Notes under the pieces: generated by a model
Databases searched by the model: none
Told to the model about the DNA's origin: nothing
The model's input: the letters and a program-made list of their open reading frames with translations, nothing else
Shown: positions 1 through 64,000 of the stretch, one piece after another
Layout of the letters: every line of letters begins with the position of its first letter
Numbering within the stretch: position 1 is the stretch's first letter
DNA from: a virus
Length of the DNA: 64,000 nucleotides
Strand: one strand, 5' to 3'
Virus record (IMG/VR): IMGVR_UViG_3300014152_000001
Coordinates: 41,749 to 105,748 of that record
Program-made: the position numbers and the translations under genes

Positions 1-248
1 ATTTCAAGTGCTCTCATCTTCACTTTCCATGTATGTCTATCTTGATATTCGGGATGGTTCTTGTTGAAGTTCTTCACATAAATCTGTCGTTTAGGCCAAT
101 TTCGCTTTGTTCGATTCACAGTATCAACACTGGTGCACATTTTACACTCTTTACGATACCAGATTTGACCTTTTACACCAATACCATTAATGTAAAAATC
201 TTCAACATTCTTTGTTCTACCACACTTTGAGCAAACTCTAGAAGTCAT
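1..248 (-). CDS. HNH-family homing endonuclease-like protein, N-terminal part (runs off window)
   Basis: Hand translation MTSRVCSKCGRTKNVEDFY...RKECKMC...KVKMRALE; same CxxC/CxxC plus basic-helix N-terminus as other HNH ORFs here; TATA-like motif at about 273-283. Confidence 0.5.
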   Translation of the reverse strand, partial: MTSRVCSKCGRTKNVEDFYINGIGVKGQIWYRKECKMCTSVDTVNRTKRNWPKRQIYVKNFNKNHPEYQDRHTWKVKMRALE

Positions 249-317
249 CTAACCATAGGTATAGTATTCACTACTATTTAAGGCTTTTTAGCCTTTTCCT
301 GTAATACTTCGATGTCT

Positions 318-584
318 TCACTTAGTCTCTGTCTTTTCTGGCTCTGGAATTCCAAGACCTTTTCGCCTCGCCTTCTTTTCCTCTTCGGTTTCAAAGGGCA
401 TGATGACTCCTGATTCATAGGTCAGCCCCTCTTCGGCATAACCGGATTCCGAAGTGACTGGGGTGATTTCGCCAAGTCCACCACCTGACTCTACGGTGAT
501 ACACTCTGGTCCCATGTGCTTCAGGTCGTCTTCTGTGGTCTTGATAGCCACATGATGCGTGAGACAGATTTTCTCTATTCCCAT
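318..584 (-). CDS. hypothetical protein
   Basis: Within ORF 318..713; start moved to MGIEKIC (584) because GAATCTTTATATAGG lies about 24 nt upstream. Confidence 0.5.
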   Translation of the reverse strand: MGIEKICLTHHVAIKTTEDDLKHMGPECITVESGGGLGEITPVTSESGYAEEGLTYESGVIMPFETEEEKKARRKGLGIPEPEKTETK

Positions 585-782
585 ACTAGGACTACTTAAT
601 GGTATTGCCCTATATAAAGATTCGTTGTCAAGGGTATTCAAATATCCCTGTTGGTCCCATTCCTTGAGCCGCACACGCGGCTGTAGGAATGAGAGTATGG
701 CAACTGCACCCACAACCGAAGTTCAACCTTGCATGACCGCAAGAGTCACAGACCCCGCAACCACACTTAGAACAGAATCCCA

Positions 783-1085
783 TCACTTCAACCCCAGATT
801 GCGTTTAATACCCGCGATATAGACATCCAACAGAGAAGAGAAGACATTAGTGAAGGCATAGACCTCATTAGTGAAGGCATAGACCTCATTCAACTCTTTA
901 TGTGACCAGAACTCGCACTCAGATTTATGGGCTATTGGAAAGAGATACCGCAAAAGAGTGGCGAGGGCTGGCCTTGGAATATACATTGTTTCCGTGTAAG
1001 TAGGGAGCATGATTTTGTCCTTCTCAAAGTCTCCTGTCTCAAGGTCTTTGACGATTGCATCAATACACTTTTGGCAGAGTTTCAT
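783..1085 (-). CDS. hypothetical protein (CxxC; 21-bp tandem duplication NEVYAFT x2)
   Basis: Start overlaps the uS2 stop (ATGA). Confidence 0.55.
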   Translation of the reverse strand: MKLCQKCIDAIVKDLETGDFEKDKIMLPTYTETMYIPRPALATLLRYLFPIAHKSECEFWSHKELNEVYAFTNEVYAFTNVFSSLLDVYIAGIKRNLGLK

Positions 1086-1771
1086 TTTTCCTCATCCTCT
1101 TCCTCCTTCTCCGGCATCTTAGTCTCAAAGTCCTCAATAGTGAGGGGTGTTTTAGTCATGGCATCAAATATCTCCTCATCTGCCTTTATCTTCTCAGAGT
1201 GAAGCAAGATAGACCTAGCCAAGAGATAGAAGACCGTGGCTATGGCCTTTGCGCCAGTGTTGTTGGCCGGAATGCAGAGGTCCAAATCCTCGAAAGTGGC
1301 GTTGGTGTTGCAGATGGCAATAACGGGGATACCAACGCTTCCGGCCTCTTGCATGGCCCTTCGGTCTCCTTTTATGGCTTCTCCTATCTTCTTCGGTATG
1401 CCATTGGTAGGGTCGGAGACAATCAACACATTTGCATCAATGTAGTATTTCGATTGAGAGTTTGTAAGACAACCCGGCATGAAGCGATGAAAGACGGTGG
1501 GTATGAGAGTGGCCTTCTCAAATGCCGTAAGAGCGTTCTCAAATCTCGCATCAGTGGCATAGAGCACAGCACCTTCGGTCTTGACTATGAACTTACCAGC
1601 CGTGTCAAGCCGAGTAAGGATGGCGTTCACATCCAAAATGGGATTGCCACTTGGAGCGATGCTAGAGACATACTGAGCCATGTCTTTAGTAACTGCTCCC
1701 TTAATGCCTAAGTGTATACCAGTGGCCTTTAGTGGCTCTTCTGTAAGGGTTTTAGGTAGGATATGACTCAT
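1082..1771 (-). CDS. rps2: archaeal-type ribosomal protein uS2, divergent, virus-encoded
   Basis: Motifs GIHLG, RFMPGCLTN, SDP..D..A..EA...GIPVIAICNT, DLCIPANNTG..AI...YLLAR follow the archaeal/eukaryotic uS2 pattern; ATG 1771 overlaps the upstream stop. Confidence 0.9.
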   Translation of the reverse strand: MSHILPKTLTEEPLKATGIHLGIKGAVTKDMAQYVSSIAPSGNPILDVNAILTRLDTAGKFIVKTEGAVLYATDARFENALTAFEKATLIPTVFHRFMPGCLTNSQSKYYIDANVLIVSDPTNGIPKKIGEAIKGDRRAMQEAGSVGIPVIAICNTNATFEDLDLCIPANNTGAKAIATVFYLLARSILLHSEKIKADEEIFDAMTKTPLTIEDFETKMPEKEEEDEEK

Positions 1772-2997
1772 TGTTTGCTTACCCCTACACATCTAACCAA
1801 CTCGTCCAGTATGGCCTCTACATCGTTGGTGTGAGTCTTAGCACTGCCAGCAGGTTTCAATCCACCCCCTTCCATGATGGCAGGATTGGCACTTCTGAAG
1901 GCCTTGCCAATGTGGATTGTGCTGTCCCTTCCGCCCCTACCAGAGACATGAACCCCATACTTAGGAATGGTGTTAATGACGAACCAAGTCTTATGGTTGG
2001 TGTTGGTAAACTTACTGCATAGTGCAGAACCCATGTTCCATTTGCTACTGATGATGGTCACACCGAAGTCTGGGTAGTCTAGTTGGGTGTAGTTGCCCCG
2101 CTTCTCTACATCTCCCTTGTCCTTTCTGTAGTTCACAGTGAGTTCCAGAAGCATCTTAGTGTTGGAGTTCTTTGGTGTTGGAGTGGTCGTTGGAAATACA
2201 GTCGGCTCCCAGAAGAGGTCGCCCTCAATCTTTTCCTTGTTGACCATCGCATAGAAGTCTAGCCAATTAGGAATCTTCTCCATCTCTTTCATGGCTTCAT
2301 AGCAGATGGGCGGGGCTTTGTTGAATATCATCCTTCGAGGATTGTGAAGCAATTGGGCGTAGAATGCAAGAATGCTCCAATCGTAACTACTGTTCAGACT
2401 CTTGGAAGCAAGCAATCCCCGCATAGAAGGATGCTTGTTGAGGAGTTCTTGGAAGAGAGGGCCACCTTCTTTGGTCCCAGTTGCTACATCTCCTTCTAAC
2501 CCTAGCAAGGCCCACTTCTCCATGTTGACTACCGACCATCCCATCCTCTTGGCAAATGCGTAAGAGATGCCAGTAGTGCAATTCTCGGTGGATGACTCAT
2601 AGTAGAAGAAGGGGAGATTGGGGAAAGGAAACTTCCCTTGGAGATTGGCTAAAGTCTTTGCATACTCTCCATAGGCTTCTGCGGTTTCAACCAAAAGGTC
2701 TGGCGGGTGGTTGTCCAAGATGATGACATTGATGCCACTGGCCAAAAATGCTACTGCATAGTTCAGCATCTCTTGACCGCTTCCAAGGTCTAGAATGAAG
2801 ACCGTTGCTGGCTTCAAGTCCATTATGTCTGAGACATTCTTATCCGTCATCCCGAAGACATCCCAATCTTGCCACATAATAGTGTGGGTAGCCTTGGGAG
2901 CATTCAGGGAGATGGCATTATGGATGATGCGACAGGCGCACATCCCATCGGTATCTTCATCGCTGAAGATTACGGTATCCTGATTTGCTTTACTCAT
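1768..2997 (-). CDS. DHH/DHHA1-family protein (RecJ/GAN/Cdc45-like) with degenerate motifs
   Basis: DEDTDG, LDLG, LDNH (for DHH), GD, SGR and GGG..PAG; promoter AGAATCTTTATATAGG at 3019-3034 supports start MSKANQ. Confidence 0.75.
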   Translation of the reverse strand: MSKANQDTVIFSDEDTDGMCACRIIHNAISLNAPKATHTIMWQDWDVFGMTDKNVSDIMDLKPATVFILDLGSGQEMLNYAVAFLASGINVIILDNHPPDLLVETAEAYGEYAKTLANLQGKFPFPNLPFFYYESSTENCTTGISYAFAKRMGWSVVNMEKWALLGLEGDVATGTKEGGPLFQELLNKHPSMRGLLASKSLNSSYDWSILAFYAQLLHNPRRMIFNKAPPICYEAMKEMEKIPNWLDFYAMVNKEKIEGDLFWEPTVFPTTTPTPKNSNTKMLLELTVNYRKDKGDVEKRGNYTQLDYPDFGVTIISSKWNMGSALCSKFTNTNHKTWFVINTIPKYGVHVSGRGGRDSTIHIGKAFRSANPAIMEGGGLKPAGSAKTHTNDVEAILDELVRCVGVSKQ

Positions 2998-3163
2998 GAC
3001 TATAGGTATCCTCTCTAACCTATATAAAGATTCTAATGGTTTAACCAGTAGAGGCAACATCTAATATGGACAAAGTGCCACGCCCAATTCCATTTGTCCC
3101 CAACCTTGCATCTAGTCAATTTACCACACTCTTTGTTCTTATAGAGACATCTCAGTGACTTCA

Positions 3164-3820
3164 TTAGATGCTCCTACGCAAACCTTTGATGTAAGGCAGT
3201 AGTCTTTCGTGGGCCTTCTCCAGAAGGATGACATCTCGCTTGTTGTGGTCTTGGATGTAGTCTCTAGCCTTCGGACTGAGCAAGGCTTGAGTCCAGATGT
3301 CGGGGTCTAGGTGCGTCTTAAGGTCTCCAAAGCCCAAGAGACTGCCTGCGTTCTCCAGTCTATTTCTGCTCATCTTCAGTTTGGACTTCACAACATAGTA
3401 GAGGTCGTGATGGATGATTGAGCCATACTCTGGGAATGGCACATTCCACTTCAGAGCACGAGTTCTCATGAAGGGGATGTCGTAACCTGTTCCGTAGTAG
3501 GTCACTACCATGTCGAATTTGAGCATATCCTCAATGCACTGAATCACTAGAGGCTTGTCCAACCTCAGTGCATCAATGTCCTTCTGTTGAATCACGTTTG
3601 AATAGATGATGTCTTTGCCTCTTACTTTGAAAGCGTAACTCAGAAGGATGCCAAAGTCTGCGTCAAGATTGGTCGCTTCGATGTCAAAGTAACCGATTCT
3701 GAAGTCGTTTTCGGTATTCGCCACAAACTCGTCCCAACATTGTGGGTGCTCCGTTCCACGATGACCGTGAACGCAATGCCAATGTTCGGCAACTATCAGT
3801 AATTTCTTTGGGTCTTTCAT
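3164..3820 (-). CDS. DEDD-superfamily 3'-5' exonuclease (RNase_H_2/PolB-exo-like)
   Basis: FDIEAT, YYGTGYDIPF, HHDLY, HNKRDV. Confidence 0.85.
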   Translation of the reverse strand: MKDPKKLLIVAEHWHCVHGHRGTEHPQCWDEFVANTENDFRIGYFDIEATNLDADFGILLSYAFKVRGKDIIYSNVIQQKDIDALRLDKPLVIQCIEDMLKFDMVVTYYGTGYDIPFMRTRALKWNVPFPEYGSIIHHDLYYVVKSKLKMSRNRLENAGSLLGFGDLKTHLDPDIWTQALLSPKARDYIQDHNKRDVILLEKAHERLLPYIKGLRRSI

Positions 3821-4542
3821 ATCACTACCATACCCTTCGTTTCTACTCCTAATAAGTGTTTGGCTTTACCCAGTCTCTCTGGAGTTCCACAATCCATGTA
3901 AGGACATTTGGCCTTGACTACCTTGAAATCGGTTCCTTTCAACATCATCAATGAAACAACATCTGCCATAGTTCCTCTTTGGAATTGGCCATACTTTGAG
4001 AGTTGTTTCACCGTAGTCTTCATCATATCTGTGAACACCCAACCTTCTGAATGAACGTTAAGCGTCCCACAAACGTAGGGCGGAGTCTTGATTTTTCCTT
4101 TCCAATCGAGAGTTAGAGCAGGTCGTCCAAGCATATCACCCTTCGCCACCACTATTGCGTGTTCTTGTTCCATCAACTCATCCATGAAGTTGAAGTTCTT
4201 GAAGTAGGAGTCGATGGCTGAGAAGACGACCTCAGTAATCACACTGTGCGTCAGATACACAGGAACGTTACTGGTTATCCAAAGGGCCGGATTGTTCACC
4301 TTCTGAGCGTCTACATAGATACCAAGATTCTTATCCTTGAAAGTAGTATCCATGTTATCCAAACGCCACTTGGCCCACCAACCTTGATTCCACTTGCTAT
4401 GGACTATCCACACCGTATCCGCAGGCACGGCATCGATAATCCTCTCAAAGAGAGGAAGTCCATCAACAGAGAGCAGATGCTTCTGCACTGCTTCGGCTGA
4501 ATAGCCACCAGCCAACAAAACTAAGATTCTCTTCTCACTCAT
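3817..4542 (-). CDS. sugar-phosphate nucleotidyltransferase (NTP_transferase) family, divergent
   Basis: LLAGG...KHLLSVDGLPL at the N-terminus and DCGTPERL at the C-terminus. Confidence 0.7.
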   Translation of the reverse strand: MSEKRILVLLAGGYSAEAVQKHLLSVDGLPLFERIIDAVPADTVWIVHSKWNQGWWAKWRLDNMDTTFKDKNLGIYVDAQKVNNPALWITSNVPVYLTHSVITEVVFSAIDSYFKNFNFMDELMEQEHAIVVAKGDMLGRPALTLDWKGKIKTPPYVCGTLNVHSEGWVFTDMMKTTVKQLSKYGQFQRGTMADVVSLMMLKGTDFKVVKAKCPYMDCGTPERLGKAKHLLGVETKGMVVI

Positions 4543-4727
4543 CTCAGTTGACCCTTTATGAATCGTGCCTTCTGAATTGCTCTGAATAAGACATTGTTGA
4601 CTTCTTCATTAGCCGCTATTTGAGCCGTCCTTTCGTCTATTCCGTTTTTCACCATATAGTCGTAGAGAAGACGAAATATTGTGTTGGCCTCTTCCTTGGT
4701 AGGATAACTTCCAACTGATTTTTCCAT
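4539..4727 (-). CDS. hypothetical protein
   Basis: AGAATCTTTAAATAGG promoter at 4748-4763; coupled to the downstream gene. Confidence 0.55.
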   Translation of the reverse strand: MEKSVGSYPTKEEANTIFRLLYDYMVKNGIDERTAQIAANEEVNNVLFRAIQKARFIKGQLR

Positions 4728-4761
4728 ACCTACCCCTACTACCCTATCCTATTTAAAGATT

Positions 4762-5658
4762 CTATGCTTCCTTGAGCATATTCATTCCTTTACGAACCGT
4801 CCAAAAGTCGCTGGCGAGAGTTGGGTCGGACAGATAGGCGTAAGGTATCGTGAAATACCCTTCTTGCCCCCAGTCTGTTCCCCAACTGTTACGGCAGATG
4901 AATCTCTGTGAGGCATCGTTATATCCGAGACACATGACAGCATGACCACCCACTGTATAGTCATTCGACCCCGGCATCGGCACGACTCCTGTTACTTCAA
5001 CTGAGAGACTCTCAAAACTGTTGTAGACGGTGAAACCATAGACGAAAGGAAACCCCGCGTCTAAACACGCTTTCATGTCAGCCAGTGTGGTGATACTGAA
5101 GTATTGGGTAATCTCGTGATTCGTCCCTTCAGTATAGGCATTGGTTGGCGGCTGGACAGCGAACTTGCCGATGTCATATGCCCATGTTGCTTCGTAACAC
5201 GACCCTTGCTGTGCAAGAGTCTTCGCCCCATCACGAAGTTCTGCCCCAGAATCAGTGTTTACTGTTCCTTCGATAACCCTCTCATTATAGTAGATAAAGA
5301 GTCGACTGAAATTGAGTGCTCCCGTCTGCTCCTGAAGCCCGTCCTTAATCTCAAGGAAGGCTAGTGCCCCGGCCCAAGCATTCGCAGTGCAACTTCCTAA
5401 GTCTCCTTGGTCTACGATTGGTGAATCCAGACACCGCATATCCACTACACTATTATCAGGCGGTGTTGGCGATGGATTCGGTTTTGGGTCGAAAATGCTC
5501 ATGAGCCAATTCCAGAAGTCCTGCCATATTCCTTTCTCAACAGTCTCAACCTTCATAATGTCCTGTCCTGCGTGATAGATGAAATCATTAGGGTCGTAAT
5601 GGTCTTTCTTCCAACCACTGAGATTATGTTTCTTGGGTTCTTTCTTAGTTTCTGACAT
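4762..5658 (-). CDS. papain-like cysteine peptidase (C1A family)
   Basis: DQGDLGSCTANA (Gln/Cys), GGHAV (His), RNSWG..WG..GY (Asn). Confidence 0.92.
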   Translation of the reverse strand: MSETKKEPKKHNLSGWKKDHYDPNDFIYHAGQDIMKVETVEKGIWQDFWNWLMSIFDPKPNPSPTPPDNSVVDMRCLDSPIVDQGDLGSCTANAWAGALAFLEIKDGLQEQTGALNFSRLFIYYNERVIEGTVNTDSGAELRDGAKTLAQQGSCYEATWAYDIGKFAVQPPTNAYTEGTNHEITQYFSITTLADMKACLDAGFPFVYGFTVYNSFESLSVEVTGVVPMPGSNDYTVGGHAVMCLGYNDASQRFICRNSWGTDWGQEGYFTIPYAYLSDPTLASDFWTVRKGMNMLKEA

Positions 5659-5694
5659 CGGATGTTATTACGTTTTCTTCCTATTTAAGGATTC

Positions 5695-5997
5695 TCAAAG
5701 CCTTGGAACGTCTTTTTCTGTATAGGTCATGACAGTCCTTCCTTTCTCATGCTTGAGGGTGAAGACTACCGCCACCAGAACTAGAGTCTGATACTCGCTC
5801 TTGATGGTCTTGAAGAGTTGAGAAGCGTAGAGTTGGGGATTGGCCCTGCTCTCCTGTGAGATGTTCATCATAATCGTGTAGAGGTCGAGACGGGTCTTCC
5901 ATACTGTCTTCGGAGCAACCTCTCCTTCTCGCGTCTTTGGAACATCCACTATGAGAGCGACTTCCGGCTCTCCATCGAAGGTGTAAGTCAGTTGCAT
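5695..5997 (-). CDS. hypothetical protein
   Basis: Part of ORF 5695..6063; start uncertain. Confidence 0.45.
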   Translation of the reverse strand: MQLTYTFDGEPEVALIVDVPKTREGEVAPKTVWKTRLDLYTIMMNISQESRANPQLYASQLFKTIKSEYQTLVLVAVVFTLKHEKGRTVMTYTEKDVPRL

Positions 5998-6028
5998 AGC
6001 AAGTTTATATACGAGCAGAGGCTTATAA

Positions 6029-6496
6029 ATGTTCATGGCAGTAGGTTCCGCATTCGGCACCACAGAAGCCCCAATGTTTTATCGCGTCTCAACAGACAAG
6101 AATCCGGCTCACAAGACCATCCAAATCCAGTCGGATACTGCTGTAGTCTATGTCTTCTCTACCCTAGAGGACGCACCGTTGGGCGCGGCATATACCCCAG
6201 ACAACGTGTTCAGCCCTTTCATAGTAACGTGGGACTTCCCACAGTTGCCCTATCCAGCCACCATAGAAGTGAACGTCCTAGACGCGGCCAGTCACCAGTC
6301 ATTAGGAACGACCAACCTACAACTCTTTGGTCTAGATGTCTTCAAGATGAGAGTGACTTATTCGAGCAACAACCCTGCTTCACACGGTTACATTGACGCT
6401 ATGATAAACGGGAACCGCCAAACCGTCTTCGGTCAGGACTATATACAACAGGACTTCTACAATGACGACTGTTGGACAAGAGGAAGCGATGGGTAA
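6029..6496 (+). CDS. hypothetical beta-rich protein, 3' end replaced by the adjacent endonuclease insertion
   Basis: Ends WTRGSDG*; the same end reappears as RTRGSGN* at 7037-7060. Confidence 0.6.
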   Translation: MFMAVGSAFGTTEAPMFYRVSTDKNPAHKTIQIQSDTAVVYVFSTLEDAPLGAAYTPDNVFSPFIVTWDFPQLPYPATIEVNVLDAASHQSLGTTNLQLFGLDVFKMRVTYSSNNPASHGYIDAMINGNRQTVFGQDYIQQDFYNDDCWTRGSDG

Positions 6497-6529
6497 AGGC
6501 TTATTAGTTACCACTTCCTATTATAGAGT

Positions 6530-7060
6530 ATGACAAAAGGACACGGATGGAAATCAAAATATGAAAGAAACTGGTATGCTGAACATAGAGACGAGCAACT
6601 TTTGAAAATGAAAGCATGGCGAGAAGAAAATCCAGAGAAGATGAAAGTGGCTCATCAACGATGGAATGCTACTCATAAAGAACAGAACAAACAAACTCAA
6701 AAAGAGTATCGTCAAAAGAACAGAAGTCGTGTTCGCAAGTGGAAAGACGAATGGTATCATAACAATCTAAATAAGGGAAGAGAGATGCACCGTAGATATT
6801 ATTACAAGCGAAAGTATGGTATAACTCCTAATGATTATGAAAGAATGATACAAGAACGGGAAGGCAAATGCGACCTTTGTGGAAAGCCCATTGAAAGAAC
6901 TAAATATCAGCCTTGTATAGACCATGACCACGAAACTGGAAAGATAAGGGGTCTTTTACATACTAATGAAAATAAGGCTCTTGGGTTGTTAGAAGACAAC
7001 CCAGAACTATTAACTAAAGCATTAGACTACCTAAAGAGGACACGAGGCTCTGGTAATTAG
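6530..7060 (+). CDS. endonuclease VII-family (HNH) homing endonuclease
   Basis: YGIT...CDLCG...CIDHDHETGKIRGLLH...NKALG. Confidence 0.88.
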   Translation: MTKGHGWKSKYERNWYAEHRDEQLLKMKAWREENPEKMKVAHQRWNATHKEQNKQTQKEYRQKNRSRVRKWKDEWYHNNLNKGREMHRRYYYKRKYGITPNDYERMIQEREGKCDLCGKPIERTKYQPCIDHDHETGKIRGLLHTNENKALGLLEDNPELLTKALDYLKRTRGSGN

Positions 7061-7079
7061 CATTATGTATAATTAGCAT

Positions 7080-7238
7080 TTAGTCTCGTCTGGCGTATGC
7101 ACCACGACTCTTGTAGAAGCACTCCATAGAGCAGAATACCGTTTTCAACACTCCATTGTCGTTGTCAAGGAACTGGATGTATGTCTGCCCCACCTTCAAG
7201 TGTTTGGGGTCTACCTCATTTCCACAGGCGCACTTCAT
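7080..7238 (-). CDS. small TRASH-like zinc-binding protein (52 aa)
   Basis: Hand translation MKCACGNEVDP...VFCSMECFYK; not in the ORF track. Confidence 0.5.
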   Translation of the reverse strand: MKCACGNEVDPKHLKVGQTYIQFLDNDNGVLKTVFCSMECFYKSRGAYARRD

Positions 7239-7244
7239 AAGTGA

Positions 7245-7493
7245 CTACCCAAACATACTGCTCATATCGTTTAAAGCCGCCTTTTCTTCCTTGGCAAACT
7301 GCTCGTTGAGTGTAGACTGGAAGAGGGTTCTCATCAAAAGAACCTTTGACGATACCAACCAATGCTCCTTCTCTATTTGGTCGTAAAGTTCTATAACCTC
7401 TAGTGACCCCAAGTCTGGACGCAGGGTAGAGGCAAACTCCACAAGTTTCTTCTCCATCTCCTTATCCACTATTCCGTTGTATTTCGCTACCAT
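7245..7493 (-). CDS. hypothetical protein
   Basis: ORF with its own TATA box at about 7516-7523. Confidence 0.55.
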   Translation of the reverse strand: MVAKYNGIVDKEMEKKLVEFASTLRPDLGSLEVIELYDQIEKEHWLVSSKVLLMRTLFQSTLNEQFAKEEKAALNDMSSMFG

Positions 7494-7768
7494 ACACTAT
7501 CCTATCTCTGAATGCTATTTAAGTATTTTTGTGGTGTAGAATCCTTAATAACTCTGCAATACATAGCGAGCCCTATGGCACGCCTCCCCTATATGCGAGC
7601 CGTCATCTCTTTGGGTTCTTCGGAAAAGAAGAACCTTAGAAAGGTCTGAAATGGAAGAACAAATGTCAGCACTATGGCTCATTGGGGAATCATCCTTAAT
7701 AGATGTATTTTGTGGGGCCGAGCCTTGGCTATAGAATCTTTATATAGGTTGCCGAGTATGGGGTTGGT

Positions 7769-8008
7769 ATGAGTTCAGTAACAATGCCGATAACAGCGCA
7801 GACGAGAGCCGAGTTCGAGACAAAGGTGAAGGACGCTCTCAAGAAGGACTATCCCGCGGGTTCTGAGGTTAATGTGAACGAGTTCTCTATGAAGTATGGT
7901 GTGAGGACCGCTAACGTAAGGAAGATGGTAGATGCACTTGAGAAGGAAGGCTATGTCCTGAAGGTGCCAGCAGTCGTGAAGATGCCAATACCAAGTGGTC
8001 AAAAATGA
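7769..8008 (+). CDS. winged helix-turn-helix DNA-binding protein (GntR-like)
   Basis: YPAGSEV..NEFSMKYGV....VRKMVDALEKEGYV; promoter AGAATCTTTATATAGG at about 7733-7748. Confidence 0.7.
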   Translation: MSSVTMPITAQTRAEFETKVKDALKKDYPAGSEVNVNEFSMKYGVRTANVRKMVDALEKEGYVLKVPAVVKMPIPSGQK

Positions 8009-8105
8009 GTGAGAAACCATTAATCCTAGTCAAAGTAGAACGTCTTGATGGAAAACCAGTGAATAAGACACAATTCAAAAAGATTGTGAATGCGGTGAGA
8101 CAAGC

Positions 8106-8471
8106 ATGAGCACAACAACTGATACTGTCTCTATAACAGGAGCAAATTTGCAACCTACACCTGAGAAGGAACACTTTCCAGCCTTCGAGGACGCTGAAGG
8201 GAACATCCGAGTCATCGAGGGCAAGACTCTCAGTTGCAACAACGGATGGTGGAGCGCAGTCCTGCTTGTAGACACCTATGGCAAGATACAGGTCAAGTGG
8301 TATCTCTGGCAACAGAGAACCGATAAAACCACGGGAATTTCCACTTGGAAGCGTAAGCAGAGTTATACTATAAATCCTTTCAGTTGGCCAGACTCCAAGA
8401 AAGTAACGGATGAATATTTAGAGAAACGTAAGAGTGTCAAATCAACAACCGCAGGGTATGTAAGAAAATGA
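8106..8471 (+). CDS. hypothetical protein
   Basis: ORF in an overlapping-start operon. Confidence 0.55.
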   Translation: MSTTTDTVSITGANLQPTPEKEHFPAFEDAEGNIRVIEGKTLSCNNGWWSAVLLVDTYGKIQVKWYLWQQRTDKTTGISTWKRKQSYTINPFSWPDSKKVTDEYLEKRKSVKSTTAGYVRK

Positions 8472-8701
8472 GCGACATAGATGAGAGAGTTAAGATAGCC
8501 TTTACAGGCACCATCAGAGCCAATGATTCTGCTCTATCTACAGACCAAATTCGGGCTATCGCAATCATTTGTCAAAACATCGACTTTGCAAGGGCTGTGG
8601 GCAGAGAAATATTTAGGTTGGGAATACTCAATCCTCCGAAGGAACCCACTTCTGTCGAAACTGAAAAAACCGAACCAAGTTCTTCCGGTAAAGATTCATA
8701 G
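8468..8701 (+). CDS. hypothetical protein
   Basis: ATGA overlap with the upstream ORF. Confidence 0.5.
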   Translation: MSDIDERVKIAFTGTIRANDSALSTDQIRAIAIICQNIDFARAVGREIFRLGILNPPKEPTSVETEKTEPSSSGKDS

Positions 8702-8842
8702 CCTGATGTTTCGTGTAGCCATTGGCGACTAGAGTGGCTATAATATCGTCTCTCCTCTTAAGTTCCATGAGACAAGTGTAGATATATCGAGACACTGTAG
8801 GATAGCCCAAGAACGGCTTGGAACCTAGATGTTTGGTGGGCA

Positions 8843-9223
8843 TTATGGTATAGGGTGGCGAGGTATGATGTTAAAGGAGAACGTCTCGGTGTCTTCTAAG
8901 AAGGTTGTAACAGGTGGAAGGATGGGTGGAGGAACGGGAGTGACCAGAGTAATCATCTCTAGTTCGGCATCGAAGGTTCCTATCTGAGATAGATTGGTGC
9001 TTACCACCGAATAGGTGCATATACCAGTGGTGGGGGTGATAGAGTTACATGGCCCTGAGAAGAGAAGAGTAGGGGTCTGCTCTTGAGTGTAGACATAGAG
9101 GGTTGTAGTGCCATTTGGAGCAAAGAAGTCGGTGAGGTCTCTTATCGTTCCATCAGCATTCTGAATCGTGAATGTGAGGTCAAATCCGAAATTATTTACT
9201 TTAACAACGAGTCCTGCTGGCAT
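8843..9223 (-). CDS. putative virion structural protein (BppU N-terminal-like beta sandwich)
   Basis: DLTFTIQNADG..RDLT...GICTY......GTFDAELE pattern; structural gene context. Confidence 0.55.
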   Translation of the reverse strand: MPAGLVVKVNNFGFDLTFTIQNADGTIRDLTDFFAPNGTTTLYVYTQEQTPTLLFSGPCNSITPTTGICTYSVVSTNLSQIGTFDAELEMITLVTPVPPPILPPVTTFLEDTETFSFNIIPRHPIP

Positions 9224-9248
9224 AGGTTACATTGGGAGACGGGAGTAT

Positions 9249-9365
9249 TTAAGTCTGTTTGCTGGCCATCTCAAACTCGGCTTCCTTGTTCGCAATCTTA
9301 GCAGTGAACTTCTTATTTGTGACCTTAAGTGTTATCTCACGCACTTCATCAGGTGGAGTGACCAT
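9249..9365 (-). CDS. small protein (38 aa, MVTPPDEVREITLKV...)
   Basis: Own TATA-to-ATG block, nearly identical to that of 8843..9223. Confidence 0.5.
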   Translation of the reverse strand: MVTPPDEVREITLKVTNKKFTAKIANKEAEFEMASKQT

Positions 9366-9390
9366 AGGTTACATTGGGAGATGGAGGTAT

Positions 9391-10944
9391 TTAGGTATTT
9401 TCTTCTGGCTTTACCCTCAACTTCAGTGCTTTCTTAAAGGTCTTGACTATCAAGTCCTTAGATGAGAGTTCTCTCACCTTGATGGGTCTGAAGATGGGAA
9501 GTGTCCTTGTTCCAGATACTCTCACACCGATGGAACCCTTTACTGCTTGATGGAGTATCCGAGTAACACCAGAGAGATTCACACCTATCTCTCCTCGCAC
9601 CACCTGACTAATCCTCACTACTCCTTGTAGTCTAGACCCTATCGTTCCTGTTGTTATCTGTCCTGTTCTGACCACACCATTCAATGCGCCACCTATACTA
9701 CCACCTACCACCTGATGGAGTATCCTAGTGATACCAGTAAGATTGGCCCCTATCTCACCCCGCACCACTTGGCTGATGACTTCCTTTTCTGTGACTCTGC
9801 TACCCACTTCACCCTTTACAACATCTTTAGTGACCACCTTTCCAGATGTCTTCTCACCGATTTTACCCTTTACAACATCGTGGGTTCTGGACTTCTTAGT
9901 CTCCTTGACTCCAATCTCTCCTTTGACCATATCACTGGTTATGACCTTTGCTCTGAAACTCACACCGATTGTGCCATACACATCCTCGCCCTCTCTCTTT
10001 ACCTTCCCAGACTCTCCCGCACCTATCTCGCCTGATACCACATCGTTAGTGATTACCACTCCACTTACAAGTGTTCCAATCTCACCTGAGACGACCTGAT
10101 GGACTGCTACAACCCCATTTAGACTGTCTCCTATAGAACCAGCCACTACATCACTGGTAATCGGCACACCAGACATAACGATACCAACTTCTCCTGTGAC
10201 TTCTTGGTGGGTGATTTTCGTTACACCAGAGACTTGAGTTCCGATGCTTCCGGTTACCAAATCGTTAGTGATTGTTATTCCAGTTACATTGCCACCTACA
10301 ACTCCATTCACCTTTTGGTTGACGACCTCTGCTCCTGAGAGTGTGGTCCCTATGCTTCCGGCCACTGAGTCACTAACTACGACCTTTGCTGAAAGACTAA
10401 CACCTATCACACCAGAAGCCTTTACTCCACCTGCATTTGCCTTTCCAGACTCTCCTGCACCTATTTCACCCGACACTACATCGTTGGTGATTACTACACC
10501 AGAGACGGCATCTCCTATAGTCCCGCTTACTGTTTGGTGAGGTATCTGAGTTGCACCAGACACCGAGACACCAATACTTCCAGACGCTACATCATTGGTG
10601 TTTGTCTTTTCAGACACACTGGTTCCAATCGAACCTGAAACTACCTCGTTAACCACCACTTTTCCAGAGAGGTCTGCACCAGTGCCTATGTAGACATCAA
10701 CGTGTTCACCAGTGGTGGCCACACCCTTCAGTGCGGCTCCAACCGAACCTGTTACCTTCTGGCTTATATTCACAGCACCAGACGCTCTCGCACCCACATA
10801 ACCTTGAACCACTTGGCTAACCACAACCGTTGCCGAGAATCCGCTATGGACGGTCCCAGAGACAGAAATGGGCACGACTCCGCTATAAATCTCCTCTTCT
10901 TGAGGGAAGGGCGTAGTTAGGAAGTTAGCCTCTGGATATGACAT
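9391..10944 (-). CDS. Gly/Val/Ser-rich repeat protein, about 18-aa period (putative fibre or beta-solenoid)
   Basis: More than 20 copies of V(S/T/K/R)G(S/E/T)IG....SG; own promoter at about 10969. Confidence 0.65.
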   Translation of the reverse strand: MSYPEANFLTTPFPQEEEIYSGVVPISVSGTVHSGFSATVVVSQVVQGYVGARASGAVNISQKVTGSVGAALKGVATTGEHVDVYIGTGADLSGKVVVNEVVSGSIGTSVSEKTNTNDVASGSIGVSVSGATQIPHQTVSGTIGDAVSGVVITNDVVSGEIGAGESGKANAGGVKASGVIGVSLSAKVVVSDSVAGSIGTTLSGAEVVNQKVNGVVGGNVTGITITNDLVTGSIGTQVSGVTKITHQEVTGEVGIVMSGVPITSDVVAGSIGDSLNGVVAVHQVVSGEIGTLVSGVVITNDVVSGEIGAGESGKVKREGEDVYGTIGVSFRAKVITSDMVKGEIGVKETKKSRTHDVVKGKIGEKTSGKVVTKDVVKGEVGSRVTEKEVISQVVRGEIGANLTGITRILHQVVGGSIGGALNGVVRTGQITTGTIGSRLQGVVRISQVVRGEIGVNLSGVTRILHQAVKGSIGVRVSGTRTLPIFRPIKVRELSSKDLIVKTFKKALKLRVKPEENT

Positions 10945-10983
10945 CCTACAGTAGATAAAGCAGTAGACCTATTTAAAGTCATT

Positions 10984-11358
10984 TTAGGCGTTGAAAATCT
11001 GAATAATCGAAGCGAGAGGATAGACTCTGGCTGTGCCGCCTGTCTGTTTAACCGTGACCTTGTAGAGCATACCCAACTCAAGCAACTTGCCGTGAAGCCT
11101 CAAAAGCGGCTCTGTCTGAACATCTTTGAAGGTCTTTTGAAAGTAGATTCTTTGGTTGATTCCATCTACTGAGATATACTCAGTGACAATCGTAGTGTCT
11201 CCGGCTTGCATATTCCCAAGGTCGAGATACAACTCTGGAACGTAGTCAGCGGCTTGGGCGGCTATATTCACTACATCGGTTTCCACATTAAGGCTAGGGG
11301 AGATACTAGACTGAGCATCGGTCTTAGTCGTAATGGCGTAATTGGTCATCCCTACCAC
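10984..11358 (-). CDS. putative structural protein
   Basis: Beta-rich ORF in the structural region. Confidence 0.45.
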   Translation of the reverse strand: MVGMTNYAITTKTDAQSSISPSLNVETDVVNIAAQAADYVPELYLDLGNMQAGDTTIVTEYISVDGINQRIYFQKTFKDVQTEPLLRLHGKLLELGMLYKVTVKQTGGTARVYPLASIIQIFNA

Positions 11359-11386
11359 CTAAAGGAGTGTGCCCCTATTTGAGTCT

Positions 11387-11662
11387 TTATGGTTGCCGCC
11401 TTACAGTAGATTCTTTCGGCTTCTCGTTAACCTTCTCTTTGCCCTTGTTTTCCTCGTTAATCCGTTTTTGAACCTCTGCGGCTTTCTCTCTTGCATCCTT
11501 CTGTTCTTTCTGTAACTGATTCACAGCAATGTAGATGAGGCCAGTGATGTCGTCATCCAACTGTCTCACGGTCTGTCGTATCTGAGCGAACTTCGTCAGA
11601 ACGTCATTTGTGTCGTGAACATCGAACTCCTTCTGCGGCTGTTGGTTTTGATTCTGAGCCAT
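11387..11662 (-). CDS. coiled-coil protein
   Basis: Heptad pattern; promoter AGAATCTTTATATAG at about 11684-11698. Confidence 0.55.
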   Translation of the reverse strand: MAQNQNQQPQKEFDVHDTNDVLTKFAQIRQTVRQLDDDITGLIYIAVNQLQKEQKDAREKAAEVQKRINEENKGKEKVNEKPKESTVRRQP

Positions 11663-11736
11663 ACCAGATAGAGGGGAATCAATCTATATAAAGATTCTGA
11701 TGGAATGCTTTAAATAAGACGTTGCTCCTCTGTATC

Positions 11737-12984
11737 ATGAAGACAATGCCAGAACTCGTTCTTACAGCGGTAGTCAACCAACTTACCTCAACGGGTGGAA
11801 CACTCACTCTCTCACCCACAACAGGGCTAGGAGTTGTAGATGTATCCATTGCTCTTGCCCATGCTAATACTTGGTCTGGGTCACAGACATTCTATAGTTC
11901 GGGCCTGCTTCTCAATAATCCTGCTAATACCTTTGCCTACACCTTTGTAGGGGCGGCTATTGCGGCAAGTCACAACATCACTCTTCCTCTCTTAACTGGA
12001 AGCGACACTATGGCTGTGCTAGGGTTTGCTCAAACTTGGACTGCGGCACAGACCTTCTACAGTTCCGACTTCCTTATTAACAATCCTGCCAACACCTTTG
12101 CTTACACATTCGTAGGTGCGGCTATAGGCGCTTCACACGACATAACCCTACCATTGCTTACTGGAAACGATACAATGGCCGTCTTAGGGTTTGCACAAAC
12201 TTTCACTGCAACTCAGACCTTCCACGAGATAGACACTGCTACAGATGCTACCTATGCAATAGGAACGACAACCAATAGATGGACTTCAGTTCATGCTCAA
12301 AACTTCCAAGTAGAAGCCGCTTCAGGCGATGCCAACCCAACTGCCAAACTTACTAATGGAGCACTCTACTTTGGTGCGGGTGGAGCAAGCGCATTGGACA
12401 TTGAAATAAACCGCACAGGTTCGACAACCCTCACTATGACTGCTGGAACCTTTGCCTTTGGTAATACTGGTATCAGTATTGGTGGTGCGTCTTACGACAT
12501 TACCAAAGTCACTGCATTAGCCACAGGAGACATTGTTTTCTATGACGGGACCAATTGGATTAACTTGGCGGTTGGAGTCAGCACCAGTTATGTGCTTGGA
12601 GTCAGTGCCGGAAAACCATCATGGGTAACTTTCTCAAGTCTTGGTGGTGTCTCTGCTCCTCAGAACATATACACTGAGTATGAACTTCCAGATGTGGCTT
12701 CACATAACATCGCCACCTACACGCCAAGTGCGGCAGGAAATCTTATGCTTATGGTTTACTATAGAGTTACTGTGGGCGCAACTAATGTGACTCTTACTGC
12801 GACTTGGACAGACCAAGCAGGGGCGCAATCCTATTCATGGATGAGTGCCGTTTCAAACGCAACTGGTTCTTACTCAGTCCTGCCTTTGTTCATCAACAGT
12901 GCGGCTTCACAGCCAGTTACAATTGCGGCAACAGCCGGAACAGCAAACCAAGTCTACACAACTGCCTCAATAATGTTGATGTAA
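11737..12984 (+). CDS. tail fibre-like protein 1
   Basis: T/S/A/G-rich, internal repeat of about 53 aa, GDIVFYDGTNWINL motif; shares both termini with the next ORF. Confidence 0.65.
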   Translation: MKTMPELVLTAVVNQLTSTGGTLTLSPTTGLGVVDVSIALAHANTWSGSQTFYSSGLLLNNPANTFAYTFVGAAIAASHNITLPLLTGSDTMAVLGFAQTWTAAQTFYSSDFLINNPANTFAYTFVGAAIGASHDITLPLLTGNDTMAVLGFAQTFTATQTFHEIDTATDATYAIGTTTNRWTSVHAQNFQVEAASGDANPTAKLTNGALYFGAGGASALDIEINRTGSTTLTMTAGTFAFGNTGISIGGASYDITKVTALATGDIVFYDGTNWINLAVGVSTSYVLGVSAGKPSWVTFSSLGGVSAPQNIYTEYELPDVASHNIATYTPSAAGNLMLMVYYRVTVGATNVTLTATWTDQAGAQSYSWMSAVSNATGSYSVLPLFINSAASQPVTIAATAGTANQVYTTASIMLM

Positions 12985-12985
12985 A

Positions 12986-14428
12986 TTGGGTATTTTACAT
13001 CGGAGGACCAAGAAGAAGGATGCTACGTTAGTGTTGCCCGTCCTTAAACATGAATATTACCCTACTGGTGGCCTCAGTGCTGAAGCCCTCTACGCAGTCA
13101 CTCAACTTACTTCTACAGGTGGTTCTCTTACTCTCTCGCCTACAACCGGAATAGGAGTAGTAGATGTTAGTCACAATCTCAGTCACGCCAACACTTGGAT
13201 TGCTACCCAAGCCTTCGGGAATACCTACCTAAGTCTGGGTGGGGCCACATTCGATATAACCAAGAACACTGCGTTGGCTACAGGAGACATCATCATCTAC
13301 GATGGAACCAACTGGATTAATCTGGCGGTGGGCACTGGAAGTCAAGTGCTTGGAGTAAGCGGTGGAATCCCAACATGGGAAGCCGTGCCAGCAACAGCAG
13401 GAGTCACATCATTGGGCGGTGTGACGGGGGCCATAACTCTGAGTTCTGGGCTTTCAATGGCGGCTTCTGTTCTAACAGTTACCTTCCCAACTGTTGTTAC
13501 CTCTTTTGCGACAAAGACAGGAGCCATTACATTAGGTTCAGGACTCTCAATGTCCAGCAACGAATTAGACGTTACTTTTCCAACTGTAGTCACAAGTTTT
13601 GCTACTAAGACAGGAGCGATTACACTAGGCTCAGGTCTTTCAATGTCGAGCAACGAATTAGATGTTACATTCCCAACTGTAGTGACCTCATTGGGCGCAC
13701 AAACGGGAGCCATTACTCTAAGTTCGGGACTTTCAATGGTAGGGTCTGTTCTTACGGTGACATTTCCAACTGTTGTCACCTCAATAGATTCATTGACTGG
13801 AGCAGTGACTACATCAAGTCCAAACAGCACTCTATCTCTTAGCACGACATCTCAGAATAGGAACTTTGACATCAATCTTGGCAACGCCAACAGTTGGACT
13901 GGCGTTCAGTCTTTTGGTAATACCTACCTAAGTTTGGGCGGAAAAGCATTCGACATCACTAAGAACACTGTGTTGGCTACAGGAGACATCATTTTCTATG
14001 ATGGAACCAACTGGATTAACTTGGCGGTTGGGGCCAGTGCCAGTTATGTGCTTGGAGTCAGCGGTGGTCTACCAGCATGGGTTGTAGGTAGCAATCCTCT
14101 TGTAGCGAGTGCTAAAGAAACCAAGTTAACAACTACAGGTGCTACCAACGTAATCAATTACACTACAGTCGCGGCTGGAAACTATGCCGTCAATGTATAC
14201 TTCAGAGTCGTCACTGGGGCTACCGTAGTAACGCTTACTTACGTTTGGACAGACGTTACCGGAGCGCAATCCTACACTTACCTCAGTGCCGTCTCAGAAT
14301 CTACTGGCTCCTACACTATGCAACCACTCTTCTTCAATGCGACAAATAGCAGTGCCATCCAAGTCACTGCCACCGCTGGAACGGCCAACCAAGTGTATGT
14401 CTCAGCATCGGTGATATTAGAATCATGA
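12986..14428 (+). CDS. tail fibre-like protein 2 (31-aa VTS..G.TGAITL repeats)
   Basis: Fibre-type VTS/TGAITL repeats; two GD..YDGTNWINL motifs; paralogous to fibre 1. Confidence 0.7.
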   Translation: MGILHRRTKKKDATLVLPVLKHEYYPTGGLSAEALYAVTQLTSTGGSLTLSPTTGIGVVDVSHNLSHANTWIATQAFGNTYLSLGGATFDITKNTALATGDIIIYDGTNWINLAVGTGSQVLGVSGGIPTWEAVPATAGVTSLGGVTGAITLSSGLSMAASVLTVTFPTVVTSFATKTGAITLGSGLSMSSNELDVTFPTVVTSFATKTGAITLGSGLSMSSNELDVTFPTVVTSLGAQTGAITLSSGLSMVGSVLTVTFPTVVTSIDSLTGAVTTSSPNSTLSLSTTSQNRNFDINLGNANSWTGVQSFGNTYLSLGGKAFDITKNTVLATGDIIFYDGTNWINLAVGASASYVLGVSGGLPAWVVGSNPLVASAKETKLTTTGATNVINYTTVAAGNYAVNVYFRVVTGATVVTLTYVWTDVTGAQSYTYLSAVSESTGSYTMQPLFFNATNSSAIQVTATAGTANQVYVSASVILES

Positions 14429-16674
14429 CCAAGTTTGCTGATAACACTCTCTATTATCTTCCTGTTACGCTGACTAACAGTGCAAGTGGGGCTACTTCGG
14501 CAAATCTTCAGGTTAAGATAACAGTCAACTCAAACACCTACAATTCTTATGAAGCCTCGAACCTAATTAATCTTAATTGGCAGGACGGTGCGGGAAACAT
14601 CCTCAACTCTTGGCTCGAAAGCGGTTTGACGAATGCTTCGACTGCGAGTGTCTATTGGGTCAATCTCGGAAGCCTCACCATTGCAGGAAGCAATGGCACC
14701 TTAGTAATCTATCTGTGCTTTTACAACACATCAACAAACAATTTTAGTTCAGGAGGCACGACAGGCGCACAACCGAACTTCGATGGAACCTATGGTCATT
14801 ATGATAACGGGTCTCAGGTCTTCGATTACTACACAGACTGGCCTAGCACAAGTCTTCCATCAGGATGGATTGTGGGCACAGGAACGGGCTCCAGCGTTAG
14901 CAATGGATTGATATTAACGTCTACCAGTGCAACTACTGAAGTATATTACAACGTGGCAATCAACTCAAAAACTGAGATTCTTGAGGCTTACGAGTCAGCC
15001 ATTGGGTCGGCCAACGCTGTCTATCCTCTTGGTCTAAGCACGACAGGTAACTCAGGCAACCCTTATGGTGCTTCCTCTGTTGCATGGGCCATGAGACTAA
15101 ATGCTGTCAATGGAACTTGGGCTGAGTTCAATTGGAGTTCTGGTGCGTCAAACGCAGTTGCCGATACAATTACAGGAGCCGTCAACACATACCATGTAAT
15201 CTCTCTCTGGGAAAACGGCACGACTAACATCCAAGGACTCTACGATTACGCTAACGGGACGAGCAACGCTGTCGATTACGTTGCTGAAACCGTGCAATAC
15301 ATCTTCTTACAAATCAACGCCAATTCATCAACTGTGAATGTGGCATGGCTCAGATACCGTCAGGCTCCGCCTTCTTACACCGCACCAACATCAGCCTTTG
15401 GCTCAATAACAGTAGTTACTGTAATCCATTGGGTCGAACCAAGTCACACACACGCAATAGCCGCACCCACGACAGGCTCAGGTCTATTAACACTGATTAA
15501 CGGTGGCCTTGTTACAGGAGTATACATGGCTCTTGGTTCTCTCACCACCGCACCCGGATTTACAAGTGTTGCGACTTCTGTAAGTGTAGGGTCTTCGATT
15601 CACACTCATACAATGAATGCGAGTGGAACGGCCTGTGCAAGTGGTGCTTGTATAAGTAGCAATAACACTGCCGCGGCATCATCATCAACATCTGTTGCGG
15701 CCACAGCCAACTATACTAACTTTGTGACCGGAAGAAACTCAGATACAACTGGGACTTTTTGGTCAGGGGTTAACACCACAAGTGGAAGTCCAGTAACAGT
15801 CATACCTGTCAATACAGGTAACACCACTCAAACCTACGTTGCCTCTGTAACCTACGTTCTACCGATTCATACGCATTCAATAGCCGCGGCTACCACTGGA
15901 AGTATTCTAACTTCAGCAAGTGGAACTGGTAGTGCTACTGTTGTTACTGGCGGATGCGTATTTAACACCAATGGCTTTTTCACCACTTTCACAGGCACAA
16001 CTGGAACGACCTCAACTCATACTCATACAGAAACGGGTGCTGGTAGTGCTTGCACCTTAGGAACTTGTGTTAATGCTGGAAACACAGGTTCTCCATCCGC
16101 CACAACAGCCATATTAGGCTCAAGTAACTCCACAAATTTTGTTACAACTATGACCAGTGCTACCACTACAGGTGGTGTTAACACCGGAATATCAACAACC
16201 CCGGTAACGGTTGTAACAGCTATTCCTGCTTCAACAGGAAACAATACTCAGACTGCCACTCTTCCTGTGCCCATCCACACTCATACGATAGGGGCGGCTG
16301 GCACTACCACATTCATTGCAACTGCAACCGCAGTCACTTCTACTGCTCTTACATCCGTTGGTTCCCTCGTCACTGGAACAGCCTGTGTAAACGGAATAAA
16401 TAATACCGTAGTAGCAGGCAATAGTCATATTCATGCCCAAGGAGCCACTGGAAGCAGTTGCGTTGTAGGAACTTGTGTTAAAAATGGGGTAGATGTGACG
16501 GGTGCTCCATCTAACACGGTATCTGTTTGTTTTTCAGTCGCTACCACTTCTTCTACTCCCGCAACCAGTAGAAATTCAGATACTACTACCAGCGGCCTTA
16601 CTAACACAAGTAATACTACTAAGAGTTGCGTTACCAGCATCCCTTCCACCACAGGGGCGAATGTAACACCATGA
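14425..16674 (+). CDS. DUF2341-like domain plus His/Cys-motif fibre (putative adhesin or receptor-binding protein)
   Basis: N-terminal LPVTLTN...SWLESG...YWV..YDNG..VF; C-terminal three repeats containing HTH/HIH and CxxGxC. Confidence 0.65.
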   Translation: MTKFADNTLYYLPVTLTNSASGATSANLQVKITVNSNTYNSYEASNLINLNWQDGAGNILNSWLESGLTNASTASVYWVNLGSLTIAGSNGTLVIYLCFYNTSTNNFSSGGTTGAQPNFDGTYGHYDNGSQVFDYYTDWPSTSLPSGWIVGTGTGSSVSNGLILTSTSATTEVYYNVAINSKTEILEAYESAIGSANAVYPLGLSTTGNSGNPYGASSVAWAMRLNAVNGTWAEFNWSSGASNAVADTITGAVNTYHVISLWENGTTNIQGLYDYANGTSNAVDYVAETVQYIFLQINANSSTVNVAWLRYRQAPPSYTAPTSAFGSITVVTVIHWVEPSHTHAIAAPTTGSGLLTLINGGLVTGVYMALGSLTTAPGFTSVATSVSVGSSIHTHTMNASGTACASGACISSNNTAAASSSTSVAATANYTNFVTGRNSDTTGTFWSGVNTTSGSPVTVIPVNTGNTTQTYVASVTYVLPIHTHSIAAATTGSILTSASGTGSATVVTGGCVFNTNGFFTTFTGTTGTTSTHTHTETGAGSACTLGTCVNAGNTGSPSATTAILGSSNSTNFVTTMTSATTTGGVNTGISTTPVTVVTAIPASTGNNTQTATLPVPIHTHTIGAAGTTTFIATATAVTSTALTSVGSLVTGTACVNGINNTVVAGNSHIHAQGATGSSCVVGTCVKNGVDVTGAPSNTVSVCFSVATTSSTPATSRNSDTTTSGLTNTSNTTKSCVTSIPSTTGANVTP

Positions 16675-16913
16675 AAGTAGTCTTAGAAGGGAAGGACATC
16701 AAAGAATGCAGTTGCAAGACTGGCGGTGCTATCGCAGAGGAATTTATCTGGGCCTTGGAAAAGGGATGGATTGCCCTCTTTTGCGACATATGTAAACAGA
16801 GGATTGAACTGAAAGATATTGTCATTTTCGCGCCAAGAGCAGTGCAAGAAGACCCAATCTTCTATCATTTGGATAAGAAGTGCTTCAAAGAGTGGTTGGC
16901 CAAAAATCCTTAA
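16671..16913 (+). CDS. small zinc-finger protein
   Basis: CSC, CDIC, H...C; ATGA overlap with the upstream gene. Confidence 0.5.
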   Translation: MKVVLEGKDIKECSCKTGGAIAEEFIWALEKGWIALFCDICKQRIELKDIVIFAPRAVQEDPIFYHLDKKCFKEWLAKNP

Positions 16914-17087
16914 ATAGCCTCAAATCGTAGATAGAACCATGATTCTGTGCGACAAGTGTGGAAAGCCTATAGACATTGCTTCAGGTTACTATACTGCCAC
17001 TGTAAATGTTATGATGGCAGGAGAAGTGCCAACAATCTATCAGTTCCACAAAGACTGTCTAAAAGCCATTGCTACTTCTACGACTGT

Positions 17088-17744
17088 CTAAGTAACGGTT
17101 ATTGTGTAGGTTACTCCGACAGTTCCAGCAGGTGAGACAACGTATCCAGCCGCACCGTTGGTTTGGTCATGAGCGAGTAGGAAGTAAGTTGGTCCTGCAA
17201 CGAGACTTGCAAGGATGACGTAGATGCCGATGTTGCCGTAGGTCTCGTTGGCTAGAGAAGTGTTGTTGAAGGTTCCAGTAATCGTGGTGATGCTACTTGT
17301 GTAAGGTGGTCCAATAACTGGAAGACGAGTGACGGTTCCTGTTATGAGGGCGGCAGTAGGACTATCAGGATTAGGAATACCTGTTACAATCTCACTCTCT
17401 ATGATATAGTCATCAGCACTAGGAGCAGTTGTGCCAGTTCCAGCACCAATCTCGAAAGTGCCGGGAGTCATGAGGGCTGTTCCATCCCAAGCAGTTCCGG
17501 TTGAATCTGTCATGGGAGTGCCTGTAGTGGGTGTATTGAAAATCTGAGTGATAATCATAGAAGTGAAGTTGCCTGTTCCCATGTCATACTCTTTATTGGT
17601 TATCCCAATCAACCCGCCTTGACATCCTGCATTCGAGTCGGGCTGGCCTCCTTTCAACCCGTCCCAATGGGCATAACTGTGTTCAGGACAGGGGTTCCTT
17701 GCTACAATCTTCAGCCCTATTCTTAGACCACCGAAACCAGACAT
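17088..17744 (-). CDS. putative minor tail/baseplate protein
   Basis: IGAGTGTTAPSADDY..ESE motif typical of tail-fibre anchoring domains. Confidence 0.55.
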   Translation of the reverse strand: MSGFGGLRIGLKIVARNPCPEHSYAHWDGLKGGQPDSNAGCQGGLIGITNKEYDMGTGNFTSMIITQIFNTPTTGTPMTDSTGTAWDGTALMTPGTFEIGAGTGTTAPSADDYIIESEIVTGIPNPDSPTAALITGTVTRLPVIGPPYTSSITTITGTFNNTSLANETYGNIGIYVILASLVAGPTYFLLAHDQTNGAAGYVVSPAGTVGVTYTITVT

Positions 17745-17787
17745 ATCTAACCTATTATTGGGGAGAGGAGTATTTAAGGATGGTGGT

Positions 17788-18489
17788 CTAGTGCTGTTGG
17801 ATATTCTGAGTCAAGACCCAAGTTTGCCCTGCCCCCTTCACGGCTTGGTTGCTTACATATCTGTTGTAGAGACCGATGTTTGGCGTTGCACTCCCCGTTC
17901 CTGAGTTTTCATAAGACGTAACGGCTGAAAAGTCGGAAGTAGGGAGAGTCCACCCGTAACTTCCATCCCAATCAGGGGTTCCATCGTTGTCAACTCCAAA
18001 GGATTGCCATCCTGTGGCCCATTCAGCAATGCCGGGGCCAAAAGTCGCTTGCCATGTGACCGTATCCCCAGAAACCTGTGGATAGCCAGCATCTACATTC
18101 ATTGCATAGAAGTTGTTGGTAGCGGAAGGATTGTTGCTAGGATTGGTGTAACTCGTATCCACGAAATTCTGACTAGCATCGAAAGCGGTGGTGTCATCCG
18201 AAACACAAAGCCTTGAAATTGTAAGGGAATACGAAGGTGAGCCAGTGTTAGCAAGAGCACCAATTAGCAGATTCCATCCAAGTGTCTTACCAAAATTAGT
18301 CAAACCATTAGGCCCAGACTCGGACTTATTGATTAGTCTTTTGGGAAAATGTAGAGCCGCTTCTGCGGCAGAGTGCCCTGCCTTCGTGAACTTGGCAACC
18401 TCGCCATCTGGGTCTTTGAAGCGAGTGATACCCCATGTAATGCCTCTGGGTGAGGAAAGTCTTTGAATCGATACACTTTCTGTGGCCAT
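17788..18489 (-). CDS. putative minor tail/baseplate protein
   Basis: NGLTNFG...DAGYP...TWQATF...W..FG...LYNR...K..GQTW pattern; start MATESV follows a TATA box. Confidence 0.55.
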   Translation of the reverse strand: MATESVSIQRLSSPRGITWGITRFKDPDGEVAKFTKAGHSAAEAALHFPKRLINKSESGPNGLTNFGKTLGWNLLIGALANTGSPSYSLTISRLCVSDDTTAFDASQNFVDTSYTNPSNNPSATNNFYAMNVDAGYPQVSGDTVTWQATFGPGIAEWATGWQSFGVDNDGTPDWDGSYGWTLPTSDFSAVTSYENSGTGSATPNIGLYNRYVSNQAVKGAGQTWVLTQNIQQH

Positions 18490-18625
18490 TCTAAGATATA
18501 ATGGGCAGTAGGAGTATTTAAGTATGTTGAAAAATCGTGGGAAGAGGAGTGGTCCAGTAAAGGCGACCACGCCTCAACTTTGTCAGTTAACCGTGCTTAG
18601 AGGTTCGATATTGGCTTTCCGGTGA

Positions 18626-19576
18626 CTACAATGACCTTAGACCTGTTAATTGCACGACACTCTCCGGGTATGTGATAACCGGGGCATAGCGAGCAGTGAT
18701 AACAATGTCTATCGAATCGAAAGTAGGTTGAGGCCAGACATCCACACTGATGGGTCTCTTCGTTGCGAAGTAACCCAACGGTGCATATGAGGCTGAATAG
18801 TTGCTACCAGCCGCGGCAAGGACGTATGCGCGTCCATCGAAGCCGCTGTTTGGTAACAGTGGAGCCTGTGGGATGTTCGGGGTGACTATCTGCTTCAGTC
18901 CATACAACTGAGGTGCTGAAACCACTGTTCCAGTTCCCTGAGCGTATACGGGCTGTCCGTAGAAGAGTAGGGCGGCAAACTGAGGTATCCTTGACAGGTC
19001 TTGATGAGCCATTGGGTTCATCGCAATCGTGTCAGGTTCCAAAGCAAGGTTCTGTATCACTTGCTTCGCCTGAGTTATGTCGTTAATCCCTATTGTTCCA
19101 CCATACGCAGTTGTCGTCCCATCCATGAACACTGAAGCCCCTGTAACGGGCTGTGCGATGCCGTGACCAGCCGGGGCATTGAGTGCTTTCTCAACGTCTT
19201 GGTCGATGGTCATAACGACCCGTCTCGCGGCTCGTTTCAGTTGGTCTTCTACAATGTTCACTATTTGGTCTTCAATCAACTCTCTAGTGACTCGGACTCT
19301 CATACCCACCTTGTAAGGTGTAACGGTAATCGAGTCGTAAGGTGTGAAGTCAGCCATAATCTCGGCTCCCTCTGCCGTCTTTCCTATGACGGCTGTAGCA
19401 CGAGCACCCTTCTGCTTCGGTATCGAAGCAGTCGCTCCAACCTTGATGAAGAAGTCCTGAAGTAGAGGCTTCAATGCCAAGTTAGGCATTGTGAGTTCTA
19501 CTATCCTCTTCGCCAGTGCTGGATAGAATAGAGCACCTGTGTTAACTATTGGGAACTGTTCACGAGTCATAGCCAT
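18626..19576 (-). CDS. major capsid protein (HK97 fold)
   Basis: 316 aa; AEGAEI...ITVTPYKVG.RV.VTRELIED, PDTIAMNP, LYGL..IVTPNIP; AGGTGA Shine-Dalgarno; gene order protease-scaffold-cement-MCP. Confidence 0.9.
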   Translation of the reverse strand: MAMTREQFPIVNTGALFYPALAKRIVELTMPNLALKPLLQDFFIKVGATASIPKQKGARATAVIGKTAEGAEIMADFTPYDSITVTPYKVGMRVRVTRELIEDQIVNIVEDQLKRAARRVVMTIDQDVEKALNAPAGHGIAQPVTGASVFMDGTTTAYGGTIGINDITQAKQVIQNLALEPDTIAMNPMAHQDLSRIPQFAALLFYGQPVYAQGTGTVVSAPQLYGLKQIVTPNIPQAPLLPNSGFDGRAYVLAAAGSNYSASYAPLGYFATKRPISVDVWPQPTFDSIDIVITARYAPVITYPESVVQLTGLRSL

Positions 19577-19591
19577 TCTCTTTCACCTGTT

Positions 19592-20023
19592 TTAGAACAG
19601 AAGTGCTACGATAGGCAAAGGCGTGGCAACATATGTGCCGCCCTGCAATGCGATAAGTCTAGTTGGCCCTGCTATGGGTGCAACATAACCATCGGTGGTT
19701 GCAGAAACGTCAAGATACTGACCAGCCGTGACAGTAGCATCGCAAAGCACAGTTACCTCACCACGACAAATGACATCAATTGCCGCGTTGAGTTGACCAG
19801 AGGTTTGGGCAATTCCAAGTAGGAATCCGCCTGTTACCGTTGCGGCCACAACTTCACAAGTGAAGTCTGCCGTAGTAGCCAACGTAACCAATGCTCCAAT
19901 GTATATTGCTGTCCCGTTTACATTTGCTATCGCATTGAAAGAGAGAAGGAATGAATCATTGTGGAAGGGTGCGCCTTCAAGAGTTCCGGGGAGCGAACTG
20001 CCGTGTGGAATTGGGATAGCCAT
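19592..20023 (-). CDS. capsid cement/decoration protein
   Basis: Small beta-rich protein (GALV...LGIA...V..RG....AG) immediately before the MCP. Confidence 0.7.
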   Translation of the reverse strand: MAIPIPHGSSLPGTLEGAPFHNDSFLLSFNAIANVNGTAIYIGALVTLATTADFTCEVVAATVTGGFLLGIAQTSGQLNAAIDVICRGEVTVLCDATVTAGQYLDVSATTDGYVAPIAGPTRLIALQGGTYVATPLPIVALLF

Positions 20024-20036
20024 TTTCTATCTCACT

Positions 20037-20552
20037 TTAACCCGACAGTAGACCCAGTTCCTTGAAGCGGCTTGAAGCACCTGTAATCTCCTTCCAGTAG
20101 TCTGGGAACTCCGCAGAGGCACCAAAGCCAGCGAGTGGACTCGTCTCTTCCTTGACCGCCCCAACGTTACCCTTTCCGGTAACTTCGGGAGCCTTGGCAG
20201 ACGCTTCCCTTGCTTTCTTGGCTTCCTCTACCTTGCTCTTGACTTCCTGAAGTCTCGACTTCAGTTCTTCAAGTTTCTTGCGCTTAACTTCCTCTTCTTC
20301 CTTCTTTTTCTTTTGGGCTTCCTCGTTTTCCTCGCTCTTTGCTTCAGATGCTCTCCTCAAGGCAATCCTCTGAGACAGCAACGCGGCTCTTTTACCGCGA
20401 AGGTCTTGCTGTTCCAGTTTTATGTTGACTTCCTTGATGATGGACATCAGACCATCGAGTTTGGATTCGAGAGAACCCATCTGCTTCACAATTTGGTCAT
20501 AACTGAGAGCCTTGCCCTCAGATATATCACCAGAAGGTGCGACAGTAGACAT
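20037..20552 (-). CDS. putative scaffolding protein
   Basis: E/K-rich coiled coil between protease and capsid genes. Confidence 0.65.
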   Translation of the reverse strand: MSTVAPSGDISEGKALSYDQIVKQMGSLESKLDGLMSIIKEVNIKLEQQDLRGKRAALLSQRIALRRASEAKSEENEEAQKKKKEEEEVKRKKLEELKSRLQEVKSKVEEAKKAREASAKAPEVTGKGNVGAVKEETSPLAGFGASAEFPDYWKEITGASSRFKELGLLSG

Positions 20553-20674
20553 TTTAGTTAGTTTTTTCTGGGTAGTATAGCATCGCCTTAGCCATCAACA
20601 CTACCATAAAAGTTGAAGGAGTCATAGGTAGTTTATATAGGAGTTTCGCCTTATTTAAACTCTGCGGTCAGGCT

Positions 20675-21955
20675 TTAGAGCCCCTCTTCATGAGACCGTT
20701 CCCTTCGATAGAAGTCGTAACCACAATTGGTGCATTTGAATGTATCCATACCCGTCTCGTCTGCATAGGTAGTCTGATAGGGTGTGGCAGTGCTTCCGCA
20801 ATTGGCACAACTCTTAAGAGCCTCGTCCTTTCCTTTTTCCTTTCCCCTCTCCACCAAAGGAAAGTCTTCTATTGAGCCGCCCTTGCCTTCGTCCTTCCAA
20901 GTAAGTGGGTCGCAAGTGTCGCAAACCAGATACTCACCAATCGGATGGGTTCCGGTCCTCTTATGGCAGAAGTCGCAGGAGCCACCTTCCTCGTCCTCTG
21001 GTTTGCACGGTGGCAGAGAATCTAGAAAGGCTTGCTCATCGGGAGTGAATCCTTCATCCTCTATGGGCTTGGCCGAAGGCAGACCTCTCTCCTTTTGAGA
21101 GTAATGAATATCAACTCGGTCTTCTGGATAGCCTTCCATCTGTATCTTAGCCACTCTAAGAGTGATTTCAGACACTCCAATGATGGCCATTGCGACTGCA
21201 TCAAAGGCCGAGATAAGCACTGGTGTCAAGTCCGGCATAATCACTTTAGCCTTCTTCGGGGTCTGTTTAGGCTGTAGAATGCCATAAGACTTGTCTTGAG
21301 GCGCAAATCTCTTCTGAAGAGCCCTGTCTAGACTGGCTTTGAAGCCAATCGGGGTCACTTCAGCCTTCTCGTAAGCCGGAATTGCGACCATGCTTTGCTC
21401 CAAAACCATCGGATGTCGGATGAGCATATCGAGACTTCCGCACCTTGGGCACGGCAAATCGAGGTCATCTATCCCCGCTTCCTCTTCTTTCTTGCCCATT
21501 GCGGCAATGCAATTATCGCAGTAGGCTTGTGGAACTGCAATCTGAATACTGTTAAACCTCACATAGCCTAACAGAATCTTCTGAATGAGGCTCTCGTCAA
21601 CGGTTTGACCAGCCCACAAGACCTTTCCAGTCTTCTCATCCTGTTCATCCTTCTCTACCCAAGCGTCTTCGACCTTACCGATGATTGAATCTACATGGTC
21701 GATGTCGTGGTCTTTCATCAGAGGAGCACCCTTCAGTTGGTCAGCGATGGCCTGAAGGTCTTCGATTGGGACACGCCACTTGTTTCTGTTCCTTGAGGTA
21801 TCAATTGCCATGCCACCAAGGTTCAGAATGTGCGGAAACTGACCTGTGGCTTTGTAGTTTTTAATGAGTTCTTGGTATTCTTTTCCTGTAATCAGTGGAG
21901 CGATACCAGAACTGTAGCGAAATTTGAAGCCCCTGCCGTCAAGAGGATTAGTCAT
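20675..21955 (-). CDS. prohead maturation protease with acidic Zn-ribbon C-terminal extension
   Basis: NRNKW...LMKDHD...IIGKV...NSIQ...EQSMVAIPAY; CxxC insertions. Confidence 0.8.
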   Translation of the reverse strand: MTNPLDGRGFKFRYSSGIAPLITGKEYQELIKNYKATGQFPHILNLGGMAIDTSRNRNKWRVPIEDLQAIADQLKGAPLMKDHDIDHVDSIIGKVEDAWVEKDEQDEKTGKVLWAGQTVDESLIQKILLGYVRFNSIQIAVPQAYCDNCIAAMGKKEEEAGIDDLDLPCPRCGSLDMLIRHPMVLEQSMVAIPAYEKAEVTPIGFKASLDRALQKRFAPQDKSYGILQPKQTPKKAKVIMPDLTPVLISAFDAVAMAIIGVSEITLRVAKIQMEGYPEDRVDIHYSQKERGLPSAKPIEDEGFTPDEQAFLDSLPPCKPEDEEGGSCDFCHKRTGTHPIGEYLVCDTCDPLTWKDEGKGGSIEDFPLVERGKEKGKDEALKSCANCGSTATPYQTTYADETGMDTFKCTNCGYDFYRRERSHEEGL

Positions 21956-22107
21956 CCTAGTAGGTTTAGGGTCGTAGGACTATTTAAACCCTACCTAGAA
22001 TGTTTAAATAGTGTGCTACTGTAGGGTATGAGCGATAGTAGAGAGAAACCTATAATAAGATACCGAGCCAGACCAAAGATGATACCCCATGGGTATCTGC
22101 GTTCTCT

Positions 22108-22428
22108 CTACTTCTTCTTCTTCTCTACTGATTTGGCGAACACACATATCGCCTGCCCTTCAGCGTGAACTATCTTCACTATCTGAGCCTTTCGATTCCA
22201 TAGATAGACTCTGGCAAAGTCAGCAGGTAAGGCTATAATGACTTGTCCATCTTTAACTGATACCGTTGCCTCGAACTTTCGAGCCGATGCGAACTCCAAT
22301 GCTTTGTGCTTCTCTTGAGTGATGTAAAATTCATCAGAACTTGGACCGTAAACGAAAGCCTTTGTGCCCCACTCCTCTGGCTTTACTAAATCTCCAAGCG
22401 GCAGGTTAATTGTGTCCATATTTGCCAT
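22108..22428 (-). CDS. hypothetical protein (possible AbrB-like swapped hairpin)
   Basis: ATVSVKDGQVIIALPADF. Confidence 0.4.
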   Translation of the reverse strand: MANMDTINLPLGDLVKPEEWGTKAFVYGPSSDEFYITQEKHKALEFASARKFEATVSVKDGQVIIALPADFARVYLWNRKAQIVKIVHAEGQAICVFAKSVEKKKK

Positions 22429-22884
22429 TTGCTCTCTCCTTTCGAGTAGGTTTCTTGTTACTAATAGGGATTCTGTCTACCCAACAGAGACAGGATTCGC
22501 TCTCCCAACCAAAGGTTTCCATACCATTAAGAGAAGGAAAGTCTGAGCCGTGGGCTCCTTTGGTGTGCGGTTTGGAGAAATCAGGTTCGGTCATTTTCTT
22601 GCACCATGTCCATATAAGATACAGGTAATGCAGTGGTAGGCTTGTCTAAGACAATGCTTTCGTAACCCTCTTCCATCCATTCCATTGGGGTCGGATGAGA
22701 GGAATCTAGCAAGCCAGTAGATACAATCGTCTACATCTTCCTTAGTCATATACGACATTTCTGTTCTCATTATGAATCACTATAACCGCAACAGAAACAA
22801 TGACATCCCTTCTCGGTGCAATCTGTAACTATAACCTTTCCACTATGACAAATGCAAGCAGGACAATAGATAGGGTCGGGATGA

Positions 22885-23181
22885 TTACTCAACCGCATCT
22901 ACTTTGAGGGTTCCGTAGCGACCAATGTTTAATTGCAACACGCCCTTGTAAGTGCTTGTGTATCCGTTGGAGATGGCTACTAGAGAATCCACTGCGACCT
23001 TACCGATGTCATCGCCCCAGAGCACCAACTTAATCTCGCCTGTCGCATCCTTCAGTTGGGCGTTGGCTACTGTTGTCGTGCCGCCTGCTCTAAGGTTGAC
23101 CGTCCTCGTATCTTCTTTGCTGACGATGAGGCCAGCAACGTCTACTTTCGTTACCTTATCCTTCAAGTCTTTGATGTCCAT
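22885..23181 (-). CDS. ssb: single-OB-fold single-stranded DNA-binding protein (crenarchaeal/TACK type)
   Basis: IKDLK...V.V.G.I.....R.V......VANA.L.D.TG.IKLVLW...NGYT..YKG.LQLNIGRYG. Confidence 0.88.
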   Translation of the reverse strand: MDIKDLKDKVTKVDVAGLIVSKEDTRTVNLRAGGTTTVANAQLKDATGEIKLVLWGDDIGKVAVDSLVAISNGYTSTYKGVLQLNIGRYGTLKVDAVE

Positions 23182-23204
23182 ATACCAGTAGTATCTATTG
23201 TCGG

Positions 23205-23573
23205 CTATATAAAGGTTCTGGCTTTGGCGTTAATCTCATTCATACCTTTGCCAGTTTTGAGGTTATGTGAAATGCTTCTGTGTAACTTTGCAGGTATGTA
23301 GATGGCAACTGAAGGAGTTATATGATGGAGCACTGCGCCTCTAAAGTGTTTGTTGAGAATAGTAGTAGTTGGGAGTTCTCTGTTTCGTCTGTGTTGCTCA
23401 ACCCGTACAATCGCTCTCACTTTCTCTGGATAGTCTGCTCGATATTGTCTCATGTAGTTCCGCATATACGCTTTGGAGTTCTTGTGCTTCTCTGGATGAG
23501 CCTTATTCCATGCGGTGCTCCAAGCAATCTGCTTCTTTCGATACTTCAGATACTTGGCTCTATTGTAACCCAC
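23205..23573 (-). CDS. HNH-like homing endonuclease
   Basis: Basic N-terminus; LHHI...IPAKLHRSISH; paralog of 24973..25425. Confidence 0.6.
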   Translation of the reverse strand: MGYNRAKYLKYRKKQIAWSTAWNKAHPEKHKNSKAYMRNYMRQYRADYPEKVRAIVRVEQHRRNRELPTTTILNKHFRGAVLHHITPSVAIYIPAKLHRSISHNLKTGKGMNEINAKARTFI

Positions 23574-23806
23574 AGCCTATATAGGGAATCTCCCCTATAT
23601 AAGCGTAAAGGTTTAGATACTTTTCATTGTTTCCCATGTCATCTTGTCTTCGGTGGTATAGCCGCATACTTGGCACAACTTTTGCTGGCCGTTGCTAGGG
23701 CTTTCATAGGGTTCTAACTCTCCCTCTTTGCACTTTGGGCACATCTCAACCATATCTCATAGGTAAGGTAGGAATCCTTATTAAGTCTTCTCTACCAAGG
23801 GTGGGT

Positions 23807-24106
23807 ATGACCAATCTATTGGAACGTGAGAGACGGGTAAAAAGGATTCTGAAGAAGTTGGGACTGGATACTCGCTTAGACCTTGATGTTAGGCTCACAG
23901 ACAAGATTAAGACTGGTCAAGCCCTTACCATCGTTGAGATTAATCCCGACCTTAGTGACAAAGAGTTTGACGAGACTTTTGCTCACGAACTACTTCATTA
24001 CTTAGGTCTTGAACACAACGAAACCACTAGACAACTCAGTTACTCGTCAACCGACCCCAAGAAGGACATTCTAAGCAAGACGTTGGCTAAGATGGTGAAT
24101 GAGTAA
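23807..24106 (+). CDS. small HExxH zinc-metallopeptidase-like protein
   Basis: TFAHELLHYLGLEH; TATA box at about 23777. Confidence 0.6.
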   Translation: MTNLLERERRVKRILKKLGLDTRLDLDVRLTDKIKTGQALTIVEINPDLSDKEFDETFAHELLHYLGLEHNETTRQLSYSSTDPKKDILSKTLAKMVNE

Positions 24107-24595
24107 ATGATTCTTGGTGTGGTGGGTTCGGGAGCAGACAAGTTTACGCCAGCAGGCGAGGTATTGGCTAGGAAATACATCCAAGCCCTTCTCATCGACA
24201 AAAGGATAGAGTCCAACCTACACGACCAACCTTTGGTCGTTAGAAGTGGGCATTCGATAATGGGTGGCGTTGACATTTGGGCTGAAGAGACAGCACGAGG
24301 TATGGGTATCACTTTAGACATTAAAGCACCAAAACAAGAGCGTTGGGATGCTCCCTATGGTTACAAGGCTCGAAACTTGGACATTGCCAAGTCCGATGAA
24401 ATCGAAGTCATCGTGGCAGACTCCTATCCCCTAGACTATAAAGGAGAGCGATTCAAAGAATGCTATCATTGTCATACTTCAGACCATGTGAAATCAGGCG
24501 GGTGTTGGGCAGGACTTCAAGCCCTAAAGATGGGGAAGAAGGCAGTGTGGATACTTGTTCACAATGACGGTAGTGGGGCTAGTCGGATTCGGTAA
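24107..24595 (+). CDS. SLOG-superfamily (YspA/DUF2493-like) protein
   Basis: ILGVVGS, VRSG...GGVDIWAEE.A, ARNLDIA. Confidence 0.65.
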   Translation: MILGVVGSGADKFTPAGEVLARKYIQALLIDKRIESNLHDQPLVVRSGHSIMGGVDIWAEETARGMGITLDIKAPKQERWDAPYGYKARNLDIAKSDEIEVIVADSYPLDYKGERFKECYHCHTSDHVKSGGCWAGLQALKMGKKAVWILVHNDGSGASRIR

Positions 24596-24947
24596 GACCT
24601 AACTCTGCTACATTCGCAACCTTTGGTGCGGTCTTAACTACATCATACGATTCCGAACCATCAGCCCATGCTCCGGCCACTTCAACACCAAACGACCAAT
24701 GCTCAGTAACAAGTTCAACACGAAGTCTGCCGCTGTCTGCATTGCCGCAGTTGACCGTCTCTCCGTTCTCTACTTGCATCGCCTGTTGGAAAACATCTTC
24801 AACGAGGATAGTGTATTGTTCTTCAATACGTTTGATTGTGGGTGGGTCAGGTGAACCAACCCATACCCAATGATAGGTATCAAATAGTAACTTGGCTCTC
24901 ATTGAAGCCAATGAGATTGCGTGTTGAAGGTGCTCTGGTAACTCCAT
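24579..24947 (-). CDS. hypothetical protein
   Basis: ORF with a TATA box about 24 nt upstream. Confidence 0.5.
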   Translation of the reverse strand: MELPEHLQHAISLASMRAKLLFDTYHWVWVGSPDPPTIKRIEEQYTILVEDVFQQAMQVENGETVNCGNADSGRLRVELVTEHWSFGVEVAGAWADGSESYDVVKTAPKVANVAELGLTESD

Positions 24948-24972
24948 GCCACTACCTCAGGTGGCTTTGTAT

Positions 24973-25425
24973 TTAAGGATTTGTTACCCATTCCATTACT
25001 TTGGCGTTAATCTCTCTCATGCCCTCTCCTGTCTTGAGGACATGGAAGACAGACCTATGTAAGTCCTTTGGAATGTAGATAGCCACAGAAGGAGTCATAT
25101 GGTGAAGATGTGCCCCCTTAAAGTGTTCATTGAGAATGGTATCGGTTGGAAGGTCTCTTGCCCTTCTATTCCTCTCAAGTCTACCAAGTTCTCGCATTCT
25201 CTCTAAGTGGTCTCTTCGATATTGCCTCATATAATCTCTCATATACTTTCTATGAGTAAGATGAGTCTTGTGATAAGAAGCACGATATTCTTTTGGATGC
25301 TCCTTCCGCCATTTTTGCGTTCTCTTAACATCGCATGATTTACAAATGTGTTTCGGCCATCTGCGTTGAGCCTCAGACCAATTATCGTTGGTTAGTTCTA
25401 TACCACAAACAATACAAGTAGACAC
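24973..25425 (-). CDS. HNH-like homing endonuclease
   Basis: CIVCG.ELT..NW...CKSC; HLHHM...IPKDLHRSVFH. Confidence 0.6.
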   Translation of the reverse strand: MSTCIVCGIELTNDNWSEAQRRWPKHICKSCDVKRTQKWRKEHPKEYRASYHKTHLTHRKYMRDYMRQYRRDHLERMRELGRLERNRRARDLPTDTILNEHFKGAHLHHMTPSVAIYIPKDLHRSVFHVLKTGEGMREINAKVMEWVTNP

Positions 25426-25576
25426 TATAGCCTATATAGGCATAGACCCCTATTTAAACATAAGTGTTCTCCGAGCCAAATATTCATCCCACTTACACTG
25501 GGCCTTCAGAAGATGACAAATCCCACATAAGTTTCTTGTGCCCTTAGAAGGGAAGGACTGGCCGCAGTTGACGCAC

Positions 25577-25975
25577 TCAAGGAGCAACCGCCTCACCGCT
25601 TGGTAGTTTCATCTTATCCAAGATAATGGCCTTCATATTGGCCATGAAGAACTTCCAGTTGAACTTGTTAACGTGAATGATTCTCCATCCCATTGCCGCA
25701 AGTTCGACATCTCGAATTTTGTCCCGCTTCTTTGCCTCTACCGAGAAGTGATGCTTCAGTCCATCATACTCGACTCCGACTTTTAGATGTGGGATTCCTA
25801 CATCCACCCATCGCTTCTTTCGTCTGCCCACAATCGGAACTGGATAATTTAGAATCGAAAGAGGATAAGGGTAAAGCATTCGGATATAGTGACACAATCT
25901 ATTTTGCTGGATGCTTGTGGGCGGATGCCATCTTCGTCTCCATCTCCTTGGCATAGATAGAAGATAGACTCCCAT
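25577..25975 (-). CDS. DUF559/Vsr-like PD-(D/E)XK endonuclease
   Basis: VDVG....KVGVEYDG..HH.....RDKIRD..L...GWRIIHV. Confidence 0.8.
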   Translation of the reverse strand: MGVYLLSMPRRWRRRWHPPTSIQQNRLCHYIRMLYPYPLSILNYPVPIVGRRKKRWVDVGIPHLKVGVEYDGLKHHFSVEAKKRDKIRDVELAAMGWRIIHVNKFNWKFFMANMKAIILDKMKLPSGEAVAP

Positions 25976-26022
25976 CTATATAAACCCTCAACTTTATAGG
26001 AAGGGCGTTACATAGTAAGGGC

Positions 26023-26256
26023 GTGTCCCTAGCAAACTTCAGAGAACTGGTAAGGGCTCGTCAGAACGAGTCAGAAGTGACTCGATGTAGTGCTACTCAA
26101 ACCTACACTGATGTCTTTGGAGACTTCTCTAAGACTCAGTGCCGATTCTTTGAAGGACATGATGGAGAGCATTACTTCGACCCTTCAGATATTCCTGACC
26201 CAAATGTAATAGTTGATGAAGACGGCATCAAGTTCATCTTCAGGATTCCACTTTAG
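26023..26256 (+). CDS. hypothetical protein
   Basis: Starts MSLANFREL; C...C...GH.G.H. Confidence 0.5.
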   Translation: MSLANFRELVRARQNESEVTRCSATQTYTDVFGDFSKTQCRFFEGHDGEHYFDPSDIPDPNVIVDEDGIKFIFRIPL

Positions 26257-26306
26257 AAAGGTGGCCAGTAGGTTTAAATAGTCCCGATGTATTAGAAGGA
26301 GTAGAC

Positions 26307-27041
26307 ATGACAGCATCACTAGGTTTCAGTGCGACTTCTGGTATCGTAACAGAAAAGATTACTGTTTACGGAGTAGGATATACTCCCAGTTCAACAATAA
26401 CTGTATCCACCTTCAATGGCGCACCGATAGTATTGACTCCAGCCATCCCTGCCACTGACGCAGTAACAGGTAATTGGACTGCCACATTTGTAGTTCCAGC
26501 CCTAGTAAGAGGAACTTACGCCTTTGTAGCCACTGATGCAGTCGCTCCTACTGCTACGCTAGGCTTTACTATTGTTCCGTCAATCACAGTCTCTCCAATC
26601 GCGGTTAATATGCTAACCGCAGGAGTCACTATCACTGGAAAAGGATTCACTTCTACCATACTCACCGGAGTCACCGTTGGTGGTGTTGTGCCCTCAGTTC
26701 ATCAGGCATTTCCACTTCCTAATGTTGTCACCGGAGCATGGACTATGACATTCACCGTTCCACTGGTTCCAACCACAGGAGCCGTTGACATCATAATCAC
26801 CGATGCTGACGAGACGGTTCAAACAACCTTCGCTGTTGCTGATTGGATAGTCGTTGACATAGGTGGACTAGCAGATACAGAATCAGGAGTCGCCATGTGG
26901 GGTATGCCAGTGATTACTGTCCTTAACTACACGGTAACATACGACAGGTCTATGGGTCTGTCTCCCACAATCTCGACAACACACACCTGTAGAAACGACC
27001 CAAGAACCGCGGGTGTCGGAAGCAACGTGTGGGACTCCTAA
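26307..27041 (+). CDS. Ig-like (IPT/TIG) repeat protein, short paralog
   Basis: Two ITV.G.G(Y/F)...F.VP repeats plus a C-terminal domain ending NVWDS. Confidence 0.75.
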   Translation: MTASLGFSATSGIVTEKITVYGVGYTPSSTITVSTFNGAPIVLTPAIPATDAVTGNWTATFVVPALVRGTYAFVATDAVAPTATLGFTIVPSITVSPIAVNMLTAGVTITGKGFTSTILTGVTVGGVVPSVHQAFPLPNVVTGAWTMTFTVPLVPTTGAVDIIITDADETVQTTFAVADWIVVDIGGLADTESGVAMWGMPVITVLNYTVTYDRSMGLSPTISTTHTCRNDPRTAGVGSNVWDS

Positions 27042-27129
27042 GAAAGTCTGAAGCCCCAATCTTCCATTTTTGTATTCCATCGAGTAAGCATCATCCTTAA
27101 ATACTCCCAAGTCTAAAATAAGAGTAGAC

Positions 27130-29781
27130 ATGGCTTCAATAACTCTTACTCCGGCTCTTGGCATTGTAGGAGCATCTATCACTGTGACGGGTTCAGGATT
27201 TGGTGATAATCTAACGCTGTCGGCTACTATCGGTGGCAATATACTAGCCTTACTTCCAGCCTTAGTTCAAACTGATGCAAGCGGTAACATTCCTGTGGGA
27301 ACCACCTTCGTAGTTCCGGCTATGGACGGAAACGCTGGAAATCCCTACACTGTTAACGTCTCTGATGGAAGTGTCAGTGCTAACGCAGACTTTAGTTTTG
27401 TTGCGGCAGTAAGCCTCAGTTCGAGTAGTGGTTATGTTGGAGACTCAGTTACCATAACTGGTTCAGGATTCTCCTATGCAAGTGGATTCCAACCGATAAC
27501 TTACCTTACATTCGATACTGGCGGTGCAGATATTGATATTCTAGCAACACCCGCACCTGTGGTTGCGTCAGATGGAAGTTGGAGCCAAGCCTTCATAGTT
27601 CCTCACGACACCAAAGGTCTCAAGGCTGTTACTGCTGATGATGCGTCTGGCGAGGGTTATCCCCATGCAGACTTCACCATCAACCCTGCGATAACTCTCA
27701 GCGATGGAGGTAACACACACGGTTTCGTTGGTGATACTGTCACCGCAACTGGAACAGGTTATACTACCACCATACTTTCAACAGCCACTTTCGCAACTGC
27801 GGCTGGTGCTCTAAGTCTCATCGGTGGGTTCCCCACTCCTAATGCTACTGGTGACTTCACCACATCATTCCTTGTCCCTGCTACTATCAAGGGTGCTCAT
27901 GTTGTTACACTTGCCAGTGTCACTGCTACGGCTGGCACTAACTTCACCACAGACCCACTACTCATACTTCAATACTTGGGCACTGGTTGGCCCGGAAGAG
28001 TAATCGGTGTCACTGGAACAGGCTTCAGCACAAGCAACGCTATGAGCACATTCACCTTCAATGGTCTTGTGCCCACAGTCCAAACTGTTACAACTGCTTC
28101 TACCGATGCACATGGTTCCTTCCCTAGTGCTGGCACTGCAACATTCACAGTTGATGCCTATCCTTGTGTTGTCGCTGGCTATCCTGTTGTCGCCACAGAT
28201 GCAGGCGGAGCCAGTGATACCGAAACATTTAAGGTCGAACCACACATCAACTTCGTTGGCGCAAATAGCGGTGTTGTTGGAGACACCATCACTGTCGCTG
28301 GTGTAGGATGGACATACGCTTTGGGAGTGACTCTCAACTCCATTACTCTTGAGACTGTTGTGCCCGGAACTCAAACCGTCACTGGCACTGCCGTTGCTGT
28401 AGATGGTAGTTGGGCCGCACAAACCTTCGTCATTCCAGATGTGACGGGTGGTCCTGACCAACTCCTAATAGGAAGCACTATAAGCGATAGTGCTCAAGAA
28501 CTTGTCACTGTCTCAGGGTCGATGACAACCTCTCTAGCCGATGCCATTGTTGGCACAGCCGCAGTCCATATCTATGGACATGGGTTTACCACTACTGCTA
28601 CTCCGATACTTTCCGTCACCTACAATACTCATGCACTTACAGTAGCACCAGCCCATCCAGTCATAGGAGCAGATGGTCAGTGGACAGCCACATTCACCGT
28701 TCCACATGAGCCTGCTGGCTCTCATGCGATTGAAGCCAAGAGTCAGGCTTCGGTTGACGATGTGACCTGCAATTTCATTATCGATACAACCTTCACACTC
28801 AGTCCGAGCAGTGGTCATGTTGGAGCCGTAGTCACCGTTGCCGGAACTGGTTACGATGCAACTTCAAACGTGAGTGTGTTCACTTTCAACGGTGTAGCAC
28901 CCGCAGGTCAAACCGTTACTGGACATAACACTGCCGCGAATGGCAACTACTCACAAGTCTCGCCAGCAGGTAAGTTCACTGTTCCAGCCATAGCCAAAGG
29001 CACTTACAATGTTATTATGACAGATGCGGGTGGTGCTACTAAGACTGTGACTTTCGCTGTCACTCCAGCAATAAGTCTTGCTCCTATCAGTGGCGATACC
29101 GGAGACACTGTTACTGTAACTGGCTCTGGCTTCTCCACCACAATACTCACTTCGGCAACCATCGGTGTTGCATTGACTTCTATACTTCCTCTTGCTCCTC
29201 CGACCCCTAGTGGAATTGGAGCGTTCACTTTCACATTCATAGTCCCAGACCTACCCGATGGCACTCAGACTGTCACCGTTAGGAATGCCGCTTCCACTGC
29301 CACTGCTTCCTTTAATGAGATTGCATCAATGACCCTCACTCCAACCTACAGCGGTAATGCAACTGTAATCAGCATTGTTGGAACAGGATTCACTCACTTA
29401 GATGCTATACTCACGCTCACAATCAATGGCATCACGCCCCCGAACAACACCTGTATCGGTGCAGTCGTTGATGTGACTGGCACTTGGAAGGGCACAATCA
29501 CAGTTCCTCTTCTAGACTTGGGTGTGTATACCATCGTAGTCACTGATACTCACGATGGAACCGTCACTGCTACTCTCACCATCTTGGATTGGACAAGAAT
29601 CATTGGAGGCGGAGATATGGGAAATGGTTCGGCCAACTATGGCATACCAAGCATGATTGGTGAAAGTGGTCTTACAGTGTTAGTAGACGAGTCCGAAGGC
29701 GTGAGACCATTTAAGATAGAGAAGCACATCTCCAAGAGATACCCCGGCAACGAGGACGGAACGAATGTCTGGGAATCCTAG
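27130..29781 (+). CDS. Ig-like (IPT/TIG) repeat protein, about 9 repeats
   Basis: Repeated L.P..G.VG..VT(I/V)TGSGF...F.VP units; C-terminal domain ending NVWES. Confidence 0.8.
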   Translation: MASITLTPALGIVGASITVTGSGFGDNLTLSATIGGNILALLPALVQTDASGNIPVGTTFVVPAMDGNAGNPYTVNVSDGSVSANADFSFVAAVSLSSSSGYVGDSVTITGSGFSYASGFQPITYLTFDTGGADIDILATPAPVVASDGSWSQAFIVPHDTKGLKAVTADDASGEGYPHADFTINPAITLSDGGNTHGFVGDTVTATGTGYTTTILSTATFATAAGALSLIGGFPTPNATGDFTTSFLVPATIKGAHVVTLASVTATAGTNFTTDPLLILQYLGTGWPGRVIGVTGTGFSTSNAMSTFTFNGLVPTVQTVTTASTDAHGSFPSAGTATFTVDAYPCVVAGYPVVATDAGGASDTETFKVEPHINFVGANSGVVGDTITVAGVGWTYALGVTLNSITLETVVPGTQTVTGTAVAVDGSWAAQTFVIPDVTGGPDQLLIGSTISDSAQELVTVSGSMTTSLADAIVGTAAVHIYGHGFTTTATPILSVTYNTHALTVAPAHPVIGADGQWTATFTVPHEPAGSHAIEAKSQASVDDVTCNFIIDTTFTLSPSSGHVGAVVTVAGTGYDATSNVSVFTFNGVAPAGQTVTGHNTAANGNYSQVSPAGKFTVPAIAKGTYNVIMTDAGGATKTVTFAVTPAISLAPISGDTGDTVTVTGSGFSTTILTSATIGVALTSILPLAPPTPSGIGAFTFTFIVPDLPDGTQTVTVRNAASTATASFNEIASMTLTPTYSGNATVISIVGTGFTHLDAILTLTINGITPPNNTCIGAVVDVTGTWKGTITVPLLDLGVYTIVVTDTHDGTVTATLTILDWTRIIGGGDMGNGSANYGIPSMIGESGLTVLVDESEGVRPFKIEKHISKRYPGNEDGTNVWES

Positions 29782-29785
29782 AAGA

Positions 29786-30010
29786 CTAAGACTCTTCAGA
29801 TGTAGAGCCTAATCTCTTCGCAATCATCCTTCCTATAGTCTCCACATTATCTGAATAGGTCTCTTCGGGTGTAAAGAAGGCCACCGCCTTACCTGCATGG
29901 ACGACATGGGCTATCCCTTTGGTTATGGTTATCATGGAATCAGTCTCATCGTTCTCCCAATGCCCCAGAATGGCACCCCTTTCGACCTCTTTTATCCTTT
30001 TCCATGTCAT
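29786..30010 (-). CDS. hypothetical protein
   Basis: ATGA-coupled ORF. Confidence 0.45.
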   Translation of the reverse strand: MTWKRIKEVERGAILGHWENDETDSMITITKGIAHVVHAGKAVAFFTPEETYSDNVETIGRMIAKRLGSTSEES

Positions 30011-30405
30011 ACTTTCTTTTCCACCTTCAAAAGAGACTCTAGTTGGTTACGTTTGTAGTTTGATTTTATAAAAGGTAACAAGAGATGTGCAACGTAAAGG
30101 GCTTTCCGTGCACTATACGATACCTTGTAGATTGGATTACAGTTCGGCTTCTTTGGAAAATAGGGCGGAGATACTCTTCCAAACCCAATAATCCTCACAA
30201 CTTCATCTAACATATCCTTTTGTGTATTAGTAATGGACAATTGAGGTGCTTTTTGTCCTCGTTTACTTCCAGTGCTCCACATTCCGGCAGAACCTTCTCC
30301 TTCAAAGATGCCTGCTACCCAAGCCACTTCTTCGCTAGGTCTAATTCTTTCCAATTGTCCTGCTTTTGCCCACCCACTATTGCCTTTCCAACCCATTTCA
30401 ATCAC
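30007..30405 (-). CDS. LAGLIDADG homing endonuclease-like protein (single motif)
   Basis: AWVAGIFEGEGS...LSITNT....L...IGFG.V...LLPF. Confidence 0.85.
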   Translation of the reverse strand: MIEMGWKGNSGWAKAGQLERIRPSEEVAWVAGIFEGEGSAGMWSTGSKRGQKAPQLSITNTQKDMLDEVVRIIGFGRVSPPYFPKKPNCNPIYKVSYSARKALYVAHLLLPFIKSNYKRNQLESLLKVEKKV

Positions 30406-30427
30406 CTACCCCTAGTATCTAGGCTAC

Positions 30428-30763
30428 TTAAGGATTATCCTTAAGAGGGCTGAGTTGGGCTTCCAAACCGTCAATTATGGGCCTATAACCCTCTAATTTG
30501 GCCCTTAGAGCCGTATCCTTCCTACTCTCAGCCATACTTAGTCCCATAGTAATCATGCTCCTTACGAACCTGATTCCATCCTTAGCCTTCTGTGTCTCAT
30601 CGCTGTCCACAGCCACCTTAATAGAGGCAATCATGTCTAAGATTATGGCAAACGGGTCTGTAAGTTGCTGTGGTTGGAGCTTGGGTTCGTCTCCTGTTGA
30701 CTCTGGATTGATTCCCTCGTCTTCAAGGAGTTCGGCCTTATAGCGAGGATTGTCGTTGCTCAT
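30428..30763 (-). CDS. hypothetical helical protein
   Basis: ORF. Confidence 0.5.
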   Translation of the reverse strand: MSNDNPRYKAELLEDEGINPESTGDEPKLQPQQLTDPFAIILDMIASIKVAVDSDETQKAKDGIRFVRSMITMGLSMAESRKDTALRAKLEGYRPIIDGLEAQLSPLKDNP

Positions 30764-30973
30764 GCGAAGAACACCAAGATGAGACCAAGGACCATCCTAA
30801 GGAACCTACCGAACTGCCAGTATAGGTTGTCCTTCACTCCACCACCCCATACATACCAGTAGAATAGGTTGGCCCCGCCTTCGATAGCGAAGAAGACTCC
30901 TACAAGTTCTGTCCATAGCATACCTACCCCTATGGCGACAACCTTTATAAGTGTTCTATACCATAGGTTGCGT

Positions 30974-31165
30974 ATGGCACTGGCAAATCAGAAGGAGTTG
31001 GCAAAGGTCAAAGGAACCGTAGAGTATAAGGCAGGCACAACCGTAGTGGCTTTCAATGCCACCATCACCGTCCAATTGGATGAGCCAGAACGACAGAAGA
31101 TTCTAGACGCTCTTACTGGAGCCTTTCGTAAGGTCGCTGACGAACTGGGACTTAAGGTTGCATGA
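30974..31165 (+). CDS. small protein with MALANQKEL N-terminus
   Basis: TATA box at about 30944-30950; shared N-terminal motif. Confidence 0.6.
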   Translation: MALANQKELAKVKGTVEYKAGTTVVAFNATITVQLDEPERQKILDALTGAFRKVADELGLKVA

Positions 31166-31334
31166 AGGATATGCACTGGTATTCTGTCTCCTTATTTATC
31201 TTCGCTGTGGGTCTGCTGTGTCGAGTTCAAAGTAACGAACCTCGGCCCATACCGTGCTGTATCTTTGCCATCCCTTGGCTCATTGCTTACGCTCTAGGCT
31301 TCGGTCTCCTTGTTCGCTACGTTCAACGAAGTAA

Positions 31335-31451
31335 TCAAGTGCAACGACTGTAGCCGCATTCACGACAATATTCACAGCCGTTGTCATGAACCAAAGCATA
31401 AACGTTACATTCGGGACACTCCTCTCCTATTGGAGTTTCAATTTTTGACAT
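31335..31451 (-). CDS. 38-aa Zn-ribbon peptide resembling the C-terminal tail of class II ribonucleotide reductase
   Basis: MSKIETPIGEECPECNVYALVHDNGCEYCRECGYSRCT. Confidence 0.55.
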   Translation of the reverse strand: MSKIETPIGEECPECNVYALVHDNGCEYCRECGYSRCT

Positions 31452-31541
31452 TGGTAGGACATCTCTAGATAAGAGACCTAATAAGTCTTTTCCTTTACCA
31501 AGTGTTCAAATCCTTAAATAACCTAACCTACATACTATATT

Positions 31542-32087
31542 GTGAGCAATACCCAAAACGCCAAGCGCATTATTGACGAAGGCGAAAAGGTGGGCGTTCA
31601 ACTTAGACTCTTCGGTGGTGTGGCTTTCAAGTTGCTTTGTCCCAGTGCCCTTCAGTCGCCCTTCTACAGAACGAACAGTGACATCGACCTCATGGCGAAG
31701 AGGGAGAACAGCAAGAAGATAGACGAACTTCTCAGGTCACTAGATTACAAGCCGAGAGAGATATTCAACAAACTCAACATAGGAGAGCGTTACATCTACA
31801 CTGGCGAGACCAAGATTGACATCTTCTTCGATAAGTTCAGGATGTGCCACACCTTCGACTTCAGAGACAGCCTGCTACCGGGGGTATATACCCTACCCCT
31901 CACCGACCTTATCCTTACCAAGTTGCAGGTGATAGAGATTGCTGAGAACGAGTATAAGGACTTGGGAGCCGCCTTCTCCAACTGTTCTCTCATGGCTCTA
32001 GTTTCAGATGCTCTTGTTAAATATTCGATTGCCTTCTTTAATGTCTCTTTGTTCTCATGTGCCATTCCAAGCATAGTATTACATTGA
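31542..32087 (+). pseudogene. host-like nucleotidyltransferase-fold protein, truncated near 31995 by an endonuclease insertion
   Basis: RLFGGVA...SDIDL...KIDIFFD...DLILTKLQ..E..E.KDL; the remainder of the ORF is antisense to the endonuclease VII gene. Confidence 0.65.
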
Positions 32088-32332
32088 CTACATAGCACTC
32101 CTCTTACTCTTCCAGTCTTTGAATCATGGTCAATGTGCTTGTTCTTTCCTTGGGTATGCTTTCCACAAATCTCGCACTCATCAGTGGACTCGTAGGTGAC
32201 TTGGGCTTGGTCGGGATTCATACCTGCTTTTTTCCAACGGTTTCTACGAAGAATCAATTTGGTTCTCTCAGGATGGTCTATCTGCCATTTTCGTGCTCTT
32301 TCAATACTACGTCTCTTATCCTTATCTGGCAT
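31796..32332 (-). CDS. endonuclease VII-family homing endonuclease
   Basis: CEICG...HIDHDSKTGRVRGVLCSQCNTMLG...L.KAIEYL; C-terminus reads into the antisense of the neighbouring gene. Confidence 0.85.
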   Translation of the reverse strand: MPDKDKRRSIERARKWQIDHPERTKLILRRNRWKKAGMNPDQAQVTYESTDECEICGKHTQGKNKHIDHDSKTGRVRGVLCSQCNTMLGMAHENKETLKKAIEYLTRASETRAMREQLEKAAPKSLYSFSAISITCNLVRIRSVRGRVYTPGSRLSLKSKVWHILNLSKKMSILVSPV

Positions 32333-32443
32333 AGTTAGAAAGGTAGGATTATCCACTACTTAAGGATTATCCTAAGGCATCTTCTTATGTGCAGACACTA
32401 GCGTAAGTAGCCTTCATCTAATAGGGGTAGGAGCAACTAATAC

Positions 32444-32842
32444 TCATATGAGTGTCCAGAGAGGGGTATTCCATGTTATTGTATGACCAGTTGGACCGAA
32501 CTTCTTCTCAAGGTAAAGTTTGGCGTTGCAGATTCGACACGCTATCTCTATGTCTGAGAGGTCTACTCTGCCTTCTACAATACGAAGGGCCAGATTTCTG
32601 TTATGGTCTCCGCCTCTTTCCATGTGAGTAGTATGGAGATGGCTGAACTCTAGAAAGTCCACAACATTGCATCCGCAATGGACGCACTTCGGAACCTCAG
32701 AACCAGTCAACTTGGCCAAGCCGCCTGCCATAACTATTTGCATCGCCTTCAGTTTGTTCTTTCGATACTTATCACTATTGTAGGTCTTCTCTTCTGGAGT
32801 AGAGGGTCGTAAAGCGGCTACTCCCTTCTTTGGTCGTCCCAT
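32444..32842 (-). CDS. HNH-family endonuclease
   Basis: CVHCG....FLEFSH...IACRICN. Confidence 0.65.
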   Translation of the reverse strand: MGRPKKGVAALRPSTPEEKTYNSDKYRKNKLKAMQIVMAGGLAKLTGSEVPKCVHCGCNVVDFLEFSHLHTTHMERGGDHNRNLALRIVEGRVDLSDIEIACRICNAKLYLEKKFGPTGHTITWNTPLWTLI

Positions 32843-32980
32843 ACCAGTCTAGTGGTAAGGGGGCTTAATAAATGTTCATCTTTTCCATGTGCAGACGTTT
32901 GTGTAGGTAGGCTTAATAGGATTCCTATGTGCACGAACTTGGTGCGTTTGTGCTTTGCTATCCCACCGGGACTCCCTACC

Positions 32981-33180
32981 CCTTATAAGGCACTCCACAT
33001 TTAACAATCCTTACTGCCTATATAAAGTTTGCAGTGGAAACATTGGTTGCCTATATAAAGACTTGCGACTACCTTTATATAGACCATCTGGATGGGGCTT
33101 GCCGCGGGGCGCAAATGCAAACGGTGGCTTTATAAGGCCCACCTAGAGGGGATACTGGAAGTGAGGTTGCCTATATAAAG
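32981..33180. promoter_or_regulatory. cluster of six TATA-like boxes, including exact repeat GGTTGCCTATATAAAG (33045-33060 and 33165-33180)
   Basis: Repeats read directly; no credible ORF. Confidence 0.6.
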
Positions 33181-33202
33181 GTGTCTGGGCGGCAGGGTGC
33201 TT

Positions 33203-33562
33203 CTATTGGAAACGCTCATTTACAATTTGCTCTGCCTTTGCTTTTTTGACAATGAGATAGGGAAGCATAGCAATTAGTATACGTTTTATATCTCCTCGAC
33301 TGTAAATTGTCAATTGATGCACAACTTTCCATTGTGGTTTCCAATCTTTTCTAATTGGTGAAGTGATATAACCTGCTCCTACAAATTCTTTGATAGTTTC
33401 TAGCACTTCTTTATTAGTAATGGACATATTGAGCCGAACATATCCCTTTTCTGTGCCTTTATAGTAGTTTGGATGAGAGTAGTTTGACTGAGCGATATAT
33501 ATGCTTCCTTCACCGTCAAAGAACCCCGAAACATATTGCCAAGATATAGGTGTGTTTGCCAT
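33203..33562 (-). CDS. LAGLIDADG homing endonuclease-like protein
   Basis: WQYVSGFFDGEGSI...SITN..VL..I....G.G...MLPYLIVK; promoter at about 33583-33598. Confidence 0.85.
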   Translation of the reverse strand: MANTPISWQYVSGFFDGEGSIYIAQSNYSHPNYYKGTEKGYVRLNMSITNKEVLETIKEFVGAGYITSPIRKDWKPQWKVVHQLTIYSRGDIKRILIAMLPYLIVKKAKAEQIVNERFQ

Positions 33563-33819
33563 ATCCACTGAATACACTGCATCCTATATAAAGATTCTAG
33601 CATAGCGGCCTCACGAACCTCATAAGTCTTCCACTGCAAACTTACTGAGGCGCACTGGAAACGGGGCCGCAACAGCGGGCAATATGGCAGATGCTTCTAT
33701 GCTCTTGTCTTATGTTGTGCAGGTGTTTCCATATAGAATAGAGGAGAGATAGTAAGACTACTACATGAGAGTGTCATCCCTACCCTTACCACATTACCGC
33801 AGTTGATAAGAATGCACGA

Positions 33820-34368
33820 TTATGAGGTTCTTGGGGCTTGCTCTGTCGCGACCTGCAAGAACTTCAAACCTTTATCCAGTCCTACTCTACTCTGTTTGCA
33901 CTTCGTTTCCAGTGGAAGCATTGGTAAAGTTGGGGCTGTGGGCTGAGATTGAACTGGATTAGAGGAAAGGGACTGAGGGGAAGAGGGATGGCCCTTAAAC
34001 TCATGGTTTTCATACATCTTTATCCTGTTGCAGTTGAAACAGAGGGTTTGATAGCCAACGGGGAAGCCATGACGCTTTAGCCATCTATAGATGGCCTTGC
34101 CTCTCGTCTTCTTGTCGCCACGCCTCTGTTCATTCCCATTTCCATTAATATGGTCAGCAAGAAGGCAACGATGGTCAGCACAGCCACATTTGACGCAAGC
34201 CAACCTACCATTACCGTAATAGGCCAACACTTCTAGTTTGAGGGCTAAGTCTCGTCTCTTTACGCCTTCAGAGAAACAACTTTTACATATGCGGTCTGAG
34301 CATTTCATACGGGAGCCTGCCCAAGTCTCAGGAGTCAATTCAGTCCCACAATCACGACAGAAAGGCAT
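33820..34368 (-). CDS. HNH-family endonuclease
   Basis: CRDCG, CKSC, CVKCG...DHING.G...GYQTLCFNCN. Confidence 0.8.
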   Translation of the reverse strand: MPFCRDCGTELTPETWAGSRMKCSDRICKSCFSEGVKRRDLALKLEVLAYYGNGRLACVKCGCADHRCLLADHINGNGNEQRRGDKKTRGKAIYRWLKRHGFPVGYQTLCFNCNRIKMYENHEFKGHPSSPQSLSSNPVQSQPTAPTLPMLPLETKCKQSRVGLDKGLKFLQVATEQAPRTS

Positions 34369-34492
34369 ATCTTCCTCTCTTATACGGTGGGTTGTGTTAT
34401 ATAAAGGTTCTCGTCTTCTAGAGGCTAGAGCAAGCCAATCTTCTGGATTCTGGCAAGAAAACCTATAGGGTATACCGTATACCTACACACCA

Positions 34493-35916
34493 ATGACTAA
34501 CATAATCCCAAAGGGAAGTAAGAGAGAACGACAAACCGCAATCGAGACAGCCCTAGCTTTTGATAAGGGCGTGTCGCGTGTATGGGTAGACGAAGGCGCA
34601 GACTATGCCATAATCCACAAGAAGAGCGAGATGGGGTATTATACCCTCTTCGGACTGAGCGCAGTCGGCCTTAAGGCAATGGCCGCACTAGGCTGGACTT
34701 ACCTAGACTCCACCGTTATGTGGACAGAGGAAGCGACAGACCTAGAAATGTGCCAGCACTTCGGGAGGGCGACCTAGACATGGCGACTCCCCACATTTTC
34801 GTGGCCGTTCAAGAACTCGGCATTCACATCGGAGACTTCCCGACTGTCAGACGGGAGATAATCGTGGATGTCGGCAACGCCAAGTCCTTCGCAGACGCGG
34901 AGACGAAGGCCAAGCAACGGGTCGCAAAGAAGTTCAAAACAAACGTGGTATGTCTCCAAGTCACAGAGGTCAGGAGCGAATAGACTTGGCTCTTCACTTC
35001 GACAAACGCGGGATGTATAAGGGAATCAATCCACTGGCATCAGCACTCCCCATAATCACAGACCCAAGCCAATCCGCAACCGAAACCCAAACCTTTCAAG
35101 CCTTAAGGGAGAACGTGAACAGCATCCGATTCAAAGGAATCAAGTTCGTTCAATACAAACCTAAGAAGGTCAAGACTTTCACGCCCAAGATTGAGCGCAA
35201 GACAGAGGATTCTTAGCATGAACCCCGCAAAAACCAATCGCCACCTTTATCTAGGTCGCGGAGAGAGCAGAGCCATGAGCAAAATTAAGACGAATCAAAA
35301 AGTGCTAGTGGACAATTTCAGTGACTCAGACCTTCAAGTCAGAGTCTCAACGGATAAGAAGGGAAGCGTCCTAGTAGTTTCCCTTTACTCCACCAAAATA
35401 GGCCAAGTCGGGAGTCACACAACCGTAAAGGACGCGATGAAAGGCGAGAGATACTTCCCCGTTCCCTTCGACATTTCGGAGTCTGACTGAATTGCCTCAC
35501 TTCTACCAGAACCTAGTTAATGAGACATTAGGCGAGACCGTTCCAGAAAAGGACGCGAATGAAATTCTGGACATAGTTAGGCAAGACATCTTCCACTCAA
35601 CCTTAGACTGGCAGACTAAGGCCATGTTGCAAAGAGGCATTCGACAAGCATACGAAATCTACCTTTATCTTGAGGCAGAGACATCACCACCTTATCCCGA
35701 ATATGTGAGGGAGACTTAGACTTGCCCAAATTCTTGTCTATCTTGGGAGCGAGTTACAGATACATTGAGGAAACACAGTTAAGGGGTAAGGACATGATAG
35801 GGGCTAAGATAGTGGACTTATCGGGTGACTTCTTTATCTTGGAACTGAACGGGAGATATTATTCGACTCCTTACGACAACCACAACCCAATTTCACTAAG
35901 GGAACGGAGCGAATAG
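34493..35916 (+). other. run of small putative early genes (34493-34777, 34780-34983, 34986-35216, 35275-35490, 35492-35719, 35722-35916)
   Basis: Tightly packed co-oriented ORFs, several joined by TAG-AC-(A/T)TG; start of a roughly 22-kb plus-strand block. Confidence 0.55.
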
Positions 35917-36383
35917 ACTTGGACAAAATCCTAGAGTTCCACCTGAAGATAGAGAAATTGGATAAGGCCATAGTCTACCAGCCCGAAGGAAGGATAAGCA
36001 TCTTCTCAACTCCGAAAATCCTAGACATCTTGACGGATAAGGTTCTAGTCACACCCCACGAAGTTAAACAACTTATGAGGCGACTTACGGCATGAATCCC
36101 TATTACACATTACTTAGGAAACCGATTGCCATCTACATTCTAACCGACTTCCATAAGGGCATTGTGATTTACTATGGCAATGGATTTATGAAAGGGATAG
36201 AGATTTGTCTTCATGGCATCCGAAGGTTTGAGGTAAGCGACCCATGAGACTCCCTGATTTGCCAGTGAATTATATACTTGAAGAGATAGCGGAGACGAAG
36301 TTAGGACTCACCTTCAAGCAAGTAAAGAAGGGAGAAGAGGACGACTTCAAGAACGCAAGCCAAGCACTTCGCAACTATGAAGA

Positions 36384-37520
36384 TTGGGTGATTTTGGCGT
36401 GAGTCACACCAATCCCTTCATGACACTGGATTCATTCCTAGACTGTGACTGTGTGCAACCTAACCAGAGCCAGAGCCACCCGACTGAGAGAGAGGGCTGG
36501 ATTATAGACAAGAGCCAGAGAACCCATGAAGACTTCACAGAGTATCTGACCAGTCACCTAGTTGTCTGCCTAGAAATGGAACTGAATTACAAGACAGGGA
36601 TTAGAAGTTCTCTCATTGACTCGGTTGCCGTAGACGAGTTCGGGGTTTCTACCGATTGGATGTCGGCCTGTCCAGTGTGTGGTTTTGACGGTTGCACAAG
36701 TCACGACCCACCGAAGACCATTCGCAAGATAAAGTGCGACCCAACGATAAGAGGGAAGGAAATACTAATTTGGGGAAGTCCGATTCCAAGTGAAGAGTTT
36801 GTGCGGAGACTTCCATTAGAGAACATTAAGAAGTATTTTGTCCCTAGACCACAGGATTCACTCCACACCCACACTCTAATTCCGCAACAGCAAAGGAGTA
36901 TTCCGATTCAGATAGCACAGAACGCATGGGAGTTTTTCAGGGCATATTATCCCGCGTGGGTTCACATCTTCGGCAACTACAGACGACACTACCTTAGAAG
37001 TTGGTGGGCGCAATTCCGGTCTTACGAAACCAACCTTCTCGATTTAGACAACTGGCCGGAAGTGTCTCAAAAGTTTCAGGGTGGACTTCACTTTGAAAAT
37101 TGCAGTCGAGACAACTTCGGAGACATCACACATTTCGATGCAGAAATTCGCACACAGGATGCCAGCACAGACCTAGAGCAAGTGGTTTCAGCCAGAGCAT
37201 TGAGTAAGGCCATCTTCTTGAAGTCTGCACAACTAGCAACTGAGGGAGTTATCGAGATGCCCGTAAAGAAGAAGGCGATAATTCTTCCACTAATAGAGGA
37301 ACTTAACAGAGGGTGTGTGAATCACCGAAGGCCAGACTTTTACGGCCACACAAAACAGTCGTTTGACCTCACCCTAGAAGAGAGGCACGGTTCATTCATG
37401 AGAGGACTGGCCGAAGAGTTCTTTAGCCAAGTCAAACCCTTTCTCTCGGAGTTTGAGGCAAGATGTGTGACTAATTGCATTGTTAATCCTATTCGACATA
37501 GAAGGCCAAAGTTCGCATGA
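36384..37520 (+). CDS. putative amidoligase (COOH-NH2 ligase, GS/GCS-like fold), paralog 1
   Basis: LEMELN, DPTI.G.E, SLHTH, DAEIR; CPVCG..C..H insert. Confidence 0.65.
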   Translation: MGDFGVSHTNPFMTLDSFLDCDCVQPNQSQSHPTEREGWIIDKSQRTHEDFTEYLTSHLVVCLEMELNYKTGIRSSLIDSVAVDEFGVSTDWMSACPVCGFDGCTSHDPPKTIRKIKCDPTIRGKEILIWGSPIPSEEFVRRLPLENIKKYFVPRPQDSLHTHTLIPQQQRSIPIQIAQNAWEFFRAYYPAWVHIFGNYRRHYLRSWWAQFRSYETNLLDLDNWPEVSQKFQGGLHFENCSRDNFGDITHFDAEIRTQDASTDLEQVVSARALSKAIFLKSAQLATEGVIEMPVKKKAIILPLIEELNRGCVNHRRPDFYGHTKQSFDLTLEERHGSFMRGLAEEFFSQVKPFLSEFEARCVTNCIVNPIRHRRPKFA

Positions 37521-37573
37521 AACCCGCAACTTCTCATCACTACCCTTTTATACTTCGCGGAGAAGGCAGACCT

Positions 37574-37819
37574 ATGAGTAAACGCAAACCGAGTCAGTCG
37601 ATGCCTCTAAAGGTCAAGAACGAAGGTCGAGTCTTCGCCATCACCCTAGCGGTCAGCAAGAATCGGATGATTGACTTGATAAAGGGCGAAGGGGTAGCAA
37701 TGGGCATTATCTCGGTGAGACGCATAACGGAAGACGAAAAGGACGCACTTGTTTCAGCAAAAGAAGACGAAGAGTTCACAATAACAAACGCTCAAGACTT
37801 CAACGGGGTTATGGAGTAA
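37574..37819 (+). CDS. hypothetical protein
   Basis: Follows a duplicated promoter block. Confidence 0.5.
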   Translation: MSKRKPSQSMPLKVKNEGRVFAITLAVSKNRMIDLIKGEGVAMGIISVRRITEDEKDALVSAKEDEEFTITNAQDFNGVME

Positions 37820-37820
37820 A

Positions 37821-39401
37821 ATGTTGCCCACCGAGACGATTGAGTTCTCGGAAGACCCGATAAGGGTAGAAGACTTACACGTTCATTCAACGAGTTCTAA
37901 TGCCAGTCAATCCGCTTGCCCCTATTGTGGAGCGAAGATTATTGGACACATTCAGCCAACCGAGCCAGACACAATAGAGCATGAGCATCGATTGATTGAC
38001 GGCCTAGAAATTTGTCGTAGACTTTACGAATGCAGTTCTCTAGGACTGACTAGCCAGTTTTACACTTATCAGGACTTAGCCAGCCTTCCCCACTGGACTA
38101 TTGCACAAGTCACACAGGGGAAGGCCGAAAAAGCAGACGACACCGAGAGGATTCAATTCGGAAGGAAGAAATTGGCCGAAAATATCAAACCCACTTGGCG
38201 ATTCAAGACTAAGTTAGCAACAGAGAACGACTTCACGGATTATCTAGCCAAGAACCTAGTGTTGGGGCTGGAATTGGAATACGACTTCATCGACCCTAAT
38301 CGCCCAACATCGGAATCTCAGATTCGCAGAGCCTTCGGGGTCAATCCTACAGAGTATCACCACGCTCCCGACTGCCCAGTTTGTGGGAGCGATATATGTT
38401 GGAATCATCTGCCCGACAATCTCATCAGAGGCATTGAAAGAGATGCTTCAATTGCGGGATGGGAGTTCTTGATTTACGGGAGTCACATTTCAAGCGAAGA
38501 GTTTGCCAAGCGTCTGCCACTGGCTAAGTTCAGAGAACACTTCATAGTCAATGAGAGAGACGGACTCCACGTTCACGCGATGCTTAAGCACGACATCCTT
38601 CGGCTTCCTTCCGTTATCGTCAAGAACCTCTGGCAACTCTTCCGCTATTACTACCCCGCTTGGGTAAACTTATTCGGCAACTATTCACAGTCTCAGGGAT
38701 TCCTAAGACATTCAACCTATTCCGGCCACGATTATGTGACGTTTACTTCATTCTCAAAGTCTCCCTTCTTGGCTCGATGGGCGCAAGACGTTAAGATGCA
38801 ACGATGTGCTCTCTACCTAAAGGAAACTCCGATTGAATGTGACGACATGGACACCTTCGATATTGAGATTCGGACTTGCGATGCTTCGATGGACTTAGAG
38901 CAGATTATCGCGGTGAGAGCAATTACTAAGGCCATGATTCTCAGAGCATCACAACTCAGCACTTTCGGCCTAGTCAGCGTTGAAACCAACGAAGAGGTCT
39001 GGAACAGGGTAAAGGACGTAGTGGGTAAAATCAATCTAAGGACTGGATTCAAGCCAGAGGACATTGAGTTCATGAACAATCACACCGTAAACATGATTAA
39101 AGAGTTCGCTCCGTTCCTCTCGGAGTTCGAGAGGACTTGCCTTAAGCATCTGATTGAGAAGCCAGTGAGAGAGCGAGAAGTTCATCCGACATCTACAGAC
39201 TTAGGCTTAGACATGAGCGAGAACGCCAAACATCTTAAGAAATTAATCGCCATCGGTGACATTGAGGCCGACAATGAAGAGGCGTGGTTCAAGAAGGTCG
39301 CCCACATAATGGGACTACAGATTGAGGAAGTCAAGACAGCACTTCGCCAACTAAAGGCTTACTTCGATGGGGAAACTCATCAGATGCTAGTGGTGGGATA
39401 G
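37821..39401 (+). CDS. putative amidoligase (COOH-NH2 ligase), paralog 2
   Basis: GLELEYD, ERDASI.GWEF, GLHVH, DIEIR motifs. Confidence 0.75.
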   Translation: MLPTETIEFSEDPIRVEDLHVHSTSSNASQSACPYCGAKIIGHIQPTEPDTIEHEHRLIDGLEICRRLYECSSLGLTSQFYTYQDLASLPHWTIAQVTQGKAEKADDTERIQFGRKKLAENIKPTWRFKTKLATENDFTDYLAKNLVLGLELEYDFIDPNRPTSESQIRRAFGVNPTEYHHAPDCPVCGSDICWNHLPDNLIRGIERDASIAGWEFLIYGSHISSEEFAKRLPLAKFREHFIVNERDGLHVHAMLKHDILRLPSVIVKNLWQLFRYYYPAWVNLFGNYSQSQGFLRHSTYSGHDYVTFTSFSKSPFLARWAQDVKMQRCALYLKETPIECDDMDTFDIEIRTCDASMDLEQIIAVRAITKAMILRASQLSTFGLVSVETNEEVWNRVKDVVGKINLRTGFKPEDIEFMNNHTVNMIKEFAPFLSEFERTCLKHLIEKPVREREVHPTSTDLGLDMSENAKHLKKLIAIGDIEADNEEAWFKKVAHIMGLQIEEVKTALRQLKAYFDGETHQMLVVG

Positions 39402-39507
39402 ATGCAAACCAAGACAGTGAACGGTTGCAAATACTGGTTCGAGTCTCATGTTCACCATATAACCGAAAAGGGCGAAGAATGCCCCAATTCACAGAGGGAT
39501 TGAGACA

Positions 39508-41181
39508 ATCTGTAGAATGGCCTTAGTTCTCTCGAAGAGCCAAGTCGATAGATTCGAGACAGCATTCAAGTCGGCATGGGCAAACGCAAACGATGATGGT
39601 TGCGGCATCTACTGGCGAGACATGAAAGGAGAACGACATTTGGCTAGGTTCCCTAAGAGCGAAGACTTAGCAAAGGTCGGGACAACTTACGACAGGATGC
39701 TAATCCATTTCCGCAAGTCTACGAAGGGCGAAGGAACTCATCCCTTCACTTGTAAACACAGACCCAAACTTAACAGTGGAAACTGGCTCTTAGTTCACAA
39801 CGGGTGTGTTCAAGACGAAGAGGCTAGGAAGGAACTAATCAAGACTCACACGTTCTCAACCGAGATAGACAGCGAAGTATTTGTCCATATATGGGGAGAG
39901 ATTAAGGAGAAGAACCTACTTAAGAGAGCCAAGAAGTTCAATGAGGCCAGAGAGAAGGCCAACATCACAGGATGGGCGAATCTTATCTTCTACAACGTGG
40001 TCACAGATGAATGGGTTGCACTTAGCGATGGCTCGTTAAGTCTAGTTTGCACGAAGGACACCCTAGTTATATGCTCAGACGACACTTGGCTCGACATGAC
40101 AGAGGCTAACAGACGGAAGATTCCTAATGCCAGTCTACCCACTGGCGCAATTGCTTACGGAAAAGGACTCGTCTTCAAGACGAAGGCAGACATTTGGAAG
40201 ATTCACTATTCCTCTTCTCAGACAACTCTTCCAACCGTGGTGAATGGGAAGATGCTTTACTCTGGATGCAGAGACTACACAGAAACGTGGAAACCACAAA
40301 ACATTCCGAGAGGTCGGCCTGAATGGAGTGCTTCGGCCAAGTCATTCGTAGATGAAAAGGGCAACCCGTTGGAGTGGGATTCGGGCAAGAGGGCATTCGT
40401 AGACAGCAAAGGATTCCCAATAGACAACAATTCCACACAATATGGCAACCCCAATGGACATTACTTCCAAGACTCAGAGTATGAGGATGCAAACGGTGAA
40501 CCCTACTGTGACATTTGTTTCATGCCTAGAGAATACCATAGTCTTGACGCTGAACTTGACGAACTTGAAAAGGAAGATAAGGAAAGGGAAGCACGACAAA
40601 AGGAGACAACCGCCATTGACAGAATCGCGAGCAGTCGCATTGACGAGAGCGTTTGGAATAAGGCTCACCCCTTCACTCGCAACTTCAATGCTCAGACCAT
40701 CACTTGTATGTGTGGCTCGACTACGGGATACGGAATTCTGCATAAGGCACACGACTTCTATCCTCTTATGACTAAGCAAAACAAACCAACAGGATATTGC
40801 CAAGTCTGTGGAAACGAGAGAGCAGTTGGAAACCATAAGGAAATGTCGTATGAGGGACACTTCTTTACTCCACTTAGGATTGAGGAAAATAAAGGAGATG
40901 GCAAGATATTCTACTCAGAGTCTACAATTTGTGGGCGATGTGGATTCAGAGAATCAATTCATCCCATGAGTTATGACATTCAAACCAAGCAAATCACCAC
41001 AATAGAAGATGCAACGACAATGAGAATAAAACCACCGATGGATTGCGGTTGCAAACCTAGCGAGAGGCCGAAACCCATAATCTGTAGTTATCATTGGGGA
41101 TGTGGATTCCATGAAGCAGACAACTACGGGTTCATAATTAAGAGGATTGCTTACGACAGCGGAAGGGTGGAACCAAATTGA
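39508..41181 (+). CDS. class II (Ntn) glutamine amidotransferase with a long Cys/His-rich C-terminal extension
   Basis: (M)CRM, NDDGCGI, HFRKST.G, HPF, HNG, DSE; the Cys codon at 39511 lies upstream of the ATG at 39517. Confidence 0.8.
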   Translation: MCRMALVLSKSQVDRFETAFKSAWANANDDGCGIYWRDMKGERHLARFPKSEDLAKVGTTYDRMLIHFRKSTKGEGTHPFTCKHRPKLNSGNWLLVHNGCVQDEEARKELIKTHTFSTEIDSEVFVHIWGEIKEKNLLKRAKKFNEAREKANITGWANLIFYNVVTDEWVALSDGSLSLVCTKDTLVICSDDTWLDMTEANRRKIPNASLPTGAIAYGKGLVFKTKADIWKIHYSSSQTTLPTVVNGKMLYSGCRDYTETWKPQNIPRGRPEWSASAKSFVDEKGNPLEWDSGKRAFVDSKGFPIDNNSTQYGNPNGHYFQDSEYEDANGEPYCDICFMPREYHSLDAELDELEKEDKEREARQKETTAIDRIASSRIDESVWNKAHPFTRNFNAQTITCMCGSTTGYGILHKAHDFYPLMTKQNKPTGYCQVCGNERAVGNHKEMSYEGHFFTPLRIEENKGDGKIFYSESTICGRCGFRESIHPMSYDIQTKQITTIEDATTMRIKPPMDCGCKPSERPKPIICSYHWGCGFHEADNYGFIIKRIAYDSGRVEPN

Positions 41182-41759
41182 CCGAAGTTAAAGTCCACAA
41201 GTCGGGAGAAGACCTTAGCACAATTACAAAGGGTGTCAAGATAAAGGACAACGACCACAAGATTCGGATTGCGGGAGCCGTCCTTCGCATTGTAGTCACA
41301 CCACAAAAGTATAGCAACGACTACAAACTTTCGATTTGGCTTCCGAATAAAACACAGATTGAAGTCAATAACACAGATGGATTTGTCCAGTGGTCTGAGT
41401 TCATGGCATCACTTGTTGAGGCCGCGACTGGAAGCAAGCCAGACGTTCCTTCGGATAAAAAGGTTATCGACATCAACGGATTCCCTGTGAAGGTTAGCGA
41501 AGGGGAAGACAAGAAGACTCTGACAATTGAGTCTTCAATAGACCCACTAAAAGAAGACTACAAGATAGAGTCTAAGAAGGTAGAGACACCCACACCCCAA
41601 GTCCAGCCCACGCCAAGCCTACCTGAAAGAGTTAATTCAGAAATGACAACTAAAGAAAAAGAGGATATGCAAGACGGGATTGAGAAGGTTGAAGACTGGA
41701 TTGCCCGACTACAGGGAAGAGTGAAAGACGATGATGGAACACTAGGGGGCTATTGGTAA
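41178..41759 (+). CDS. hypothetical protein
   Basis: Coupled ORF. Confidence 0.55.
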   Translation: MTEVKVHKSGEDLSTITKGVKIKDNDHKIRIAGAVLRIVVTPQKYSNDYKLSIWLPNKTQIEVNNTDGFVQWSEFMASLVEAATGSKPDVPSDKKVIDINGFPVKVSEGEDKKTLTIESSIDPLKEDYKIESKKVETPTPQVQPTPSLPERVNSEMTTKEKEDMQDGIEKVEDWIARLQGRVKDDDGTLGGYW

Positions 41760-42185
41760 ATGCCAAACGATGTCCCTACTCCTGCACAAGCCAGACGGTC
41801 TTTCAATGCCGAGCAACGACATTGGGCAAGTGTGATAACAGACTATAGGCGTGATGTGAGAAAGATGATAACCAACTACAAGAAACTCGCTCCCAAGATA
41901 GACAAGATGTGCAGATACATGGAAGGCTACAGCCTTCTCTACATGGCAAAGAAGTGGGGCAACTCCACACAGCAAGCCGAAGTCGTGAGGCTGTTCAAAC
42001 TTCCCAAGTTAGGACTCTTGCTTCAATGTAGATGCATAAATACCGAATGCGATTGGGCAAATTACGATAAAGAGGCAGACCAGATGGAATGCACTTGCAT
42101 AGAGAATAAAACATTGACTTGCAACGGTCTTTATGTGATGGCCTTTGCTGAGAATGGAACGATAATCAGGGATGAGATAACATGA
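41760..42185 (+). CDS. hypothetical Cys-rich protein
   Basis: Coupled ORF. Confidence 0.55.
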   Translation: MPNDVPTPAQARRSFNAEQRHWASVITDYRRDVRKMITNYKKLAPKIDKMCRYMEGYSLLYMAKKWGNSTQQAEVVRLFKLPKLGLLLQCRCINTECDWANYDKEADQMECTCIENKTLTCNGLYVMAFAENGTIIRDEIT

Positions 42186-43207
42186 TACTCGACCTAGAGT
42201 TCGGAGATATGTGTGCCATAAAGGAACTTGAACTTGTCCATGCAGAATTAGTCTCAGGGTCAAGTCACAGAACAGGGAGTATGAACGACCACATGGCTTT
42301 AGCGTTAGGTGAGACAGTCAGAATACTAGACTACAGAATCCATTGTCTGTGCCATGATGTGAGATGCAGATGGTGGGACATTGGCAGATGCAGATGTGAC
42401 GGAGCCGTGAACTGTCTCCATATAGGATTCACAATAAGAGGGGAAGAGGAAGGAACTATCAAACCCACAAACGCGGAGAAGGCAATGGCAAAGGCACAGA
42501 TTCCATCGGAAGACTTTGCACAAAAGGAGAACGAGCCTTTCATAGTCTGGAAGGTCAGGGTTGCTGGCAAAATCTACAACCTAGCAATGAACATTCACAA
42601 TCAGCTAGAGGACGGAATGGTCTACTACAAATACGAAAATTGGAGACGAGAATCCGAACTTGACAGACGAACCAACTTCATGAGAACGATTAGGGATGTG
42701 AGGGGATTGAATCCGGCAGATGGAAGCAATTTGGCTAATGCGGTGGGTTGTCTCGCTTGCGGTAAAATCTTCCTTAACACAGACTTCCTCAATGCCCATG
42801 TAGACTTACACAGGAATCGTGGAGAGGCAGACCACTATACAACACAGATGGTTTCAACTACAGAAGTCACTCCAATTCGACCACTCTCAATCACCTACAG
42901 ACCACCACCCACACACATAGTTCAACCCACACCAACCCCAAGACCTTCAAGACCAACTCAACATCGAAGACCCATAAGACTTGAACGTTATGAGCGAGAG
43001 CCAGACGAAAGCTATGAGCATTATGAAGAGAATCTTACCGTATACGTCAATGATATAAGGGAAGGGAACGGTGGACAATATCAAGATGCGATAGGTTGCA
43101 CAATATGTGGGAACATCTATACAAACGTTTCCGACTTCATGACCCATGCGATAGATGAACACAGTCTCCCTATCACAGAGACAGAAGAACATGGAGTTCC
43201 ACATTGA
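42182..43207 (+). CDS. protein with two C2H2 zinc fingers
   Basis: CLACGKIF....L..H...H and CTICG.IY......H....H. Confidence 0.65.
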   Translation: MILDLEFGDMCAIKELELVHAELVSGSSHRTGSMNDHMALALGETVRILDYRIHCLCHDVRCRWWDIGRCRCDGAVNCLHIGFTIRGEEEGTIKPTNAEKAMAKAQIPSEDFAQKENEPFIVWKVRVAGKIYNLAMNIHNQLEDGMVYYKYENWRRESELDRRTNFMRTIRDVRGLNPADGSNLANAVGCLACGKIFLNTDFLNAHVDLHRNRGEADHYTTQMVSTTEVTPIRPLSITYRPPPTHIVQPTPTPRPSRPTQHRRPIRLERYEREPDESYEHYEENLTVYVNDIREGNGGQYQDAIGCTICGNIYTNVSDFMTHAIDEHSLPITETEEHGVPH

Positions 43208-44034
43208 CCAACAACAAGCCTCTTATTGTCTTCATAGATTGTGGTGTCTCACTCTCTGAAACGCCAGACCGTCTTATCTCACGACTCGAAGAGAGGGGCT
43301 TACGAGTTGTGAGAAATCCGCGAACTAGGCCAGATGAAGACTACGTTGTGATTCGATGGGGTTCGGCCAGATTCCCTGAGTTGGATGAGACAGCGAAAGC
43401 CGTCCTCAATTCTGCCGAATCCATCGAAGGAAATCTCCACAAGAACGTGGCTCATGGCCGGATGTTAGAGGCCGGAGTCAGCACACCCCAATTCTGGACG
43501 ACCTTTAGAGAGGCCAGAACAAAATCCAGAGAGTTGGGGTGTGACTTCTTGCGGAGACGCAAGCATCACATTCAGGGACGGGACATCCTTCGCCTAAGTC
43601 CGACAGACCACCTTCCACACAATAAGAGGCATGGGTATTATGTCCAATATCTTGAGAAGGACGCAGAGTTCCGACTCCACATCTTTGGAGACGAGTGCAT
43701 CGGTCTGGCCGAAAAGAAACCAAAGGAGAATCCCAATCAGACTATCTGGAACTTCGAGAACGGGTGGGACTTGGTGTATTACGCGAGAGAGGACAGAGAG
43801 CAGAACGTCCCTCACTATGCTGAGATGGTGGCTGAGTCAGTGAAAGCACTCAAGTCTCTAGGACTAGACTTCGGGGCAGTGGACTTGATAATGTGCGGGG
43901 GCAAGCCTTACATTCTTGAAGCAAACACAAGTCCTAAACTCTACCAGACTAAACGCTACAGTAAGCACTTCGAGAAGTGGTTTGACGAAACGGCAAGAAA
44001 CCTTATAAACCATGTGGAGAGAGGTAGCCCATGA
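43204..44034 (+). CDS. ATP-grasp ligase (RimK/YheCD-like, phage type)
   Basis: VIRWGS, QY....EFRLHIF, WNFENG, LGLDFGAVDL..ILEANTSP. Confidence 0.88.
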   Translation: MTNNKPLIVFIDCGVSLSETPDRLISRLEERGLRVVRNPRTRPDEDYVVIRWGSARFPELDETAKAVLNSAESIEGNLHKNVAHGRMLEAGVSTPQFWTTFREARTKSRELGCDFLRRRKHHIQGRDILRLSPTDHLPHNKRHGYYVQYLEKDAEFRLHIFGDECIGLAEKKPKENPNQTIWNFENGWDLVYYAREDREQNVPHYAEMVAESVKALKSLGLDFGAVDLIMCGGKPYILEANTSPKLYQTKRYSKHFEKWFDETARNLINHVERGSP

Positions 44035-44325
44035 AAATCTACCACGTTTACCGTCATTATGGGTCATATACAGACCGCTACGGGATAGACGAGTATGGTT
44101 ATTTTCTTTCTAAGTCAAGAGCAGAGAAAATCAAATACGATGCCAAACACGAAAAGGACAGCAGAGGCTATATTTCTCTTGACGAAATCGAAGTGGACGA
44201 AACACCATGACATCTGACCTGACAAGACGATGCAAGTCCTTCGCACACATAAAGATGAGGACTCAGAATTGGTGGTTCGTAAGTATGTCAGACCACTACA
44301 TGATAACGAAGTGGGTAGCAGACCC

Positions 44326-44667
44326 ATGAAACGAGTCCACACGATTCACTTTGACAAAAGAGGGGGGAGAGGAGCATTGGCTTTCGCCAGACTAGAATCA
44401 AGAACGAATCCCATCTCCATCTCAGGGTGGGATAACTGGCGTTATAATGTGGCTCCTCACTTCCCGATTGAGACTTACCTACCCAAGATTATAGACCACG
44501 AATCCGTCCACATCGCCTTAGACGATATTGAAGAACGAAAGGCAAGCATAAAGTTGGATGGCTTATTTTTCAATCTTAAATGCTATGACATCACACAAAA
44601 CGGAAACTACTTCAAGAACACAGGTCTACCATCCAAACTACCAATCCTTAAGAGAAGAAGAGTATGA
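44326..44667 (+). CDS. small HExxH-motif protein
   Basis: IIDHESVHIAL. Confidence 0.45.
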   Translation: MKRVHTIHFDKRGGRGALAFARLESRTNPISISGWDNWRYNVAPHFPIETYLPKIIDHESVHIALDDIEERKASIKLDGLFFNLKCYDITQNGNYFKNTGLPSKLPILKRRRV

Positions 44668-45221
44668 GCAACACTAGAGAGCAAGACGACTTCATGGCCG
44701 CACTTCATGCCCTTATGGATAGTCTGTCCTTAGACGACTTAGAGGAAGACAACTGCGATGGATGTGGAGTTGCCACTAGCGACCTTACTGGCCGACATCC
44801 CTTTGCCCTCTGCCCCCTTTGCAACTGGAAAGGATATGGTCTCAATGACTAAGAATTATGGATTTCGGCAAGAACCTTTATATAGGTTGGGGAGAGGGAT
44901 ATAGGATATGGCAACGAACAAAGAACTAGCAGAGCGACTTCGCAAGGCGCGTGACCCTCTTGGGCCATTTGGCCCTTTCGCCTACTACAAGATAGAAGAG
45001 ATTGAGGCAGTAGCCAAAGAGTTGGAGAACCGAGCATGACTCCCAAGTTCCCTATGATAATCGTGGACGCGGCAAAAGGGATTCATGTAGTGAAGAAGAC
45101 CCCTGCTGGCTATTACACTTGCGACCAGTGCCATAACAGTTTCACCCTAGAGGAACTAATGAAGGCACACGATTTCGTCAATCCAAATGTTTATAAAGGA
45201 TGGGGCTTAGGGGTATAGGAT

Positions 45222-45581
45222 ATGAGCAAACTCGGAACCTTCGCGTCCTACCTTATTTGGACAAGCGTAGTGGGAATCATCGGATGGGGTCTTTCAGCAC
45301 TGATAAGCCTCAATCCAACGGCTCAAGCAATCAACACTTTCGCTGGCGGCACATGGTTAGGATACGTCTTTCTGGGCATAAACTTTGCTTTCTACCCTCT
45401 CCAACTTGGGTTGGGAATCCTTCTGACCGATATCCTTAACATTGGCAACGCTACAGGATTCTACATACAGGTGACTATCGCAAGCATAATCCTACTTCTA
45501 GTGGGGCTTCTTCTAAGAGTCGAAGACAATGAGAGAGAGAGCAGACCACTCGGAATGAAGTGGAAAAGATGGTATACATAG
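45222..45581 (+). CDS. membrane protein (about 3 TM)
   Basis: Hydrophobic segments; own promoter at about 45190. Confidence 0.6.
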   Translation: MSKLGTFASYLIWTSVVGIIGWGLSALISLNPTAQAINTFAGGTWLGYVFLGINFAFYPLQLGLGILLTDILNIGNATGFYIQVTIASIILLLVGLLLRVEDNERESRPLGMKWKRWYT

Positions 45582-45861
45582 CCACCTACAAGACGAAGGA
45601 TGGAATCAGTCCAGAGATACTAGGAGAGCGATTCTACAACGGAGAACTATGCTCTAATTGTGACGATGGTTGTCTCAAGGCCAAGCGTTGTGATGGGTGT
45701 GATGAAGTGCTTTGCGTCAAGTGTTGGGAAGAGCATCAGAACGATGCTCCATGCCATGTGGGAAGATAACATGACAGGTCTATATTGTGTGACCTATCTC
45801 ATTGGCGAAGCACAGAGGCCAGAGACTCAGATGAAGATAAGCGAGATGTTTCCACCCGATA

Positions 45862-46302
45862 GTTCGAAAGAGGCAATTGCCTTAGTCAAGACCAAACACC
45901 CCACCGACTTGGTGAGGATAACAAGTGTGGCGATGCTAAAGAAATGATGTCCGAGAGGGAACTCAAAGCGGAAGTAATCAGGGAGACAGTAGACGAGTGG
46001 GTTAGACTGTCAGACCCTGAGCGAGTGGAGGAGAAGGTTCACAAGTGGGTAGGTAAGGTGGGGAAGCCTACCGTCTTCCTGAAGCCGAAGTCAGCGACTA
46101 TCGAGAATCTGACGACAGGAGCCATGTTCCTAGTCGTGGACAACAAGGGATGGACGCACACCTTCTACACCTATGTAGACTCGATTTCCAGATGTGAACG
46201 AACAGACATCTCACACAAAGTCAAGAAGAGGCCATTGCCTTAGTCAAAGCCAAACACCCCACAGACTTGGGGAAAATAACATCGGTGGCTATGCTCAGAT
46301 GA
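45862..46302 (+). repeat. imperfect direct repeat of about 84 bp (45862-45947 and 46219-46302) flanking ORF 45944..46243
   Basis: GAGGCAATTGCCTTAGTCAAGACCAAACACCCCACCGACTTGG vs GAGGCCATTGCCTTAGTCAAAGCCAAACACCCCACAGACTTGG. Confidence 0.85.
45944..46243 (+). CDS. hypothetical protein (recent insertion)
   Basis: Lies between the direct repeats. Confidence 0.55.
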   Translation: MMSERELKAEVIRETVDEWVRLSDPERVEEKVHKWVGKVGKPTVFLKPKSATIENLTTGAMFLVVDNKGWTHTFYTYVDSISRCERTDISHKVKKRPLP

Positions 46303-47303
46303 AACGCTTTCAGATAGGATACGAGTGCGGTTGTTGGTTTGCATTCGATGTGGCAGACCCCATGCACTGGAAGATACTAGACTTCGTGATATGCACTGAC
46401 CACGTTAAGAGGAGCCATCTCCAATGAAGACCAGAGAAGCAGTTGAACAACTTGAGAGGGAGAAAAAGATATGAGAGTCTGGATTCGAGAGGGCTACGGC
46501 AACCACGACCTCATCGCTCTCGACATTGAGATAGGTAGTGGAAGCGACAGTCGGTTCCTTTCCCAAGTCGGTCTTCTAATCCATGCGTCAGGACATAAGT
46601 GTGACCACACACCACCCCATGACCCATCATGAGCGAGACATCCGATTCCAAACATCTGAGAGCATGGTGTCCCAAACACCGGAAGCGGTGTTGCATGATT
46701 CACGGAAAACACAAGAGAGGACGCTAAATGCCTAGTGTTAGTGTAGAATACTGGCTCAACGGTAGAAGGGAGCCACCCATAAGCGTAGGGGTCGCTGATG
46801 AGTTTGAGGCCATCGCAAGAAGACTAGGGCAAAACGTAGAGAGAACGCCCCTATGTTTGAAGATAGTCATGGGAAGTGGGAGACGCTATTGACCTGCCCT
46901 AAGTGCGGCAAAGAAATGATGCTATACCAATGTGGTTATATGCACTGCATCAATCTAGATTGCGACTACGATGGGAGCAATAGACTATGACCTGTCCTAA
47001 GTGCGGCTATCCTTACGTCTACGAGAGGCGTGTTGCTTGTGGATTGAAAGAGGACATAGCAGTTATGTGTCCTAATTGTGGGTATCAATCATGATAATCA
47101 AAAAGTGTAAGGATTGCGGAGCCATCATAGAAACAAAGGAAGGGGCGATAGGAGAGAGAATCGTGTGGAGTCTATGCGACAGATGTAGAGCCAAACGGAA
47201 TGGTTTTATAGGGGCAAAGACTTTGAGAGAGGTAGGAATAGCATGAGCAAGGGATACGACAGAGATGATTGTGGGATGATTTGTTGCCCACCGCATTGCA
47301 ACT

Positions 47304-47864
47304 GTGGCGATTGTGTGGGGTGTGCTTCTGACTTTTAAGAGGACGGACCATTTCAGTTGCGGCCACTCTTATGTTGTTCAATCCGATTATAGACTTCAAC
47401 TTGAGAAGTGTCCTGAGTGTCTTAGTGGAGACTATGATGGGTCACTGGTCGAGTCAGATGAGAAAGAAGAACTAGGGGCTAGGATAGTTCAAGAGCCTAA
47501 CTCTTTCGTTGAAAGGATTGACAGCAGTGGATTCTATGGGGCATCCGTCTTTCTACCAAGTGCGACAGTCGCCACTGGCGTTTGGAATAACATTTGGGGA
47601 GCCTCTTCATCTGCAAACATATCACCACAACCTTACATTGAACGGCACTTTCCACCACAGACAGTAAGCAATGGACAGACATTCACAATACCAGACAATG
47701 AACTAGAGGATTGGGCAAGAGAGGAACCCAGACGACTAGAACTAAATTGGAACGGCCATCATACCGAAGCCGAGTATAACGCTTGTGAGTCCTGTCAGCA
47801 TGAACTGAGAGTCGGGATGGCAAGAGACTACAACGAGCAACATGGGATTGAGACTGAGCTTTGA
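47304..47864 (+). CDS. hypothetical Zn-ribbon protein
   Basis: CGH...CPEC; CESC; start uncertain. Confidence 0.45.
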   Translation: MAIVWGVLLTFKRTDHFSCGHSYVVQSDYRLQLEKCPECLSGDYDGSLVESDEKEELGARIVQEPNSFVERIDSSGFYGASVFLPSATVATGVWNNIWGASSSANISPQPYIERHFPPQTVSNGQTFTIPDNELEDWAREEPRRLELNWNGHHTEAEYNACESCQHELRVGMARDYNEQHGIETEL

Positions 47865-48009
47865 CCGCAATGCTTATAAACCCTACAAACGTAGGGGTGT
47901 CCATGTCGCAAGAAGATAACGAACTCGAAGAGGATGAGGACATGGATTCGGACTTCGATGGAGAAAGTGAGGACATCGGACAAGATAACAAAACGGATGA
48001 GGAATTATA

Positions 48010-48492
48010 ATGCCTAGTGAATACAAGTATCGCTGTTGCATCCGTTGTGGCGTTAAACTAACGCCAAGCACTTGGTTTCCTAGTTTCAAACCTAGATACC
48101 TATATGTTTGCAAATCTTGTTCCAGTAAAGAGCGTGTAGTATACTATAGAAAGTGGGCCACTACACACAAATCTATAGCAAAAGAACGAACCAAAAAAAC
48201 TAGAGATACTCTCAAACTTGAGACATTGCTCAACTATTCGCTAACTTGGCCACCGCAATGTGCCAATCCATTCAGAGAGCATCCAGTTTGTGTGCCATAC
48301 ACAACCATTGAGGCTCTTTCCATTGACCATATCAATGGTGGTGGAGATAGAGAAAGAAGACTGTTGGTTGGGAGAAGAGGGGGCGGAGTCAATTTCTATT
48401 GGAAATTGAAACAACGTGGGTATCCAAAGGGATACCAAATCTTATGTATGAATTGTCAATTCATCAAAAGTTATAGGGTGAACGGCTCTTGA
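48010..48492 (+). CDS. HNH-family endonuclease
   Basis: CIRCG, CKSC, LSIDHINGGG, GYQILCMNC. Confidence 0.8.
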   Translation: MPSEYKYRCCIRCGVKLTPSTWFPSFKPRYLYVCKSCSSKERVVYYRKWATTHKSIAKERTKKTRDTLKLETLLNYSLTWPPQCANPFREHPVCVPYTTIEALSIDHINGGGDRERRLLVGRRGGGVNFYWKLKQRGYPKGYQILCMNCQFIKSYRVNGS

Positions 48493-48621
48493 TTGAAGTC
48501 AAATGGAGATGCACGAGTTGTGGCATCATCATCATAGAGAAGACCAGAGACGCAGATGAAGAGACTAAGAAGCATCTGCTCGTCTGTGAAGGACAAGGAT
48601 TTCACCTAGAATCGTGAGACT

Positions 48622-49182
48622 ATGGTTAGCGAATATGACGTAATCTTCCACACCATTACACCTGAGATGAGGCTAGAGGCCAGACCATTAGCCAGCCGAC
48701 TGGCCGAACTTAACCATCACCAACCCATAGCCGAAGACACTCCACTAGGCGCGGCTATGTCTCAGATAGATATGGCTAAGTATCTAGGCGCAGTCCACGT
48801 TGATGTTCCAGACTACGATATGACTCTAGGCAAAGGCACTATCGACAACAAGAACATCACCACCACAGTTGGCCGAGTCCTTCCTCACTATGATGCCCAA
48901 GTCTTCAGTTATAACCCTGACCAGAAGTGCGAGTTCTACACCTTTAGCAGAGTGCGGAAGTTAGTGCCACAAGAAGAGTTGGTCGGCATCTTCCTCATAG
49001 GTTGGATTTCCAAGGCCGACTTCCAGACCCTAAGGCATCACTACAACGAAGGAGAAGTGCGGAATGATAACACTCACTACAAGTATACTTGTAAAGGCGG
49101 GACTGATGTAGTGCTAGTTCAAGTCCTTCACCCGTTGATTGAGTTGAAGAGAACACTTATTAACACGGAAGGACAGGGGTAA
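48622..49182 (+). CDS. putative PD-(D/E)XK-fold nuclease-like protein
   Basis: PDYD...IDNK...FYTF.RV...IGWISK pattern. Confidence 0.45.
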   Translation: MVSEYDVIFHTITPEMRLEARPLASRLAELNHHQPIAEDTPLGAAMSQIDMAKYLGAVHVDVPDYDMTLGKGTIDNKNITTTVGRVLPHYDAQVFSYNPDQKCEFYTFSRVRKLVPQEELVGIFLIGWISKADFQTLRHHYNEGEVRNDNTHYKYTCKGGTDVVLVQVLHPLIELKRTLINTEGQG

Positions 49183-49186
49183 GGAT

Positions 49187-49399
49187 ATGAGCAAACTCTT
49201 CGGGTTGATAGGGCTTGGCTTCTTGGCCCTCGTTGGAGCATTCGACTGGTGGGTATGGTTCAACCTTCTTACTTCTGGATTTGTCGAATGCTCTGGACAT
49301 ATGGGCGCACTCATAGGTTTCACTCTTTTAGCGATTATCTCTATTCCAGCGACCATCTTTGGCTTCATAACTGGTCTGTCGATTATGGTGGCTGACTAA
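49187..49399 (+). CDS. small membrane protein (2 TM)
   Basis: Hydrophobic; own promoter. Confidence 0.55.
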   Translation: MSKLFGLIGLGFLALVGAFDWWVWFNLLTSGFVECSGHMGALIGFTLLAIISIPATIFGFITGLSIMVAD

Positions 49400-49827
49400 T
49401 GCCAGAAGACCATCCAGACGAAGGATACTCGGACATCCTAAAGGAACTAGACAAAGAAGAGAAGGACAGGAAACTCCGTATGAAGATAAGAAGGGGTGAA
49501 GACTTAGGGCCGGCCATGTGTGTGACTCCCTTCGCTGTCGCTCCTACACAAGAGGAAGACATTGCAGAAGACAAAGCGTTCCAAGAGTTCATGAAGGGAT
49601 ACACTAGAGACGTTCACATGATGGCAAAGGTCTTGTCGGCATTAGCCAAAGCGATGGACAAATATCCTCACCTAAGACTAGGGCAGTTGCTCTATGTCGT
49701 CATACAGAACCTAGACTCGAAGAATGGGAAGATAGGAGACGAGTTGTCTTACATGAGGAACTTCCATCTGAGGCTCTTCAACATCTATGACGAAGAAGTC
49801 ATAAGGGCGATTGAAGCGTTTGACTGA
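49399..49827 (+). CDS. hypothetical phage protein
   Basis: YPHLRLGQLL...LFNIYDE motif seen in phage hypothetical proteins. Confidence 0.55.
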   Translation: MPEDHPDEGYSDILKELDKEEKDRKLRMKIRRGEDLGPAMCVTPFAVAPTQEEDIAEDKAFQEFMKGYTRDVHMMAKVLSALAKAMDKYPHLRLGQLLYVVIQNLDSKNGKIGDELSYMRNFHLRLFNIYDEEVIRAIEAFD

Positions 49828-50373
49828 ACACTGCAAGTGGTGTGCAAACGACATCGTGAAAGAGGACAATAGCCTAGAGGTAAGAGAGTTCCACACTAGC
49901 GGTAAGACTTGCTACTACTTCTGTGACTACGATTGTCTGGTGTTCTGGGCAAAAGCCAATTGCAAAACAAACATCATTGGTGTGTTGAATGAGTCATGAA
50001 CCGTCACATCTCAATCTCTCTACCAGTATCTACGTTGATGGTAGACTCGCGGCAGAAGTCACCAAAGAAGACAAGCCCCTCTTCATTGAAGCCTACACCA
50101 AACTCTTTCCCACGGCCACCATTGAGGCATTTACCGTGCTACAATTGGTTAAGAGAAAGAAGGCCGAAAGGGAAGCACAGGAAGCCACACAAGAAGGAGT
50201 GGACGTAGAATGATTGGAAGATGCGACTGTTGCGATTTGGAAGGGTGCGTATGCGAAGATTGTCTCTATTGTGGTGGAGAAGAGGAAGAAGTGATTGTCA
50301 CCAATACCGCAGAAGGTAGAGATGAACGTTGGGAAGCAGAGAACAAGGCCATAAAAGAGAGGAACTTCTCTAA

Positions 50374-59293: not shown

Positions 59294-61141
59294 ATGGCTG
59301 AGAAAGAAGAGGACAAACCAAGAGACAATGTTATCACCGGAGCTCTGAAGCGTCTGGGATTCATCTCAGACCCGCCAAACAATCTGTTGACGGGAAAGGG
59401 ATTGAGCGACCCAACTGCTCAGGCTTCTTATAAGCCACCCTTAGAGTCCCAACTTGGGCAGATTGACAGAGGCGAGGCGTGGTGGAGAGACTTTGCTTGG
59501 GAAGAGTATGCGACCAAAGACTTGCCCGGTCTCGGTCTAGGCTTTACAGTCTATCCGTATGTTGCCGTTTGGGAGAAGATATGGGGAGCCGTCCCTACCG
59601 AAGACTATGAGAAGTATAAACAATACTACGTTCAGGAACCGTTCATTAGAGCCACGATAGACTTCCATACTCAGATGACCATTTCACAGGGTTATGAGTT
59701 GGACTATCCTCTGGATACTGTAGTGAAGGATGTCAAGGCTTTCCTCGACAGACACGACTTCATCAACCTGCTTAAGATAATGGTAAAGGATATGCTAGTC
59801 TTCGGCAACTCCTACACAGAAGTTGTGAGGACTTGGTTCTGTCATGAGACAGGTCACGACCTAACCGAACTGAGAATTTCTTACGAGACAGAAGGGAAGG
59901 ATGGTGGACCGGGATACTGGTGGACAGACAGAGTAGACATTGCTGATAAGCACAACAAACTCTATCCTACCCACAAGTTGGAGAACCCCTATGGTGAGAT
60001 TACCCGCTTCAAGCCACTAGACCCCATGTATATGAGAGTCAGAAGGGACGCTTACGGAACCATCCTTGGGTATGTCCAGTATTACGTCTTCCCGCTAGTC
60101 ACCTTCCTTGCAGACGAGATAGTTCATCTGAGATATATGCCTACCTCTTGGACTTATGAGTCGGTCTACGGTGTATCAATGCTACGCCCTATTCTCTTCC
60201 ATCAGGAGTTGATGAAGAACTATGAGCAGACGATGGGAGCCATCATGAATGTCTTCCTGAAGCCCATGTTCCTAGTCCACGTTGGCACATCAGATAACGG
60301 CCTACCAACGGCAGAAGTCACCAACCAACAGTATCAGTCAGTGAGGAGATACTTCCAGTCTAGCCAACCCGGACAGTCCATCGTAATCAGAGCCTCAAGC
60401 CCAGTAAAGGTAGAGCCAATCAACCCACCCATTGACAGGATGCAGACCACAGCGTTCTGGCTTCAGTGGCTCCACAACATGAGAACCTACGCCCTCTCCG
60501 TTCCAAAGTTCTTTACCGACCCTGCTGGATTGAACAGAGCCACAGCCCAGACTGTAGAGAGGGGATATTTCACGTTCATCAGTTCCAACCGCCAGTCCTT
60601 GAACAGCCAACTAGAGAGGAGCATCATGATAATGGTAATGCGGTCTATCTATGGTAAGATTGCAGACGAACTCATCCATGAGTATGATGTGCCCAAGTTC
60701 ATCTGGAAACCAGTGAAAGAGGACTCTCTAGAAGACAAGGCAAAGACTTATCTACCCCTCTATGCAAGCCGTATCCTGACCAGAGATGAAGTCAGAAAAG
60801 CACTCGGCTTCGAGCCATTGAATGAGGAAGAATTGGAGAAGGAGATAGGCGAGACAATGCCACCTATGGCCCAGACAGGAGCAGGAGCACCCGGTATGAC
60901 AAGAGAGGGAACACCCACCTTCGGTAGTCCAGATGAAAAGATGGCTACACGACCCCCTGACGAGAAGATGATACCAGACGAAGGGGCGGCACCAGAATGG
61001 GGAGCAGACATGGCAGAGAAGACCGAGCAAGGAGAAAGATTAGATGAGATGGAAGACGCGATTTCGGACCTCAGACAAGAGTTCCAAAAGAAACTACATG
61101 AAGCAGAGATGGAGATAGATAACAATGAAAAGAGAACATAA
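59294..61141 (+). CDS. portal protein
   Basis: DMLVFGNSY.E, LDP..MRV.RD..G....YVQ, EIVHLR...YGVS.L, ILTRDEVRKALGFEPL. Confidence 0.88.
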   Translation: MAEKEEDKPRDNVITGALKRLGFISDPPNNLLTGKGLSDPTAQASYKPPLESQLGQIDRGEAWWRDFAWEEYATKDLPGLGLGFTVYPYVAVWEKIWGAVPTEDYEKYKQYYVQEPFIRATIDFHTQMTISQGYELDYPLDTVVKDVKAFLDRHDFINLLKIMVKDMLVFGNSYTEVVRTWFCHETGHDLTELRISYETEGKDGGPGYWWTDRVDIADKHNKLYPTHKLENPYGEITRFKPLDPMYMRVRRDAYGTILGYVQYYVFPLVTFLADEIVHLRYMPTSWTYESVYGVSMLRPILFHQELMKNYEQTMGAIMNVFLKPMFLVHVGTSDNGLPTAEVTNQQYQSVRRYFQSSQPGQSIVIRASSPVKVEPINPPIDRMQTTAFWLQWLHNMRTYALSVPKFFTDPAGLNRATAQTVERGYFTFISSNRQSLNSQLERSIMIMVMRSIYGKIADELIHEYDVPKFIWKPVKEDSLEDKAKTYLPLYASRILTRDEVRKALGFEPLNEEELEKEIGETMPPMAQTGAGAPGMTREGTPTFGSPDEKMATRPPDEKMIPDEGAAPEWGADMAEKTEQGERLDEMEDAISDLRQEFQKKLHEAEMEIDNNEKRT

Positions 61142-61303
61142 GACGTTCTACGTCTGCATCCATCATCCCTGCTCTCTCATCTACGAAGAGATTTCCTTCC
61201 TTCTTCATCTTGGCTTTGAACCATGTCCATTATGTGGCTGTGTATTGGGAAGCCACCGCGAACTATAGAATCTTTAAATAGGATGCTACAATAGGGGTTG
61301 GTA

Positions 61304-62149
61304 ATGACAGCAATCAGTATTGAAGAAATGCTCCGCAAATACCCGCCCCTTGCACGATTCAAGGACAACCCAGACGCAGTTCGCCAACTCTATGCAGAAC
61401 TCAATCCCAAGAGAAAACTCTCAGAGTTAGACATAGGAGACTATGTGAATGGGATGGACGTTCTGATTACGAAAGTCATTGGCACATCCTACTATGTGGG
61501 GTGTCCAGTGTGCTTCTACAAGAAAGAAGGAGTAGAGATTGGCACATCATTCGACTGCACCAACATCAAGTGCAACACGCAAAGAGTAGCAACCAAACTT
61601 GTGAAGTGGACACTGCAAGGTGGAGACGAGACAACCAAAGCCATCCTTGACTTCCCGGCCTTCGCCTTCCGATTAGACGATGGAAACAAGTATCTGGCAA
61701 AGGTCGTCAACATCTCAGGGAAAGTGCAGAAACTCACCGACCAAAAACAGGACGGAAAGGTGGTAGGAAAGACACCCATAATCATGGTGCGAGACATGAA
61801 GGTCGTCTCAGACATAAGAGACCCTGAAACAGACACTCTCGCAACTCAGATTACGAAGTCTACGTTGGCAGAAGCAGTTGAGATACCGCTTGGTGAAGGG
61901 CCAAAGGGTCTTCCCACTCCCCCTGTGTCTCCGGTCACTCCACCCATCTCGACCATTCCAGAAACCAAACTCAAAGCGTTCAACACTTGGATGACCATCA
62001 TGAAGACGGTGACAGAAGCCCAACTGAAGAACCATGTTGAGAGCAATCTCAAGTTGAAGTTGGATGACGTTCTGCCTCTGGTGGACAAGCACTTCCAAGA
62101 CTCGACACAAACAACAGTCTACACGCTGAGACCTGAACCTACACACTAG
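61304..62149 (+). CDS. RPA-like OB-fold protein with zinc finger
   Basis: YYVGCPVC..K...C....C...L.GGDET pattern of the RPA DBD-C. Confidence 0.7.
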   Translation: MTAISIEEMLRKYPPLARFKDNPDAVRQLYAELNPKRKLSELDIGDYVNGMDVLITKVIGTSYYVGCPVCFYKKEGVEIGTSFDCTNIKCNTQRVATKLVKWTLQGGDETTKAILDFPAFAFRLDDGNKYLAKVVNISGKVQKLTDQKQDGKVVGKTPIIMVRDMKVVSDIRDPETDTLATQITKSTLAEAVEIPLGEGPKGLPTPPVSPVTPPISTIPETKLKAFNTWMTIMKTVTEAQLKNHVESNLKLKLDDVLPLVDKHFQDSTQTTVYTLRPEPTH

Positions 62150-62210
62150 GTTCGGGCCTTCCCCTTTTCTGAACACCTTTAAATAGTCCCGTCACTCTTA
62201 TCTTCTTAGT

Positions 62211-63317
62211 ATGCAACCACCGTATCAGCCAGCCACGCCTCAACAGCCAGCCCCGAAGCCGGGTCAGCCGAACTATCCCAACATCGAGAAGTTCAATGAA
62301 GAGGAATGGGGGTCTAAGCGAAAAGGTCAGCCTTGTCCATATCAGCCTTGTGACTATGAGATTGAACAGTATGGTGGCGGGTCTGTGTTTCGAGAACATT
62401 GTAAAGAGACACATCCTGAAATCTATACGGAAATGATGAGAGTAGAGGACTTGTTAGACGATGACACAGCAGTTAAATGTCCAGAGTGTAGAGGAACTGG
62501 TATGAAACCATCAAAGACAGAGGAGCCAGACCCTAGCAATCCAGACAAAGAACTCAATCCTGACCCAGACATCCCAGAACCAGTAGAACCAGACGAGGAC
62601 GGAAAGGAGAAGGAACCCTTCGATGGCAAACCCGTCACAACTGAAGGGCTAGAGGTTCCTGATAAGGTTGAGATACCTGAACGCCTCTACAACGACCTCA
62701 TGATGATGATTGAATACTCCGTCTCTAACGACAATGAAGCGGGTGGCTTCCTTATCGTGGCCGAGCATGGCAACATAGGTGTCGTGGGAGAGCAGTTTGG
62801 GAAGGACAGAGAGATAGTGCTAGAGCCTAACGAAGCACTCCACGAAGGCGAGTCCCTTATCGGCACAGTCCATATGCACCCCGTCACCCCTACCGCAAGC
62901 ACTGGCGATGTATCGGGTTATTTGAACGATGAGAACGAGAAGGTCATGGTGGTGGTAGGGCAGGACAAGTCCATCAACTTCTACTTCAAGACCCCCTTCA
63001 CAGCAGAAGGAGACTACGGAGATGAGATAAGCGACAACTTCGAGCAGGAAGACATGGATATGCTGGCAGAAGGATTTGGCTTCATCTGGTATAGGGGCGA
63101 GGAATCGGACAGGACGGAACTCCATCTCATGTCCAATACGGTAGACAACGTAGAGTTGAACATCGTAGAAGATACTTGGCCCGTTGAAGACTTGATAAAG
63201 GGGATAGGAATCAAGGGCCGACCCGACATACCTGAAGATTACTCTCAAAAGAAAACTCCACTTAAACTACAGATACCATTCTCTTTTAAGTGTAATGACC
63301 ATTTATTGAAGGGTTAA
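62211..63317 (+). CDS. JAB/MPN+ (JAMM) metallo-isopeptidase with N-terminal Zn fingers
   Basis: NEAGGFL...IGTVHMHP....STGD, matching E-xn-HxH-x7-S-xx-D-like spacing. Confidence 0.8.
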   Translation: MQPPYQPATPQQPAPKPGQPNYPNIEKFNEEEWGSKRKGQPCPYQPCDYEIEQYGGGSVFREHCKETHPEIYTEMMRVEDLLDDDTAVKCPECRGTGMKPSKTEEPDPSNPDKELNPDPDIPEPVEPDEDGKEKEPFDGKPVTTEGLEVPDKVEIPERLYNDLMMMIEYSVSNDNEAGGFLIVAEHGNIGVVGEQFGKDREIVLEPNEALHEGESLIGTVHMHPVTPTASTGDVSGYLNDENEKVMVVVGQDKSINFYFKTPFTAEGDYGDEISDNFEQEDMDMLAEGFGFIWYRGEESDRTELHLMSNTVDNVELNIVEDTWPVEDLIKGIGIKGRPDIPEDYSQKKTPLKLQIPFSFKCNDHLLKG

Positions 63318-63806
63318 GATTTGGGGCTTCTCATGTGGACAAACGCCATAAAGTCCTTTACCAATGTTACAACTGAAACACATAACCTGCAAACCCTTTG
63401 GCCAATTGTTCTTCTTTAACCAAGCATAGAAAACAGCAGAGCCACTAATGTTTCTTCCAAGAGCGTCTTTCTTCTGTTTTGCTCCATCATTATTAATGTG
63501 GTCAAGAGTAAGAAGTTCGAGTAAGGTCTCTCCGCAAGGTGGACAAACACATTTTGGATGTTCCCCACCATAATGAGTAAGTGCCTCAATCTTCAATTTC
63601 AGGGCGTTCTCTTTCTTCCATTTGCGTCTATATTCTATCACATCTGGTCTCTTATGGTAAGTCTTTTCATACTGTCTTCGTCTTTCTCGCTCTCTTTCAA
63701 GATGCCTTTGATACCATCCTTTAGCCCAAGTGTGCCTTTGTTCTCGGTGCTCCTCTCGATATTTCTTATCATATTCTTTTCTCTTCTCAGGATTGGCGTA
63801 AGGCAT
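63303..63806 (-). CDS. HNH-family homing endonuclease
   Basis: HYGG..CVC..CGE..LTLDHINNDG...LQVMCFSCN.GK..YG.CPH. Confidence 0.85.
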   Translation of the reverse strand: MPYANPEKRKEYDKKYREEHREQRHTWAKGWYQRHLERERERRRQYEKTYHKRPDVIEYRRKWKKENALKLKIEALTHYGGEHPKCVCPPCGETLLELLTLDHINNDGAKQKKDALGRNISGSAVFYAWLKKNNWPKGLQVMCFSCNIGKGLYGVCPHEKPQILTLQ

Positions 63807-63875
63807 AGATGATTATTAGGAAGTCCAGATATATAAGTCTTAAGGTAACTACCAACTTACCCAGAATCCTAACAA

Positions 63876-63953
63876 TACTCGACCAAGAAGACCCCACTGA
63901 GGTTGCAAATTCCATTCGCTTTCCATTGCAAAGATGGAAGACTTACAGGTTGA
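63876..63953 (+). pseudogene. orphaned original 3' end of the JAB gene
   Basis: YSTKKTPLRLQIPFAFHCKDGRLTG* vs YSQKKTPLKLQIPFSFKCNDHLLKG* (63240-63317); both 78 nt. Confidence 0.9.
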
Positions 63954-64000
63954 AGGATATAGTATATACCCCTTATTCAGAACCTTTATTAGAGATGAAG

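Follow-up and report, generated by a model that had tools for sequence, protein, structure and literature searches.

A divergent archaeal-type ribosomal protein uS2 encoded in the replication module of a complete tailed virus of wetland archaea

What lies among the replication genes of this wetland virus? Close to the start of the window, by which we mean the whole stretch of 64,000 nucleotides analysed here, a gene for ribosomal protein uS2 shares nucleotides with the genes on both of its sides (Table 1). The gene before it encodes an archaeal RecJ/GAN-like protein, itself preceded by a gene annotated as 'DNA polymerase exonuclease subunit', and the gene after it encodes a small protein of 100 residues. 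The initial annotation, made from the letters alone, had described uS2 as coupled to viral genes and as missing its usual cellular neighbours. Both statements are borne out, the first by the two ATGA overlaps and the second by comparison with a cellular control locus on an 828-kb wetland contig: there, uS2 belongs to the canonical RpoD-L18e-L13-S9-RpoN-S2-Memo-mevalonate kinase cluster, whereas none of these neighbours is found at the viral locus, where the gene sits in a predicted replication operon.

Table 1. Positions, in the window, of the uS2 gene, its signals and neighbours, and of other genes mentioned in the text
Feature	Position	Strand	Basis or remark
uS2 gene, archaeal/eukaryal type, 229 aa	1082..1771	-	ORF, profile matches, model
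ATGA overlap, RecJ/GAN-like stop codon and uS2 start codon	1768..1771	-	
ATGA overlap, uS2 stop codon and ATG of the 100-aa ORF	1082..1085	-	
SD-like AGGGGT at -15 to -10 of the uS2 start	1781..1786	-	
Codons of the 12-residue lineage-specific insertion T122-I133 (TNGIPKKIGEAI)	1373..1408	-	alignments
Codons of R137-R138, basic residues specific to the virus and closely following the insertion	1358..1363	-	
Upstream cistron, DHH/DHHA1 protein, archaeal RecJ/GAN-like, 409 aa	1768..2997	-	
Archaeal TATA box CTTTATATA, 23 nt upstream of the RecJ-like start codon	3021..3029	-	likely promoter
Downstream cistron, 100 aa, N-terminal CxxC	783..1085	-	ATG overlaps uS2 stop
Papain-family (C1) cysteine peptidase, 298 aa	4762..5658	-	
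Class-II glutamine-amidotransferase-like protein, 554 aa	39517..41181	+	
Protein of 343 aa, IS110/IS116/IS902 transposase family domain	54053..55084	+	PF02371, 31.8 bits
HerA/A32-type ATPase with terminal C2H2 zinc finger, 657 aa	57229..59202	-	
Portal gene	59294..61141		head to head with the ATPase gene

Judged from its sequence and position, the TATA box ahead of the RecJ-like gene is likely to be the promoter of a leaderless RecJ-uS2-ORF100 transcript. Given the distance of this box from the ATG of the RecJ-like gene, uS2 would thus be the second cistron of a replication-module transcript, in an operon predicted from sequence, and is not found among translation genes. Ahead of uS2 itself lies an SD-like word, and its relatives have GGTGA or GAGGAG at the equivalent position and no TATA box there. 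A longer reading frame starting from the ATG at 1792 was considered and discarded, because all homologues begin with MSHILP or MSLILP. The RecJ-like protein has the archaeal RecJ/GAN nucleases 5x4h, 5ghr and 6tvv as its nearest solved relatives and matches the PHROG 'RecJ-like ssDNA exonuclease'. Its homologues occur only on contigs of the same virus lineage, and a word-indexed protein search gave no cellular homologue at E<=1e-5. In this protein DNH replaces the DHH motif and GGGL replaces GGGH. The 100-aa ORF, which matches no Pfam or PHROG family, continues after its CxxC with an H..C..H stretch, and its relatives are only 31-35% identical. Archaeal ribosomes contain a small zinc protein, aS21, that adjoins uS2.

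The gene is encoded on a bona fide complete tailed virus of wetland archaea. The window corresponds to positions 41749-105748 of an IMG/VR record of 105,748 bp, which has direct terminal repeats, exact over 123 bp at both ends, and a CheckV completeness of 100%. The window contains genes for an HK97-type capsid protein, a portal protein and an A32/HerA-type ATPase. The sequence occurs in four wetland metagenome runs, with no RNA run among those listed. Three of the four are not its likely source, and in these each junction of the uS2 gene is spanned by short contigs of 100% identity. That the contig might be chimeric or a piece of host chromosome, the possibility on which the initial annotation had made its reading depend, is ruled out by the terminal repeats, the completeness estimate, the capsid and portal genes, the independent bridging contigs and conserved synteny. 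Elsewhere in the window, the C1 peptidase is the first gene of the leftward block that holds uS2; a separate TATA box lies 23 nt ahead of its ATG, and its relatives show 65-76% identity. A gene with a transposase family domain is also present (Table 1).

Is the viral protein a genuine uS2? It matches Pfam PF00318 (Ribosomal_S2) with 60.5 bits, where the cut-off is 26.1, and the archaeal/eukaryotic uS2 model TIGR01012 with 132.6 bits (E 1.2e-38) over model positions 9-185 of 196, that is, nearly end to end. These searches uphold the initial description of a full-length, divergent archaeal-type uS2, and this is what the protein is. The divergence is apparent from the equivalog cut-off of TIGR01012, 211.5 bits, which the viral protein does not reach; in NCBIfam, the same function is assumed for scores at or above such a cut-off. 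Its closest solved relatives are uS2 chains of archaeal 30S subunits (best 6tmf_B, 6e-28). An AlphaFold2 model computed from an alignment of 25 sequences (pLDDT 90.1, pTM 0.87) has the predicted alpha/beta fold of uS2, and its top Foldseek matches are the archaeal S2P structures 1vi5/1vi6, 9fhl_B and 9qf4, with target TM values of 0.82-0.91 and rmsd of 1.6-2.4 A. At 33 signature positions, defined by at least 80% conservation among 71 cellular uS2 sequences, the virus keeps 28 residues, including R96, G100, N104, D120-P121, E142, D164, P168 and N170-N171. A PROSITE-like pattern for S2 signature 2 fits 46 of the 72 non-viral rows and none of 16 viral rows, as an insertion breaks its spacing in the latter; P0165, one of these non-viral rows, falls in the insertion-bearing clade described below. 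The acidic C-terminal tail that had been pointed out initially is present, but it is not distinctive of the viral protein, because cellular relatives also have one.

The most conspicuous departure from cellular uS2 is the insertion itself, which had been noticed directly after the SDP motif and is confirmed there: twelve residues between P121 and K134, found in none of the cellular and solved uS2 proteins compared. Among viral homologues, G124 and P126 never vary, and 17 of 18 have K128. Pairwise identity among viral rows is 58% within the insertion and 59% over the rest of the protein, and AlphaFold2 models the segment as an ordered loop with a pLDDT of 91-92, which together argue that the insertion is constrained. 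It is followed by R137 and R138, the latter in 18/18 viral rows where Q stands in 7/7 aligned cellular rows and in 90% of the 71 cellular rows. The insertion with K128 and the region of R137 and R138 thus form a new conserved basic patch. Other basic residues have disappeared: 14 positions are basic in 60% or more of cellular uS2, and at seven of them (27, 37, 39, 74, 83, 172 and 174) the viral clade never has a basic residue. Among the seven are position 172, where 97% of cellular rows have K/R, and position 74, which is Asp in the virus. The pI of the core is 6.05, compared with 7.8-8.5 in cellular uS2. Given the seven lost basic positions and the lowered pI, rRNA binding by the viral protein could be weakened. 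The conserved surface appears to be remodelled, and a loss of the rRNA-binding surface is not established.

Where on the protein do these changes fall? In the predicted fold, the insertion follows strand 3, position 74 follows strand 2, and positions 172-174 follow strand 5, which would place all of them at the C-terminal edge of the sheet. Profile-position arithmetic, in which TIGR01011 positions 167-220 correspond to viral residues 136-189, suggests that N155, N170, N171 and T172 are equivalent to D188, N203, D204 and D205 of Escherichia coli uS2, the residues of the pocket that docks bS1 (PMC10123108). The insertion and the charge changes would then surround the loops equivalent to this pocket. 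From fold topology and profile arithmetic, as opposed to coordinates, we infer that the changed residues cluster on one face. Set against cellular archaeal uS2 as a whole (1vi5/1vi6, 9fhl_B, 6tmf_B, 6sw9_B), the viral protein is of the same length class, has the same flavodoxin-like fold (target TM 0.9) and shares the greater part of the signature positions; it differs in its low identity (at most 42%), the insertion, the gained arginines, the loss of half of the conserved basic positions, the more acidic core and the score below the TIGR01012 cut-off.

The origin of the gene was traced in a careful tree of 62 rows, 13 of them viral, computed with IQ-TREE under LG+C20, the phylogeny that had initially been suggested as an indicator of the host lineage. 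The 13 viral rows form one clade (support 100/98), nested in an 18-row clade (100/99) with five other divergent, insertion-bearing uS2 proteins. A split supported at 100/99 separates Bathyarchaeia and every remaining row from a Nitrososphaeria side, which comprises this larger clade, rows bearing the name Nitrososphaerales, AOA-type genomes and large contigs from wetland. A quick tree of 93 rows agrees with this placement. As a reconstruction from sequence, the careful tree demonstrates a single origin of the viral genes, from a uS2 of Nitrososphaeria type, the type nearest to the viral protein. The C-terminal motif IEDFETK is common to the viral protein and those of Nitrososphaerales, and this likeness and the grouping in the tree together make a member of Nitrososphaeria the probable host, on the basis of one gene and of names as given by the sources. 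An origin from Bathyarchaeia, suggested by the sole GTDB match and some of the top names, is ruled out by the careful tree. As a second host marker, the class-II glutamine-amidotransferase-like gene gave no named cellular homologue; its detectable homologues are all on contigs of the virus lineage.

Beyond the viral clade proper, the wider clade (P0126-P0130 and P0165) carries loop insertions after (S/T)DP or NP that differ in length and sequence, with five different insertions at this one loop. None of these proteins was found in IMG/VR. P0129 is encoded on a contig of 161,867 bp, and P0298, a homologue of the DHH protein, is likewise on a contig of 161,867 bp; because this RecJ-like homologue is specific to the virus lineage, P0129 is probably viral too.

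How widely is the gene spread, and how long has it been kept? A word-indexed search of 5.8 billion proteins returned about 20 homologues of 48-100% identity on contigs of up to 111 kb, those of 48-83% identity being located on contigs of 77-111 kb. Below these, identity falls sharply to at most 41%, to cellular uS2 proteins named Nitrososphaerales or Bathyarchaeia. Four other IMG/VR records, three of them with lengths of 91-107 kb, have the gene, at 83, 66, 63 and 52% identity. The block peptidase ... PolB-exo - RecJ-like - uS2 is kept in all IMG/VR records with uS2, and of the near-complete genomes among the IMG/VR relatives of the capsid protein, all four carry it. In the most distant pair, uS2 is 56% identical, compared with 44% for the RecJ-like protein, 33% for the exonuclease subunit, 38% for a 241-aa gene and 65% for the peptidase. 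The gene is under purifying selection in the viruses, with dN/dS of 0.135 (dS 0.78) and 0.142 (dS 0.91) in the two pairs that are unsaturated. Its GC content of 47.7% and GC3 of 53% lie within one standard deviation of the genes of the viral genome. Among 201 Thermoproteota genomes there was no copy closer than 42% identity; just one of them had two matches. A recent pick-up of a host gene is ruled out by the low identity of cellular copies, the virus-like composition and the presence of one clade across diverged viruses.

To our reading of the literature, a viral uS2 is apparently new. In their survey with 106 search profiles, PF00318 among them, Mizuno et al. (2019; PMC6375957) reported bS21, bL12, HPF, bL31, bL33, uS9, bS6, uL11, uS15, bL19, bS20, uL10 and uL2, with eS30 and bL9 in addition from isolates, and uS2 is absent from this list, in keeping with the initial statement that the viral ribosomal proteins commonly reported are bS21, bL12 and a few others. 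Among archaeal viruses, Hafunaviridae have been reported to encode eL21 (PMC8651126), and Kunpengvirus, a virus of Bathyarchaeia, to encode bL19 (PMC10541130). No viral ribosomal protein is mentioned in a preprint of 2025 on the viromes of Nitrososphaeria, no PHROG family matches the viral uS2, tblastn with it found no matching record in the INPHARED GenBank phage collection, and full-text searches turned up no published viral uS2.

Like the phage proteins (bS21, bL12, bL9, HPF, bL31, bL33; PMC6375957), the viral uS2 is a single host-derived gene of a tailed virus under purifying selection; unlike them, it belongs to a virus with an archaeal host and is large, universal and heavily remodelled. 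bS21 and bL12, the commonest of the phage proteins and shown to enter ribosomes, are described as loosely bound and exchangeable, and uS2 is not included among the 'dynamic, exchangeable' proteins listed by the same authors (PMC6375957). With the viruses encoding eL21 and bL19 it has in common that a tailed archaeal virus carries one ribosomal-protein homologue, but the site concerned, the mRNA exit of the small subunit, the virus lineage and the probable host are different (PMC8651126, PMC10541130).

What could the viral uS2 do? We see about an even chance that it replaces host uS2 in ribosomes, its incorporation into 30S subunits being surmised, and presents a new surface there. In such a scenario, uS2 would have been captured a single time, by an ancestor of the ~105-kb tailed-virus lineage and from an archaeon of Nitrososphaeria type, and retained in the lineage ever since. 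It would be transcribed from the TATA box as part of a leaderless RecJ/GAN-like - uS2 - 100-aa ORF operon of the replication module, and translated from the SD-like site as the second cistron. The loops at the C-terminal sheet edge would have been rebuilt by addition of the insertion with K128, R137 and R138 and by loss of K/R at positions 74, 172 and 174. As these loops, going by the sequence correspondence, may be those that form the bS1-docking pocket in bacteria, ribosomes of infected cells would offer an altered surface at the place where uS2 is met by the 5' regions of mRNAs and by ribosome-associated factors. In favour of this reading are the identity and fold of the protein, its retention and purifying selection across the lineage, the kept signature positions, the constrained insertion and the precedent of phage bS21 and bL12; against it stand the score under the equivalog cut-off, the lost basic positions with the lowered core pI, the setting of the gene in a replication operon and the absence of uS2 from the listed exchangeable proteins. 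In yeast, a uS2 cluster is needed in late, post-nucleolar maturation of the small subunit (PMC10062582).

Alternatively, the uS2 fold could have been recruited away from the ribosome as a partner or subunit of the replication or nucleic-acid-processing machinery that the virus encodes beside it, such as the RecJ/GAN-like nuclease and the PolB exonuclease subunit. The gene sits by the virus-specific RecJ/GAN-like gene throughout the lineage, within the replication module, a pairing apparently seen even for the distant insertion-bearing P0129 and the DHH homologue P0298. The protein lacks half of the conserved basic residues, its core is acidic and its score stays under the equivalog cut-off, and there are precedents for viruses borrowing ribosomal proteins, namely S1 in the Q-beta replicase and S10/NusE in lambda antitermination. 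Nevertheless, the 28 family-signature positions kept are hard to explain outside the ribosome. In the closest relative (L037, IMGVR_UViG_3300018005_000012), moreover, an HNH cassette and a small ORF part the RecJ-like gene from uS2 and break the ATGA coupling, so tight coupling is not required. A joint structure prediction of the two proteins, with a score of 0.00, is evidence for neither side. On balance, we regard a role outside the ribosome as unlikely. The gene inserted in L037 is of Endonuclease VII/HNH type, located at L003:7161-7625 and 37% identical to window positions 6530-7060; the homologue of the 100-aa ORF in that genome precedes uS2 instead of following it.

The rebuilt surface might also act as a shield, blocking a host factor that docks on uS2, or free viral uS2 might soak up such a factor as a decoy, with hibernation, collision-sensing, mRNA-decay or defence factors as candidates. 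uS2 is a known docking surface, for bS1 (PMC10123108) as well as for the SmrB hook, Xrn1 and Ski8, which all contact it (PMC11806357); the viral changes appear to cluster on one face; and five different insertions at one loop are a pattern expected of a contested surface. Yet the literature found names no archaeal factor that docks on uS2, and the assignment of the changes to one face derives from fold topology and profile arithmetic and not from coordinates, which leaves this reading distinctly improbable.

The initial annotation itself had proposed that the viral protein re-tunes host ribosomes towards leaderless viral transcripts, a claim that depends on how viral genes are started. Genome-wide, there are 66 TTTAAATA/TTTATATA boxes of archaeal promoter type, of the form (C)TTTAAATA or (C)TTTATATA; besides the one ahead of the RecJ-like gene, examples lie at window positions 4758(-), 5689(-), 7523(-) and 7738(+). 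For 48 of the 66, the ATG of an ORF follows after 17-30 nt, and for 41 of these after 22-26 nt, the geometry expected of leaderless archaeal transcripts, which implies leaderless first cistrons. Of the genes that begin at most 15 nt after the previous gene, on the other hand, 54% show an SD-like word between -16 and -4, compared with 9% of control windows, and the uS2 gene is SD-led here and in every relative examined. In tightly packed genes, a G-rich SD-like motif is seen at -13 to -8. Thus, the virus would use both leaderless first cistrons and SD-led internal ones, which is the usual pattern of TACK archaea, and the description of the viral transcripts as leaderless holds for first cistrons but not for internal genes, uS2 included.

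The mRNAs of S. solfataricus are described as mainly leaderless (PMC11698992). That uS2 lies near the mRNA exit, as had been stated, agrees with its location where, in archaea, the mRNA exit and SD-duplex chamber ends (PMC7005279, PMC7531240; for its place on the ribosome see also PMC7196836, PMC10062582). In E. coli, uS2-deficient ribosomes favour leaderless mRNA, and the absence of uS2 is accompanied by loss of bS1 and bS21, which are described as bacterial proteins (PMC7531240, PMC10491246); the phenotype of rpsB mutants stems from loss of uS2 and not from a uS2 variant (PMC10491246). The precedent that had been invoked therefore stands as a reported effect but falls short as a model for the virus, since it arises from a missing uS2 together with the loss of bS1 and bS21. 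Archaea are not known to have either of these two proteins.

A viral uS2 that joins the host 30S subunit and shifts initiation to leaderless viral mRNAs is accordingly plausible in place, given the 41 boxes at leaderless-type spacing, the position of uS2 at the end of the SD-duplex chamber and the E. coli effect, but weak in analogy. The ribosome of a TACK host, which normally uses both types of start, should already cope with leaderless messages, and as uS2 itself is SD-led in all relatives, the virus also needs SD-dependent initiation; we consider this version a poor prospect.

Returning to the preferred reading, in which viral uS2 takes the place of the host protein, a further step would be that the virus lineage builds 'viral' ribosomes with its own uS2, biasing translation to viral messages or blocking a host factor that targets ribosomes; this we hold to be doubtful. 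If true, the varied loop insertions in the wider clade would be marks of an arms race on the ribosome surface, and exchange of uS2 offers a concrete test for initiation and factor binding. The uS2 phylogeny further offers a probable assignment to Nitrososphaeria hosts for an uncultured ~105-kb virus lineage of wetland and peat. With only eL21 and bL19 reported so far as ribosomal proteins of archaeal viruses, such a function of uS2 would bring archaea, and a structurally defined site at the mRNA exit, within the scope of virus-specialised ribosomes.
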